Source: Catajapyx aquilonaris
Taxonomy: Eukaryota
Reading direction: 5' to 3'
Length of the DNA stretch: 64,000 nt
NCBI GenBank assembly: GCA_000934665.2
Contig: KZ538627.1
Span: 1 to 64,000, forward strand
The position numbers and the translations under genes are program-made. Each line of letters starts with the position of its first letter. The first letter of the stretch is position 1. A model generated the notes under the pieces. The model saw only the letters and a program-made list of their open reading frames with translations, was not told where the DNA came from and made no database searches. Below, piece by piece: positions 1-64,000 of this stretch.

Positions 1-515
1 TAATATCCTCGTAGAGTGGTTATGTGCGTCAATATAATTGGCGATAACTTTGTAGATATTCCCTCTACAAAATAGTGATAGGGACCAAATATGTGCGTAC
101 TAGTGTGATCTTTCATTTTGTATTCTACATAAATCCACATACATGCAGTCATTTACGAGATAAATCTCAAACCAAAACACCCCTTTTCGCCGCCATTTTC
201 CAAGATGGCGGCGGGTTCCCCCCCACCAATCGCTGTGAACTTTGGATATGTTATGCTCCACATTTTTCTGAACAAATGGTGAAAAGTTCATCTCTATTGC
301 AGTTTATTAGAGGGTTATGGGGCATTTTATCGTATCTTTCCTGCACTAGTGTCACATAGGTACTTTTTGCGTTGTCCCGGACGAAGCAAGCGTCGGACAC
401 CCCGGGACTTTTACACACTGTTTGAGAACATCATGAAGGACAGCTGTACCAAAAATTAGCTTTCTATCTCAAATTTCCACCTTTGGCTCTTTTTCAGTCT
501 AGATTGACTGGGCTA
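1..515. mobile_element. Probable right end of a non-autonomous DNA transposon (terminus ...GACTGGGCTA)
   Basis: Subterminal-type motifs (GTACCAAAAATTAGCTTTCTATC; GCCGCCATTTT..AAGATGGCGGC) and an abrupt switch to minisatellite after 515. The other end is outside the window. Confidence 0.3.
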
Positions 516-685
516 TTAGTAATCGAGTCGTCATTAGAAGCGTCATCAGAAAAAGCGTATGAGTTAGAAGCGAATTAAGTAGAAGCATCTTCAGTAGAAC
601 CGAATGAAATAGAAGCATCTTCAGTAGAAGCGTATTAGTTAGAGGCATCGTCAGTAGTAGCGTATTAGCTGGAAGCGTCTGTATG
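516..685 (-). repeat. 15-bp-period degenerate minisatellite, inverted relative to 1300-2130
   Basis: AGTAGAAGC-type units; TAGAAGCGAATTAAGTAGAA is the exact reverse complement of TTCTACTTAATTCGCTTCTA near 1304. Confidence 0.8.
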
Positions 686-1299
686 CCAAAGTCGGGCTTG
701 CCAACCAAATAGTGGAAGTTCGTTGGTTCGTCTGTACGTCCAGATAAGTGGGGTAAATTAATTATTTAATACACATCTTTTTGGACAAACAAACAGACAG
801 ACGGAAGGACAATAACTTGCGAGTATTTGCTACATTTAATATTCATTCTTGTCGTTATGAACACCCTGTAATACCCAGACCATTCCCTTGAGCCGTACAT
901 GGCCTAGCTCTTGGCGCACAAAAAAAACTGCGCGGTTTATCAGCAGGTCTGACATTTAAATTAAAATTGGAAGGCGATTAATTGGCTGGTCGACGCACCC
1001 TGGAAGGGGGGATGGGCGGGGGAAGGCGGGGGAAGGCACTAATTAGTAGGGTTCTCTCATAAGGCCTGGCCTCAATTTGCACCCGTTTTCTCAAGGCGGT
1101 CATCGTCACCTGATGGTTATAAATAAAGTTCGATTTGGACCTGGGGGGGGGGGGCAATGAACGGATGGGTTTCGGGAACGGAAATGATGGCACATTAAAT
1201 GCATTCACACGACCACGGATGAAACTGGGCCGGTTCTGGACCAGGCGCAGTATTTGGTTAGCATCTCTGATCTCAGCATGGATATGCTGCCACATGAAT

Positions 1300-2130
1300 A
1301 TGATTCTACTTAATTCGCTTCTATCTAATACGTTTTTACTGACTGCTCTTCTGCTAAAAACGCTTCTCCTTAACACGTTTTGACTTAACACGTTCCTACT
1401 GAAAGCGCGTCTACTGAATAGGTTTCAACTGAAGAATCTTCTACTTAGCACGCTTTTACTTAACACGTTCTTACTGAATGTGCTTCTACTGAAGACACCT
1501 CTACTGAACAGTCTTCTACTTAACACGCTTGACTCTTACTAAAAACGCTCTCCTCTGAAGAGGCTTCTACTGAAGAGGTTTCAAGTGAAGAGTCTCCTAC
1601 TTCACACGTTCTTACTAAATAAGTTCTTAATGAATGCCCTTCTGCTGAAGATGCTTCTACCTAAACACCCTTCTGCTGAAGATGCTTCTACTTAACAACC
1701 TTCTGCTGAAGATGCTTCTACTTAACAACCTTCTGCTGAAGATGCTTCTACTTAACAACCTTCTGCTGAAGATGCTTCTACTTAACAACCTTCTGCTGAA
1801 GATGCTTCTACTTAACACCCTACTGCTGAAGATGCTTCTACTTAACACCCTTCTGCTGAAGATGCTTCTACTTAACAACCTTCTGCTGAAGATGCTTCTA
1901 CTTAACACCCTACTGCTGAAGATGCTTCTACTTAACACCCTTCTGCTGAAGATGCTTCTACTTAACAACCTTCTGCTGAAGATGCTTCTACTTAACACCC
2001 TACTGCTGAAGATGCTTCTACTTACCACCCTTCAACTGATTGCGCTCCTAATAATAATTTTTGCTTCTACTTAACATGCTTCTATCCAATACGCCTCTAG
2101 TTAATGCGCTTCCCAATAATACGTTTCCAG
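1300..2130 (+). repeat. 15-bp degenerate minisatellite with a homogeneous 30-bp core (about 1637-2035, about 13 copies)
   Basis: Unit CCTTCTGCTGAAGATGCTTCTACTTAACA(A/C). Confidence 0.95.
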
Positions 2131-3699
2131 CACAATTTTTCTTGTAGAGGACGCCCATAGGTTATCCACTCCTGAGTGCGACAGTCCCCTCCGGTCCCCT
2201 CCGACTGGGGACAGTCCAATCTCCCCCTCCTAAAATCTCTGACCACCAGAGGGCGTCATTTTTAGTAGCGACCCCGGCCGTGTCCGACATTATCGCCGGG
2301 TGGAGATAAAATTTTAATTGTTGTCAGTGCATTAGAGACCAGGACGAATGTTGGGTTGGCGGAAGGGGGTTAGAATCACCCCGGAAGTAGCAATTTGAGC
2401 ATCCCTCTTTTCATTGCTTCTGGGTTGGGTTGGAAGTACCCCCTCCTCCGCACACACATGCAATAACTGCATGTATCCACCCCCATACTTCGGACCAGTT
2501 TTACGAGGCGAGTCGCATACAAATTAGTGTCTTTTGATGCCGATCCGGGAGCGATAATGCGCTGCGAGAAGGAAATGAGGCGCCATTTTTAGTCCACTGA
2601 AGTAGCTTAATCTCTTTTGTATAAACTAATCGTAGTGCCATATTCCTAACATATACTGCCACTCTCAGGGTTCGTGTGCCTATCTGATGACTACTGATGA
2701 AGGGAAGTGTTTGGAAGAGAATTTGCAAGCTAAGGTAAAGGCTTTATCAGCAAGAAGGTGTGTTGGAAAGTCGTGCAAATCCCTTGCGACGACTTGGAAA
2801 TCTTAGGTCTTCCCACGGCTCTTATTAGAGACTACGAGGGAGAAACTTTGACCTTGCTCTAATTGCAAAGGATCAAACCTTTGGACTAAAACTGGCGGGG
2901 GGGGCAATGCTTTGTTAGCGCAATTAGGTCATGAGCATGCGCATTTGCGAGACCATAAAAATTTTAAGGATATACCAAGCAAACAGAGTTTAATGAGACA
3001 CATTGTACCTCCAGTTTAATGCACTTACTCAACAGGTATAGTACAGTACGACCATTAACTGTACTGTAATGTGTGGATGATATTTGCCCGGTTTTAAAAA
3101 CCTGCGGATATGACTTCTTGAATTATCTGGAACTTTAGGCTCAATTACAAAATAATACGAATAAAAAATTTCGCATGTTAATTTTTGAGCACGGTTTTTT
3201 TACGAAGCCTGCGGGCGAGGCCAACTAGGTCGCCATCAAAGCACCGGAAAATATTCCCACACTCATGCGTGGTTGTAATTATTATTGGACCCCCTGAGGG
3301 ATCATGCACTAACACATATGCAGTACAGTGATGTGCAGGATTGCCAGACAAGAAATTGTTTATTTTACTGTAAAAGTCAGCTGGGCAATTCATTTGTTTA
3401 AAAATGCTTAGCAAATATTTGGCACTAAACTGCTTATTTTTCCAATATCTGCAAATATTAGGCTGAATGGACCATCCCTTTTTAAAGCATGCAATTGTGG
3501 GTATGGCCTGTGCAAAATTGATTCTATGATTGACTCTCGATGCTAATTGTTCCAAAGGGACATTTCCAATCGGAAATTTGTTGCTATTTGCAGACTAGAT
3601 TCAATTCGGCCTAATATTAGCAACCACTGAAACCCCTGAAAGGGACACAAAAATTTCACACCATTTATTAAAATAAATCCAAACATTTATTCCTACCTA

Positions 3700-3821
3700 C
3701 TCATACTCTTACATTTACTGACTCTTACTCTTACTTTGACTCACTTTTACTCTTGCTTACATTACTCCTCCTCCTCCTCCTCCTCCTCCTCCTCCTCCTC
3801 CTACTACTACTACTACTACTC

Positions 3822-3853
<32 letters not shown>

Positions 3854-4440
3854 TTTTGTTCGTTTGTCTGTTTAAACTGTTCTGAGATTTACAAAAAAAT
3901 TGATATCATAACAAACGTCTGAAATATGGAACATACATTATTTAGAGAAAATCAAAATAATTATTATATTGCTTCATATTATTTTTTGATATCAATTATT
4001 ATTTTAATACATTTTTACTTTACTTTCACTTTTCCTCTTATTCGTCCTCCTACTCTTACTCACTTTACTTTTACTTTCACTTTTCCTCTTATTCTTACTC
4101 CTACTCTTACTCACTTTACTTTTACTTTCACTTTTCCTCTTATTCTTACTCCTACTCTTACTCACTTTACTTTTACTTTCACTTTTCCTCTTATTCTTAC
4201 TCCTACTCTTACTCACTTTACTTTTACTTTCACTTTTCCTCTTATTCTTACTCCTACTCTTACTCACTTTACTTTTACTCCTACTCATACAACTTTACTC
4301 CTACTCTTACTCACTTTTACTCTTACTCTTACTCTTACTCACTTTTACTCTTACTCTTACTTTTACTCACTTTTACTCTTACTCTTACTCTTACTCACTT
4401 TACTCTTGCTTACTTTTACTCGTACTCTTACTCATAAGAA
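3700..4440 (+). repeat. ACTCTT-based block with (CCT)n/(CTA)n microsatellites and a 51-bp VNTR (about 4010-4290)
   Basis: Unit CACTTTACTTTTACTTTCACTTTTCCTCTTATTCTTACTCCTACTCTTACT, about 5 copies. Confidence 0.9.
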
Positions 4441-5444
4441 TAAGAATAAAAATAATTTTTTCTTGCTTGGTTGCTTGCTTACACTGTTATCAGATTGAAA
4501 AAATTTTATAATGTCATAACGAACTCCTGAAATGTGCGATAAATAATATTTAGCGAAAGTTCACATTCTATTGCTTAATTTTCGCAAATTTCCAGACTCT
4601 CTAATGCCCAGCCACCTCACCTAGCAACAATGCTTCATACCTCTCATTTCGCTTGAAAAATCCTTAGTCAACTCCACTCTCTGTTAGTCCTTCGCGAATC
4701 TTTCAGCCCGATGACTTATTCCCATTTAGCACAAGCTCCTTTCTCTCTCTGTCTCTTTTTTTTTAGCGAAAAGAGGTAAAACCGCAACACGGGAAAGCAG
4801 CGGCCCCTATAATTGGCATCCTTTACTTTTCCTTTTCTCTACCCCCCAACGTTTTAATCCCCACGCGGCAATTAGTTTTATCTCTCTGTTCCTGGCAGAA
4901 AAGAAACGTTGAAATATTCATGCGCTTTCCCCTCCCCCGCCTTCCCCCTCTTCCCACCTTCTTCCCCCTCCCTCTTTTTCCGCTTCCTTGCCTGGAGAGA
5001 GGGGGGAGAGATCTGGAGCCAAGTTTTCTGAAGGATCGTGCAGTTTCGCCAACTGCTTTTTCCAGGTTGAAATTACTGACCAGATGGCGCTTCGGTCGTT
5101 AGCGAAATAAGAGGAAGGCTGCAGAGATAGAGATCTGTACTAGTTTTTTTTGCGAAGCGAAAACTATTGTTTTGTAAGATTGCGAGGGGTTGGAAATTGC
5201 AAAATGCAAATGAAGGCTTGACCAGGGTTCAACAAGCGCGTTCTGAGTTTTAAACGGGTTTGGCACCATTCAACTTTACATTTTTATCTTCAACTGATTG
5301 TTAAGTACTAACTGTACGTGTAGTTTATGGTTTTGCTTGAACTCTGGTTATCTCTAACCAGCAGTCGCCCGTCGAGAGGCTGCAATGCTAAACAAGAAGT
5401 GAACTGGTTGATCAGGTTTACCAGTTTGTGTGCTCAGATAGTGA

Positions 5445-6225
5445 TCTTATTGGACACTACTCTTACTCTTATTGGACACTTCCTTTACTTTTACTGGACA
5501 CTTCTCTTACTCTTAATGGACACTTCTTTTACTTTTACTGGACACTTCTCTTACTCTTAATGGACACTTCTTTAACTTTTACTGGACACTTCTCTTGCTC
5601 TTATATTTACTGGACACTACTCTTACTCTTACTGAATTTACTCTTCTGGACACTACTCTTACTCTTACTGAATTTACTCTTCTGGACACTACTCTTACTC
5701 TTACTGAATTTACTCTTCTGGACACTACTCTTACTCTTACTGAATTTACTCTTCTGGACACTACTCTTACTCTTACTGAATTTACTCTTCTAGACACTAC
5801 TCTTACTGAATTGACTCTTCTGGACACTACTCTTACTGAATTGACTCTTCTGGACACTACTCTTACTGAATTTACTCTTCTGGACACTACTCTTACTGAA
5901 TTTACTCTTCTGGACACTACTCTTACTGAATTTACTCTTCTGGACACTACTCTTACTGAATTTACTCTTCTGGACACTACTCTTACTCTTACTGAATTTA
6001 CTCCTCTGGATACTATACTCTTCCTCTTATTAAATAATAAATAAATATTGTCCAGTAAGAGTAAGAGTAGTGTCCAGACTGGACTGTTACTGGACACTAC
6101 TCTTACTCTTACTGACTCTACTCAAAGTAGTGTCCAGTAAGAGTAAGAAAGAGTAGTGTCCAGTAAGAGTAAGTAAGAGTAGTGTCCAGTAAGAGTAAGT
6201 AAGAGTAGTGTCCAGTAAGAGCAAA
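5445..6225. repeat. 30/36-bp minisatellite with internal inversions
   Basis: GGACACTACTCTTACT(CTTACT)GAATTTACTCTTCT to about 6020, then mostly reverse-complement units AGTAAGAGTAGTGTCC. Confidence 0.9.
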
Positions 6226-6959
6226 AGGACCTGTCGCAGGTTATCCTGACTAAGAAAGGCAACCCCCATGGCCCAATGATTCTTATCTTTAGAGTGGAGC
6301 ATATCACTGAAACTTGGCAACGTAGGGGAGTTAGATCAAAATGGTTGCTGTCAAGCCACTCTAATATAGCCATTCAATGGAAGACTGACAGTGCGAGATC
6401 ACTCCGCTTCCACCACCAGCAGTCTGAACCACATGTTAGGCCTGCTTTGCCAATGAACACCATCATGAATCCATACACGATAGAGCAAAAATGCTCGTCT
6501 CGGGTTAGCAATTTTGCATGTTGGAGACTCATTTGTCCCACGCGAATATTCTTGCAACATTTTTACAGCGTAAGAACCTCATGAATTTTCGTACATCTAA
6601 TTTTACTAATCAAACTGTGCATCAGGTATCAATATTTAACGAAGACTTGTAAGCCCGCCAGATAGCACCACCTACCACATCAAAGATACAGTAAGTGGCG
6701 AACACAGCAGGCTTTAGCGTAAAACTAGATGCATACAATATACACTACAGATTACAAGATGTGAAGATGAGCCTAAATTTTCTCGTTTGGTTTGTGGGGC
6801 TACTCAGGATAACCTTGAACAGGTCCTTTATTGTCACTGGACACTACTCTTACTTACTCTTACTCTTCTCTTACTGGTTGAATCTTGAGTTCTCCAAAAG
6901 ACAATACTAAATCGCAATAAGCATTGTCATGGATTTTTGAAAATTTAGTCCATTACCAG

Positions 6960-7350
6960 GGTTGACAACCGGAGAGGCCCGCCCAATTGGCCCACCCACC
7001 CCGCCCAAGTCATATACCTGAAACACTACTCGCACTTGGAATCGATGGACAGACGGGGCATGAATAATTATACAGATGCATGAATTATTGTGTGGAAACC
7101 GGGTGTTACCGTTCTCATCATTCGCCAAAATGTAGGCTCCCGAATATTTTTTTGCAAAAAAATGGCTAGGTTTTTTTTTCATTATCAATTTCGCAACGTG
7201 CGAGAAATTCATCCGGACGAGCTGTGGGGAACGCCATTCGAATGGAAACAATGTCCATTTTACCACATGTGGGAAGCGTGAAATGTGAAAAAATGTGTGA
7301 ATTTTTTTTGCTAATGTTAAAATGGCATATGTGGGTTTTGAAATTAACTT
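6960..7350 (-). mobile_element. Possible decayed mariner-like transposase C-terminal fragment
   Basis: ORF 6907-7353 contains RFPHVVKW..EWRSPQLVRMNFS (cf. FPxRW...WPxRSPDLxPxDF) and ends HRFQVRVV..DLGG. Weak similarity. Confidence 0.3.
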
Positions 7351-7674
7351 CAATGTGAAGTACTTGGCAAGATTCGTTTTTGCAAATGTTGGGTTGGACA
7401 GGAAACCAGCCTTTTTTTTAAAAAAAGCGAAGCTTAAACGTATGATCGAGAACAGGAGTATGCGAGATTAACTGGTGCTTTTTCATACATTACGTCTGAA
7501 GTAAGAGTGGACCGGAAGTGTGGGCGGGGAGCCAACCACTATGAGTGTTAGAAGCTTCCGGTACATACGTTTAAAAAACTTGTTGCTGGGGCAAACAATT
7601 TCTAACTTTGTAGAATGGAGCTATGCATTACCCTTGTCAAATACAGCAGATTTTTTTTTAAACTATACGACTAA

Positions 7675-7800
7675 GGGCCGGTTTCACCGAGCTCGGTATA
7701 TGATAAAACCAGGGTTCTTTCGGAAAATCCCTACATATTTGTATGGATTTTCCTAAAGAAACCTAGTTTTATCATATACCGAGCTCGGTGAAACTGGTCC
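7675..7800. mobile_element. PIF/Harbinger-type MITE; a 126-bp near-perfect palindrome
   Basis: TAA|GGGCCGGTTTCACCGAGCTCGGTATATGATAAAAC...GTTTTATCATATACCGAGCTCGGTGAAACTGGTCC|TAA. The TAA duplication and GG termini are typical of PIF/Harbinger. Confidence 0.85.
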
Positions 7801-7820
7801 TAACACAGTCATCGATCTTT

Positions 7821-8173
7821 AGGGAGGTGGAGTGGTGCTGGGTAACATATGCGCCCATCATGGATGTTAAGGTCCCGGGTTCGAACCCAACCCGGGGTTC
7901 CCGCCTTCATCTCGTGCAGAGTTGGGCCATCTCTGGCTGCGTCTAGGGTGGAAATTTTCACTAGATTAATCCACCCGGGGGAATTCACAAAATGACCAAT
8001 AAATGACACTGCACTTGCACATTGCACATCCCCACCTACCTACCCTTGGAACAACTAAATACATCAATTCGCAATAATTACTATGTATGGTTCCAGAAAC
8101 AAATGGTGGTATTCCACCCCCTAAGAGGGCCTACCGCCCTAGCACGGGGTACAAAAAAACCACAAACACACAC
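7821..8173 (+). mobile_element. tRNA-derived SINE with (CA)n tail
   Basis: A-box-like TGGTGCTGGGT and B box GGTTCGAACCC; flanked by an 18-bp TSD ACACAGTCATYGATCTTT (7803-7820 and 8174-8191, one mismatch). Confidence 0.85.
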
Positions 8174-8209
8174 ACACAGTCATTGATCTTTGCTATTTTT
8201 AAATATCAC

Positions 8210-9110
8210 TGGAGTAGAAAAGCAGCTCTAAATAATCACTATTTTACCCACAAGTGATAGCTATAACTGCTATTGAACAAAAAGTATCATCAGTAATTAC
8301 TGCTATTTTCAAAGCAGTTACAATACATCACTGCGATTTTACGACCCTGCCATGTTTATCACTGCTATTTTACATCCTTGCTATAACAACCGCTACTATT
8401 GTAGATGATATTATTTTAATCACTGCCATTTTACACAGTGTTAAGTTAAAGCTGCTATTGCACGAAAATAGTAATCAGCAATCGCTGCTATTTTACAAAA
8501 CAGCTGCGAAAATTACTGCATTTTACAAAGCACTTACAAGAAATCACCTCTATTTTATGAGACTGCTACGATATTGATTCCTGCTATTTTACGTCCATGT
8601 TATAACACACTGCTAGTTTCTTTCTGCTATAGTAATCACTCCTATTTTATGTCACTGCATTATTTATCACTTCTATTTTATGACACTACTATATTGATCC
8701 ATGCTATTTTATGTCCATGTTATAATAATCACTGCTATGTTCCTGCTGCTAAAGTAATCACTGCTATTTTCTTGCTGCTAAAGTAATCACTGCTATTTTC
8801 TTGCTGCTAAAGTAATCACTGCTATTTTCTTGCTGCTAAAGTAATCACTGCTATTTTGCAACCCTACTAATATTCACAGCTGTCGACAATCGCTAGTTCA
8901 TTAAGTAGTATTAACAGGATATAACAGCGATCACTGGCAAACAAAAAATCGCTATTTGGCAATTGAGTCGTCACAGCTCCTGCAATTCACTGCTATTTTG
9001 ATGAGCTTTGTTGAACTGCATTACGGTACGTTTGAGAACCTCTCTATCTTCCTAATCCCATTCAATGCTATTATTATATAGCAGTAGCAGCAATCGCTTA
9101 TTTCAAATCG
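8210..9110 (+). repeat. ATCACTGCTATTTT degenerate block with a 29-bp core (8743-8857)
   Basis: GCTGCTAAAGTAATCACTGCTATTTTCTT about x4; decayed copies on both sides. Confidence 0.85.
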
Positions 9111-10059
9111 CCATTGTTGTATTCCTTCACCGTATACAGCTCCAACCATTCCCGTTTAGATCTGTCCGATATATCCCGTCAGCAAAACCTGCTTTTGTCA
9201 TTGGACAGGGGGGGCGGAGGAGGGGGGCGAGAACCGCTGAATAATTATCACGTCGCAAATTAGCAGTCGGCCATACTGCCATTCACCTGTCCGAATTAGC
9301 CCCCGCCATTTTTTTCGGACACCTAGTTGCGTAACTGTAATTACAATCCTGCGGGACCAATAAAGATAATCGTTATCACTTAAGCGTTACCATTAACGTT
9401 GCCACATCATAGAATCGTCGCCATTTCCATTTGTTTGTCCGAACTGATAGTAGACCCTGAGAGTGGCGGTAGTGGACAGAACGCCATCTACACGAAGGGT
9501 ATGGTACTACCTGGACAATTTTGCCAAAACTTGGGAAAAACTTGGGGAAACTACTGTTTATTAAAAGTAAAGCAAAGCTGTTTCCTTTTCGCGAAATTAC
9601 GTCACTCGCAGGAAAAGGTTTGCAAAAATATGGCGGGAGTGGCAGGGTGGAGAGTGGGGTGGAGCTTGTGAAAGTTTGATGAAAAGGAAGTAACCCCGGA
9701 GGAAAGTGAGTTAAAAGCAGCTACGATAAAGCAACGGTGCAATTTTCAAATAGGGAAGCGGAGTAACTAACAAAAAAGGGGGGAAAGGAGGGAGGACGCT
9801 AGACTGGGGGAGGGGAGGAGGGGAATCTAATAAAAAATTTGCAAACTTCTGCACTATTCAAGGGACCTGTCCTCTTTTTTTTAAAGGGGGGTGTGCAAGA
9901 GGTCGATTGGAAGTTTTGCAATGCTCTAATCAGTCGGTGCAAAATGGACTCATCTGCAATTGGACACCTTAATATTAATCATACATGCGGTACTATACAG
10001 CATTTGCTGCTGATTTGTAACTGCTACAAATGATAAACATCACATATACGGTGGAGAAA

Positions 10060-11095
10060 ACCTGCTCGTTTGTAGCTGGAACTAACGAGTAGCTGTTAGG
10101 TATTCGATATACCAGCTGCTGGATTTGTAGCTGGTCATAACTAGCTGTAATTCTACATTAAATAATTATAGCATAGATGATAATAAGTAGTAGCCATTGA
10201 CTCTTCGATATAGCAGCTGCTGATTTGTAGCCGTTGCCAACTAGATGTTATTCGACATTCGATATAGCAGAGCTGCTACTTAACTAGCAGGTACTCGATA
10301 TTCTATATAGTATAGCTGCTCGAATAGCTGCTCCTACCTAGTAGCTGTTAATTATTTGATAAAACAGACTCTGCTGGCTTATTTGCTGCTACTAACTAGC
10401 AGTTATTCGATATGCCATAGCTGCTATTAGCTAGTAGCTGTTAATTAGGCGATAAAACAGCTGCTGGGCTTTTTGCTGCTATTCGCTAGCAGTTATTCGC
10501 TATTCAATATGCCATAGCTGCTACTATCTAGTAGCTGTTAATTATGCGATAAAACAGCTGCTGGGCTTTTTGCTGCTACAAGCTAGCAGTTATTCGCTAT
10601 TCAATATGCCATAGCTGCTACTATCTAGTAGCTGATAGGTATTCCATATAACCACTGCTGGCTTTGTAGCTGCTACTGACTAGCAAATATTCTTTTTGCG
10701 ATATATAATATCTGGTGATTTGAAACTGCTACTAATTGTAGATATTCTACATTTGATATAGCATAGATGCTATAAATTTGTAGCCATTAACTATTCGATC
10801 AAACAGCTGCTGGTTTTGTAGCTGCTACTAATTAGCAGCTATTCGATATAGCCTACTAACTGGCTGACATATAGCTATTTGATATAACAGCTGCTGGTTT
10901 TGTAGCTGCTTCTAACTAGCAGTTATTTGATTTGCTATATTTATTTGATATAGCATACATGCTACTAATTGCCACGGGCTATTCGATATGGCATCTGCTG
11001 ATTTGGAGCTGCTACTATCTACAGTAGTATTAGATATGCGAATTCGCATATCTGCTGATTTGGAGCTGCTACTAATTGGCAGCTAATTATAGCAT
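10060..11095 (+). repeat. TAGCTGCT/ATTCGATAT degenerate minisatellite
   Basis: Recurrent GTAGCTGCTACTAA..GCAG(C/T)TATTCGATAT; contains a perfect 22-bp palindrome at 11032-11053. Confidence 0.85.
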
Positions 11096-11879
11096 TTTGA
11101 CTGAATTTTGGAAGAAGCTTTGGGCAAGAAGGTATTTGGAAGGCATTTAGGGCCGTATGTTTTTCCAGTTATTTCGTCGCCTAAACGTTGCTAGATGAAG
11201 TCATACACACGCTTTTAGGCTCCGCCCCAACCCACATATGGAGATAGCGCAATGCGTCATTACGCGCCTTCATGATCTTCACAATGTCCAAAAAACCGTA
11301 GAGCACACGACCCATCCTGTTTGACGTCCAGCAAACCTTAGTGACTTATTCAAATGCAGGCCGAATTCCGCAGAGACAGTGTGTGGGTGTGTGTGTGTGT
11401 GTGGGTGCCGACCGTGTTCAGGAGGCTTTTCCACGCTTCCCTGCCTACCCACCCCCACCCTTCCCACTCTCTAGTTGCTTGCTGCACGGATGTACCGTAT
11501 GAACAAATAGATCCGGCCCGGCCGTCGAAACCAATATTTACCCCTCTCTGCAAGGATCGGTTTCGTGTGGCGGCTCTTAATCCTTTGTGGCGGGGAGAGA
11601 GATTTATCCTGTGGGAGGAGGCAGGGAGGCAGGAGGAGGAGGAGGAGGAGGAGGAGGAGCCAAATGCTGCCTTTTCCCTGGAATGGGGTAATCCTTGCCG
11701 GCCGCGCCACCTGCAATATTACCCATCCGTCTCATTGTTCCGGGTAGCTGTGTGTGTACTCTGTCAGGAGTAATTGACGGTTGGGCGACCGTTTATGCCA
11801 CCGGATTTTGGGGGGTTTTACTTCGTCGGGCGATGGCCCACCGATTTGCTCAACGCGGATGATATTGTCATCGTTTTAT

Positions 11880-12700
11880 CTTCTGGAGTTCCATGTTCGA
11901 CATCTATTCAATATCTTGGCTCGATATCTATATTTGAGGCCATGACTTATCTTGATTCGATATACAGGGCGATGTATATAAGGGCGATGTTAAAAAGCGA
12001 TGTTTTATTCGAAAACTGGAAAAGTTACATAGGTGTCTTTTACCAGGTCTTGAAGCTCTGTCGATGTAAATATGTGAAGCATACATGATGAAAAATCACG
12101 ATATACTGTATACCGGTATAATAATATTGAGATCTGAAATCGATAAAATATATTCAATATTTTGGCTCGATATGTTCATTAGCATCTCTTCAATATCGAG
12201 ATTCAATATCTGGATTGATGTTCGTTTGGTGTCTCGTTTCAATATCTCTTTTGGATACCCGTATTACTTTAAATGGATATCTCAATCCGAGTCGATATCT
12301 ACGTGATATCTGGATATTTTCATTGCGCGTCTTCTCGACATCGTGCCTCTATTATTATTTCATTTCAATATCCATTCGAAATATTTTCGATGTCCTGTTG
12401 GTATCTCGTTTCGATCCCTCATTAGATACATTGGTACCATTCTCGATCAGCTATTTATGATCGACATCTTCAGTCGATATCTCGTTGAGATATCCACATT
12501 GATCGATTTGATCGCTATCTCGTTTAGATATCCACATTAATCGGTTTGATCGCTATCTCGTTTAGATATCCACATTAATCGATTTGATCGATATCTCGTT
12601 TAGATATCCACATTAATCGATTTGATCGATATCTCGTTTAGATATCCACATTGATCGATATATCAATTCAACATCATGGGTATCGGTTTCTAAGCGGAAT
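11880..12700 (+). repeat. CGATAT-rich block with a 38-bp VNTR (about 12476-12662)
   Basis: GATATCCACATTAATCGATTTGATCGATATCTCGTTTA, about 4.5 copies. Confidence 0.85.
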
Positions 12701-13369
12701 AAAACGATTTTCGATGCCTTTCGACACCTCCACTATATGGAAGCAAAAGTGATTCGAGAGTTAGAATCGCAGATAACTGATACCTTCAATTCCGTAGCGT
12801 TCCAAACATCTGGATCGTTCTGCGGTCCGGTGACCAATTTATTCCAGGACAAGTCTCTCTTCCTCCCGGACTAGAGAGCCCACCACCCCCACCCGTCCTA
12901 ATGGAGTAAGGACGGCGCCTAAACTGAGGGGCTTTGCGAGGTATTATGCGGCCTCCCAAAAGCATTAAAAGGAGCCAGATGGACTCGGAGGGGGAGTCCC
13001 AAGCAAGAGGCGATAACAGAAAAGAGGGGGGGGGGGGGCAAAATAGAGTTTCCTGTTGAAGAGAAAAAGGTGCAGGCTCGTTACTCGGGAAGCAGGACAA
13101 TGGAGTGTTTTGTGGTTTCCCATTGCTCCTCTTCGACTGTACTGCCGGTTTTATGTCGGAACCAAGAGGGGGTAATATTGCTAGGGAAGTTGGTAGGCGG
13201 AAGGAGGGGAATGTGTACCATGTGTGGATGGGGATATCAACGTAATCGCAATGAATATCCTTCTTGAAAGTTAACAAAATTAAATGAAAAGTCATAAGAG
13301 CGACGTTAGTCGCTAATTGTAAGGAGCTGCTCTTAGTAATAACGCTGAAGCTATTCCAATTCAATGGTA

Positions 13370-14010
13370 ATCTTAAATAACATCGACGATATAATAATAT
13401 CTTAACCAGATATCTGCGATATCTCGTGTACATTCTCTGCTTCTATTAATATTCTCCATTTAATATCCATTCAACTGATTTTTCTATATCTACGATTTTT
13501 TGATACTTTATATATTCGATATCGACGATATTACGATATGAGCTAAATATTTTGTACTCTGTATTCGGTAATTATTAATTTTCGAGATTGGCTTGATATT
13601 AATATTTTGATAGATATTTGAGATTTATTCGATATCTATCGGGGATATATTACTATTATAACTTGAACTAAGACAGTAATCGATATCTATATGAGGTTTA
13701 TTTGAAATTCATTCGGTATATTTGATATTATTAATTCGGTGTTATTTCAATATCCACAGGATAGTCATTTGATGTATACTGGATAGTCGTTCGATATCTA
13801 CTCGGTATTCATATGTTCGATATCTACTCGATATTTATACGCGATATTCGAACGATATTCATACGATATTCGAACGATTCATTCGATAACTACTCTATAT
13901 TATACTGTTTTCTCGATATTATCATTTAATGTTATCTCGATATTTCCATTCGATATGTTTTCTCGATATTTCGATTCAATATGCTTTCTCGATATTCCCA
14001 TTCGATATAT
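13370..14010 (+). repeat. TTCGATAT degenerate block
   Basis: Dense TCGATAT motifs related to the 11.9-12.7 kb block. Confidence 0.75.
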
Positions 14011-14961
14011 TTATGCTCTGTATATAACGGGTAAAGGCTTCTAAACTCAGGTAATAGCAGCAGGGCCATATCTTTCCGGGCCCGAATAGAAAGAAACCTT
14101 CCCCAACGAAAAGAAAAGCCAAGAAGCCAAGCTGGCCGTTAGCATATGACATGAGTCGGCATAATCCGGGGGACCGGCCGACTAATGTGGAAACTTTCGA
14201 CTTGGGAGTTGCCGTCGGGAGATTACGCATGGAGTATGCATGAGGCCATTCCGGAGAAAGCAACGCGCTGTCTCCCGCCCCCGCCCCGCCCCCGCCCCCC
14301 ACCCCCGCCCGTACTTCCTTGCTTTATGGCAACGGCGCATTATATAACCTGGATTATCTCTACTTTCCATCCCGGAGACCTGTCCCTAAGGGCGACCTAA
14401 CAACACACACCGGATCTAAGGAGGTGGGAAGGTTGCTCCACTCCCCCGGATTTCTATCTGGGGGCATCTCCCCACCGGAGATTCCGGACTGGGGAAGAAA
14501 GGGGGGTAAATGAAGATCCCTAATATATCCGTCTTCATCCGGGGAGGCTTTTCCTTGCGTCTCTGACGGAAAAGGAGAGCAGATTCTGATTTATATTCCC
14601 CGCCCACCCACCCATCCCGGTTTATGGCTCTGGCACCTTGGCAGGGACAAGAGCCTCTGCTTCGCCTGATCACCCTGGATGCTCACTTCCCTTTTCCGGG
14701 GGAGGCCATCCGGATTTGTTGGCTGTTCAGACCCACAGAATTAGTAGAGAGTACGGAATTCAACGTGGCTCATTGGTGGCCATGACACTTTAGGCGCTTA
14801 GGGTTTGGTTTGGTTTTATTAGGTAGTAGCCAAAGCAACTATGGCTACCTGGCATATTGACATGATATGGCCCCCATCGGCCGACAGTAGACTTTTGGTT
14901 GGTACTGTTATGCGTTATAGGGACTCTCCTACGGATTATTACACCCCAAACAGTGACATGA

Positions 14962-15275
14962 TGCGCAAAGAATCCCTCATATCCAGGTGCGCGGAGAATC
15001 CCTAATATACAGGTACGCGGAGAATCCCTAATAATATTTAGGTGCACGGAGAATCCCTAATAATATTCAGGTGCACGGAGAATCCCTAATAATATCCAGG
15101 TGCGCGGAGAATCCCTAATATCCAGGTACGCGGAGAATCCCTAATAATATCCAGGTGCACGGAGAACCCCTAATAATATTCAGGTGCGCGGAGAATCCTT
15201 AATATCCAGGTACGCGGAGAACCCCTAATAATATTCAGGAGCGCGAAGAATCCCTCATATCCAGGTGCGCGGAGA
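14962..15275 (+). repeat. 26/29-bp GC-richer minisatellite followed by a CCTAA-like tract
   Basis: TATCCAGGTGCGCGGAGAATCCCTAA(TAA), about 11 copies; inverted copy at 14916-14935; AACCTAACCTAAC-like sequence near 15345-15360. Confidence 0.9.
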
Positions 15276-16119
15276 AACTAAAATTCGGCAAGCTATTATC
15301 CTAGCTAACCTTATCTCGCCTAGATTAGGCCTACATAACCTGATCTGACCTAACCTAACGACTTAAACTCATATTAAAATTGCGATTTTTTGATGGATGA
15401 ATTGGCAGCCCTGGACATGCGAAGACCTTATTATTTTCAGCCTTATGACTTTCCTCTTTAACAATCTGTTAGTTATTGCTATTTTCTGTGTCCGCATGTA
15501 AACTTATGCCTTCCGGACACGTTTGCGACGTTGCCAGTGCGGCTCATTGAAACGCTTTCCGTGTCTGAGCCTGGCCTTTTTGTTGTTGTCAGTAAAAGAA
15601 TGGGAGGGAGGGTAGATGGGGAAGGGAAGGGGTATTCCGGATGGAGCAACTTGGAGCCGACATAAGTGGCGTCAGATGGTGTGTCCATCTGGCGTTACGT
15701 GCCCTTAGCGCCGGAGAGAGTGTGGATGCCTGCCATATCTGAGAGCCCCACGCTGGGCGCCAAAAAAAAAGTATCACTTTGGCCTTACACACACAAAAAA
15801 AAAGGAGAGTCCCGGTGGCATCGTTCAAGTTTCAAGTTTTGCACGCGCCAAATGGAATTGCGAGGCCATCCCAAGCCGCATCCTAAGATTATGAGCAGGT
15901 TTTGCCAAGTCTTTTAATCGACGCTGGGGACGCCTGGCGGAGACCGTTACAGCCACTCATCCTGGGCCACGTGGCCCACTCGCTAAACGTATTTGCATGT
16001 CTGGAATCGCACCAGTGCCAGACGAAATTGCAGCAAGTGTGCTGTTTGTCCGCGACTAATTCACACTTGCAAGCTGTCATTGAAGGAATGTGTGCGACAT
16101 GCCCAGAATTATGATTGAA

Positions 16120-16790
16120 TTAATATTTAATTAATGCAACTGACCTAATTGACTCAAAATAAGTGGAGAGAATGCTAATTAAATGTGCAGATATATAACT
16201 TGTTCCCTCATTAATATTATGAATTTCATTATTAAAATGAAATAAATTAAATGAATATAAATGGGTGAATAATGAAATAAATGTATTAATAAAATTAGCA
16301 CATGAAACATGTTATTGTAATTAATTATATATATAATTAAATTGTATACATAAATAATTACAGAATCAAGTATATATATAACAAATAATAAAGCAATGTA
16401 ACCTAATATATAAAATACAAATACAAATAATAACATAGTAGAATAATGTGAATAATAATGTAGTATAAATGTGAATAATAATGCAGTATAAATGTGAATA
16501 ATAATGTAGTATAAATGTGAATAATAATATATAATATAAATGATAATAATAATGTACAATATAAATGCGAATAATAATGTAATATGCATACGAATAATAA
16601 TACTGTATAATATAAATACGAATGTAAGAAACCAAAATATTTAATATAATTAATTGTATAATATAATAATTATGAATAATACTAATAATTATGAATAATA
16701 CTAATAAAACAAATAAAACAATATGAATAAAATTAATAAAATTATGGAAATAAATAAATAAAAGTATCAGAAAATGAAAATGATGAAAAT
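16120..16790 (+). repeat. Extremely AT-rich AATAAT block with a 25-bp subrepeat
   Basis: AATGTGAATAATAATGTAGTATA-type units at about 16445-16620. Confidence 0.8.
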
Positions 16791-17623
16791 AAATGAGATT
16801 AATGTCTCTCTAATGTATGAAATTACAACTGGGATTCTCCTGCACATTTTCGTTTCCATTCTGGCCCTAGTTGCCATATCTTTTTTAACACCCGTGTTTA
16901 ATAGCAGCAACAGCTTGCAACAATGTCTGCCTCCCCAAGAGCGCTCCTTTCCTTCGCACTCTGTTAACCACGCTGACAAACTGACCCTCTTAGCTACTAA
17001 ATTAGCCTCTCGCCCGACTTAAGTGACCCGGGTTGTAAAGCTCTTAAGATGGTCTCATAACATGTCCGGCTCTTTCTCTCCTTCTCTCCCTCCCTCTCCT
17101 CCAACCATCACCCTCTAAAACCGTCCCTTGCGACGAGCCCCGGAGTCTCCGGGTTGACCACTAAACGTGATGGGTTGCTGGCACGGAAGCTGCACAATAT
17201 GGACGCGTCACGATAGGAATTTACGACAACGTGGGCCGTGGGGGGGTAGTCCTCGCCCAGGAAGAGGAGACGCCTAATTTTGCGAGGAGGGGGTATGGCG
17301 GGGACCTTCTTGTGGGAGTTGAGGGAGGGGAAGGGAGGGGAAGGGGAAATTATTATCACTTGTGGGACTAGGGCTCGTAAATTTCCTGTCTCGGCTCTTA
17401 ATTGCCGGTGGCTGGTAAAAAGGGTTCTCAAAAAATGGAATCACTTACAAATAATTAGTACGAAGGGGATTCACCTGTATCCTGGCCTACCAATGATTCT
17501 TAAGATTTCAGGTGATTTCCGGATCATTTCAAAAATATATGAAGATCAGACACCAAGTGCCACACCGCGGACAACCGTCACATACCAAGCTAATTCTTAT
17601 TTATTTATTTATTTATTTATATT

Positions 17624-18460
17624 TTAAAACTTATTTAATTTTGTTATTTCATGAATAGTTATTAAATTGAAAATGTTATTGGGTGTATTTGTTGCGAATT
17701 TCTCAACGTGGTTTCCCTGGGATTTCTTGTATACTCTTGCGGACTGTCCAGGGGATTCCCTGCTTTCCGGACCCGGATTTTTCGTGTCCGCTCCAAAATG
17801 CATGGTCATGAAAAAACTGGATCAGATGGGGATTGAGCACGGATTGGACTACCCTGGGACGCACCTTGACCGTGGTGGACGTGACCCGGAGCTCCAAACA
17901 GTCCATCGCGTCTATAAAGGCCACGATTCGCTCCTAGATGGCCCCCCAATTTTTATAGAATCCAGCATTAGACCTAAACCCCCGTGGAATTTTGTCCACG
18001 TACAACCCGGATTGACACATTCGTCCGGAATGGGTTGTCCACCCCCGGGGCCAAACACGCCGTTTTTGCCCCTGGACTCCGCCCCCAGCTTTATTATTTA
18101 GGACTATTTTTCCACCGGATCGTGTCGACAGATAGGCTTTCCCTCCCAGTGGTGATGAAGAGTCTCATAAAAGAGCGAAGGAACGCCGGACCTTATTGCC
18201 CTCTCTCTTCCAAGAGGACAGTCTTTCAGCCTTGTCCGGTCCACTTGTCCGGGTCCACCCCTCCCACACGTCTTCTATTCTCTTTTGTGAAGAGAATAAG
18301 CGGTTTGGTTGAAGAAGTAGCTCTCAGCGGGTCGATTCTGTCTCAAGAGGACACAAAAAAGGTCCAATTCCTGCCAGCCCGGATGAGGTCCGGATTGGTC
18401 CGGGTCTGGACCGCCATTAACCCTCCAGTTTGCCTCAATCGGCATCATGATGTCAATACG
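17624..18460 (-). mobile_element. Highly decayed Tc1-like DDE transposase relic
   Basis: Manual minus-strand translation across stops and frameshifts gives Tc1-like motifs in the right order: LRATSSTKPL..KENRRR..KWTGQG*KTVL; IVLNNKAGGG (cf. TVKHGGG); GAPGH...AQSP (cf. DNAPxH...WPxQSPDL); C-terminal EKFATNTPN (cf. KLIxSMP). Confidence 0.55.
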
Positions 18461-18488
18461 ATACCCGAATTTGGTCGTAGCCTCGCCC

Positions 18489-18565
18489 TTCCGGCTAGCT
18501 CAGTCAGTAGAGCATGAGACTCTTAATCTCAGGGTCGTTTGGGTCGAGCACCACGTTGGGCGCCA
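18489..18565 (+). pseudogene. tRNA-Lys(CTT)-derived copy 1 of tandem array, with encoded CCA
   Basis: CCGGCTAGCTCAGTCAGTAGAGCATGAGACTCTTAATCTCAGGGTCG...CCACGTTGGGCG-CCA is near-identical to metazoan tRNA-Lys-CTT. The anticodon arm is intact; the 5' acceptor bases and T-arm/B-box are mutated. Confidence 0.9.
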
Positions 18566-18577
18566 GTTGTAACCTCC

Positions 18578-18648
18578 TCCCGGCTAGTCGGTTGAGCAGG
18601 AGACGCTTAATCGTAGGGTCATGGGTTCGAGCCCCACGCTGGACCCCA
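18578..18648 (+). pseudogene. tRNA-Lys(CTT)-derived copy 2, degenerate, with encoded CCA
   Basis: CCCGGCTAGTCGGTTGAGCAGGAGACGCTTAATCGTAGGGTCATGGGTTCGAGCCCCACGCTGGACC-CCA; D-arm deletion, intact B box. Confidence 0.85.
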
Positions 18649-18663
18649 GTTGTAGCCTCGTTC

Positions 18664-18737
18664 GCCCGGCTTGCCCATTCGGAAGAGCATGAGACTCAAT
18701 CTCAGTGTCGTGGGTTCGAACCCCACGCTGGGCGCTA
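18664..18737 (+). pseudogene. tRNA-Lys(CTT)-derived copy 3, degenerate (anticodon loop deletion, CTA in place of CCA)
   Basis: GCCCGGCTTGCCCATTCGGAAGAGCATGAGACTCAATCTCAGTGTCGTGGGTTCGAACCCCACGCTGGGCG-CTA. Confidence 0.85.
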
Positions 18738-18875
18738 GTTGTAGCCTCGCGAATGACGCTACAATGGCGCCCAGGGTGGTGCTGGCTCATCCGGCTAAAC
18801 AGTCCAGCTAAACAGCGAGGCTACGTGACACTAGGCCTGGCTAACACACTACCCTAGCCATGTTTGCCACATAAT

Positions 18876-18982
18876 CCAGCAGATGTCGCTAGATACGCAG
18901 ACCATCCGGTAGATGCCGCCACCGTCTTGCTGGAGTCCAGCAGATGGCGCGACCGTCTCCAAACGAGCTAACAGATGTCACC
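18876..18982 (+). promoter_or_regulatory. Four CTCF-like motifs at 30-31 bp spacing
   Basis: CCAGCAGATGTCGCT (18876), CCGGTAGATGCCGCC (18906), CCAGCAGATGGCGCG (18937), CTAACAGATGTCACC (18968), against the consensus CCASYAGRKGGCRS. Confidence 0.5.
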
Positions 18983-19762
18983 AGCGGCACCCAGTGGCAA
19001 CGAGGCCATTCCTGACCACATACACTCAACCAAATGAGTGTGTCGCTTTCCAACCGATTTGGGGAAGTGGCAGAGCAGCGATTACAAGCCCGTTTATTCC
19101 GGAACAGCTAGACAAAAAAGCGTCGCTGGAAAAAAAAAATCTCGTGGACTTTCAGCATGATGAGTTTCCTGTCGCCTAAAACCCCCTCCCCGTTTGCATC
19201 GAAGAGGAAATTGTCCATATTCGCACGCGATTCGGAACGTAATTATCGCCTCACTCCGATGCGAAAATGAAGGCTGGGGCTATTGTCCAAAAAAGCAGTT
19301 ATATCTCGTGCGGCTGACGGGATTTTGCAACCGTGGCTGTGGAGATTCGCAATAGTTTTTATATCGCCATTAAAACCATAACTATGACTATGCAGCACTA
19401 CAGGGGGGAGAGGCGCATATTGGGCAGTAGCGCGTGTATTTCGCGGGGGGCGAGTATTAGCCATGCGAACCAGACGAGGCTGGGTACATAATGCGAGCAT
19501 GTCAGTAACTGCTGCATTGTGTTTAAATTACTGGGCACAATGCGGCCGTTTACTGACGCGGTCGCGTTTGGGCACGTCTATCACGGCGACGCATTAACCA
19601 GAGGGTGATTAAGTGAGGGTTAAGGCGTGTTCACATATCCGCAATTTTGGAGCCTTGACATCGACTAAATCGCTCCACACTTTCAAATCACAGAATTGGC
19701 TGGAGGCTGTGCCTGTTTGTCCGGGATTAGTCATCATGTGGAATTGTAGATGGATCTACCCA

Positions 19763-19833
19763 TCTTAATATCAGCGTCGTAAGTTCGAGCCCCACGTTGG
19801 GTGCCAGTTGTAGCCTCGTTCGCCCGGATAAGC
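19763..19833 (+). pseudogene. Detached fragment of the tRNA-Lys/linker array (3' half + CCA + linker + next 5' end)
   Basis: TCTTAATATCAGCGTCGTAAGTTCGAGCCCCACGTTGGGTG-CCA-GTTGTAGCCTCGTTC-GCCCGG; same junction as 18646-18669. Confidence 0.85.
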
Positions 19834-21186
19834 AGACCCTGCATGTTGCGCCATCTCTATGGTAGATATGGTACTACGTAGACACTCTGGGGTCCCGGTA
19901 ATGTTGCCAGTCAATTTGGTACTAACAGCGACCGATTTTAGGGCTGAAGGAGGAAAATCGCTCCCTGATACACCTAAATCTCTTCAGTAATCAGATGTGT
20001 CCCGCCATATTTAATCCAAATCAAGGTTCCTGCCATTTTCGCTCCGAAACATGCCACCATGTTTGGCCCAGATATTTTTAATTTGGCTCTTTGGAACCAA
20101 GTATCTGTAGAAAACATGGTACAAATGGCGTAGACTATCTCATACTACTACTAAAGCGATTTGGTGCTAGAAGTGAGCGATTTCCGGAGCTTGAAGAGGA
20201 AAATCGCTCCCACCATGTTTGGTCCAGACACTGCGTTCCGCCATGTTTGGTCCAAATCAACGCTGCATACATTTTAGCTCCAGAGCATGCAGCCATGTTT
20301 GGTCCAGATGTTTCTATTTCGGGTGTAGCCGTCACGTCAGCTTCCTGACACTTTTTTCCCGAGGCTGAATCAGATAGACGTGAGTGGGTGGTCGGTGGGA
20401 GGCACAAAACGCGACTGTCGTTTATATTTCATGTTGACGGCGCCCTGTTGAATCACGTCTTCTTTCTTTTTTTGTGTGTGTGTCGTTTTCTTTTCTTTTC
20501 CGTCCTATCCCAGGGCAGGCAGAAAACTTCGACAGCCGCAAAATGCCAACGCCTGTCACGATTTGCTTTGACGACTCTTTTCTCTCTCTCGGCCTTAGTT
20601 TTCCTGTGTTTGGGAGGCTTGCCTGCCTGGAAAAAGCTTTTTCCTTTCCAGGCGGCCAAGCGGAAACAGAAGGCAAAATGCTCCCCCTCCTCTCCCCACT
20701 ACCTCTTCCCCAGTCCCATCCCTTCCCCCTCCCATAGTTTTGTTCCAGACACCAAGCTCTATTCCTACCCATCCCAAGCAGATTCTTACTTCGCAAAGTG
20801 CCCCTGACAACCAGCCCACTTTGGTAACGGCTATGTACTTGCTTCTATCTGAAAAAAACGTAGCTGCTAAGTAGCAGGTGGTTAAAAATTAGGTCCTAAT
20901 ATTAGCTTAAATAGTAGCTTCTATTTTAATATCGCGGTTTATTCTAGCTATGATACAGCTAATATTTTTAACACTCGGTCATTTAGCAGCAGCAGCAAAT
21001 TCGTAGCTGTAAGACGACTTTGCAAGTATTGGTATTTATTTTATATATTAACATATTTTTAATCACTTACGTAGTTTTCATTTTTCTGTTATTTTACCTG
21101 TTTATTGTTCATAATATTTATTTATTTACTTTATTGCCTATTGCATTCATTTTTTCCTGTATTTTTTGTTTATATTGTACGGTATA

Positions 21187-21398
21187 CAGGGTGTCTCAAC
21201 TTTTTTGTCCGAACCGTTATCGGAAATATGGCGCTATAAGCTGCTATTTGTAAGCAGTGACTTGCAACCGGTTTGTCCGAGGAATGGGAAATATTCCCTG
21301 CTAATCATAGGTTGAAGTGGCATACATTGCTTGCAAAGTATAGCAGCTTAGTGCAATATTTCCGATAACTGTTCGGACAAAAAAGTTGAAACACCCTG
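21187..21398. mobile_element. Tc1/mariner-type MITE, full-length imperfect hairpin
   Basis: TA|CAGGGTGTCTCAACTTTTTTGTCCGAACCGTTATCGGAAATAT ... ATATTTCCGATAACTGTTCGGACAAAAAAGTTGAAACACCCTG|TA. Confidence 0.85.
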
Positions 21399-22489
21399 TA
21401 CATTTTGATGGATTTATTTTTTTATGTATTTGTTTTCATTTAATTTATGTCATTGTGTTTGTAATTTTTTCTTTGCATTTATACAGTATATTGAATTAAA
21501 TAAATTAGACTACCGGTAATTAAAAGCTAATTAAATAAATAAACAGTTTTATTTTATTTGTTTTTAATTACCGGCAGTCGAATTAAGTTATTTATCTTGT
21601 GTTATGGATTTAACTTTATTCATATTACTTGCTTAATTTATTTTTTCTAATGGAAATGCTTGTGTATAGTGCAGTTTAGTTTTACTCCATCACTATCGAC
21701 TCCAACCCTGCAATCAATCACGTATGAGTGATGTCCCACATATTTATCTTTTTTTTTTTTAAAAAAAAAAGTGGTGCTTGATAGACTGTCTATCCGACTA
21801 GATACTATCTGACACCAGCGATGTGAAGCTTAATGGGGGACTACTCTGGCACTACTTACTAGCATCGATTATGAATAAACCCTAAAATGGAACTGGAGCA
21901 AGTGTATGGAGGTCGGGACTAATTATCTTGACATTATTGGGCAGGGGATAAGGTGAAGGTTGATATCTCGCTTTAAGATCGGTGGACCTTCACCCGTTTT
22001 TTTCTCTTTTCGGGAAGACGTGGAAGGGAAAGGGGGTATGTAGGGAGGAATTCCTGAGGGAGCGTTCCTGGGGTACGGCCCATTGACTTTTCTCGCTTGA
22101 GTCTACTCCAGCAGCTCTCTCACAAGCTGACTTACGATCATAGGAAAACCATTAACTTTGTTTTCTCCGCTCATCTCACGCTGGGAAGCTCAGGGCACAC
22201 ATCCAACAGTGGAGGGGGGGGAAAAAATGTAGTAGTAGTAGGAGGAGAGCCCCCCAAGTCAACAATGTAACCTCCCTTAAACATGACATTGCTACAGTGC
22301 CTTTAAGGGCTTACCTGCCACGGCTGGATGGCATTTTAAGCCCAAATTGAAGTAGGTTCTTACTTATTTCCAATACTACCTTGTGGTATTTCCATCCCTA
22401 CTTGTTGCTACAAAATATGGCGGCGGATGTGACCAATCACGAATCTGGATGGCGAAGTATGATGAGTATGATTATAGATAACTTCGATT

Positions 22490-23050
22490 AATACGTTTTA
22501 TAGAATATAGTCAGAATAATAGCTATAATCAGAATTACAATTATAGCAGCCATAACTATTGTAGTAATAATAGTGATAGTAACGATCGCCATAGTAGTAA
22601 TAAGTTATCAGGTAATAGTAGTTGTAGTCATAATAGTTTAGAAATAACATAATAAATTATACTCTAGTCGAATCGCCATAGTAAAAATAGTAATAGTAAT
22701 AACTAATCGTCATGAAAATATTTGCCAGAGTAAATATCATAGCAATAACAGTGATAAGAATAGGTATATGAATAATAGTGATAACAATACTGGTATAGCA
22801 ATCATAGTGATAACAATAATAGTGATAACAAAATAGCAATAACAGTTATCACAAAATAGCAATAATAGTGATATAGTCAAAGCATTAATAGTGACAATAA
22901 CAGTTATAAAATTAATGACAATTAAAGCATTAACAGTGGTAATAGTTAAATCATTAATGGTTATGACAACAGTTATAGCAACTATAGCTATAAAACTAAA
23001 TGGCTATGATGAGAAATAATATAGTTACAAAAGTAAATGGTTATTCTACT
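22490..23050 (+). repeat. AATAGT/GATAAC degenerate block
   Basis: Recurrent AATAATAGTGATAACA. Confidence 0.7.
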
Positions 23051-23871
23051 CATCATCACTGATTCATTGGTAATATAGTTGCTTCTAGCTATTTTAAATT
23101 TATGGGTCACTGCTAGAGAGCGGTCTCGCTAACTGGCGATTTTCATCGCTCGTTTGTTGTTTCGCGATTTTTTGGGAGGTCATAGCAGCTTTAACGCTCC
23201 TTTTTTTTCTGCCATCGCCATGGTGTTATTCGGAGGCCTGCAAAATCCGGCCGATTAGGCTTTGGCATCGTGATGACCGTCATCATAATCATCATCAATC
23301 AGTATTCGCCAGCGCCATATCTGCAGCTTATAATAACCCTTTCCCAACAGGGGCTGCTGCATGGCGGGTAGGGAGGGAGGGAGTGGATACGTATGGTCGA
23401 AAAATAATGCAAATCGTCTGCTCTCAGTTGCCATTTCCCGACCCCAAGACTTGACACGCCATATATACGCGCAGGAAGCCGCCAATCCCAACCGGAAATG
23501 TATCCTCAAAAGGGCGTATCTATTGTGCTCAGCCCGTCTTGCCTAACTGCTTCGCGGAGCTTTTACAGTCAAGGAAGAGTCATAAAGCAGCTCTTCCGGG
23601 TGCTGAGGTTGCTGGTATCGATCACCATGATTTTTCCCCAAAAATATTATGCAATAAGCTCTATAGAGAGAAACATCGCCATCAGAATATAATCAAAACA
23701 TACTTCTTGAAGTATGCTATTCTACTAAGCTCTTATGCTAAGCAGCTATTATGCTATCATTGGGACATCTTATTAGCTATTATGGGATTCAACTACTATG
23801 ATATAAGCTATTCTGTTATTTAGCTATTTAGCTACGCCATCCTTGGGACAATGCCGTGAGATTGTGATCAG

Positions 23872-24203
23872 GTCTTGACTAAGGTCTGGGGACGGAAGTC
23901 TGTGGTTTTACTGTAGCTGTGGGGACCAGTTCCAATTGTGGGGACATTTGTCGGTCCCCACAGTCTCACACACGCGAAGTGTACCATTACAGTGGGGACA
24001 TGTGTAAATAAGTGGGGACATGTCCCCACTATTTTCATTTGTAGGGTTTCACAAAAGTCCATTTTTCTCAGCCTAGGTTACTTAGGGTAGGTTAGGTTAG
24101 GTAGGTTAGGTTAGGTTAGGTTAGGTTAGGTTAGGTTAGGTGAGATCAGTTTACACTCGCAGTGAAAAGTGATCAATGTCCGTCCCCACGCCTTAGTCAA
24201 GAC
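23872..24203. mobile_element. Inverted-repeat-bounded element with an internal (TTAGG)n tract and GTGGGGAC/GTCCCCAC repeats
   Basis: GTCTTGACTAAGGTCTGGGGACGGA matches the reverse complement of TCCGTCCCCACGCCTTAGTCAAGAC at 23/25; TTAGG run about 24075-24141; followed by (GT)n. Confidence 0.75.
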
Positions 24204-24239
24204 AAGAGTGTGTGTGTGTGCGTGTGTGTATGTTATGCC

Positions 24240-24750
24240 GCGCTTATGCTATTTAGCTGTTATGCCATGCAGCGATTATTTTGACATAATATTAGCTTTT
24301 GTGGGATTCGACTACTAGGCTATATTGCGATTTCGCTGCTATGTCATTATTGTGGTTAGCTGCTATGAGATTCAGTTATGCGATTTAACTAATACGATAT
24401 TATCTAACTTGCAACTCTCAGCCACGATTGTGCTATTTAGCTGCTATTATTTTATGTCAATTAGCTCATTAGCTGTTATTTTCTATTTCGTTATTCTGCC
24501 ATTTTATTCTACTTCGTTATTCTGCTATTCAGCTATTATTTTTATTTCGTTATTATGCCATTGGGCTATTATTTATCTATATCGTTATTCTGCTATTCTG
24601 CTATTATTTTCTATCTCGTTATTCTGCTATTCTGCTATTATCTTTCTATTTCGTTACTCTGCTATTCTGCTATTATCTTTCTATTTCGTTACTCTGCTAT
24701 TCAGCTATTATTTTTCTATTTCGTTATTCTGCTAATTTGCTATTTTTACG
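24240..24750 (+). repeat. TTCTGCTATT degenerate minisatellite
   Basis: TTTCTATTTCGTTA(T/C)TCTGCTATTCTGCTATTA units of about 38 bp. Confidence 0.8.
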
Positions 24751-25654
24751 AGTAATACACGAAATTGTTGATGTCGCCGGCTCCTGAAATATATGGGAGC
24801 CATTTTAGTGTGGTTCCAACATGCTGCTTCAGCATTGGTCAATTCTTCACCCCTCTTCTCTCTCTTGGTTCCATCCGGAGCCCGCATCGTTCTCCGGGTC
24901 TTCCGGACAGCTTGTAAGAGACTTGGCGTCGCTTTGAGAGACACCTCCACAATCCGGGTCTCCTAATAGGCTTCCGGACACTCTATCAGACCCCCTTTCA
25001 TCTATCTGCCCAACCCTGCTAGCCCCTTTTTCTCCTCAGTTTTTTTTATCTATCTATCTACAAGGTGTTTCAAAAGTGATTGTGCGCCACCTTGTACTTT
25101 TTGCGAAAATTTTAAGTCTAAAACGAGATGGCCGGATGTCGAAGGAGATGAAATATGGGTGGAAGGGGACAGAGGACTTTTGAAGAAAAGCACACTCGCT
25201 TTCCGGGTGTCTGCCTTTCCAACTGCTGCAGAAATGTTTCTTTTCCGCCATCTTTTTTTTCTCTCTGTGTGTGTCTCGAAGGGGAGTGGAGGGGAGGGAT
25301 GGAGAGAAATGTGATGGGCGCATCGGAAGAGTTTTGGAGCCATGAATTACCCCAGTGACAGTGACTGTGACGTTGAATTATTGCGATGCGGAATGAGTCA
25401 CATCCATGCATTTTTTTGCGCATAAGTGAAGCGCCAAAATGCTTTGAAAAAATTCGCAATACGTCCAGTCCATCCATGCAGATGGGACCAGTGGTGGTGG
25501 CCAAATCCGCCTGTTGAAAATCTTGAAATGTTAATATTAATGTACATTGTGTAGTTCCTCAGCAAGCCGACAAGGCGACACTCATGTAGCCTATGTGGTA
25601 AATATCGAAGTGTTGTAACAGCTACGCTGATTGGCAACGGTGCGGCGTGGGGAA

Positions 25655-26290
25655 CTAACGACTATTTTAACTGCAGCGATGTTGCTAAGAAGCATTGATT
25701 TTCACAACGAGCATTTTAACTAACGGTGATCTTCACTAGGACCTTTTTAACTAACAGTGATTTTCACTAACAATCGTCTTACCTAACAGTGACGTTCACT
25801 AACAATCGTTTCAACTAACAGTGACGTTCACTAACAATCGTTTCAACTAACAGTGACGTTCACTAACAATCGTTTCAACTAACAGTGACGTTCACTAACA
25901 ATCGTTTCAACTAACAGTGACGTTCACTAACAATCGTTTCAACTAACAGTGATTTTCACTAGGACCGTCTTAATTAACAGTGACTTTCACAAACGTTTTC
26001 ACTAATAGTGAAGTTAACTCAACAATCATTTTTAACTAACGGTGATTTCACCTAGCAGCGAATTTCACTAACGATCATTTTTAACTATAATTGTGATTTT
26101 ACTAATAGCAGAGTGTGAATTTTGCTTCACTGATTTCCATATTGCTATTCTACTTAGCGGTGATTTTAAATATCATTGATTTTATTTAGTAGTGATTTTA
26201 AATATCATTAGTTTTATCTAGTAGTGATTTTGCTTAACTGTGATATTAACAGCCTGTGGCTTTTACTAACAGTGATCCTAACTAACAGGG
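25655..26290 (+). repeat. 16-bp-period block with a 32-bp core (about 25750-25965)
   Basis: AACTAACAGTGACGTTCACTAACAATCGTTTC, about 6 copies. Confidence 0.9.
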
Positions 26291-28469
26291 ATTATTGTTT
26301 ATGAGCAATAATAGCTGCTACTCAAAATTAGCCGTTTTGCCAAATCCCATAACTCAATCAGTACCAGGCTGAACCTACACGTTGGCATAGCAAGTTTCAT
26401 ATCCTGCTGCCATTTTTGCGCAGATGGCCTACGAGGTTGTATGAGACTTTATAATTAGAGTTTCCGCCATCCCCTACACCCTGTTATAAGCATTCGCTTC
26501 CACCAGGGGGAGGAGGGGGTATGCTTCCGGGAAGCGTTTAACAAAAAAAAAGGGGGTGTTGAGTGAGAAACAAACGAGTCGTAATGCCCCTAGTAACCCC
26601 GCTCGTATATTTGACTCCCGAGCAATCAAAGCCAGGGTAGGGTTTTAAAGAAGCGAGAAAATGTCCTAATTAGTGAGTGAGTATGTGTCGCGGTCAGGTT
26701 GAGATGGAAAATTGGAGGGCCGTTTATCGCAGCGGGTGCAAGATGGCCGCACCCTGTACATGCCTTGCTCATATCACAATAATTGCAGAACCCTAATGGG
26801 TACGGACTGGAACGGGATGGCGCGTGGCACTTTGCTAACTGCTATTGCAGACAAGTTGTTGCCTGATTGGATCATCGTACTGGCCAACCGGGACTACTTA
26901 CAATATTAGATAGTTTAGGAGTATTCATTGGTCACCCAAAGTGCAGTGACTGGCGTTGTGTCCTATACACTTGCAGCTGTAACATTAATTTTAGTCTTAA
27001 GAATCGGACAATCTCTACTTAAACGAGTTACAGATTGGTGGTGGACATGCCAGCCAATCAGAGAGAGTCGTGCATGTGCCATGTAAAATTATGGTTGATG
27101 GTTGACCTATTAGAGAGCTCCTTGCATGCAAAAGGATGTCTGATTAGAAATGGACAGGTCAACCAATCAGAGAACGTCTTTCGTGTAAAACAAGATTAGC
27201 CAATCACACGAGCGGGATTCGAGTAGACTTTTTCTCATTTGGCAGCGACAAATTAGGCTGGCACACCCGATACTATACGATTATAATAGAACAATGGCAT
27301 TGATTGTTGTCATTCTCATTTCCCGTTGCCTAGGCACCCAATTTTTAAACAGTAATCTGCCTGTAAATTGACCTTGGCGGATAGAGGGAACCTGCTGGGA
27401 AACAGGAAGTGCTGGGTCACCGGAAGTTGGCCATAAACCATATTTTGATCACGCTGAATCCGAATTCGAAAACTGTTTGTTGCTATCTGTTGCGGTTTAA
27501 GCCCTGATACATGTCCACTGACAGACGGACAAGCAGTTTTAGAGACTTTTTATGAGAAAAAATCTAAAAATATGTCTGATTTTGTGTCGCTAAACCAATC
27601 AGGTTTTGAACTGTTCAATGGTCATGATTGTTTCTTCTCAACTGAATGTTGCTGCTTTTGAAAATGTTTGCTGGCACGAACAAACCGGAAGCTTCCGGCA
27701 GTACCACACGTCGCTCTTTCGCGTCCGAAACTTCCCCATATTTTTTATAATCTGTCGCTCCCATCTTGTCAGTCACTCCTGGTAAAAAGTCCTTGAATTC
27801 GCAAAAATGCTACAAAAAAGCGACAGATCGTAATCGCTATCCTGTCGCGTCAAACTGTGACGATAAGCCACTTAATGCATGACATTCGCCCTTTGCTTCC
27901 CCCCCCCCCTTCCCCCAAAAAAGTTTGCGACATGTAATTGACAGCTTTTCCACATTGACTCCTCTCTAAGCCATACCATGACACCCACAAAAAAATATTT
28001 TGCGAAAAAAATTTCAACACATCGTGGGACAGCATAAAGTAGCGCTTTTATGGCTTCTGAGAGCCTATTGTGGACACCCTAAAAGCTTTCATGTGTTTCA
28101 CCACCTTTGACTGTCATACCGAGCATGTCCGGTCTGGATAGTACCCACTGGTTTTTCCCCCCAACTTTTTTTTTAGCGAATCAGAGCACACATCGCAAAA
28201 CACAGGTGAGCCAATAATTTTCAGAGACCGACAATATTGGCCACTTGTTTCAAAATTTACAGTCCGGAGTTAGAACCGGATGGAATAAGTTCCGTTCCAT
28301 AGAGTTTTTTCCGGCGAAAAACTGTAATTGCAAAGCTGTGCAAAACAACAACCATTATTTGGAGCTCGCCATTTGAAACGACGATACTTTAACTTCTGGA
28401 CTCAATTTGACGTGGGTACAAAAATCGTGCGTCACTGTCCTTTGCGCCAGGAATGTGGGGAAATGGGTA

Positions 28470-28670
28470 ACCGCAGGACAACCTCCCTTTTTTTGAATGG
28501 CGACAAGAGAGGCGCGATTTGTAACTGGGAAACAAACTCGGTCCTTTCACGCTATTGGATACACGGCGAGGTATCAAATGTCATGAATGGCCGACCCTAC
28601 ACACTGGCCTCTGTGGTTACCAGGCATGAATCACAGTGTTTCCTTTTCATGTGGAGTTAATTTTGTTAGC
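28470..28670 (+). mobile_element. Possible decayed mariner-like transposase fragment
   Basis: With frameshifts it reads QDNLP...AICNWETNSVLSRYWI...EWP...CFLFMW, which parallels QDxAPxH..VRxWL..FPxRWI..WP..DFFLW. Confidence 0.35.
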
Positions 28671-28699
28671 TGGAGTTAGCATAAAAGTTGTATGATTGG

Positions 28700-29400
28700 A
28701 ATTTGAGAGTTTGGCCCATCAGAACAGGTTTTATTAGATGAAATGATAGGACGACCAATGAGTGAGGAGCTTACGAGAACCTGGCCACTCAATGAGCAAC
28801 TTGTAAGATCCTGGCCAGTCAGTGAGCTATTCATAAGATCCTGGCCAGTCAGTGAGCTATTCATAAGAACTTGGCCTATCAGTGAGCAGTTTACAAGAGT
28901 CTGACCAATCACTGAGCAGCTTACAAGAATCGGCCCAATCAGCGAACAGCTTGTAATATCCTGGCCAGTCAGTGAGCTATTCATAAGAACTTGGTCTATC
29001 CGTGAGCAGTTTACAAGAATCGGGCCAATCAGCAAACAGCTTACAAAAACCTCGCCATTCAGTGAGCACTTTACAAGATGGCCAACCAATAAGCAGTTTT
29101 CAGAAACCTGGCCACTCAGAGAGCAGATAACAAAAACCTGGCCATTCAGTGAGCAGTTCACAAGAAGATCATGTGTAATGCCTTCTCTGATTGGCATTCT
29201 AGCCAGGCAAATCAGACACCGGCTAACATGATTGTTGATTGGCTTATCATAAGGTGGCTCACAAGTGGGCTTGTTCTGTCCAATCAAAGAGAGGCTTACA
29301 AGTCTGTGAGGGTGTTCTGACCAGTTGAGGAGGGGCTTACATGTTGAGTTTGACTGACCAGTTAGAAAGAGGCTTACAAGCGGAGTTTACAAAGGGAGTG
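28700..29400 (+). repeat. 30-bp minisatellite built on a CCAAT-box-like core
   Basis: Consensus about TTACAAGAACCTGGCCAATCAGTGAGCAG(C/T); roughly 15 clear units. Confidence 0.85.
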
Positions 29401-30434
29401 TCACTCTTAAAAGGATCTCTGATTGGTCCCACACCTTTCTGATCTAATAGATCTGTAAAGACACGTGATACGACCATCCTTATTGGCTCGGACCAAAGCT
29501 GGTTCCAAGCCCTGCAGAATTTCCATTTCAAAACCCAGTTTTTTATTTTCAACTCCAGTGAAATAGTGAGGCGCGAAACGATCCGGGTCTCCACCCCCAC
29601 CTTTCTTTTCCAGCTCCGATGATGACAGATGAGGAAACCCAGTACGTGATCCCGGGAGGCCCATGAATCACACGATTCCCTCTCCACCCCCTCCTCATCT
29701 CCTCCCTCCCCCAACTTTTAATTACGCACCACTTGCCCTTTTATTTCCCCGAGACAAATCGTATTGCACAAGGTCGTAAATTAACGCCCGGCTCTACCCC
29801 CGTGTAATTTGCCATCGCCTTTTGAATGGAGACCGTCTGCCGCCCATCTACCCCAGGGGTGTAGAGCCATTTTCCCCCTAGAAGGACTGTCTTTTAAGCG
29901 ATTAATAAATAAACCTGTAGTCTCTTAAAAAACTTACTCATACTTCCATACCGCCTTCCCTTTTGGCAATAATGGGCGGGAGGTAATGGGCACTTAAAAC
30001 CGGTGTCAGTCGCTCTCTCTGGAGTTTCCGCCCCCCCGTACCTCCCACCAGTTAAAACACATTTTCGGGACTCAAACGTTTTACTGCATTCTCTGTCGTT
30101 TGCAGCCAACCGCCGTAACGAGTCAACCGAACAATCCAGTCGGGGAAAATAATGCCGGGCCTTGCCCCTATATGCGAGGACTCCCCTTTTGCGCCCGGAT
30201 TTAGGGCTCTGTTTTTTTCAGGATGGGGGAGGGAAGGGTGGGGAGTGGGGAGAGGATAATTTTAGCGTTTTGGATGGTGTGATGCAGTTGGAGAGTGTGT
30301 ATAACCGGGTTCAGTAGGGCCTGGCGCCAGTCTAACGGAGCGGATAGGAAATGGACAGTTGTTTAGACGGGGATTCGGACGGGTCAGGATAGTTATGGAC
30401 GCGAATTGCGTCTGGTCTAGGCATTAAATGGACA

Positions 30435-30950
30435 TATAGTTACGCATAATCGTGATTTTCACATCATGATTACGCGTATTCACAATTTTCTACAATGATT
30501 ACGTGTAATCATGATTTTTCTACAATAATTACGCGTATTCACAATAATTTTCTACTATGATTACGTGTAATCATGATTTTTCTACAATGATTATGTGTAA
30601 TCATGATTTTTCCTTAATAATTACCTGTCATTTCATAGTAATTACGCAATATCACGGAATTCACCTAACTATTACGCGTAATCACGATTTCCCCATGATA
30701 ATCACCTGGCATTTCCTAGTGATTATGCACATTCATGATTTTGTTAATTATTGCTCATAATTTACATGTGATTACGAGTAGTCCTAGTCACATCCAAGTG
30801 ATTACGAGTAGTCCTGGTCACATCCAAGTGATTACGAGTAATCCTAGTCACATCCAAGTGATTACGAGTAATCCTAGTCACATCCAAGTGGTTATGTGTC
30901 ATCTCGACTTTTCTTTACTGATTACTGGTAAGCGTGATTTTTCCATATGT
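30435..30950 (+). repeat. ATTACG(C/T/A)GTAAT-type block with a 30-bp core (30768-30895)
   Basis: GTGATTACGAGTAATCCTAGTCACATCCAA about x4; upstream TGATTACG(T/C)GTAATCA near-palindromes. Confidence 0.85.
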
Positions 30951-31739
30951 CAGGTAATTGGGTCTGCGATTAACTAACCGCCTGTTATATCCGTGGGTGT
31001 AACAGCTCATGAAATGATCGCCTATCAGTAGCTTGGCTTGCATTCTTGGCATAGTGAGGTGGCAGTGGTGCCAACTTCTTGCTTGAAAAAGGTCTTAGGC
31101 AAAGGCGTCCCTGTCGCCGAGGGGAGGCGGAATTTCCGCTCCCGCCGGTAGCTGAACTGGAACAATATGCAGGCCAATTACCTTCCCTGCGCCCAACAAT
31201 TTGATTACTCCTAGGCAATGGCAAGAGAGGCCGTGAGCCTCCTTTTAAATAAGTGGGGGAAAGGAGGAGGCGTTTGTCAAGTGAATTGGGTTAAGGAAGA
31301 CGGCAGTTGATCTGAGCAACTTCCTTCCCCACCCCTCCTTCCTTCGAAGGGCCTTAATTATTGTTGCCGACTTGGCGAAAACCACTCCTTTCTCCGGCAC
31401 TAGTGTCACCCCGGCCTGCCTATACCTCCTAGGGCTCACTTTTGTTCGGCACAAATGCAGCTAATGGCACGACTTCTGTATCCGAATACTTCAGAGGGGG
31501 AAAAAATGGCGTGGGGGAGGAGAGCTAAAAACCGACTCCATCTTGAATACGGGGGTTGGAGAAAATGTCTGGAATTTATGAGAAAAGCAGCCGGTTCCAT
31601 GTACATGCAGTTGATGCAAATGGCGAATCAAGCGGGGGAGGAAAAGGGCAGAATTTTACGATTGGTGACACTTGCTGGAACGTGCCGGATTGGTCCGGTC
31701 AGGAATCGGCATCTGTTAATAAAAGAAGTGTCATGTGCG

Positions 31740-32300
31740 ATATATCGATGTTTCGAAAATGATACCTATATTCCATTATAATCGTATTACATAGAGTATC
31801 GTATTTAAATATCGATAGTATCAAGCTTTAATACGTATTCTTATAATTATAGTATCGATATCGTAGCCTACTGAATAATCACATCGACATTTATTGCAAT
31901 ATCGCATCGATATACGTATATTCTAATATCATATAGATATCTATCTGGTTTTGTATCGATGTCTAATATTGTATCAACATATTGTCACTGCATTGATAAT
32001 TATGTAATACATTATAATGTTGTATGGCTGTGCAATATAATCTTTATAATGTATGGATATGCAATAAAATCTTTATAATGTATGGGTATGCAATAATATA
32101 ATATTGCATCGAGATTTATTTTGATATTGTATGAGTCTTTCTAATATCTCATCGATAGCATCTTATTTTCAATATTGTATCGATAGCATCGTAGTTTAAT
32201 ATTGTATTGATAGCATCATATTTTCAATGTTGTATCGATAGCATCATATTTTCAATATTGTATCGATAGCATCATATTTTTGATATCGTATGGAAATGTC
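31740..32300 (+). repeat. TATCGAT degenerate block, 29-bp units at the 3' end
   Basis: AATATTGTATCGATAGCATCATATTTTC repeats at about 32150-32285. Confidence 0.8.
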
Positions 32301-32799
32301 TGTAGCCTAGTGACTTTTTTGAGTTTCGTTGCTTATTTTCAAATAGTTACCTCGGAACCCTTAAACTCTTAGACATAAACAATATATTAGCTGCTACTCT
32401 TCGTCTATTAATAAGCAAACTGGCTAAATATTGTTGCACTGACACTTTTCAATGTTGGCAGTTTCTGTCCGAACCATTCTTTGGCATGTCCAGTTGGCAA
32501 TCCTGCCAGTTAGATCCGCATATAACCTGACCTTCCTTTCCCGTGACGTGACGAAGGGCAGCCTGCTTCCGGTTACCCTTGGCATTGTGGCTCTTAATTA
32601 ACCGTAACTCGATAGGTTCGGGGTTTTGGTAACTCGGGCAAGGCTAACTAACTAGTGTCGTGTTTCAAGCAGAGGCGACTGACGTTGGTTTAGTTTACCG
32701 GACGCATTTCATCAACGCCATGTCACTTCAGGCACTATTCGGACGGATGGAGAGAGTTTGTAATGGCAAATATCGATGCCAATCTGGCCATCTTGGATT

Positions 32800-33430
32800 T
32801 CCGAGAAAAATACTATACCGGTACGTGAGATCAGGATATTGTGAAGAAAGCTTGTTAACATACTCAACACACTTTTCTTAACATCCTCATCCGATGTAAT
32901 GATAACATGTAAAAATATACATGGTGTTCAAAATTCGTGTGTCATTTTTATATCTTATATCGCCCGATATTGGTTCTTTTGTATAGCTTGTTATGCACAA
33001 CAACCTACACAAAAATGACAAATATCGGGCGATATCAGTTATTGAAAAAATTACCCACGAAATTGGAACGCCCCGCATTTCTACCAGTTCTCAAAACTAA
33101 CATGGACCAAGATTTGACGAAAGTACGAGAAAATTAGATCATATTTACTCTACAAAAATCGCAGAAAATTTTGTTACTTGAGCTACGATGAGGATATTGT
33201 TAAGCTGTGAACAAACCTTCTTGACAATATCCTCATCTTAGCTTCACTAACATACTTTTACGCGATTTTTGTACTCTGCATGTTTAAAACAAATTCTCAA
33301 ACATTTTGAATTTGCAAAATGCTAGAAATTTTGGTTATTACGTCAGATGAGGATGTTGTGAAGGCGTGTTAAGGGTGTGAACACATCTTCTTCACAACAT
33401 CCTCATCTTAGCAAACACTAACCGATTTAT
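32800..33430. mobile_element. Probable non-autonomous DNA transposon interior with three related hairpins
   Basis: Stems of the type GATGAGGAT(A/G)TTGT...ACAA(T/C)ATCCTCATC at 32829-32891 (degenerate), 33187-33237 and 33345-33408. The first and third are inverted copies including their flanks. Confidence 0.5.
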
Positions 33431-34123
33431 CCTATTTTTGATATTTTATTATTCAACTTTTCTCGTTTTTTGGGAAAGATTTTCGGCTCTGTATAGACCA
33501 CAATTTTCGCCAGGTTTTTGCACATTTTTTTGTGCGAATGTCCGTGCCGATGGAAGCAAGATTAGTGTCGGCTCAGGAATGGAAGCGGTCCCGCAGTTGA
33601 TCGTCCACGCTTCCCACCCCTAAATTTAAGCAGTCCCCTTCCATTAGGAAGATTGATTCCGAAGGCCCGGAATTCGTGACCCAGGATAAGACGGGCCACT
33701 TAGGGACCGCCTAAAGGACGCGGGGAAGAACCGGCAGGCATTTTTGCCATGACAATTGCACGACCACAGAAGAAGAAAAAAGGAGGAGAGAAGAAGAAAA
33801 GATCTTCTGAGAGTACACCAGCCGATGGCTGACTCCCAAGACACTTGAGCACGTCATTTGGGAAGGAAACCTTTCCGGAGCAGAAATGGGCGTCTCTTCC
33901 TCGCTCTTTTTGGACCAATTAGGTGGCTGGAACCAACTTTGATCTTAAACCCTGGCGAGCCCTGAGATGTCATGTGCCACTGATCCCCTTTTTGGGGCTC
34001 AAGTGAGCCTCCCTTTGAGCTGAAGGAGTGACAAAAACTGGTGGTCAGCTGGCATCTAACGGCCTGTCTACACGTGACATGATCCGGTAGGAGTGGGTGG
34101 CCATTTTGATGACATCAGGATGC

Positions 34124-34955
34124 CTCAGGGTACCAGATGGTATCGATACATCGATTCAGTACAATATCGACGCACCGATAGTGCTATATCGATACATCGA
34201 TACTATACCAATAATGTATCGATAGTACACCAGTAATGTATCGATACTATACCATTGATGTATCGATACCATGCCATTGATGTATCGATACCATGCCATT
34301 GATGTATCGATACTATACCAGTAATGTATCGATACTATACCGAGACTGTATCGATACTATACCGAGACTGTATCGATACCATATCGATGCTACACCAATT
34401 ACTACATACTGATGTTGTGATATTATCGATACCTCTATACTGCAGTCCGTTAAACGAAACGATCTGACGTCACGTACAGTCCAGCCTCCACCCGGCTCTT
34501 CCCTACAATCATGTCCCCGAATCTTTGCTCAAACATATTACTGCGCATGCTCAGAAAACACTGCTGGTGTGAGATCAGATTGTTCTTGTTTAAAGGACTG
34601 TATATTGATACTATACCGATACTATGATAGCCAATTTTTTATATTATATCGATACTATACCGACATTGTGCTATTATCGCTACTTCTATACTATACCGAT
34701 ACTGTGATATTATCGCTACTTCTATACTATACCGATATTGTGATATTATCGATACTTCTATACTATATCGGTACCATACCGATACTGCGATATTATCGAT
34801 ATTTCTCTACTATATCGATATAGTATCAAGGATAAATCCGTCACTCCCACTTTAAAGTGAGATAAGTCGTTATACAATACTATACTGACACATTGATACA
34901 ATATGTTAGTGTATATCGATACAATAGGATGTCAATGCCATCTGGTGCCCCTGAG
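34124..34955. mobile_element. hAT-like non-autonomous element filled with TATCGATA tandem repeats
   Basis: Left end CTCAGGGTACCAGATGGTATCGATACATC; right end reverse complement CTCAGGGGCACCAGATGGCATTGACATC. Interior 22-bp repeats. No clear 8-bp TSD. Confidence 0.6.
34443..34600. mobile_element. Small MITE nested in the 34.1-35.0 kb element
   Basis: TIRs CAGTCCGTTAAACGAAACGATCTGA / reverse complement CAGTCCTTTAAACAAGAACAATCTGA; TATA on the right flank; interrupts the host repeat array. Confidence 0.7.
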
Positions 34956-37900
34956 TCGTATCGTCTGTCGTTACTTTCGCCAGCGCCACCCAGTAGCGGC
35001 ATTTCCAACTTGTCCGTACCATCTGGCGGCTACACCCCAAACTTCTTTAGGGAAGTGACATTTCGAGCATAGTACCGATGCGCAATATTCATCAGTGGCA
35101 GTCACGTGAGGATTGACACGCGATTAGTTACCCGGTAGTTGAAGTGAAAAAGGCTTAGCTGCGAGGTAGATAAACAGGCGGAAGCAAAGACAGGATGGGC
35201 CTAATCTGTCAATCCATCACGAGCATTTAGGCCAATGAGGACTCGAGCTTCCCTCACGGCCACGGCGACGGGGACTCCCCCTTAACGCAACGATAAATAA
35301 TTGTTAATATTAATCACGCGTCAGGATAAGTGGCGTGCGAGGAAGGGATAAAGGCTCCGGAGAAGATGGGATTTGTAGGCTTATATTGTGTGCAGATGTG
35401 GTTTACTGTGGGGGTGACCCAGGGGCGTTTAAAAGCGGGGAGAGGCGGGAGGAGAATGCGGGGAGGGCGGAGTAGAAAAAATCTGATCCAATCTCATCCA
35501 GCCCAGAGTACGGTGTGTAAACCCAAAGACCTCATTTCCCTTATCTAGAGTTTTCCTGGGGAACACATAACCTGACGGAGGACAAGTTTTTCAAGACTGG
35601 CGGGAGGGAGGAATTTTCTTTGCAGATTGTGGCCCCGGGTTGCGCTGACTCGTTTACACGGGCTCCCCACAAGTCTGTTTACTGGTTTTGAGCGATAAGG
35701 TGACTGAGACGCGGTTGTTGTGAGACAATGCCTTGAAGGGTTTGCTTTCAGGAGGTTCGCCGACCGGTTGATGGGAAGAACGTGCCGGATTTGATCAGAA
35801 CATTTCGGTTTGTTCCAGTCCACTCCTATCCCAGCCTTATGGTGACTCCTCAGGTGTGGGTGTGGTGATCAAATGTGAGGCGATCCTTGCAGACGATTCT
35901 GCCTTTAGCTTTTCGCATCTCATATAATATAACTTAATGTAAAAGCCCCTATCCGAGGATATAAGATGAAATAGGATAGAAAAGATAGTACACTTTGCGA
36001 CGTCGTAGCTGGTCGGGAGATGGCTCATTGGAAAGGTCTAGTCGGCAATTGCGGACCGAAAAATCCTCAGAATTGCAAATGTCCTCGCCGTTTCCGAGTT
36101 ATAGCCAAAATAAATATTTTGCATTTTCGACGTTGGCCCGCTGGCCTTAACACCCGGATCATCGCCAGCCACCCACCTAACGCCTCTCCGCTAATCGTCT
36201 GCCACCCCGCCACCTGGCCAACTTACGAGAGTGTGCCATTCGCCGTAAAAGCTGTTTTCAAGGATATTGTATTCTGCGGATGGCGTCGCTACCTTCGCTC
36301 CAGTGATACCAATCCCGAATGTAGTACCAACGGGCGTGGATTCCCAGTGCCGAAGGCGCGCAAAGAGGACGAAGCCCCACCGGCGAGCGTAGCGAGTCGA
36401 TATTATAAGACAGTGGTTCCGGCAAAACATGCCTCATATTGCACCCATCATCGGACAGACTGCAAATTCAGCGTTTCCGAACCTCCAGTTAGGACAAATC
36501 GGACGTGACAACCCGTAAAATGCGGCAAAAAATCTGAGAGCTCCATCAGTCACGCCCGGGTTAGTCGGTTTTTCACAACCAGCCCGTTGGGAACATAAAA
36601 TCCTTGATTATGTCCAATAACTGGTTCCAAAAATGGGGAGGACATGACAGGGAACGTTATACACAGATTTTCCGTTTGCATTTGGGCCAATTTACTCTGA
36701 TGGCTTCATTTCCACTCTAAACATGGACACACTTCCAGTCTTGTCCCAGCAATTTCCGGAATCCCAGGAGGGGGGCTCCAAACAAAAACCGGGGAAGTTC
36801 GTTTCGGTCAGGAAGAATCCGGAGCATTCCATTGTTATAATTGCCCCCTTTTCTAAAGCCTCCGTATCTTTAGAGCCCTTTGCAAGGTCCGGAAAGAAAG
36901 ATTTTTCTCCGCCAAATCACTCCGCCATTGCTCTACTTCTGGTGTGGCTTAGGTGCCATTCTTTCTGTACAGATCCGATTAAGGCGCTGTAATCTCCCCG
37001 GTTCGGTATCGCGATACTGTCTGAACCCCACCATTAAAGCTGGTCAGATTAATTTTAATTGGCCGGATTGCAACGGAGGATTTTCTTTGGACCAATTGTG
37101 TGACTGGAGGATTGGCGGTTCTATCCGTCGTTTCATAACCGGTTGTTTACGTCTTAGGAGGCCATTTTGGACTAATGATGTCACAGGAGGCGATCGCGTC
37201 ACGCTATTGGGGGCAATGATTGTCATTTTGGATTCATGACCTCACTAAAGGCGATCACGGCCATTTTGGATTTGTGACGTCATTGAATGATGACGGTCAT
37301 TTCGGACTGTTGACGGTCATTTCGGACTGTTTACGTCATTGAAAGTACTGGCGAGAGAAGCGACCACAATCTGGACAGGCGAAGGCGCATGCGCCAGTCT
37401 TTGTCTGGCCACAGTGTGATACTGTGTCTCCATGGCGGCCATTTTGGATCCACACCTCATTGTTCCATATGAACTCCATGTTGGTTGTTGGCGCTTTCTA
37501 ATCATCAAAGTTGGGCCGAGTTTGCCTCCTAGTATCGCAGAACCACCCTGAGAGTTCTAATTGGTTCAATTTGCGCCCCCTCCCCTCTCTCCTTGCGCCA
37601 TCTATTCGAAGGCGATAAAGGATGGGAGCCTTTCATTGGGCTTGACAAATCGTGGAGCCTGGGTAGACCCGAAATGAGCCCTCTTCCACCGCGTCGTTAC
37701 ACCTTGTCAATCTGTAATTAGATCGGGTGACGACGACGCCCGACGACGACGCCCGTCTCTCCTTGGCTGCCTGACTTTGGCTGCCCCCTTCAATCCCTGC
37801 CCGCCCTAAACAACACCCTGTGCCACTACACAAAGCAACGGGGCAAGCACGATACGACAAATGTAGATAAGTCAAGCGGCCATTCCTGTTAGTTTACTAG

Positions 37901-37962
37901 GACTCTTCACAATTCGGTTGCTGGAGTCAATAAGCGGTCACGTTCGTATCTCAACCAACTTT

Positions 37963-38435
37963 CTGAGAGGTCAAAAGGTCCATATTGCTGCTATAACTTC
38001 CATACCCAATATACGTAACTAACTAACCAACAACTAATGCAACTAGTAACCAACAACCACTATAACCAAGAGCTAATTAGCTCTTGATATAACTAATATA
38101 ACTGGCGCAATATTATTTAGCCAATGTTACTAATATCACTAACATAGCTCTGAGAGGTCAAAAGGTCTATATTGCTACTATAACTTCCATAACCAATACA
38201 CTTAACTAGCTAACCAACAACTTATACTGTATAACTAGTAACCAACAACCACTACAACCTTTATAACTAACAACCACTATAGCCAATAAGTTATAACTAA
38301 CCAACAACTAATATAACTAGTAACCAACAACCACTATAGCCAATAAGTTATAACTAAATAACCAACAACCAATATAACAAATATAACTGGCGCAATTGCT
38401 TAGCCAATGTTACTAATATTACTAACATAGCCAAC
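37963..38435 (+). repeat. AACCAACAAC block organised as a direct duplication
   Basis: CTGAGAGGTCAAAAGGTC..ATTGCT.CTATAACTTCCATA at 37963 and 38150; both units end AACTGGCGCAAT...TAGCCAATGTTACTAATAT.ACTAACATAGC. Confidence 0.85.
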
Positions 38436-39289
38436 ACGACTCTCTCGATTTCAGAATCAGTGTATTATCTTGTAATGTCATTGAGCAACATTCGATATTT
38501 TGTGAATATTCGTAGCTGCTAGTTTTTAACAGCTATAATTAGCAGTAATGTTGTGTTAATTTGACGTGTCATTAGCTGCGAGTTAGGCCTAGTTGTATGA
38601 GAGCAAAAGTTAGTGGCAATCTCAGATTATACATGCCAGAACACTCCTTATTAGCGTCAGTACAACTGTGTTTCATTGTACAAAATTCTCACAGCGTGTT
38701 AATACCCGAACGGAATTTGAGTCCCACCCTGTACAAGCTCTATCTTTTTTTTTATTCTCGTGAAGAAAGGTGCAGGACGTGGTCTGGTCCTGTACTTTGG
38801 CAGACACTTGGTTCTCAGACAGATTATAGGTCTCTTTCGTCCCCGTCAAATATCCTTCCGGTTATAGGGGAGGGGGACGGAAGGAGGGGGAAGGAGGAGG
38901 AGGAGGGAAAAAAGGGAAGAAGGAATCCGGCGCAGTTGGAAAGTCAAGTTATCGATTCCCTTTCACACAATTTGGCCGCTCCGTCGGTCATGACGCTATG
39001 AAAGTTTTGCCGGCTAATTCCACCCCATCCGCCCTCCCTTCCCCCTTCTTCAGATTGATGGTATCGGGATTAGGCCACATTCCATCTTGCAACTCACCAG
39101 ACGGGTATCGACAGTTTCAAATTGCCAAAGGATGGAACGCCCTTTAATTTATTTCAATTGACTGACGCCGGCACGCCACTACCAAGGATTCAATTATTGG
39201 GGACACACGGGAACGAACCGGAACGTGCCGGATCGAACCGGGCACTTCCGGTGGAAAAAGGCTCAAGGAGCTATTTTAAGCAGTTTATC

Positions 39290-40330
39290 CATAGTGATTG
39301 TGGCCATCTTGGTTATATCGGTTACGCTAGTTATATTGGCGGTAAGGTACGTAAGTTCTCCATTACTTATATTGGTTTCCAACAACCAATATAACTGCTC
39401 TAACAGACAACCAATATAGCTGATATAACTGACCAGATCAATGTAAGCAAATAACTAACAACGAACACTGTATAACCAATGTAACCAACCACCAATGTAA
39501 CCAATTTACAAATATACAGGGTGGTCCAAGTTCAAGTGTCGTTTTATAACGGCGATTAATAGCAGTGATTTTGTGATGACGTAGCAGCGATGTGTAAAAT
39601 TGCCCACTTCGATTGCGCCGAAGATGCGCCGAAGTGGGACATTTTACGCGTCGCTGCTACGTCATCGTTAAGCGCTTCTATTAATCGCCGTTATAAAACG
39701 ACACTTGAACTTGGACCACCCTGTATAATATTGCTTTTTGTTATTAGCTTATATTAGTTATGTCAGTTATATCAGCTGCATTGGTTGTCAGTTAGAGTAG
39801 CTATATTGGTTATTGGAAACCCACATAAGCAATAGGCCTACTCGTACATAGCTTTATCAGTATTATTGTTATATTCATCACGTCAGTCAGCGATATTCGT
39901 TAAATATCAGTTATAATGGTTATATTGGCTGTTATGTCGGTTATATAGATTTGTAATTTATATTAGCTATAGTGGTTATATCAGCTAAATTTATATTCAT
40001 AACGGTTATATTGGTTGCAAGTTACGCTAGTCATAATTATGGCATATTGGTTGTATTGGTTATGTCAGTTGTAGCCGTTATGTTGGTTATGTAACTTTAG
40101 TAGTTATATTGGTTATGTAACTAGCAGTTATATTGGTTATGTAACTTTAGCAGTTATATTGGTTATGAACTTTAGTAGTTATATTGGCTATGTAACTTTA
40201 GCAGTTATATTCATCACGTCAATCATCGTTATATTTGTTATATAGCTATGATTGTAATGGTTATCTCGGCTATATAGTCTATATTGGTTATGTTAGTTAT
40301 AATCGTTGTTAAAATAACTTAGTTATACAG
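39290..40330. repeat. GTTATATTGGTT degenerate block with an internal inversion
   Basis: TAGCAGTTATATTGGTTATGTAACTT units at 40080-40210; 39360-39510 is in the opposite orientation. Confidence 0.85.
39517..39723. mobile_element. Tc1/mariner-type MITE, 207-bp full-length hairpin
   Basis: TA|CAGGGTGGTCCAAGTTCAAGTGTCGTTTTATAACGGCGATTAATAG ... CTATTAATCGCCGTTATAAAACGACACTTGAACTTGGACCACCCTG|TA; about 46 bp of perfect terminal match. Confidence 0.9.
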
Positions 40331-41177
40331 TAGAGGGTGTGGAGCAGCTGCTGGTACATTCAACAGTTACACTTGGGCCGTGTTGCCATATTCATCGCAC
40401 GTTATAAGTGTGACCGGAAGCAGCCGTTTTTCCACCTCCTTTTTTTAAAAAAATTCCAGAGGGTTGAATGGCCCGGAGGCGAAACCGGCTTCAATTTGCA
40501 GCTATTTCGGCGCTAACCTGACCGGAGCGGGGCTTAATCCGGGTCGCAGCCTAATGAATAGAATAACATCTCATGTCCGGTCTCGCTCCCGACTGACCCG
40601 TGAATGTTGTATCGCCTACTAATTCTGAACGGCCAACCACCAAGCCCAACTTGGCAAGGGTCAAAGGGAACTAGGATTTTTTTTTTTCTCACCGCCACAT
40701 TTTCAATTTAGGACCAGTTGAAGCCTAATTAGGAAAAATATCCGATTATGATTGTAGGTAATCGCAGATTTTCTCCCAACTTTATATGTATTTGCAAATA
40801 TAATGGAGATTCCTTTTGTATCAGTGATGCTGTATGGATTTATGTTACCGCAACAGTACTGCCTTTGTTGCGGCCCTGCCAGGCACGGTTCGTCGCCCTG
40901 AATGATTTCTTAATTTTTAAAATTTGAGTAAATATCGCATTTTCAGATGTTTTTAATTTAATTGGGGAAAATGCTTAGCAGACAAGTCGACCCCTAACTT
41001 TTTGACCCGACTTATGGCCCCGTAACCATACGGCATAAGATCATGCAAATGCGATTTCTCCAAGGAGGAATAAAAACAGAAGCAGAAGTTGAATCAAGAA
41101 CGAGTTGGGACTATTCTTCACTCCCATTATACAATATACTGTATACTCTCTCTCCGGTCCGTACATTGTGCATATAA

Positions 41178-41354
41178 CAGGGTGTTTCGTAAGGACTCCA
41201 ACCTCTAGTCAATGTCCGTTAATGTCCGTCATGATACGTAAAGGCAATTATCTTAGTAACGAATCTTCATACAACAAATGACACCTGTACTTAAAATGAT
41301 TCAATGTATACGAACCATCTTTAGAAGTTTGTCCGAACATTCAGAAACACCATG
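41178..41354. mobile_element. Degenerate CAGGGTG-type MITE
   Basis: CAGGGTGTTTC ... GAAACACCATG|TA, with weak subterminal pairing. Confidence 0.5.
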
Positions 41355-44329
41355 TACCCCGCCATGGAAGAACCCGTTTTAAGTAGTGATCATAATAAGG
41401 GGTTGGGGTGCCCTCAAGAGACAGCGTGTAAACAGGGCTAAATTGTGCAAATGTATTCATCTCCGGGAGGTTACAGAGCTTCAGAGCAATTCCGAGTACA
41501 GTCTGCCAAGCACTTGGTCGCGACCCGCATAATGATACAACCGGTTTTTAGTTGTTGTTGGGAAGGGGTCGGAAGATGGGGTGGTCTTAGTATAGTTTGC
41601 GGTACTTACAACAATATTACATGTGAGCAAAATGGCGCAGCGTAGCTAGTGACATCTATGGTTGCCAGATGATTTACTGACGTCATCGGCGCCATTTTCG
41701 TCAAGCAGTGTTGCCTGGTAGTGATATCCTTAGTAAGAAGTGTAGCCAGTGACATCTAGGATAATTTACAGACGTCATTTTGTCAGTGTTGCCAGATAAC
41801 GTCATTCGTTAGCAGTGTTGCCAGGTAATTCATACGCAGTGTTGCCAGGTATATAATCTGGCTCTCTCCTCTCTCCACACGTGTCATAGGTATCTATCCA
41901 CCTGGCACAGTTTTGATGGCACAAAGGCATGGCCGTGGGGGGCAAACACAACGGAAATGAGAGATAAAACATGTGTTACAGGTGTTTCCAAAAGGGGGTG
42001 GTGGCTGGGGCCATCTGTTGGCCAACCTCCCTCCCTGCCCCATTTGACAAACATTTCTGGCTAATTCCAGGCTCCAGCACAAGGAAACTTCCAATCAAAA
42101 TAAACCGAGGGATATGGAGGAAGGGTATTGCTACACACACACATATGTGTGTGGGTGTGGAAGCGCGTTTATCAATCGCTACCGATATGTATTCATGCTG
42201 TGTTAATATTTGCGTTGGATATTGTGTTGGGGGCACCCACCAATTCCCCCTTTTCAAAAGCCAGCTTTTGTTTTCAATGCTTGAAAGACGAGAGGAAAAA
42301 TTTTATCAAACACAAAAACCATAGGGAGAAGCCGATGGTCTATAGCACTGCTATTTCGATAGCGTTGGCTGAAGACGCACTGTTCAAAATCAAAATTTTT
42401 AAAGTGTCACATATTGAGCGATTAAGCTGCTTGTTTTAACCAGTTACTTTTGAACAGCTAGTTTTATTGGTTATGGAAAATATTATTTGCTATTAGCTAT
42501 TAGGCTAAGTCCATGAACAGTAATTTTTGGATTATCATGTTATTTTGAACTGCTTGTTTTAAGCTGTTACTTTGATACCTCTACTGTAGCGGTTATGAGA
42601 AAATTAGCTTCTAATATTATATTTCTAAACTCACGAACATTATATACACAAAACTGTCGAGTTCAATATACTTGTTTAAATTTAATGATGAAATGACATG
42701 AACATTTTTCTCAATATGGCTCTTTTTGGAAAGTATTCATCACTGTGTACTCTGGAGTACTCAGAAAATATTAGTTGGACATGTATAGTGTACATGTACG
42801 CGTGGTAAAAATAGCGAATTGTTTACCCAAGCAAACCAGTGTAGAGAGAAGAAAAAATCCACACCGGGTTGCTGGAGTAAACAAATAATATTTTCTCTCG
42901 CCAATCCTTCTCCCTTTTGAAATAATTATGGTAGCTGTGACGCACCCTGTACACTGGCTCTGCCTACAATTTTTTTAAAGCGCTTTAAAAGTTCATAAGA
43001 GTCATGAATTACGCAAAGAAAAACAGGGACCAATAAAAAATCCGCGCTTATGAAAGAAGCACCCCCAAACGGGAGGTAAATAAAACCGGGTTAAAGAATA
43101 AAGATGCGGCCATTAAAAAGGGGTGATGTGAGCCAATGAAATTGCCCCTCTGGCATTATATGGGACAAAGTAATTGCAAGGTTTAATAGCCATGCGGCCC
43201 CACCAAAAATTCAGCGGGCAAAAATGAGTTTAAAAAAAATTGTCATCATGAGCCAGGAAGCCAGATTTTTTTTTTGCAAATCTCGCAACTGATTGCATCC
43301 ATTGTTGCCACCTTCTTGTAATATTAGGGGTGATATCTGATCTGCCTATCGATTGTACCGGTGGCGGATGTGGAGTGAAGTTAATACCACCCGAGGCTCC
43401 TTGGTATTCCCACGTCGTACAGGCACCGTTTGGAAGGCTCTTGTGTGCTCGTAAAAAATATATAAGAGAGAGATGGAAGGAGGTCCCGAATTAGCGTGGG
43501 TATGGTGTAGGCCTCGTAGCAGGATGTCACCAAACTTCACTTTTGGGAGCCAGGAAAATTGAGCAGCAAAAGGACCCTTTTTGTCACCTCCTGGGTGATG
43601 ATTTTCTAAGGAACCAATCACCAGTCTGAACAGAACCTATCAGTTTGCTTCAGATAAGAGCTAGCACCACTGACGGTTGGAAATACGTCCAATTTAATTT
43701 TAATAGTGTATTAGTCTGTGACTCTGTCCGGGTACAACCCAAATTTTGCATGCACACTGATAGTAGACACTTCCAAAAAAAAAATATTTGAGAAAAATTG
43801 GTTTCAGCTTCTAAGACTTTGGAAAAATATCGATTCTCTGCCTCTCAGAGCCTTAATATAGCCTCCCCCTTCCTCCACCCTTCTGTTCCTCCCCCATATT
43901 TCCTATGGAATATTGATGCTTTCCTGGACGGTCGTTCGGAAGTTGTCTAGAGCAGATCATACCGAACCTAGGATAACTTTGGTATGTCGTCGGATGCAGG
44001 TCCCGAAGAAGGAAAAAAAAAAGTTCAAAAAATGATGAAGTTGAGCGACGGTCCAATTCGGTCATCAAACTTTGACTATGACTTTCAAGATGAAAAAGAG
44101 GGAGGGAGGGAGGGAGGGGAACATGCCAACAATACTTTTCTTCAGTCTTTAAGACTGCATTAAGCCTTTATTAAGAGGAGAGGTTGAAGACAAACTTTTA
44201 TCATTTGGTCGTACAGTGTTCGTTACCTAAGTTTTTGGAGGGTGTTCTTAAAGGTCGAGATTGGAAACAGGGAGCGATGTTGGTACCGGATCAAGTTCAC
44301 GATTAATTACAATAATAAGAGTGATAAGT

Positions 44330-44935
44330 ATAGGAAACGTTCAGAAAAGAATAAGGCAATTTTGAGGAAAGAATGAGATCATTATCATGAAAGGTTCAGA
44401 AAAGAATGAGGTAATGATGAAGAAAGATTCAGAAAAGAATGAGGTAATGATGAAGAAAGATTCAGAAAATAATGTTTAGTAATGCTGAGGAAAGGTTCAG
44501 AAAATAATGACAGAAAATAATGTTTAGGAAAGAATGAGATCATCCTGAGGGAAGGTTCAGGAAAGAATCAGGTCATCCTGAGGGAAGGTTCAGGAAAGAA
44601 TGAGGGAAGGTTCAGGAAAGAATCGGGTCATCCTGAGGGAAGGTTCAGGAAAGAATTAGGGAAGGTTCAGGAATGAATCGGGTCATCCTGAGGAAAGGTT
44701 CAGGAAAGAATGAGGTCATCTTGAGGGAAGGTTCAGGAAAGAATGAGATCCTGAGGGAAGATTCAGGGAAGAATGAGATCATCCTGGGGGAAGGTTCAGG
44801 AAATATTCAGGTCATCCTGAGAGAAGGTTCAGGAAATAATGAGGGAAGGTTCAGGAAATAATCGGGTGATCCTGAGGAAAGGTTCAGGAAAGAATGAGAT
44901 CATCCTGAGGGAAGGTCAGGAAAGAATGAGGAAAG
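44330..44935 (+). repeat. Purine-rich 33/21-bp minisatellite
   Basis: GAGGGAAGGTTCAGGAAAGAAT(GAGATCATCCT) units. Confidence 0.9.
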
Positions 44936-46094
44936 ATTGATACCAACACTGAAGTGATTATTTCACGAGTCCATATTACAAGATAGTATTTCCTCACAAT
45001 AATATGCCACACCCTGTACAAGTATACACTTCCAAGGCTCGTTAGAAGCCCAGGCGGTCCCCACACAGGCACGACCCACTCCCTGAGACCAATTACCTGG
45101 CGCGAGACTTGTATTTCATTTCGGAATTTCAGTTCAGGGGGGCAAATAACCCCCTGGCCATTGCTCCCCCCTCTCCTTTAATAATCCCCCACTTTCAATT
45201 CGAAAAGCGCCATCTCTCTTTTTTTCTTTCTAAGGAAAAAAAGAGGGGCACGTGCTTGCCTCTTTTCTTTAACGATAATGACACTATGCAGACATCATCG
45301 ATATGCACCGCCCGGTGCTCTTAATGACGACACTGTTTCGCGTCATCCGAGTCTCCCCAAAGACGCCTCGTTATCAAAGCGTCTTCTGATGTTGGTCCGG
45401 ACCGGTAACCACAGGTGGGGGGTAGGGAACAGAGGGGGTTGGGGAGTGTAATAATCAAGAAACGGCGTCGATTGTTGCCGGGAGGGCTGCTACCGACTGG
45501 AAAATTGCATTGTGCAGTACTCCGCTGGTTATACGGAGCGATGGAGGTGAATGGTTTTAGGAGGGTGGAAGGCGTGCTGTTTAATGGCGGATGATGCGAC
45601 ACACACCCTTCGATACCTGCCAGGTTTCATTCAGACGATTGCTTATTAAAAGGACCATGGGGTGTGCTGAACAATGGGTGTGAAGAATGTGAGGTGTTAC
45701 TTGGGGAAATATGAAGAATCAGGAAAATTCGGGATTATTGGGCATGTAGAGGAATGTAGAGGAAATAATGAGGAAATGTTGAGGAAAGAAATTAGTGAAA
45801 ATCTAGAAATATGGTAGAATTTAGGTGACAGTAGAACAATACCCAATAGAATAATATAGGATATATAAACGATAAATGTAGGGAAATTCAGATGAATGAT
45901 ATATGATAAATATATTGCAAATTTTATCTTCCTGCATGCAGAACTTACAACATGCAATTTTTATGCAAAAATCTGGTTCAGACAGATTTGCAATGGCTTT
46001 TTTCCTGCTCATTGAAGCCTGCTTTGAATACACACTCTTTACATGGTATATGGCCTCCCTGATAATAATCGCTTCTTTTTGATGTTATTTCCAG

Positions 46095-46201
46095 TGGATG
46101 CGTTCCAGCCAGAGTTTGCGGAGCCGATAATCAACATCACGGTGCCAGTGGGAAGAGATGCGACCTTCACTTGCATTGTTAACCATCTTGGAGGCTACAG
46201 G
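46095..46201 (+). CDS. DIP-alpha: Internal exon of a DIP (Dpr-interacting protein)/lachesin/IgLON-family gene; start of Ig domain 1
   Basis: Acceptor ttatttccag|TG (phase 1), donor AGG|gtgagt (phase 0). Translates xDAFQPEFAEPIINITVPVGRDATFTCIVNHLGGYR, closely matching the DIP-alpha Ig1 N-terminus as I recall it (AFQPEF...VGRDATFTC.V.HLGGYR). Not in the ORF track because it is short and has no start codon. Confidence 0.93.
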
Positions 46202-46980
46202 GTGAGTCCACAAAAAGCTTGACTTGTGCAATATAGGGTATGAACCTAGATAAATTAACTAAATGACAGGCCTATTCACACCAGTTGGTCTCGTGCAATT
46301 TTGACCCGGTCCCAGCCGTGTCTCCAGTACACGGTACAGCGCAAACGACTTTACAAAGTAATGACATGTCGACAACCCCAGGACGGAACAAACGACCAGG
46401 GTCCTTTCCCTGACACAATCGATCCAAACCCTCTGAATTAACCCTCCATTTATATTTTGGGGCGAAAAGTTGTGGACAAAAACCCATAGACCCAATTCCC
46501 CCCTATTCTGATTCCGGATGTTTACCCAACTCGCAGTGTCCCCAACATTTCACACCTACACTACAGGGGAGGGTGGGGGGACAGATAATGTATCGGGGGG
46601 GTCAGCCTTGCGTGAAAACACAACACATCCAGTCCATATCTGCAGGTCGCAGTCCTTTGTAAATGCCCCATCAATACAAGCGGTCACCACCACCAGGAGT
46701 GCATTAATATGCGGCTATCGCTGCAATCCACATCCGATCGAGGACTACCCATACTAGGCTGGTGGGTGGGGGGGGGGGGTGGTTCATAAGCCGCCTCTTT
46801 TTACCCCCGTGATTCCAACACCCCTCATATCAACATAATGCAGTAAGCAATTATTGCTTTCATCTGGTTGTCTCTAGCACACCCGACCCAATTATTGGCC
46901 TCCAAATCCCGGATTGGGACCACTGGTTCGTTATCTCTTTAGTCGGCCTGGCAGTGACTAGCGATAAAAGTGTCGTAGAT

Positions 46981-47358
46981 TGGTTAGGTTAGGTTAGGTT
47001 AGGTTAGGTAAGAGCAAGGGTTAGCTATATTAAGATGGTTAGGTAAGGTAAAAGTAAGGGTTAGATGGCTAGGTAAGACTCTTACCTAACTCTCTAACCC
47101 TTACTCTTACTCTTACCTAACCTTCCTAACCCTTACCCTTACTCTTACTCTTACCTAACCTTCCTAACCCTTACCCTTACTCTTACTCTTACCTAACCTT
47201 CCTAACCCTTACCCTTACTCTTACTCTTACCGTAAGAGCAAGGGTTAGGATGGTTACGCAAGAGTAGGAGTAAGGGTTAGGATGGTTAGGTAAGAGTAAG
47301 AGTAAGGGTTTAGAAGGTTAGGTAAGAGTAAGAGTAAGGATTAGGATGGTTAGGTTAC
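46981..47358. repeat. TTAGG-derived repeat with two orientation switches
   Basis: (GGTTA)n at 46981-47010; C-rich 39-bp units CTAACCCTTACCCTTACTCTTACTCTTACCTAACCTTC to about 47230; G-rich units after that. Confidence 0.9.
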
Positions 47359-48469
47359 ACATAAGATATCTTGCGGATCTCTGAAGATATCGCCTTTAAA
47401 ACCGGGTTGCCAGATCCGTATAATTACACCCCCTTATAGGAATATGGAAGGTCTGGTCTTGCCTGCTGGTGGTGTGTGTGCCATCCGGATGGCGCGGGGT
47501 TTGCTCGGGTAATAAACGAGCCAAGTTTGTAGGCCGTTTGTCATATGGCGGCGGGGGCCATTATTACTCCCACCCGAGGGAGGGAAGGGAGCTTCCCCCC
47601 TCCCTACCCTCCTCCGATCGGATCGGAAGGGACCTGCCAGATGAGGAAAAGATTTGCAAATTCTACCCTCCAAGTTCGGCAGCTTCCCCACCTACCCTTT
47701 TTGGAAGAGAAGCATTAAGCGAAATCAGGCAGAGGCATTTGTCACAGTTGCGTCGAAGAGATGTCGCCAAAAAGGGGATTTGCAAAACAGGCGACAGGAT
47801 GGAGGGGAATTTCCCATCAGACACAGGTGAAATGTATGGGGAAAATATTCGGGTATTGAATTTCGTTGTTGTTTGAATAGAAATGGACGGAAACATATGT
47901 ATTATTAAGCAGAGGTTCATTAAGCATGACACATGCTGCCAGTCAGTTGACACTAGACACACACGGTCGCCCTATGCACGCTCTGCTACCAATGGCCACC
48001 CCATATAATATTTTGTTATATGTGTTAAAATATGGCCACATTGTAACATATTGTCACACACAATTCAACATATGTACAGCGTGGATTATAACGTCCCTCC
48101 GCTTTTTTCCTTCGTTTTTCTTTCTCCTGTCAGCAACCCCATTTGCACCAGCTTCCTTTAGGAGCAGAGAAGAGGCGCAAATCCTCCTTCAGAGTCTGGT
48201 TGGCACAAGGACATTAAAAGAGAAGGAGGCCTCCCCCGAATGTTCTTAGCGTTTTCGGCAGCGGGGGCTCTTCACAGCGGGCCTGAAGTAGCTTTCGGGA
48301 GATCCCAAGAGGGATGAATAGAGTCACAATGTTGGGGCTGCTGTCAAAACATCCCAACCAACCAGCCACACTCTTAGCTTGCGCCCACACAAAAAATGGT
48401 GGAAGAGCCTCAAAAAGAAAAATTCAAGATGCCCGAAAGGGATAAGAGGTGATGGAAAAAGGTTCGGTT

Positions 48470-49030
48470 ATTTGAGACTAATACTGCTATTCAAAACAGC
48501 AATTATATATGACTACTATAAAATTGAAATTGTCATAAAAATGGTGGAAATAGCAGTTTGACTAACAACTGTAACTGCTACTGACACTCAAAATCGCAGT
48601 GATCAGTTAAAATTCCTATGTGGCCACTGCGTTGTTCTCAATAAAAAATTAGATAATATCACTTTGACTTACAGGGATAACTTCTATTCAAAAAGTAGTT
48701 ACAAGTATCGGTACTCAATAATACAAATATTAAATTGTCGTGGAAAATGGATAAAATAGCAGATTAAGCATCAATTTCAGGAACTGCTACTACTCGAAAG
48801 TAGCAGCTGTCTTACAAAAATACAATACGGTCGATTGAATTGTTTTCCAGTAGAATTGAGGAAATAGCAGTTCGACAGCTGTACATGCTACTGCTATTCC
48901 AAAAGTAGCAGTGAATAGTACCAAAATATCCAATATGGCTGACACGCCAATTTAATTGTTATTCAGGAAAACTCTATATTAGACTAACAGATATTGCTTC
49001 TACTGCTATCTATTTAAAAATAGCGGTGAT
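48470..49030 (+). repeat. AAATAGCAG/CTGCTA degenerate block
   Basis: Recurrent AAATAGCAG and ACTGCTA motifs. Confidence 0.6.
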
Positions 49031-49704
49031 TACTTTTTATTGAACAGTACGGGAGAAACCACCTTGATAGAGTGCTGTTGGCTCTTTTTGTCCGCGGCAT
49101 TTATTTCACATATGGCTATGGTGGTGTGGCCCGACGTTGTCACTCTGGATGGCCAACTTTCATACGTCAGAGGGCAGCCCTGGAGTCCATTACTGTTGAG
49201 CACTAGTTGCATTAGACGCTGCCCATCATGACAGTGCTGCCACCTAAGCTAATGGATTAGCTTGTCATGCGACTCGCTAAATATTTGATGCCCATTTTGC
49301 TCCCTCATTTATAGGCTCATGATTAATTCCGCCTGTGTAACACCGCACCGTATAATATTCGTTATCCGCCGCTTTGAAATTTGTTATTTTTCAACACCCT
49401 ATACGAACCTTTGCAGCAGTGACATTTTGCTTAAAAAAAATTGCGTTCATGTGTGCAATCGCTGCGAAACGTCAGTTGTTTCAGGCCGCTCGCAGCTGTT
49501 CAAAGAGTTGGCTTCAAAAATAGCATATCTATGCTGCATAGCTCACAGTCAGTCATGTACTGTACTGTGTACTACTACATGCAAAGGCTAACATGTACTG
49601 GACAATGAACACGCCCTAATTCAAGAGGTTCGGGAGAAATATTATGCAGAATTTATTGATTGTCTACCCTGGCAACCAGTTTCGAGAGACAACCAAGTTT
49701 GCTT

Positions 49705-49782
49705 ATATTATGTGCCATCATGAGCTCGCCAAACATGGCTGTGCAAGCCATGTTTGGGCGAGCTCATGATGGCACATAATAT
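49705..49782. other. 78-nt near-perfect hairpin in a DIP intron
   Basis: ATATTATGTGCCATCATGAGCTCGCCAAACATGGCT-GTGCA-AGCCATGTTTGGGCGAGCTCATGATGGCACATAATAT: 36-bp stem, one bulged G, 5-nt loop. Confidence 0.9.
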
Positions 49783-49784
49783 TT

Positions 49785-50370
49785 AATTATTTATACACTT
49801 TTCATACCATTTTAATATTTTTACACTTTTCGTACAATTATATTATTTTTACACTTCGTACAATTTTATTTTTAATTTTTGATTTAATAGTTATGATACT
49901 TCAATTAGTACGTATTAGTTATTAGGCCACTAGTGTAAGTTATAAAATTATCAGTTCGTATTTCACACTAAGTTAGTTATTAATTCACACAAGTTAGTTA
50001 TTAATTCACACAAGTAAGTTATTATTTCCCACAAGTTATTATTTCACGTTAGTTATTGCTTCACACTAGTTATTATTTCATATTAGTTATTACCTCATAT
50101 TAGTTATTACCTCATATTAGTTATTACTTCATATTAGTTATTACTTCATATTAGTTACTTTATATTATTTTTTACTTCATATTAGTTACTTTATATTATT
50201 TGTTACTTCATATTAGTTACTCCATATTACTTACTCTATATTAGTTCATATTAGTTGTTACTTCATATTAGTTTCGCTTCATAGTAATGTTGTTGCTTTT
50301 TATTGGTTATTAATAGTTGTTAGATTACATTACCGGTATTTATTATAGTTTTTATTTTATTTTATTTGAG
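49785..50370 (+). repeat. ATATTAGTTATTAC(T/C)TC block (17-bp units)
   Basis: CATATTAGTTATTAC(C/T)T repeats at about 50080-50270. Confidence 0.85.
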
Positions 50371-51249
50371 TTATAAAGAGGAGCAACCCTTTGGAAGCGG
50401 CTATTGCATGGCACATAAGTACTTGTATTAGCGAGCGCTATTTTATAAGTAATTATCGGGGGATGACACTGCTAATTGACGTTTACAAAAAATTAGTGCG
50501 TGCCCTCTTCCGACCATATTTATTTAACCAGGAGCCCGAACACAATAATAAACAGGCGGTGGTGAACAGCTAACCGCAAAAACCAAATCATTACATAATT
50601 ACCCGGTTATCTATACCAATTAGCACAATGCAATGGCGATACTATCCTCACCTCCCCCCATCCACACCCCCTGCCCCCACTCATAAACATAATTATGCCA
50701 TTCGCAGTTACCTATCCCGCATGTTAACACTCCAAACCTTAGCAATATGTTGTAATTAACCAGCAGGGGTAATTAGCGCTGCAGTTAGGCAACCCTGCCT
50801 GCCCCTAACTTTAACCCTCCGTAAACTTTCTGCTGTATGTTTCCACGTGGACATAAATGATGTACGCAGCCGGTACTTGCGACCGCAGGCATAAATGGTT
50901 GATTTGTGATTGGCTGTGAGGTCATATTCCCCCCCCCTCCCTTCCCTCCCCACTCCCCCGCCTTTCTCCTCCCCACAAATTGCGACATCAATATTGGAAA
51001 TGTTCGATGAATATTTAAAGTCGATCAAAAGTGATCTGGACCAGCAGCATGCTGAAATTTTGATCCGCGTTGCCCCTGTGTATACATATGTGCGTAGGGG
51101 TTGCTGTTTGCGTAAAAATCGCTCAACCGTGATATCCTATATACCAGCTATTTCGATACCGAATAAGTTGATCAAGGCTATGAAAGCTCAAGGCAAGAAG
51201 CGAATTTTGCCAACCCGTTCCTTCCGATCACTTTGACTAAGCACAAGTT

Positions 51250-51860
51250 ATTCATTACATCAGTTATTTACAATTCAAGTGATTGTACACCAGTTATTTA
51301 CTATAATATATCAGTTATTTACAATTCAAGTGATTGTACATCAGTTATTTACTATAATATATCAGTTATTTACAATTCAAGTGATTGTACATCAGTTATT
51401 AATAATAATATATCAGTTATTTCAGGCGCTAATAATATTACATCAGTTATTTCAGGCGATAATTATATTATATCAGTTATTTTCTGTTATTTACTTATCT
51501 GCTATACATCGGCTTTTATTAGTTATTTTTGACATTTAGCTGTTATGGTATTAGTTATTTATCTGTTATTTTGTCGGCCGTTATTTTAAATGGTTTTCAG
51601 TCATTTTAGCTGGGATTGTATATGCTATTTATATCAGCTGTTTATAATTTTTCTGTTATTCCATACGTTATTTAATATATCAGTTATTCCACACATTATT
51701 TAATATCAGTTATTCCACACATTATTTAATATCAGTTATTCCATACGTTATTCATTATATTAGTTTTGTCAGTTGTTTTATCTGTTATTTAGTTAATAGT
51801 ATAGCTTGTAGTATGCTCATTTTAGTTGTGATTTTATTAGTTGCTCATTATTATAATTAT
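51250..51860 (+). repeat. ATCAGTTATT block with a 51-bp subrepeat
   Basis: TCAGTTATTTACAATTCAAGTGATTGTACATCAGTTATTTACTATAATATA about x3. Confidence 0.85.
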
Positions 51861-52500
51861 ATATAAGTTACAAAATAAAATCAGGCGAGCACACTAAAAA
51901 AGTGACGTTGATCCCCAACTCTGCAAACTTTGAGATTTAGCTCCCCCACTCAGCCCGGCCATGAACAAAAAGCGAAGTTGATGGCTCAGAGCCTCCATTT
52001 TTACACGGGCAAAAAAAAAAACAAAAAACGATGGCTTCTACTCTTCACACTATCCATTAATCTTTGAGCACAAGTTGTTCTGCTAGACCCCCCTTGGCAT
52101 CGAGAGCCCCCCCTCTTTACGCGCTAATGAAGGAGTCCGATACGCGCGGCTAAGGATCGTCAATTACTATTCACCACATCATTACTAGGAGGATATAGTC
52201 GCCTGCCACGTGGACTTAAAAACACTCTCAAAAATGAGGGATAATGCACAATATTCTTCTGACAACGAGAGCCTAATCCGATGCTTTGGAAAAGTGGACT
52301 GTAAAATGGGGTTAAGACGACTTAGTGTTGCGTGCATTACTTTGAAGAGAGTAAACATGTCTGGCTGTACTGTAAATAGTGAACCCCTTGCCTAAACTTG
52401 GCCTGTCTCACACAAATGGCGCATCCTTCCTCTCTGAGACTGTTAGTATGAATAGAATCTTGGTGTGATTATTTCGAGCACTGATTTCTAGACTGAATCC

Positions 52501-52547
52501 GCGCCATCTACCGGTAGCGTCACATAAATCCCAGTGCCATCTACCGG
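52501..52547 (-). promoter_or_regulatory. Pair of CTCF-like motifs about 350 bp upstream of the second exon
   Basis: GCGCCATCTACCGG (52501) and GTGCCATCTACCGG (52534), i.e. CCGGTAGATGGCRC on the minus strand. Confidence 0.45.
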
Positions 52548-52892
52548 TGGCGTCCCACAACCCTCCTAGACTAACACCACTCCTTATGAAGCACCGTCGC
52601 CGTCACTCTCCTGTCGAATGACTGGCACTCTGGAAATCAGTCAAGCTTCACCTGAAGATCTTTGCAGAGACCTTCTTTTCCCCCCATCTTCTTTCCGCCT
52701 CAGGGAAAGAAGTCTGTTGTAGAAAATTGAACTGCTGCGCGTTTGTGCCCCGATGCCTCCCCCCNNCCCCCCCCCCCCCTCCTCGCACTTTATTGTAACT
52801 TCCAGGCCCTTATATATCATATATAAGTCCGGAGTAATATCCTTATAAGGCTGTGTTCAAATAGAGGAACTACTTTTTCGTTTTGCCGGCAG

Positions 52893-53078
52893 GTGGGGTG
52901 GGTCAAGGCTGACACCAAGGCCATCCAGGCCATACATCACCACGTCATCACGCACAACCCGAGGGTGTCGGTGTCACACAGTGACCACAGCATCTGGAAC
53001 CTCCATATCAAGGGGGTCAAGGAGGAGGACAGGGGGCTCTACATGTGCCAGATCAACACTGATCCTATGATCAGCCAG
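52893..53078 (+). CDS. DIP-alpha: Internal exon, remainder of Ig1 (Dpr-binding CC'C''FG face)
   Basis: Acceptor ttttgccggcag|GTG, donor CAG|gtgagt, 186 nt, phase 0/0. Translates VGWVKADTKAIQAIHHHVITHNPRVSVSHSDHSIWNLHIKGVKEEDRGLYMCQINTDPMISQ, with the Ig Trp, DxGxYxC and the DIP signature CQINTDPM. KADTKAIQAIH is DIP-alpha-like. Confidence 0.95.
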
Positions 53079-53189
53079 GTGAGTCCAGATCATACCCAAA
53101 TCACGATAACTTTAGCTCTGAATCAACTATCCCTGGCCACTCTTAGCTTGATTAGAATTTATTTTTCAACAATAGACGATTATGTATAT

Positions 53190-53570
53190 ACTAGTTGCTA
53201 TATTTCATATTGGCTATTTATTTCAGTAGTAGTTATATATTGGGATTTATATTAGTTATTTATTGATTTATTTTATTTTATTCGTTATTTATGGCTTTTA
53301 TTTTATTTATTGGTTATTTATTTTATTAGCTGTTTATTTATTAGTTGATTATTTTTATTGGTTATTTCACATTAGTTATTTATTTATTAGTTATTTATTT
53401 TTATTGGTTATTTCACATTAGTTATTTCTTTGTATTAGTGGCTATATTTATATTACAGTATATTTCGTATTAGGTGTTGTTTTATAATTATTAGTTTTAT
53501 TTATATTAGTAGTTATTTCATATTAGCTATTAGTTGGAATTAGTTGCTATACTTTTATTAGTTGTGTTCT
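53190..53570 (+). repeat. TTAGTTATTT T-rich block
   Basis: ATTAGTTATTT / ATTGGTTATTT repeats. Confidence 0.75.
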
Positions 53571-54069
53571 ATAGTACTATAGGCCGTATTAGACACGCGG
53601 CCATCCCATATCCTGAACCGTCTCATATTTTTGCTTACATTTTTGGCCTTTAAAAAAAAGTAGTTGTATTCATGGCGTCTGCCTGTTCTCGAGTGCAGTT
53701 AATGCGCTTAAATAACCTAGGAGGGCTGAAGCAAATTCGAAGCCTGTTTAGGTATAACGATCCTGTACACGTAATTAGGGTAATTATGGAGGGGGATGTT
53801 GCAGGTACAGTATCACTTAATCTGGTTGTCAATGTTGCTGCCTCCCAAAATAGATCCTTTGGGAGGGAAGACGAGAGAAAGGCAGTGTTGTCGGGTACAG
53901 ATCGCAGGCAAAGAGCCGTGAATCAAAATGGCGATATCCTGATGAATCAGTAAGATAGCTAAGCTTTAAAAACAATAACTGGTTGTTAACTCCGGAAAAT
54001 CCGGATGATAATGTAAGGAAAGGCATTCCAATCATGTGATTGTTTTCAATAAGCGAGTCTTAAAATGCA

Positions 54070-56190
54070 GCTATTATGAGCAGTTATTTCATGTGGACTT
54101 ATTTAACACCCATGTCGATTCCGCTATTCACGTTTTGTTAGTTATTGGAATATATCAATAACAGTTATTTAAAACAGCGACAACAATAGCAGTTATAAAT
54201 AACCGATGCGATAATAGCGGTTACAGTGGCAAACGTAACAGTTCTGACACAAGCATAACTGTTATTTGAAGCAATTTTAAGCACAACGGTTATAAAAAGC
54301 AGCGACAAGTACAATAGTTATTTAAAGCAGCGGCAGCAACAGCATATGTTCGAGACAGTGGCAATCACAACAGTCACTTAAACAGGGATATACGTAACGG
54401 TTATTTATAGCAGTGAAATACATAGCAGTTTTTTAATATCGACAATAATAGTAGCTATTTTCTCTGAAACTGAGCCACATTTGAAAGCTAAAAAACCTAT
54501 CCCATTTGCTGGTACCTAGGCATATAGGTTCATATAGTCTATAATATGTCTATATTATAAGGCCCATTTTCTTTTGCGGTCCTCCATCTACACCTGACAG
54601 GTATGGAGAGCCAGAAACGGCGTTTATTTTCCAGCTATTTTTCCAAGGCTGGTTGGAGTGTGTACTCAGGGTGGAAGCCTGGTGACCCCCCTAATGGCTC
54701 TAATGGTCCTCCAGCCGTGACCCCCCCGGACGAAGGTGGCAAAACAAACCCCCCGGAGCAATTTTATTACTCCATCTTTTACCAGAGGGGCCGACCTTTC
54801 CCCCCCTTCGCAGGATTGGATTAGCATCGATTGGGGGGGGGGGGGGAGGCAGAAAACTCGGTCGGCTGCAGACGGTTATGGCAGGTGACGTCGATCAAAC
54901 CAACTTCGCATTTCAACCTGTTGCACAACGGTGTTTCTCTCACTTGGACTTCTATTTTTTCCGCTCTGTCGTGATATGGGGTTTCAAGAATCGCGGCGAA
55001 AAAAAATCGCTGATACTGACCATGCAGCAAACTTAGCATAAGCGCCAAGTTTTAATCCTAAAGTGAATTTACATGCACTTAGAACATGACTATATTCGAA
55101 GTACACGGTGGAGAAATCGCGATATGATCAGATTAGGCTGCAATTGAGACAAATCTCTGTTATTTTTAATAGTACCATCAGTACATATTCTTAATATAGC
55201 AGCTCAAATCGCTGTTATTTTGCCAGAAACAGAACTAGATGTTACTTAATTGGAGTGTATTTGACTATTATTACCAGGTGCACATATCACTGTCATTTTA
55301 ATAGTGGCCATTAATCACTGCTACTTAACAGAAGCAAAAATCACGGTTAAAAATAACAGCATAAATAAGTTATCATCATACAAATAACTGTTAGTAATAG
55401 AAACAAAATAGCTGTGAGTAATAGAAACAAAATAGCTGTTAGTAGTAGAAACAAAATGGATGTTATTAATAGCAACACAATCGCCTTAATGAAATACCAC
55501 TGTTATAAAATTATGTAGAAAGTCACTGTTGTTAATAATATAAAAATTAGAACTATTGTAGCTGTTATTTCATGGGAGTCGAAGAAACTGCTATTAATAG
55601 GCACATAATAGGGGGCATAAATCACTGCTGCTATAACAGAAGCAAAAGTCAGCGTTAAAAATTGCAGCAGAGATCGGCCATTATCATACAAATAACTGTT
55701 AATAATAGCTGCAGAATCGCTGTTATTAATAGTAGTACAATCACTTATTAATAATGGCAAAACCAGAACAAAGTGTTTTATAAGATTGGTCTAGAAGTGA
55801 CTGTTATAAATAGGTACACAAATCACTGTTATGTAAATAAGACCGTAAATTACTGCTACTAGTATTTTAACAGAAGCAAGTAATCTTTTAAAACAGAATC
55901 ACAGATTGGTTATTACCATTTAAATAACTATATTTAATATCAGTAAAATTGTTGTTAAAAATAGCAGCAAAATAACTGTAATTTATAGCAGAAAATGGCT
56001 GTTATTAATAGACAGTAGGAGTTGAATATATTTTCGTCTCACTACTAGTTACGGCTAACTTAGCAGTATACTACTGCCAACACTGGTACTGCAAAGTTAG
56101 CAGTAACTAGCAGTGAGACGAAAATTCAACAAAAATAACATCAAAATCAGTTATTTTCAAACAGCATTATTACCAATCACTGTTATTTTG
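54070..56190 (+). repeat. Two related AATAGC/ACTGTTA blocks (54070-54460 and 55150-56190) separated by a GC-rich island
   Basis: Recurrent (A)AATAGCAG, ATCACTG(C/T)TA and AACAGTTAT motifs. Confidence 0.65.
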
Positions 56191-56789
56191 CAATGGCATG
56201 ATTTTGCGCTCACGGTTCTTTTTAGCAGTGCAGCGAAACTCGTTAGTGGAAACCTTCCACCACGTTACTGGGAACGGCAGGCTGTAAACATTGTTGCGTG
56301 CCGCCACGAGTATTCGGTTTAAGTCGGTGCGATGCGCCCATTGTTGCCATGTTTTCCCCAGTCTTTTGCTGGAGAGAGGGAGGGAGGGAGAGGGAGAGAC
56401 AGAGTCGCGTGTCTTTGATAAGCGGAGGGAGGCATGCTCAATCTCCTTTTTGTGTAGTGTTACAGGCGGCGTATTCATTTCATGGATCGGGGGAGACGCG
56501 CGCAAGTGTTTAAGTCAAGACGATGCGGGAAGCGAGGCGAAATGAGATTACAAAATCTCGTTCCAGTGTACACAAATTAATTTACGCGGCGCTGTTCTCT
56601 CTCTCTCTCTCTCTCTCGCTCTCTCAAAGTACAAGGTGTCACGAACGGCTGACGATAAGCTGTTCGTTTTGCTAGAGACTCTCTTACTCAATGAGTTCAA
56701 GGGCTGCACAAGTAGTGACTCTACTCAGCATTTGCTGAATGGGCCAATCAGAATCAGTGCCACGATAGGAAAAATCGCGTGTAATGTTG

Positions 56790-57250
56790 GTATTACGATA
56801 CTATCAACTGATTCCATCTGTATTATACTATCGATAATTTCTGTCAGGACTATATTTTTCTACTTTTTCCATCAGGACTATACTATCGATCATTTATATT
56901 TAGATGATATTATCGATTAATTTCCATCAGGACTATACTATCGATCATTTATATCAAGACACCGAAGCAGTAGTGGTGTAGTGGTATGGTGTCCGACTGC
57001 TAATCGGGAGGTCCTGGGTTCGAATCCCGGAGGCCGGCGACCCTGACCATGGTTTTCTGTGGTTTCCCATGGTCCTTGCAGGATAATTCCGGGGTCGTTA
57101 CCGTAATATAGGCCACAGCCGCCTCCTTCCTTCCCTTTCCCTGCTTCATTCCGGTGATGAGAAAAATAGTAAAAATGGAAAGAGTTCCAGACAAAAAATT
57201 GGGAGAAATCCCCCCTAGGAAAGCCCGTAGGCTGATAATGGGGGTATAAA

Positions 57251-57337
<87 letters not shown>

Positions 57338-57770
57338 ATCAAGACGATATTATCGATTAATTTCCATCAGGACTATACTATCGATTATTTATATCAAGAC
57401 GATATTATCTATTATTTTCTGTCAGGACTATACTATCGATGGGTTATATATTTTCTGTCAGTACTATACTATCGAGTGCATCCGTCAATATTATACTATC
57501 GATCATTTCTGTCAGGACTTATCGACTCTTTCTATCAGTACTGTCCTATCGACTTTTTCCGCGCCAGGACCTTACTATCGCCCATTTCTATCAGGACGAT
57601 ATTATCAACTGATTTGTCAGTATACCATCGAGTGAATCAGGCCATTATACACTATCGATCATTTCTGTCAGGACTTTTATGGACTTTTTCTATCAGGACT
57701 ATACCATCGAATACTTCCATCCGTGATATACTATCGACAATTTCTGTCGGTACAATACTATCGATATGAA
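56790..57770 (+). repeat. ACTATCGAT/TCAGGAC degenerate minisatellite interrupted by a SINE
   Basis: TTTCCATCAGGACTATACTATCGAT units on both sides of the SINE. Confidence 0.85.
56961..57335 (+). mobile_element. tRNA-derived SINE with long (ATT)n tail
   Basis: A box TGGTGTAGTGG, B box GGTTCGAATCC, anticodon-like arm CCGA-CTGCTAA-TCGG. The body (GGTTTTCTGTGGTTTCCC...AGGCCACAGCCGCCTCCTTCC) resembles arthropod SINE cores. 10-bp TSD ATATCAAGAC at 56951-56960 and 57336-57345. Confidence 0.9.
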
Positions 57771-58486
57771 ATAAACAACAATTATTCAATATATAGATCC
57801 CCAGATGGAAGCACCAAGTGGTAAGGAATCGCCCTCGTGCGTTAGTGGCCATGTTTGGCACTAATATGAGTTTATAAAAATTCGCGAAGTTGTCGTGCAA
57901 GAATATGACCCAGTGGGCCATTCAGTTCGATATCATTTTATTATACTTTTTATAAGATTCGGCTATCAACAGTGTGTCGTTTAAAAAAATTATTTTAACA
58001 AGTACATTAAGGATCTTACTTAAAGCCCAATTAGGTGTAATAGCGATAATCTGCCGTACTTTTTCCAAATATGTTTAACACCTTAGCGTGTAGATATACC
58101 CGCTGATTCGTGTGGACGTGTACAGTACATGCGATACCGGATTTGACGACATTTCCTCCCAACACGCGATACCGTCCGTTTTATTTTTATTACGCGTTGA
58201 AATACGGGCCGTTAATGTTTCCGCGCGTAGATTACACGTACTTTTTCAGCTTAAAACGGCCAACCCACCGACGTTAACACACTCGCAGCATCTTAATTAA
58301 CCCGCCCCAAAAAATTCAATTTCGAAACTTCTGCTCTCACCTAACCCCGACCCATTTTAAGCCCTTTCAAAATTGCGAGCTGCACAAATTTGCTAATAAT
58401 TGGTACAAAACTTTTTGCCACACCTAATATGTGCGTGTGTGAACACGTGCGAAAAGTACAATGTGTTGTTTTGCTTTTCTTTCTAG

Positions 58487-58679
58487 GTTGGCCACTTAGA
58501 AGTTGTGGTTCCTCCAGACATAATCAACGAGGAGAGTTCGAGCGACGTGATGGTTCCAGAGGGCAGCACGGTCAAGCTGACCTGTCACGCGAGGGGTCAT
58601 CCTCCGCCACACATCGTCTGGAGACGGGAGGACAACAAGAACATCACCATCAAGACCGCAGGAGGGGCAAAGACACAGG
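58487..58679 (+). CDS. DIP-alpha: Internal exon, end of Ig1 and first part of Ig2
   Basis: Acceptor ttttctttctag|GTT, donor CAG G|gtgagc, 193 nt, phase 0/1, in frame with the previous exon. Translates VGHLEVVVPPDIINEESSSDVMVPEGSTVKLTCHARGHPPPHIVWRREDNKNITIKTAGGAKTQ (VVPPDI, SSDV, EGxxVxLxC, WRRED motifs of DIPs). Confidence 0.95.
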
Positions 58680-58889
58680 GTGAGCCAGTCAGGAATTAAT
58701 CTCAAATTATATCGTATAGTGGACTCTCAATCGGATATTTTCTCTAATTTGATTTCGTACATAATTAGCCCTACGATGACGTATTGTAATTTACAAAGCA
58801 AAGTAATACGTAATGAAATATTTTCTTCTTAATTTGAGTCGACAAAACTGGACTTTAATGTTAGATTCGTCCTAATCTATTATAATATA

Positions 58890-59430
58890 TTGATATTTTA
58901 TAAATAGCGACACAAATCACTGCTACTTTCAATAGGAGCACAAATCACTGATATTTTAGTTGCAGAAATCACTGTTGCTCTTACCAGGAACGTGAATCAC
59001 TACTATTTTTAACAGGGACAGAAAAAAGTGATATTTTCATATCTTCTGAAATAACTGATAAGTCTTGTTAGGCCTACTTGCAGAAATCACTGTTAGTTTA
59101 ATCGACTCGGAAACCATATATTGATACTTCCAGAAATAACTTATTTTAATCGAGAAATCATTGTTATTTTATTAAAATAACGAATAACTCTTACTGCTAT
59201 CAGGGACATAAATGACTATTTTGATAGCTAGAGAAACCACTGGTGTCTTGACACAAACAAAAATCACTGTTATTTTTAGAGTTGCAGAAACCATTGTTAT
59301 TTTTGGAGTTACAAAATTCGATTTTATCAGGAATGCGAATCAATGTTACTTTTAACAGCAGAAAACATTTCGCTATTGATATCTGCAGAAATAACTGTTT
59401 CTAAAATAGCAGCGCAAATAAGGACTGTTA
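58890..59430 (+). repeat. AAATCACTGTTA degenerate block
   Basis: Recurrent GAAA(T/C)CA(C/T)TGTTATTTT. Confidence 0.7.
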
Positions 59431-62354
59431 TTAAGTTAGTCGGCCTATCGCTGAACCAACAGATATCCAGGGATTATTGTCCGCCACTGGTTATGAGATA
59501 AAATTAGTAAATCAGCTTAATTTCATGACTGATTTTGCAAAAACAAGCGAACATAATTTTTCAAAATCTCTACAGTTTTTGTTTTTAAAAGGCCCTAAAA
59601 AAATTAGAGCGCGGTTTAAAGCAGGTTGAGTGACGGCAGTAAATTAAGCTAAAGCAACCAGAATAAATGCTGATATATGCAACACTGGTCCCCGTAAACT
59701 CCCACGAATGAATCTGAAGCTCTGAATCAGCCTGTAAATCAACTAACCGAGTGCTGTATATGTTCGGAGTTGGTTTCGCAGAAGTGTTAATGAGCGAAAA
59801 ATTCATCGCGCGATTTTTAGGCGTGCCTCTATAACTCATCCGGAAGCCATGGTATAAAAAAAATCCGCGATACGGATCAGTTATTGACCATATTGCGAAA
59901 GTGGGAGGTAACGTTACTCCATTACCGGCCTAGAGCCACACACCCACCAGAAAGATTTACTAGGATCGTCCATCATGCTAGATAAGACGCTATCTTTCTT
60001 ACCGGTGCTGCCAGATGTCCTGGAAAAAAATTACGAGCTGGCAACCCCGCCTTGAAGTCTCTCAGCCAATCACAGCATGCGACACATCCCAATTGGGCCC
60101 AACATGCGATGTTGCCAGATGTCACAGCAGTTTTGCGGAAATTATGGCGAATTAGTCCGCTTGGCTTAATTGGCAAATTCGGCAATGTGGCAGATAGGAA
60201 CGTTTCGCAACATTGCCATCCTCCTCCTCCTCCTTTTGTTCTAAGGCAAACTCCCTCGCGTGACAATTTGATTAGTCTCTAATGTAATTGTAGACAACGG
60301 GGCCGAATCTCCCTGAGCGAGAGGATAATAACATTCAAAATTTCCCTACAGGGTGGGTTGGAAATGGGTAAAATATTCAAGGGTCTAGTTTTGCAAGATT
60401 TTGGCAAATTTACATCCGATTGGTTTCGCAAAAGAAAATTTTCTTAAAAAAGTTGCTGTAAATTTCTGCTTAAGCATCAGGCCATATTTTTGTAGTTTTT
60501 GGCACGAAATTTGCGATATTTTTTTGCAATATTAATGTACGGTCCGGACTTTCAGCAGCTATATATATATTTTTTGAAACAACCTTCCCAAAAATTTTCA
60601 CTCTATTTGTTGGTATTTGCATTTGGAAAATATTTGCGCTTCATTTTTGCACATTATTACCAGTGTTTGTATTTGCAACATTGTTGCCAAATTACTTCTT
60701 ATTTGCTGTTACTTCTATAAAAATGGAATTATTAATTTTCTAATTTGGCGAATTTTTGCGGGCTAATATTTGCGAATGTTTCGCAGCATTGTTTACATTT
60801 TGTATATTTTTATCCGCAATTTGGGGCCTCATGCCAATTTTGAATTCATTTAGCTTCGATCTCTGAAAAATTAACACTTAGCTTCCTAATTTTGTGGAAA
60901 TATTCATGGTGTGGCCATATGGCAATTTTTTGCAAAATTGTCAATTTCGCAGATTTTGTCAGGATTGCTACCATTTTAGTGTTTCTTAATTATTGCTGTA
61001 ATTTTAAAGAAATAAGATATTCACTTGCAAATTTTTGTAAAAATTTCGCATTTGCGAATATGTGCTGCTTGCATTTATCTGTGTCAGTACTTTCGACCTG
61101 TTGCTAATTTTTGCAAATCCCTCCAGCTCTCCAAGTGCACTCATTGTTTTTAAAAAAAACCCTTTTGCAAAACTCTGTTGCAAAATAAACGCAACCCTCC
61201 CCCCAACCCCTGGCAGTTTCACATTGCAATTATGGTTTTCCCTTCCTCCCCCTCCCCCCATCCATGCCGTTAATAATTCTGCAGCGCAGCCATACTGCTA
61301 ATTTAACAGTCTGATCCCAGCCAATTAAATGGGTGGTATCACACTGATGCCCCCAACATTGCAAAACGTGGGGTGGGTTTTGCCCCATATAGAATCCCCA
61401 CCCCCCTCCTATCGAAACCACTCTATGTATATAAATACAAAATCAATTTCTGGTCTACGTCAATTACAAGCCTGCCATTAAATAGTAATCTCTAGTTTTG
61501 CAAATATTTTTTTTTCGCACAAGTTAGCGATGTGGAGGATCTTCAGTGGAAGTGCATTAAATTGCTCGCTGAAGTGTCAGCTATATTTGCCTGATATTGC
61601 CTTCATAACCTAGGAATCAATTTACGATTCGCAAAATCTCGGGACCTTCGATTCGTGCTCGTAAAAATATATATTTTGCGAAATTGAGTTACGTTGTAAA
61701 CCCTTTCCGTCGATGGATGAAAAAGATTGTTGAGTTTTTTTTTGTTGTTGGTTCAGAAGACTTGCCAAAAATGGGTGTGATTTTGCGCTCCTGGCAATAA
61801 ATTTGCAAATATCGTTTAGTGATTATAGTGTATAGACTTGAGCAAAAAAAAAGTTTGCAAAAAAAAAGTCGAATCCATTTCGAGCAAGGCTGTTTCGTGT
61901 CCTACAAAGGGAGTGGATAAAAAGAAGGGATATATTTTCTTTCGAGTGTAGATATCTTCTTCTGCTTAGGCGAACTTTCTACAAAGACGTGAACATCCAA
62001 GGAACTTTTGGCGTTTTCTTGAGTATTTTTTTTTTCTGTGCCCAGTCTACTCTTCTCTAGGAGTTCTCTATTTTTTTTGTCTCTGGTGTTCGGCTCCTTT
62101 TGTTCCTTTTTCTGCTCAAACGTGGACGCGGAACGGTCAGCATGGCAGTAAATTGAAAGCGCATTGTAGTGGAGATAAGAGACGAGGCAATAAAAGGGAC
62201 GAGAAGCAGATATCTTTGCCGATAGGGCATTGAGTGGAGAACAAGAGAAGGAGGGTATCATATTTAATCGTAGTACTAAGCAGTGATTGAGATTGGGAAA
62301 TTCTTCGGGATTTCCACAGGGACTCCAGAGGAATTCCATATGTTACATTCTGGC

Positions 62355-62762
62355 AGGTTAACTTATCTAACCTTACCCTTTTACGTTACCTTACCAAACC
62401 CTAACCATTACCTTACCTTAACCATTATTAAACGTTACATAGCCCTTACCGTACCTTACCTTAACCATTATTAAACGTTACATAGCCCTTACCTTACCTT
62501 ACCAGATCCTGATCTGGCCTTATCTAACCCTTACCATACCTTACCTTACATTTATCTTAACTTACCTTATACCCTACATTACCTTACATTTATCTTACCT
62601 TACCACCCTACCCTACATTACCTTACATTTATCTTACCTTACCACCCTATCCTACATTACCTTACATTTATCTTACCTTACCACCCTACATTACCTTACA
62701 TTTATCTTACCTTACCACCCTACATTACCTTACCTTATACCCTACATAACCTTACCTTACCC
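62355..62762 (+). repeat. CCTTA/CCCTA pentamer-derived (telomere-like) minisatellite
   Basis: ACCTTACATTTATCTTACCTTACCACCCTAC(CCTAC)ATT units; duplicated TAACCATTATTAAACGTTACATAGCCCTTACC. Confidence 0.85.
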
Positions 62763-63513
62763 TGCGATATCCACAAAAGATATTCAATATTATTCTATCT
62801 CCAGCCCATTCCCAAATACACTGGATTCTCCAAAACCTTTTGAAACAAATTATGCAAAAAATCTGATACAAAATAGCATGAATATCTTCTTCTTTTTTGT
62901 TTCCTCGCAAACTTTCAGAGATTTCTCCTAGTCCTCTCTCCCCCACCCAGCCCTACACCCTGGCCCTCCCCGCAGCACAACTTTCTTCCGTTATAGTGTT
63001 CCCAAGTATCCTATTATTGTCCCCCCAAGTGCATCTGGAAAACACGGCGCGCTTTTTAATAACAGAGCTTCTAGGGGTCTGGCGCCTGGTGTTTCCATTT
63101 TTTTTTTAGGAAAATGGGGGAAGGAGAGGGTAAGGAGGGGGGAGGAAAACCAGGGAGAGCAAATAGTGTAGCCATCTTCCTGGCGGTCCTTCATATTAAA
63201 ATGATGCCAGAGCGCCGAAGGCATCAATCATTCAGGTAGCCAATATGAGGGCCGTTTTCCCTGATGCTGGGCCCCGGATTCTGAAGGGCCAGTGAAAATT
63301 AATAAAATCCGGAGGAGGATGCCCTGGATACCCTCCCGCTCATGATTCGCCTTAATAACTGCGACACTTGCAATACAGCCTTTCATGTGTGTCACATTTG
63401 ATAAATTTTTTTGAATGGAAAGGAAGCAAAATTGCAGTAGGAAACTGTCCCAGACGCAATTGAAATACAGTATCTAGTTTCACCTCCTCGAGTAAACCAA
63501 TGTGACTAATATA

Positions 63514-63738
63514 CAAGGAGTTCCAAGTTCGTGTGTCGTTTTTAGTTATATTGACATCGCCCGAAGGAGTTAGTTATTGTAGCTTGTTGTGCCACGATCC
63601 AGTTGCCTCAGTAGGCCTACTATGTAGCAGTGCTGGCTATAGAATAGGGCAACTTCTTAGGGGCACAAGCTACAAAAAATAACAGCTTTGAGCGAAATTT
63701 CCTATAACTGAAGGGACTAATACACTTGGAACACCTTG
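63514..63738. mobile_element. Tc1/mariner-type MITE, full-length imperfect hairpin
   Basis: TA|CAAGGAGTTCCAAGT ... ACTTGGAACACCTTG; internal arms pair (TTGTAGCTTGT / ACAAGCTACAA; AGTTGCC / GGCAACT). Confidence 0.7.
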
Positions 63739-63756
63739 GAACAGTAGCAGCTATAA

Positions 63757-64000
63757 GGGGCGACATGGTGGTCTAGTAGTTACGCCACTGGCCAGCCAAG
63801 CGGGAGGCCGGGGTTCAAATCCCGTCCCCGTCACCTCTGCTTGGCCGGGTCTTTTTCCGCTTTTCACCCGACATGCCGGAGCAGAAATGCACTCCCTTCT
63901 CTGCTCAGGGCCAGGAGAAAAGGCCTGGTGTTTAAAGAATGTCAGAAATGGCTATCGCACGGGGCCCTCCCTTGTGAACTTCCCCTTCCCTCCCCAAGAT
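63757..64000 (+). mobile_element. tRNA-derived SINE, cut off by the window end
   Basis: A box TGGTCTAGTAG and B box GGTTCAAATCC at tRNA-like spacing, followed by a non-tRNA body. Confidence 0.7.

What the first reader, a model, noticed from the sequence alone, without database searches (positions are those of the whole stretch)
18474..18749. Tandem array of whole tRNA-Lys(CTT) copies with encoded CCA and a constant linker resembling an LTR-end/PBS junction
Seen: three head-to-tail tRNA-Lys-CTT copies, each followed by CCA (CTA in copy 3) and GTTGTA(G/A)CCTC(GTTC). A fourth linker precedes copy 1, and the period is about 86 bp. Known: eukaryotic nuclear tRNA genes normally lack CCA, so templated CCA points to reverse transcription of mature tRNA. 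TGGCGCCCAACGTGGGGC is the classic Lys1,2 primer-binding site, normally found 1-3 nt after an LTR ending in CA. The minus strand of the consensus unit reads ...CGAGGCTACA-AC-TGGCGCCCAACGTGGGGC..., which is that geometry, except that the whole tRNA is present rather than 18 nt. Inference: the unit may be a primer tRNA fused to about 15 nt of strong-stop cDNA and then concatemerised. Alternatively it is a mobile element carrying its own Pol III/primer cassette. I do not recognise this as a named repeat family.
Basis: partly seen in the sequence, partly recalled or inferred. Interest (0 to 1): 0.75.

Follow-up and report, generated by a model that had tools for sequence, protein, structure and literature searches.

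The report
Decayed primer-tRNA/LTR-end repeat array
Three worn-out copies of a lysine tRNA, each still carrying its added CCA tail and joined to what looks like the last few bases of a retrotransposon end, lie head to tail in an arthropod genome; they are most likely a dead by-product of retrotransposon copying, not working genes.

Summary
Window 18474-18749 contains three head-to-tail tRNA-Lys(CTT)-like units of full tRNA extent. Two are followed by CCA and one by CTA, and they are separated by a 12-15-nt linker with periods of 92, 83 and 89 bp. All are decayed: they are 77-80% alike, ARAGORN calls none, and only unit 3 passes Rfam.

I add three features.
- A fourth unit plus linker plus the first 6 nt of a fifth lies at 19719-19827.
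- Directly after the array, in inverted orientation (18750-18782), sit the same linker and exactly the 18-nt tRNA-Lys primer-binding part. This is an LTR-end/spacer/PBS junction.
- A tRNA-Lys 3' end with CCA and an A-run lies at 15743-15770.

No retroelement protein, LTR pair, poly(A)/LINE tail or target-site duplication was found. The genome was not available, so copy number is unknown.

Best reading (0.45): a fossil of LTR-retroelement reverse transcription, namely primer tRNA joined to the first bases of minus-strand cDNA, captured and amplified locally. Rivals are a Helenus-like miniature LTR element, a tRNA-derived SINE or minisatellite, and a foldback repeat.

Interest is moderate.

The parts
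18474..18488 (+). Linker copy L0 in front of unit 1. It is 15 nt long, and 21 of 26 positions match the L2-plus-tRNA-start stretch. No tRNA copy precedes it.
18489..18565 (+). Unit 1: tRNA-Lys(CTT)-like pseudogene ending in CCA. The D-arm and anticodon arm are near-intact, and the T-arm is disrupted by indels.
   Evidence: (partial Rfam tRNA match, 23.4 bits, model positions 10-42)
18566..18577 (+). Linker L1. It has 2 mismatches to the 12-nt core, and about 3 nt are lost at the junction with unit 2.
18578..18648 (+). Unit 2: tRNA-Lys-like pseudogene ending in CCA. The D-arm is partly deleted and the T-arm is intact.
18649..18663 (+). Linker L2, full 15 nt (GTTGTAGCCTCGTTC). Its reverse complement has the form of an LTR end (...ACA) plus a 2-nt spacer.
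18664..18737 (+). Unit 3: the best-preserved tRNA-like copy. The anticodon loop is shortened and the unit ends in CTA instead of CCA.
   Evidence: Rfam RF00005, 41.1 bits, model 1-71 = 18664-18734
18738..18749 (+). Linker L3: exact 12-nt core, cut short where the inverted copy begins.
18750..18764 (-). Inverted copy of the linker. On the + strand it reads as an LTR-type end (...GCTACA) plus one spacer base. It pairs with L3 and unit 3's 3' end in a hairpin.
   Evidence: (DNA fold z = -4.5, 0 of 200 shuffles as stable)
18765..18782 (+). 18-nt primer-binding-site-type complement of the tRNA-Lys 3' end. It has 3 mismatches to the motif quoted in the finding. Similarity to the tRNA stops here.
   Evidence: beyond it, scores of 11-16 against shuffle means of 12.2-12.7 with sd 2.1-2.3
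18783..19705 (.). Non-coding spacer between the two unit clusters. There is no Pfam match and no repeat elsewhere in the window. It would be the internal region if this were a miniature LTR element.
19706..19718 (+). Probable degenerate linker in front of unit 4 (weak).
   Evidence: score 16 against 10.5 +/- 1.9; 12 of 500 shuffles reach it
19719..19806 (+). Unit 4: tRNA-Lys-like copy with an insertion of about 12 nt in its 5' half. The 3' half is 83-84% identical to units 1-3, and the unit ends in CCA.
19807..19827 (+). Full 15-nt linker L5 followed by the first 6 nt of a further tRNA copy. These 21 nt are identical to 18649-18669. Similarity then ends.
15743..15770 (+). Separate fragment: the last 20 nt of the same tRNA including CCA, followed by eight more A. 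It may be a retroposed 3' tRNA fragment, or a PBS on the minus strand.

Best explanation
The repeat unit is a DNA copy of the junction that forms when an LTR retroelement starts reverse transcription. It consists of the whole mature primer tRNA-Lys(CTT), including the post-transcriptionally added CCA, joined to the first about 15 nt of minus-strand cDNA. That cDNA is the complement of the 2-nt spacer and of the last 13 nt of the LTR. Such a tRNA-cDNA chimera, or a plus-strand copy that read through the whole primer instead of stopping after 18 nt, was fixed in the chromosome. It was then multiplied locally into a short array.

The inverted linker plus 18-nt PBS that abuts the array is the matching LTR-end/PBS side. 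It may come from the same intermediate folding back and copying itself, or from a truncated element.

Today the locus is a non-coding, decayed relic with no sign of function.

**Shown:** the unit anatomy, the boundaries, the inverted PBS junction, the decay, and the lack of coding capacity.

**Inferred:** that the linker is an LTR end, that reverse transcriptase made the tRNA copy, and how the unit was captured and concatenated.
For: 1. The tRNA part starts at position 1 directly after the linker. It ends with the discriminator base plus CCA in units 1, 2 and 4, and CTA in unit 3. These are the ends of a mature tRNA molecule, not of a gene with flanks.
2. The linker has no T-run terminator, and the copies are broken as tRNAs. 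ARAGORN, and Rfam passes 1 of 4 units.
3. The same 15 nt occurs inverted at 18750-18764, followed after one base by an 18-nt complement of the tRNA 3' end. Beyond those 18 nt, similarity to the tRNA falls to chance: scores are 11-16 against shuffle means of 12.2-12.7, while the units score 15-57 among themselves. This gives the linker the natural context of an LTR end next to a PBS.
4. Of 18 metagenome loci holding the tRNA end, CCA and the first 6 linker bases, 15 carry just 18-19 nt of the tRNA and then chance-level identity (5-11 of 38; 5 of 24 at L015, which is cut by the contig end). Window units 3 and 4 keep 24 and 20 of 38. In the wild this string is therefore the complement of an ordinary ...ACA/AC/PBS-Lys junction.
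5. The inverted arms fold as a DNA hairpin with z = -4.5. This fits a snap-back product.
6. Published background, passages read:
   - m1A58 of the primer tRNA normally stops plus-strand synthesis after 18 nt, and synthesis runs on into the tRNA when the modification is missing (PMC8599865).
   - Retrotransposon cDNA replication intermediates are captured at chromosome breaks in yeast (PMC11372161).
7. An unchecked note on another piece of this genome reports a hairpin LTR end beside a reverse-transcribed tRNA-Lys copy (e1-7596638).
Against: - No LTR whose end matches the linker was found. None is in the window, and none of the 18 metagenome loci has similar bases after the shared 6.
- The window holds no reverse transcriptase, integrase or gag. 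Pfam gave no such match in the 126 open frames scanned (55 and 71).
- Only 13 nt of the supposed LTR are present, and nothing explains why the cDNA part is so short.
- Head-to-tail joining of sense tRNA copies does not follow from any standard step of reverse transcription. My template-switch idea is untested.
- L0 precedes unit 1 without a tRNA in front of it.
- A full-length copy of a modified tRNA needs read-through of known stop sites.
- The copies differ by about 20%, so fine detail is blurred: the exact PBS boundary could be 18-21 nt, and the palindrome centre is uncertain.
- There is one locus only, and the genome-wide picture is unknown.
Confidence: 0.45

Rival explanations
1. A decayed copy of a miniature non-autonomous LTR retrotransposon of the Helenus/TRIMp3 kind. 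Its terminal repeats are built from tRNA-Lys-like Pol III promoter units. The proposed layout is: 5' repeat 18474-18763, one spacer base, PBS-Lys 18765-18782, internal region of about 0.9 kb, and a 3' repeat remnant at 19706-19827.
For: - tRNA-like units in the same orientation lie on both sides of a non-coding region of about 0.9 kb.
- An 18-nt Lys PBS sits one base after a ...ACA end, exactly where a 5' LTR would stop.
- The left block starts and ends with mutually inverted TGTAGC-type termini.
- Helenus elements carry tRNA-like sequences in their LTRs. Animal ones use tRNA-Lys among other primers, and they are 311-1263 bp long (PMC10886601: abstract, Results part 1 and Discussion read).
Against: - Outside the tRNA-plus-linker unit the two ends share nothing. 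The best local alignments of the flanks score 16, 19 and 39, the last against a shuffle mean of 31.2 with sd 5.5.
- The right-hand copy continues into another tRNA start rather than into the ...ACA end.
- I saw no clear polypurine tract next to 19706 and no target-site duplication (by eye).
- The span of 1354 bp exceeds the published range.
- Only one copy is known.
Confidence: 0.2
2. A tRNA-Lys retropseudogene or tRNA-derived SINE head was multiplied at the DNA level by slippage or unequal crossing-over into a three-copy minisatellite. A nearby dispersed copy and a small inverted duplication arose the same way. The likeness of the linker to an LTR end would be coincidence.
For: - tRNA-Lys-derived SINEs are common: three salmon families are named in PMC9223172 (passage read).
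- Tandem repeats derived from SINE parts are described in reptiles (PMC10702118; only the search listing and the start of the abstract were seen).
- This genome is rich in tRNA-derived repeats according to unchecked notes. The window is full of minisatellites and holds another tRNA-type B-box repeat at 7877.
- Short templated inverted duplications can arise at breaks by foldback (bioRxiv 10.1101/2024.03.07.583931; listing and start of the abstract only).
Against: - The repeat period coincides exactly with tRNA position 1 to CCA plus 15 nt. Random DNA breakpoints would not favour this.
- There is no body, LINE-type tail, poly(A) or target-site duplication at the array.
- The inverted piece carries just the PBS-length part of the tRNA.
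- No other copy lies in the remaining 60 kb of the window.
Confidence: 0.17
3. Part of a foldback-type repeat whose inverted arms are built from tRNA-derived units. A family of that kind was noted elsewhere in this genome.
For: - Unit 3 and an inverted partial unit sit tail to tail and form a stable hairpin.
Against: - The inverted arm is only about 33 nt long, against a 276-nt array.
- The unit 1 kb downstream is in direct, not inverted, orientation.
- A sequence look-up among earlier findings found no look-alike stretches.
Confidence: 0.08
4. A cluster of genuine tRNA-Lys genes whose 3' flank happens to begin with CCA.
For: Unit 3 passes the Rfam tRNA threshold.
Against: - ARAGORN of 4 units.
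- Unit 3 has a shortened anticodon loop, and units 1, 2 and 4 have broken arms or insertions.
- The 15-nt spacers have no T-run terminator.
- The units are only 77-80% alike.
Confidence: 0.02

Closest known systems
Strong-stop-DNA model for the origin of tRNA-Lys-derived SINEs (Ohshima, Koishi, Matsuo and Okada 1993, PNAS 90:6260; PMC46908)
   Same: A tRNA-Lys-related part that keeps the CCA end is followed by sequence attributed to the U5 end of a retroelement. In other words, a primer tRNA is still joined to minus-strand cDNA.
   Different: The content of that paper is recalled, not read. The paper is not held, and I saw only its title in two reference lists. Those SINEs are interspersed, have a body and a tail, and are not tandem. 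Here the cDNA part is only 15 nt, the units are head to tail, and an inverted LTR-end/PBS copy lies beside them.
Helenus / TRIMp3 miniature LTR retrotransposons with tRNA-like sequence in the LTR (Kojima 2024, PMC10886601)
   Same: Both are non-coding, have tRNA-like Pol III-type boxes inside terminal repeats, and have a PBS (tRNA-Lys in some animal families) after the 5' repeat. The overall size is about 1 kb.
   Different: In Helenus the tRNA-like part is attributed to a SINE inserted into an LTR, and no tandem full-length tRNA-plus-CCA units are described in the sections I read. Here no LTR pair, PPT or target-site duplication could be shown. The arthropod Helenus families named in those sections are all from wasps; none from a crustacean-like genome is named.
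Ordinary 5' LTR/PBS-Lys junction of LTR retroelements
   Same: The stretch 18750-18782 (CGAATGACGCTACAATGGCGCCCAGGGTGGTGC) has an ...ACA end, a 1-nt spacer and an 18-nt complement of the tRNA-Lys 3' end. This matches 15 of 18 metagenome loci.
   Different: Only 14-15 nt of the would-be LTR exist. What lies upstream is the sense tRNA array in opposite orientation, and no coding region follows.
Read-through of the primer tRNA during plus-strand strong-stop synthesis when m1A58 is missing (Fukuda et al. 2021, PMC8599865)
   Same: This explains how more than 18 nt of a primer tRNA can be copied into DNA next to an LTR end.
   Different: The effect was shown in vitro and in HIV-1-infected mutant human cells, and was described as a dead end for integration (passages read). 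It has not been shown in arthropods or for germline fixation.
SINE-derived satellites (PMC10702118)
   Same: Tandem repeats whose unit derives from a tRNA-related mobile element.
   Different: I saw only the listing and the start of the abstract. Here there are just three copies, and the unit is a whole tRNA with CCA rather than a portion of a SINE.

Membership tests
Functional nuclear tRNA-Lys(CTT) gene | Cloverleaf recognised by tRNA finders, with a 7-nt anticodon loop | tested here: not met
   ARAGORN of 4 units. Rfam passes only unit 3, which has a shortened anticodon loop.
Functional nuclear tRNA-Lys(CTT) gene | CCA not encoded, and a T-run terminator shortly downstream | tested here: not met
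   CCA is encoded in 3 of 4 units and CTA in 1. The 12-15-nt linkers have no run of four T.
LTR retroelement 5' LTR/PBS junction | LTR end ...CA, then 0-3 nt of spacer, then about 18 nt complementary to a tRNA 3' end | tested here: met
   The stretch 18750-18782 has this layout. The complement of each linker-tRNA junction has the same geometry. 15 of 18 metagenome loci show the same layout.
LTR retroelement 5' LTR/PBS junction | A full LTR, repeated at the other end of the element | tested here: not met
   No direct repeat exists beyond the tRNA-plus-linker unit.
Helenus / TRIMp3 (PMC10886601) | Two LTRs that contain a tRNA-like sequence | tested here: inconclusive
   tRNA-like units lie on both sides, but no shared LTR sequence surrounds them.
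Helenus / TRIMp3 (PMC10886601) | PBS just after the 5' LTR | tested here: met
   18765-18782, one base after ...GCTACA.
Helenus / TRIMp3 (PMC10886601) | Polypurine tract before the 3' LTR, and 4-bp target-site duplication in animals | tested here: not met
   By eye, there is no clear purine tract next to 19706 and there are no matching flanks. Decay could hide them.
tRNA-derived SINE (SINE2) | tRNA-derived head with A and B boxes | tested here: met
   A B-box-type T-arm is present in units 2, 3 and 4. The D-arm is kept in unit 1.
tRNA-derived SINE (SINE2) | Body plus a LINE-derived or A-rich tail, target-site duplication, and many interspersed copies | tested here: inconclusive
   There is no tail or duplication at the array, and no further copy in the other 60 kb. 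Genome-wide copy number is not testable because no genome is held.
Primer-tRNA / strong-stop-derived retro-sequence (Ohshima-Okada model, recalled) | tRNA-Lys part with CCA, directly followed by the complement of a retroelement U5 end | tested here: inconclusive
   CCA and the geometry are met, and the linker recurs next to a true-length PBS. The parent LTR was not identified.

The most novel reading that the evidence does not exclude
The locus is a germline fossil of reverse-transcription intermediates. On this reading, a self-primed (snap-back) minus-strand strong-stop molecule still carrying its full primer tRNA was integrated. It represents a small family in this arthropod, together with the hairpin-LTR/tRNA-Lys locus noted elsewhere in the genome. 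In that family the module 'whole tRNA-Lys plus LTR terminus' propagates as a unit. It would supply a Pol III promoter on one strand and multiple primer-binding sites on the other. If so, it would give direct sequence evidence for the 30-year-old proposal that tRNA-Lys SINEs are born from primer-tRNA/strong-stop chimeras. It would also show a concatenating step, such as reverse transcriptase switching from the 5' end of the tRNA back to the LTR end, that has not been described.
Probability: 0.15. Interest if true: 0.65.

Novelty: new variant of a known kind. Interest (0 to 1): 0.4.

Why it matters
How tRNA-derived mobile elements are born is still argued mostly from consensus sequences. A locus that keeps the complete primer tRNA with its CCA, the first bases of cDNA and, next to it, the mirror-image LTR-end/PBS junction would be a rare snapshot of a failed reverse-transcription reaction fixed in a genome. 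It bears on the origin of tRNA-Lys SINEs and of tRNA-bearing miniature LTR elements.

In practice, such units are a source of false tRNA-gene calls: unit 3 passes Rfam. They could also act as decoy primer-binding sites if transcribed antisense.

As it stands this is one decayed, silent-looking locus, so its value is as a lead for a genome-wide repeat survey.

Tried and rejected
- **Own genome.** It is not held, so copy number, the parent LTR and true tRNA-Lys genes could not be examined.
- **Sequencing runs.** Only 4 DNA holders from one study were listed, and they are possibly the source of the window. One further run held next to no words, and no RNA holder was listed.
- **Metagenome scans.**
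  - tRNA end plus the full 12-nt linker gave 0 loci.
  - The shorter pattern gave 18 loci. All are ordinary LTR/PBS junctions or chance, and none has the rest of the linker.
- **Viral contig scan.** There was 1 hit, a chance match inside a phage contig with no tRNA beside it.
- **Earlier-findings look-ups.** Searches by sequence and by relatives found no look-alikes, and nothing was noted near this window.
- **Pfam.** The 55 open frames from 15300-21200 scanned (10 of the 65 found were left out) gave only two sub-threshold chance hits. The 71 longer frames from the rest of the window gave no retroelement domain.
- **Flank alignments between the two unit clusters.** They are not above shuffles.
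- **A supposed internally deleted fifth unit at 19822-19853.** It is not significant, with scores of 12-13 against shuffle means of about 13.
- **Similarity of the right arm to the tRNA beyond the PBS.** It is not significant.
- **Literature.**
  - Ten searches found no description of tandem whole-tRNA-plus-CCA units joined to an LTR end.
  - The four 12-mer searches found only unrelated papers that share a 12-mer; I saw their titles and the starts of their abstracts only.
  - Repbase and Dfam could not be searched.
  - The supplements of PMC10886601 list Helenus families and were not opened. They might hold a related family.
- **Genuine tRNA gene cluster.** Rejected, as set out under the rival explanations.
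Full report
**What is there**

From 18474 the + strand runs as follows:

| Part | Coordinates |
|---|---|
| Linker L0 | 18474-18488 |
| Unit 1 | 18489-18565 |
| Linker L1 | 18566-18577 |
| Unit 2 | 18578-18648 |
| Linker L2 | 18649-18663 |
| Unit 3 | 18664-18737 |
| Linker L3 | 18738-18749 |

Linker starts are 92, 83 and 89 bp apart. The units are related far beyond chance:
- Within-window blastn gives 79.6% identity over 103 nt (E 6e-18) and 76.6% over 167 nt (E 9e-28).
- The 18-nt motif from the finding matches 6 sites against 0.02 expected.
- A T-arm 16-mer matches 5 sites against 0.17 expected.

The units are of tRNA-Lys(CTT) type. The partial Rfam alignment of unit 1 places CUU in the anticodon position, and CTT is kept in the same context in units 2 and 4. 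The 3' 18 nt are the complement of the Lys primer-binding motif.

They are whole in extent but not intact:
- ARAGORN finds no tRNA anywhere in the window.
- Rfam passes only unit 3, at 41.1 bits against a threshold of 29, with a shortened anticodon loop.
- Unit 1 gives a partial 23.4-bit match.
- Units 2 and 4 give nothing at E up to 10.

Tandem Repeats Finder did not report the array at a minimum score of 30, which fits its decay.

1. A fourth unit lies about 1 kb downstream at 19719-19806.
   - It has an insertion in its 5' half, and its 3' half is 83-84% identical to units 1-3.
   - It ends in CCA.
   - It is followed by a full linker and the first 6 nt of a further tRNA copy. These 21 nt (19807-19827) are identical to 18649-18669.
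   - A weak, degenerate linker seems to precede it (12 of 500 shuffles reach the score).
2. Directly after L3 the linker recurs in inverted orientation at 18750-18764.
   - After one base it is followed by an 18-nt complement of the tRNA 3' end at 18765-18782.
   - Beyond those 18 nt there is no detectable similarity to the rest of the tRNA. Local scores are 11-16 against shuffle means of 12.2-12.7, whereas the units score 15-57 against each other over the same part.
   - The two arms fold into a DNA hairpin with z = -4.5; 0 of 200 shuffles are as stable.
3. At 15743-15770 the last 20 nt of the same tRNA, including CCA, are followed by eight more A.

No other copy lies in the remaining window.

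**Surroundings**

- The units sit in a GC-richer block: 52% in 18001-20000, against 36-39% in the neighbouring bins.
- Nothing coding was recognised. 55 open frames of 50 aa or more from 15300-21200 were scanned, out of 65 found; 10 that lay in the AT-rich repeat or on the array itself were left out. 71 frames of 95 aa or more from the rest of the window were also scanned. None gave a retroelement domain.
- Outside the unit, the flanks of the two unit clusters are not similar.
- I saw no poly(A) or LINE-type tail, no T-run terminator and no target-site duplication at the array.
- The genome is arthropod-like according to earlier unchecked notes. That fits the TTAGG-type repeats at 24078-24146.

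**Is the linker an LTR end?**

The complement of each linker-tRNA junction reads as ...ACA, two bases, then the Lys PBS. Two results support this reading.
- Inside the window, the inverted copy puts the same 15 nt next to a PBS of normal length. This is what a real LTR end looks like.
- A metagenome scan for the tRNA end, CCA and the first six linker bases returned 18 loci. In 15 of them the tRNA match is just 18-19 nt long and then drops to chance (5-11 of 38 identities; 5 of 24 at L015, which is cut by the contig end). Window units 3 and 4 keep 24 and 20 of 38.

In other genomes this string is therefore the complement of ordinary LTR/PBS-Lys junctions.

None of those loci shares the rest of the linker, and a scan requiring the full linker found nothing. 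The parent element is unidentified.

**Most likely mechanism (confidence 0.45)**

The unit has the ends of a mature tRNA molecule: position 1, and the discriminator base plus CCA. It is joined to the complement of a spacer and an LTR end. That is the structure of a primer tRNA carrying the first bases of minus-strand cDNA. Read on the other strand, it is a plus-strand copy that ran through the whole primer instead of stopping after 18 nt.

Two points of published background apply (passages read):
- The stop after 18 nt depends on m1A58, and synthesis continues into the tRNA when the modification is lacking (PMC8599865).
- Retrotransposon cDNA replication intermediates are captured at chromosome breaks in yeast (PMC11372161).

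The asymmetry at the palindrome is a whole tRNA on one arm and only 18 nt on the other. A tRNA-primed short cDNA that folds back and copies itself up to the modified base would look like this. A truncated element abutting the array would look the same.

How the units became head to tail is not explained by any standard step. I suggest repeated template switching from the 5' end of the tRNA back to the LTR end, or later unequal crossing-over. Neither is tested. Divergence of about 20% between units says the event is old, or the copying was error-prone. Nothing suggests present function.

**Rivals**

- **Helenus-like miniature LTR element (0.2).** The layout fits loosely: tRNA-like units on both sides, a PBS right after an ...ACA end, and about 0.9 kb of non-coding interior (PMC10886601; abstract, Results part 1 and Discussion read). 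However, no LTR pair beyond the unit, no polypurine tract and no duplication could be shown. The right-hand copy also continues into another tRNA start rather than into the LTR-type end.
- **tRNA-derived SINE head or retropseudogene multiplied at the DNA level (0.17).** This would be ordinary. It does not explain why the period equals the tRNA plus 15 nt exactly, or why the inverted piece has PBS length.
- **Foldback repeat built of tRNA-derived units (0.08).** A note on this genome hints at such a family, but the inverted arm here is only about 33 nt.
- **Real tRNA gene cluster (0.02).** Excluded by the decay, the encoded CCA and the missing terminators.

**Comparison with what is known**

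The closest idea is the proposal that tRNA-Lys SINEs arose from primer tRNA plus strong-stop DNA (Ohshima et al. 1993). I recall its content, but the paper is not held, and I saw only its title in two reference lists.

The closest described element type is Helenus/TRIMp3. Against both, this locus differs in three ways: tandem whole-tRNA-plus-CCA units, a cDNA part of only 15 nt, and the mirror-image LTR-end/PBS junction.

My ten literature searches found no description of such an arrangement. Repbase, Dfam and the supplement tables of the Helenus paper were not examined, so 'not catalogued' is unproven.

An earlier unchecked note on another piece of this genome (e1-7596638) reports a hairpin LTR end beside a reverse-transcribed tRNA-Lys copy. 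This suggests the theme recurs.

**Verdict**

- Novelty: a new variant of a known kind.
- Interest is moderate (0.4), because the evidence rests on one decayed locus and the decisive genome-wide search could not be run.

Noticed in passing
window 15743-15770 (+): The last 20 nt of tRNA-Lys, including CCA, are followed by eight more A, and there is no LTR-type end on the other strand. This may be a retroposed 3' tRNA fragment or a stray PBS.
   Followed up: partly
window 24078-24146 and 15333-15359: Interstitial TTAGG-type (arthropod telomere-like) repeats, with a short complementary run 8.7 kb away.
   Followed up: no
window 7840-7900 (+): Another tRNA-type B-box stretch (GGTTCGAACCC context) unrelated to the Lys unit. 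It is probably a copy of a different tRNA-derived repeat.
   Followed up: no
window 28723-29165 (-): A 30-bp-period tandem repeat that keeps a 236-aa frame open. That frame gets a Pfam pentapeptide-repeat match (E 5e-6, 26.3 bits against a cut-off of 20.2). This is most likely a by-product of the DNA repeat.
   Followed up: no
window 52827-53252 (+): An open frame with weak immunoglobulin-domain matches (V-set E 1.3e-4, below the curated cut-off). It is possibly an exon of an Ig-domain gene.
   Followed up: no
window 21185-21400: A 52-nt inverted repeat, 92% complementary, with 112 nt between the arms. It is MITE-like.
   Followed up: no
window 10066-10995, 12474-12663, 14945-15288, 24458-24750, 25682-26307: Five separate minisatellite arrays with periods of about 97, 38, 29, 35 and 16/32 bp lie within 16 kb. 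The region is unusually rich in tandem repeats.
   Followed up: no
window 19914-20086 and 20159-20322: A direct repeat of about 170 bp at 69% identity lies just downstream of unit 4. Its nature is unknown.
   Followed up: no
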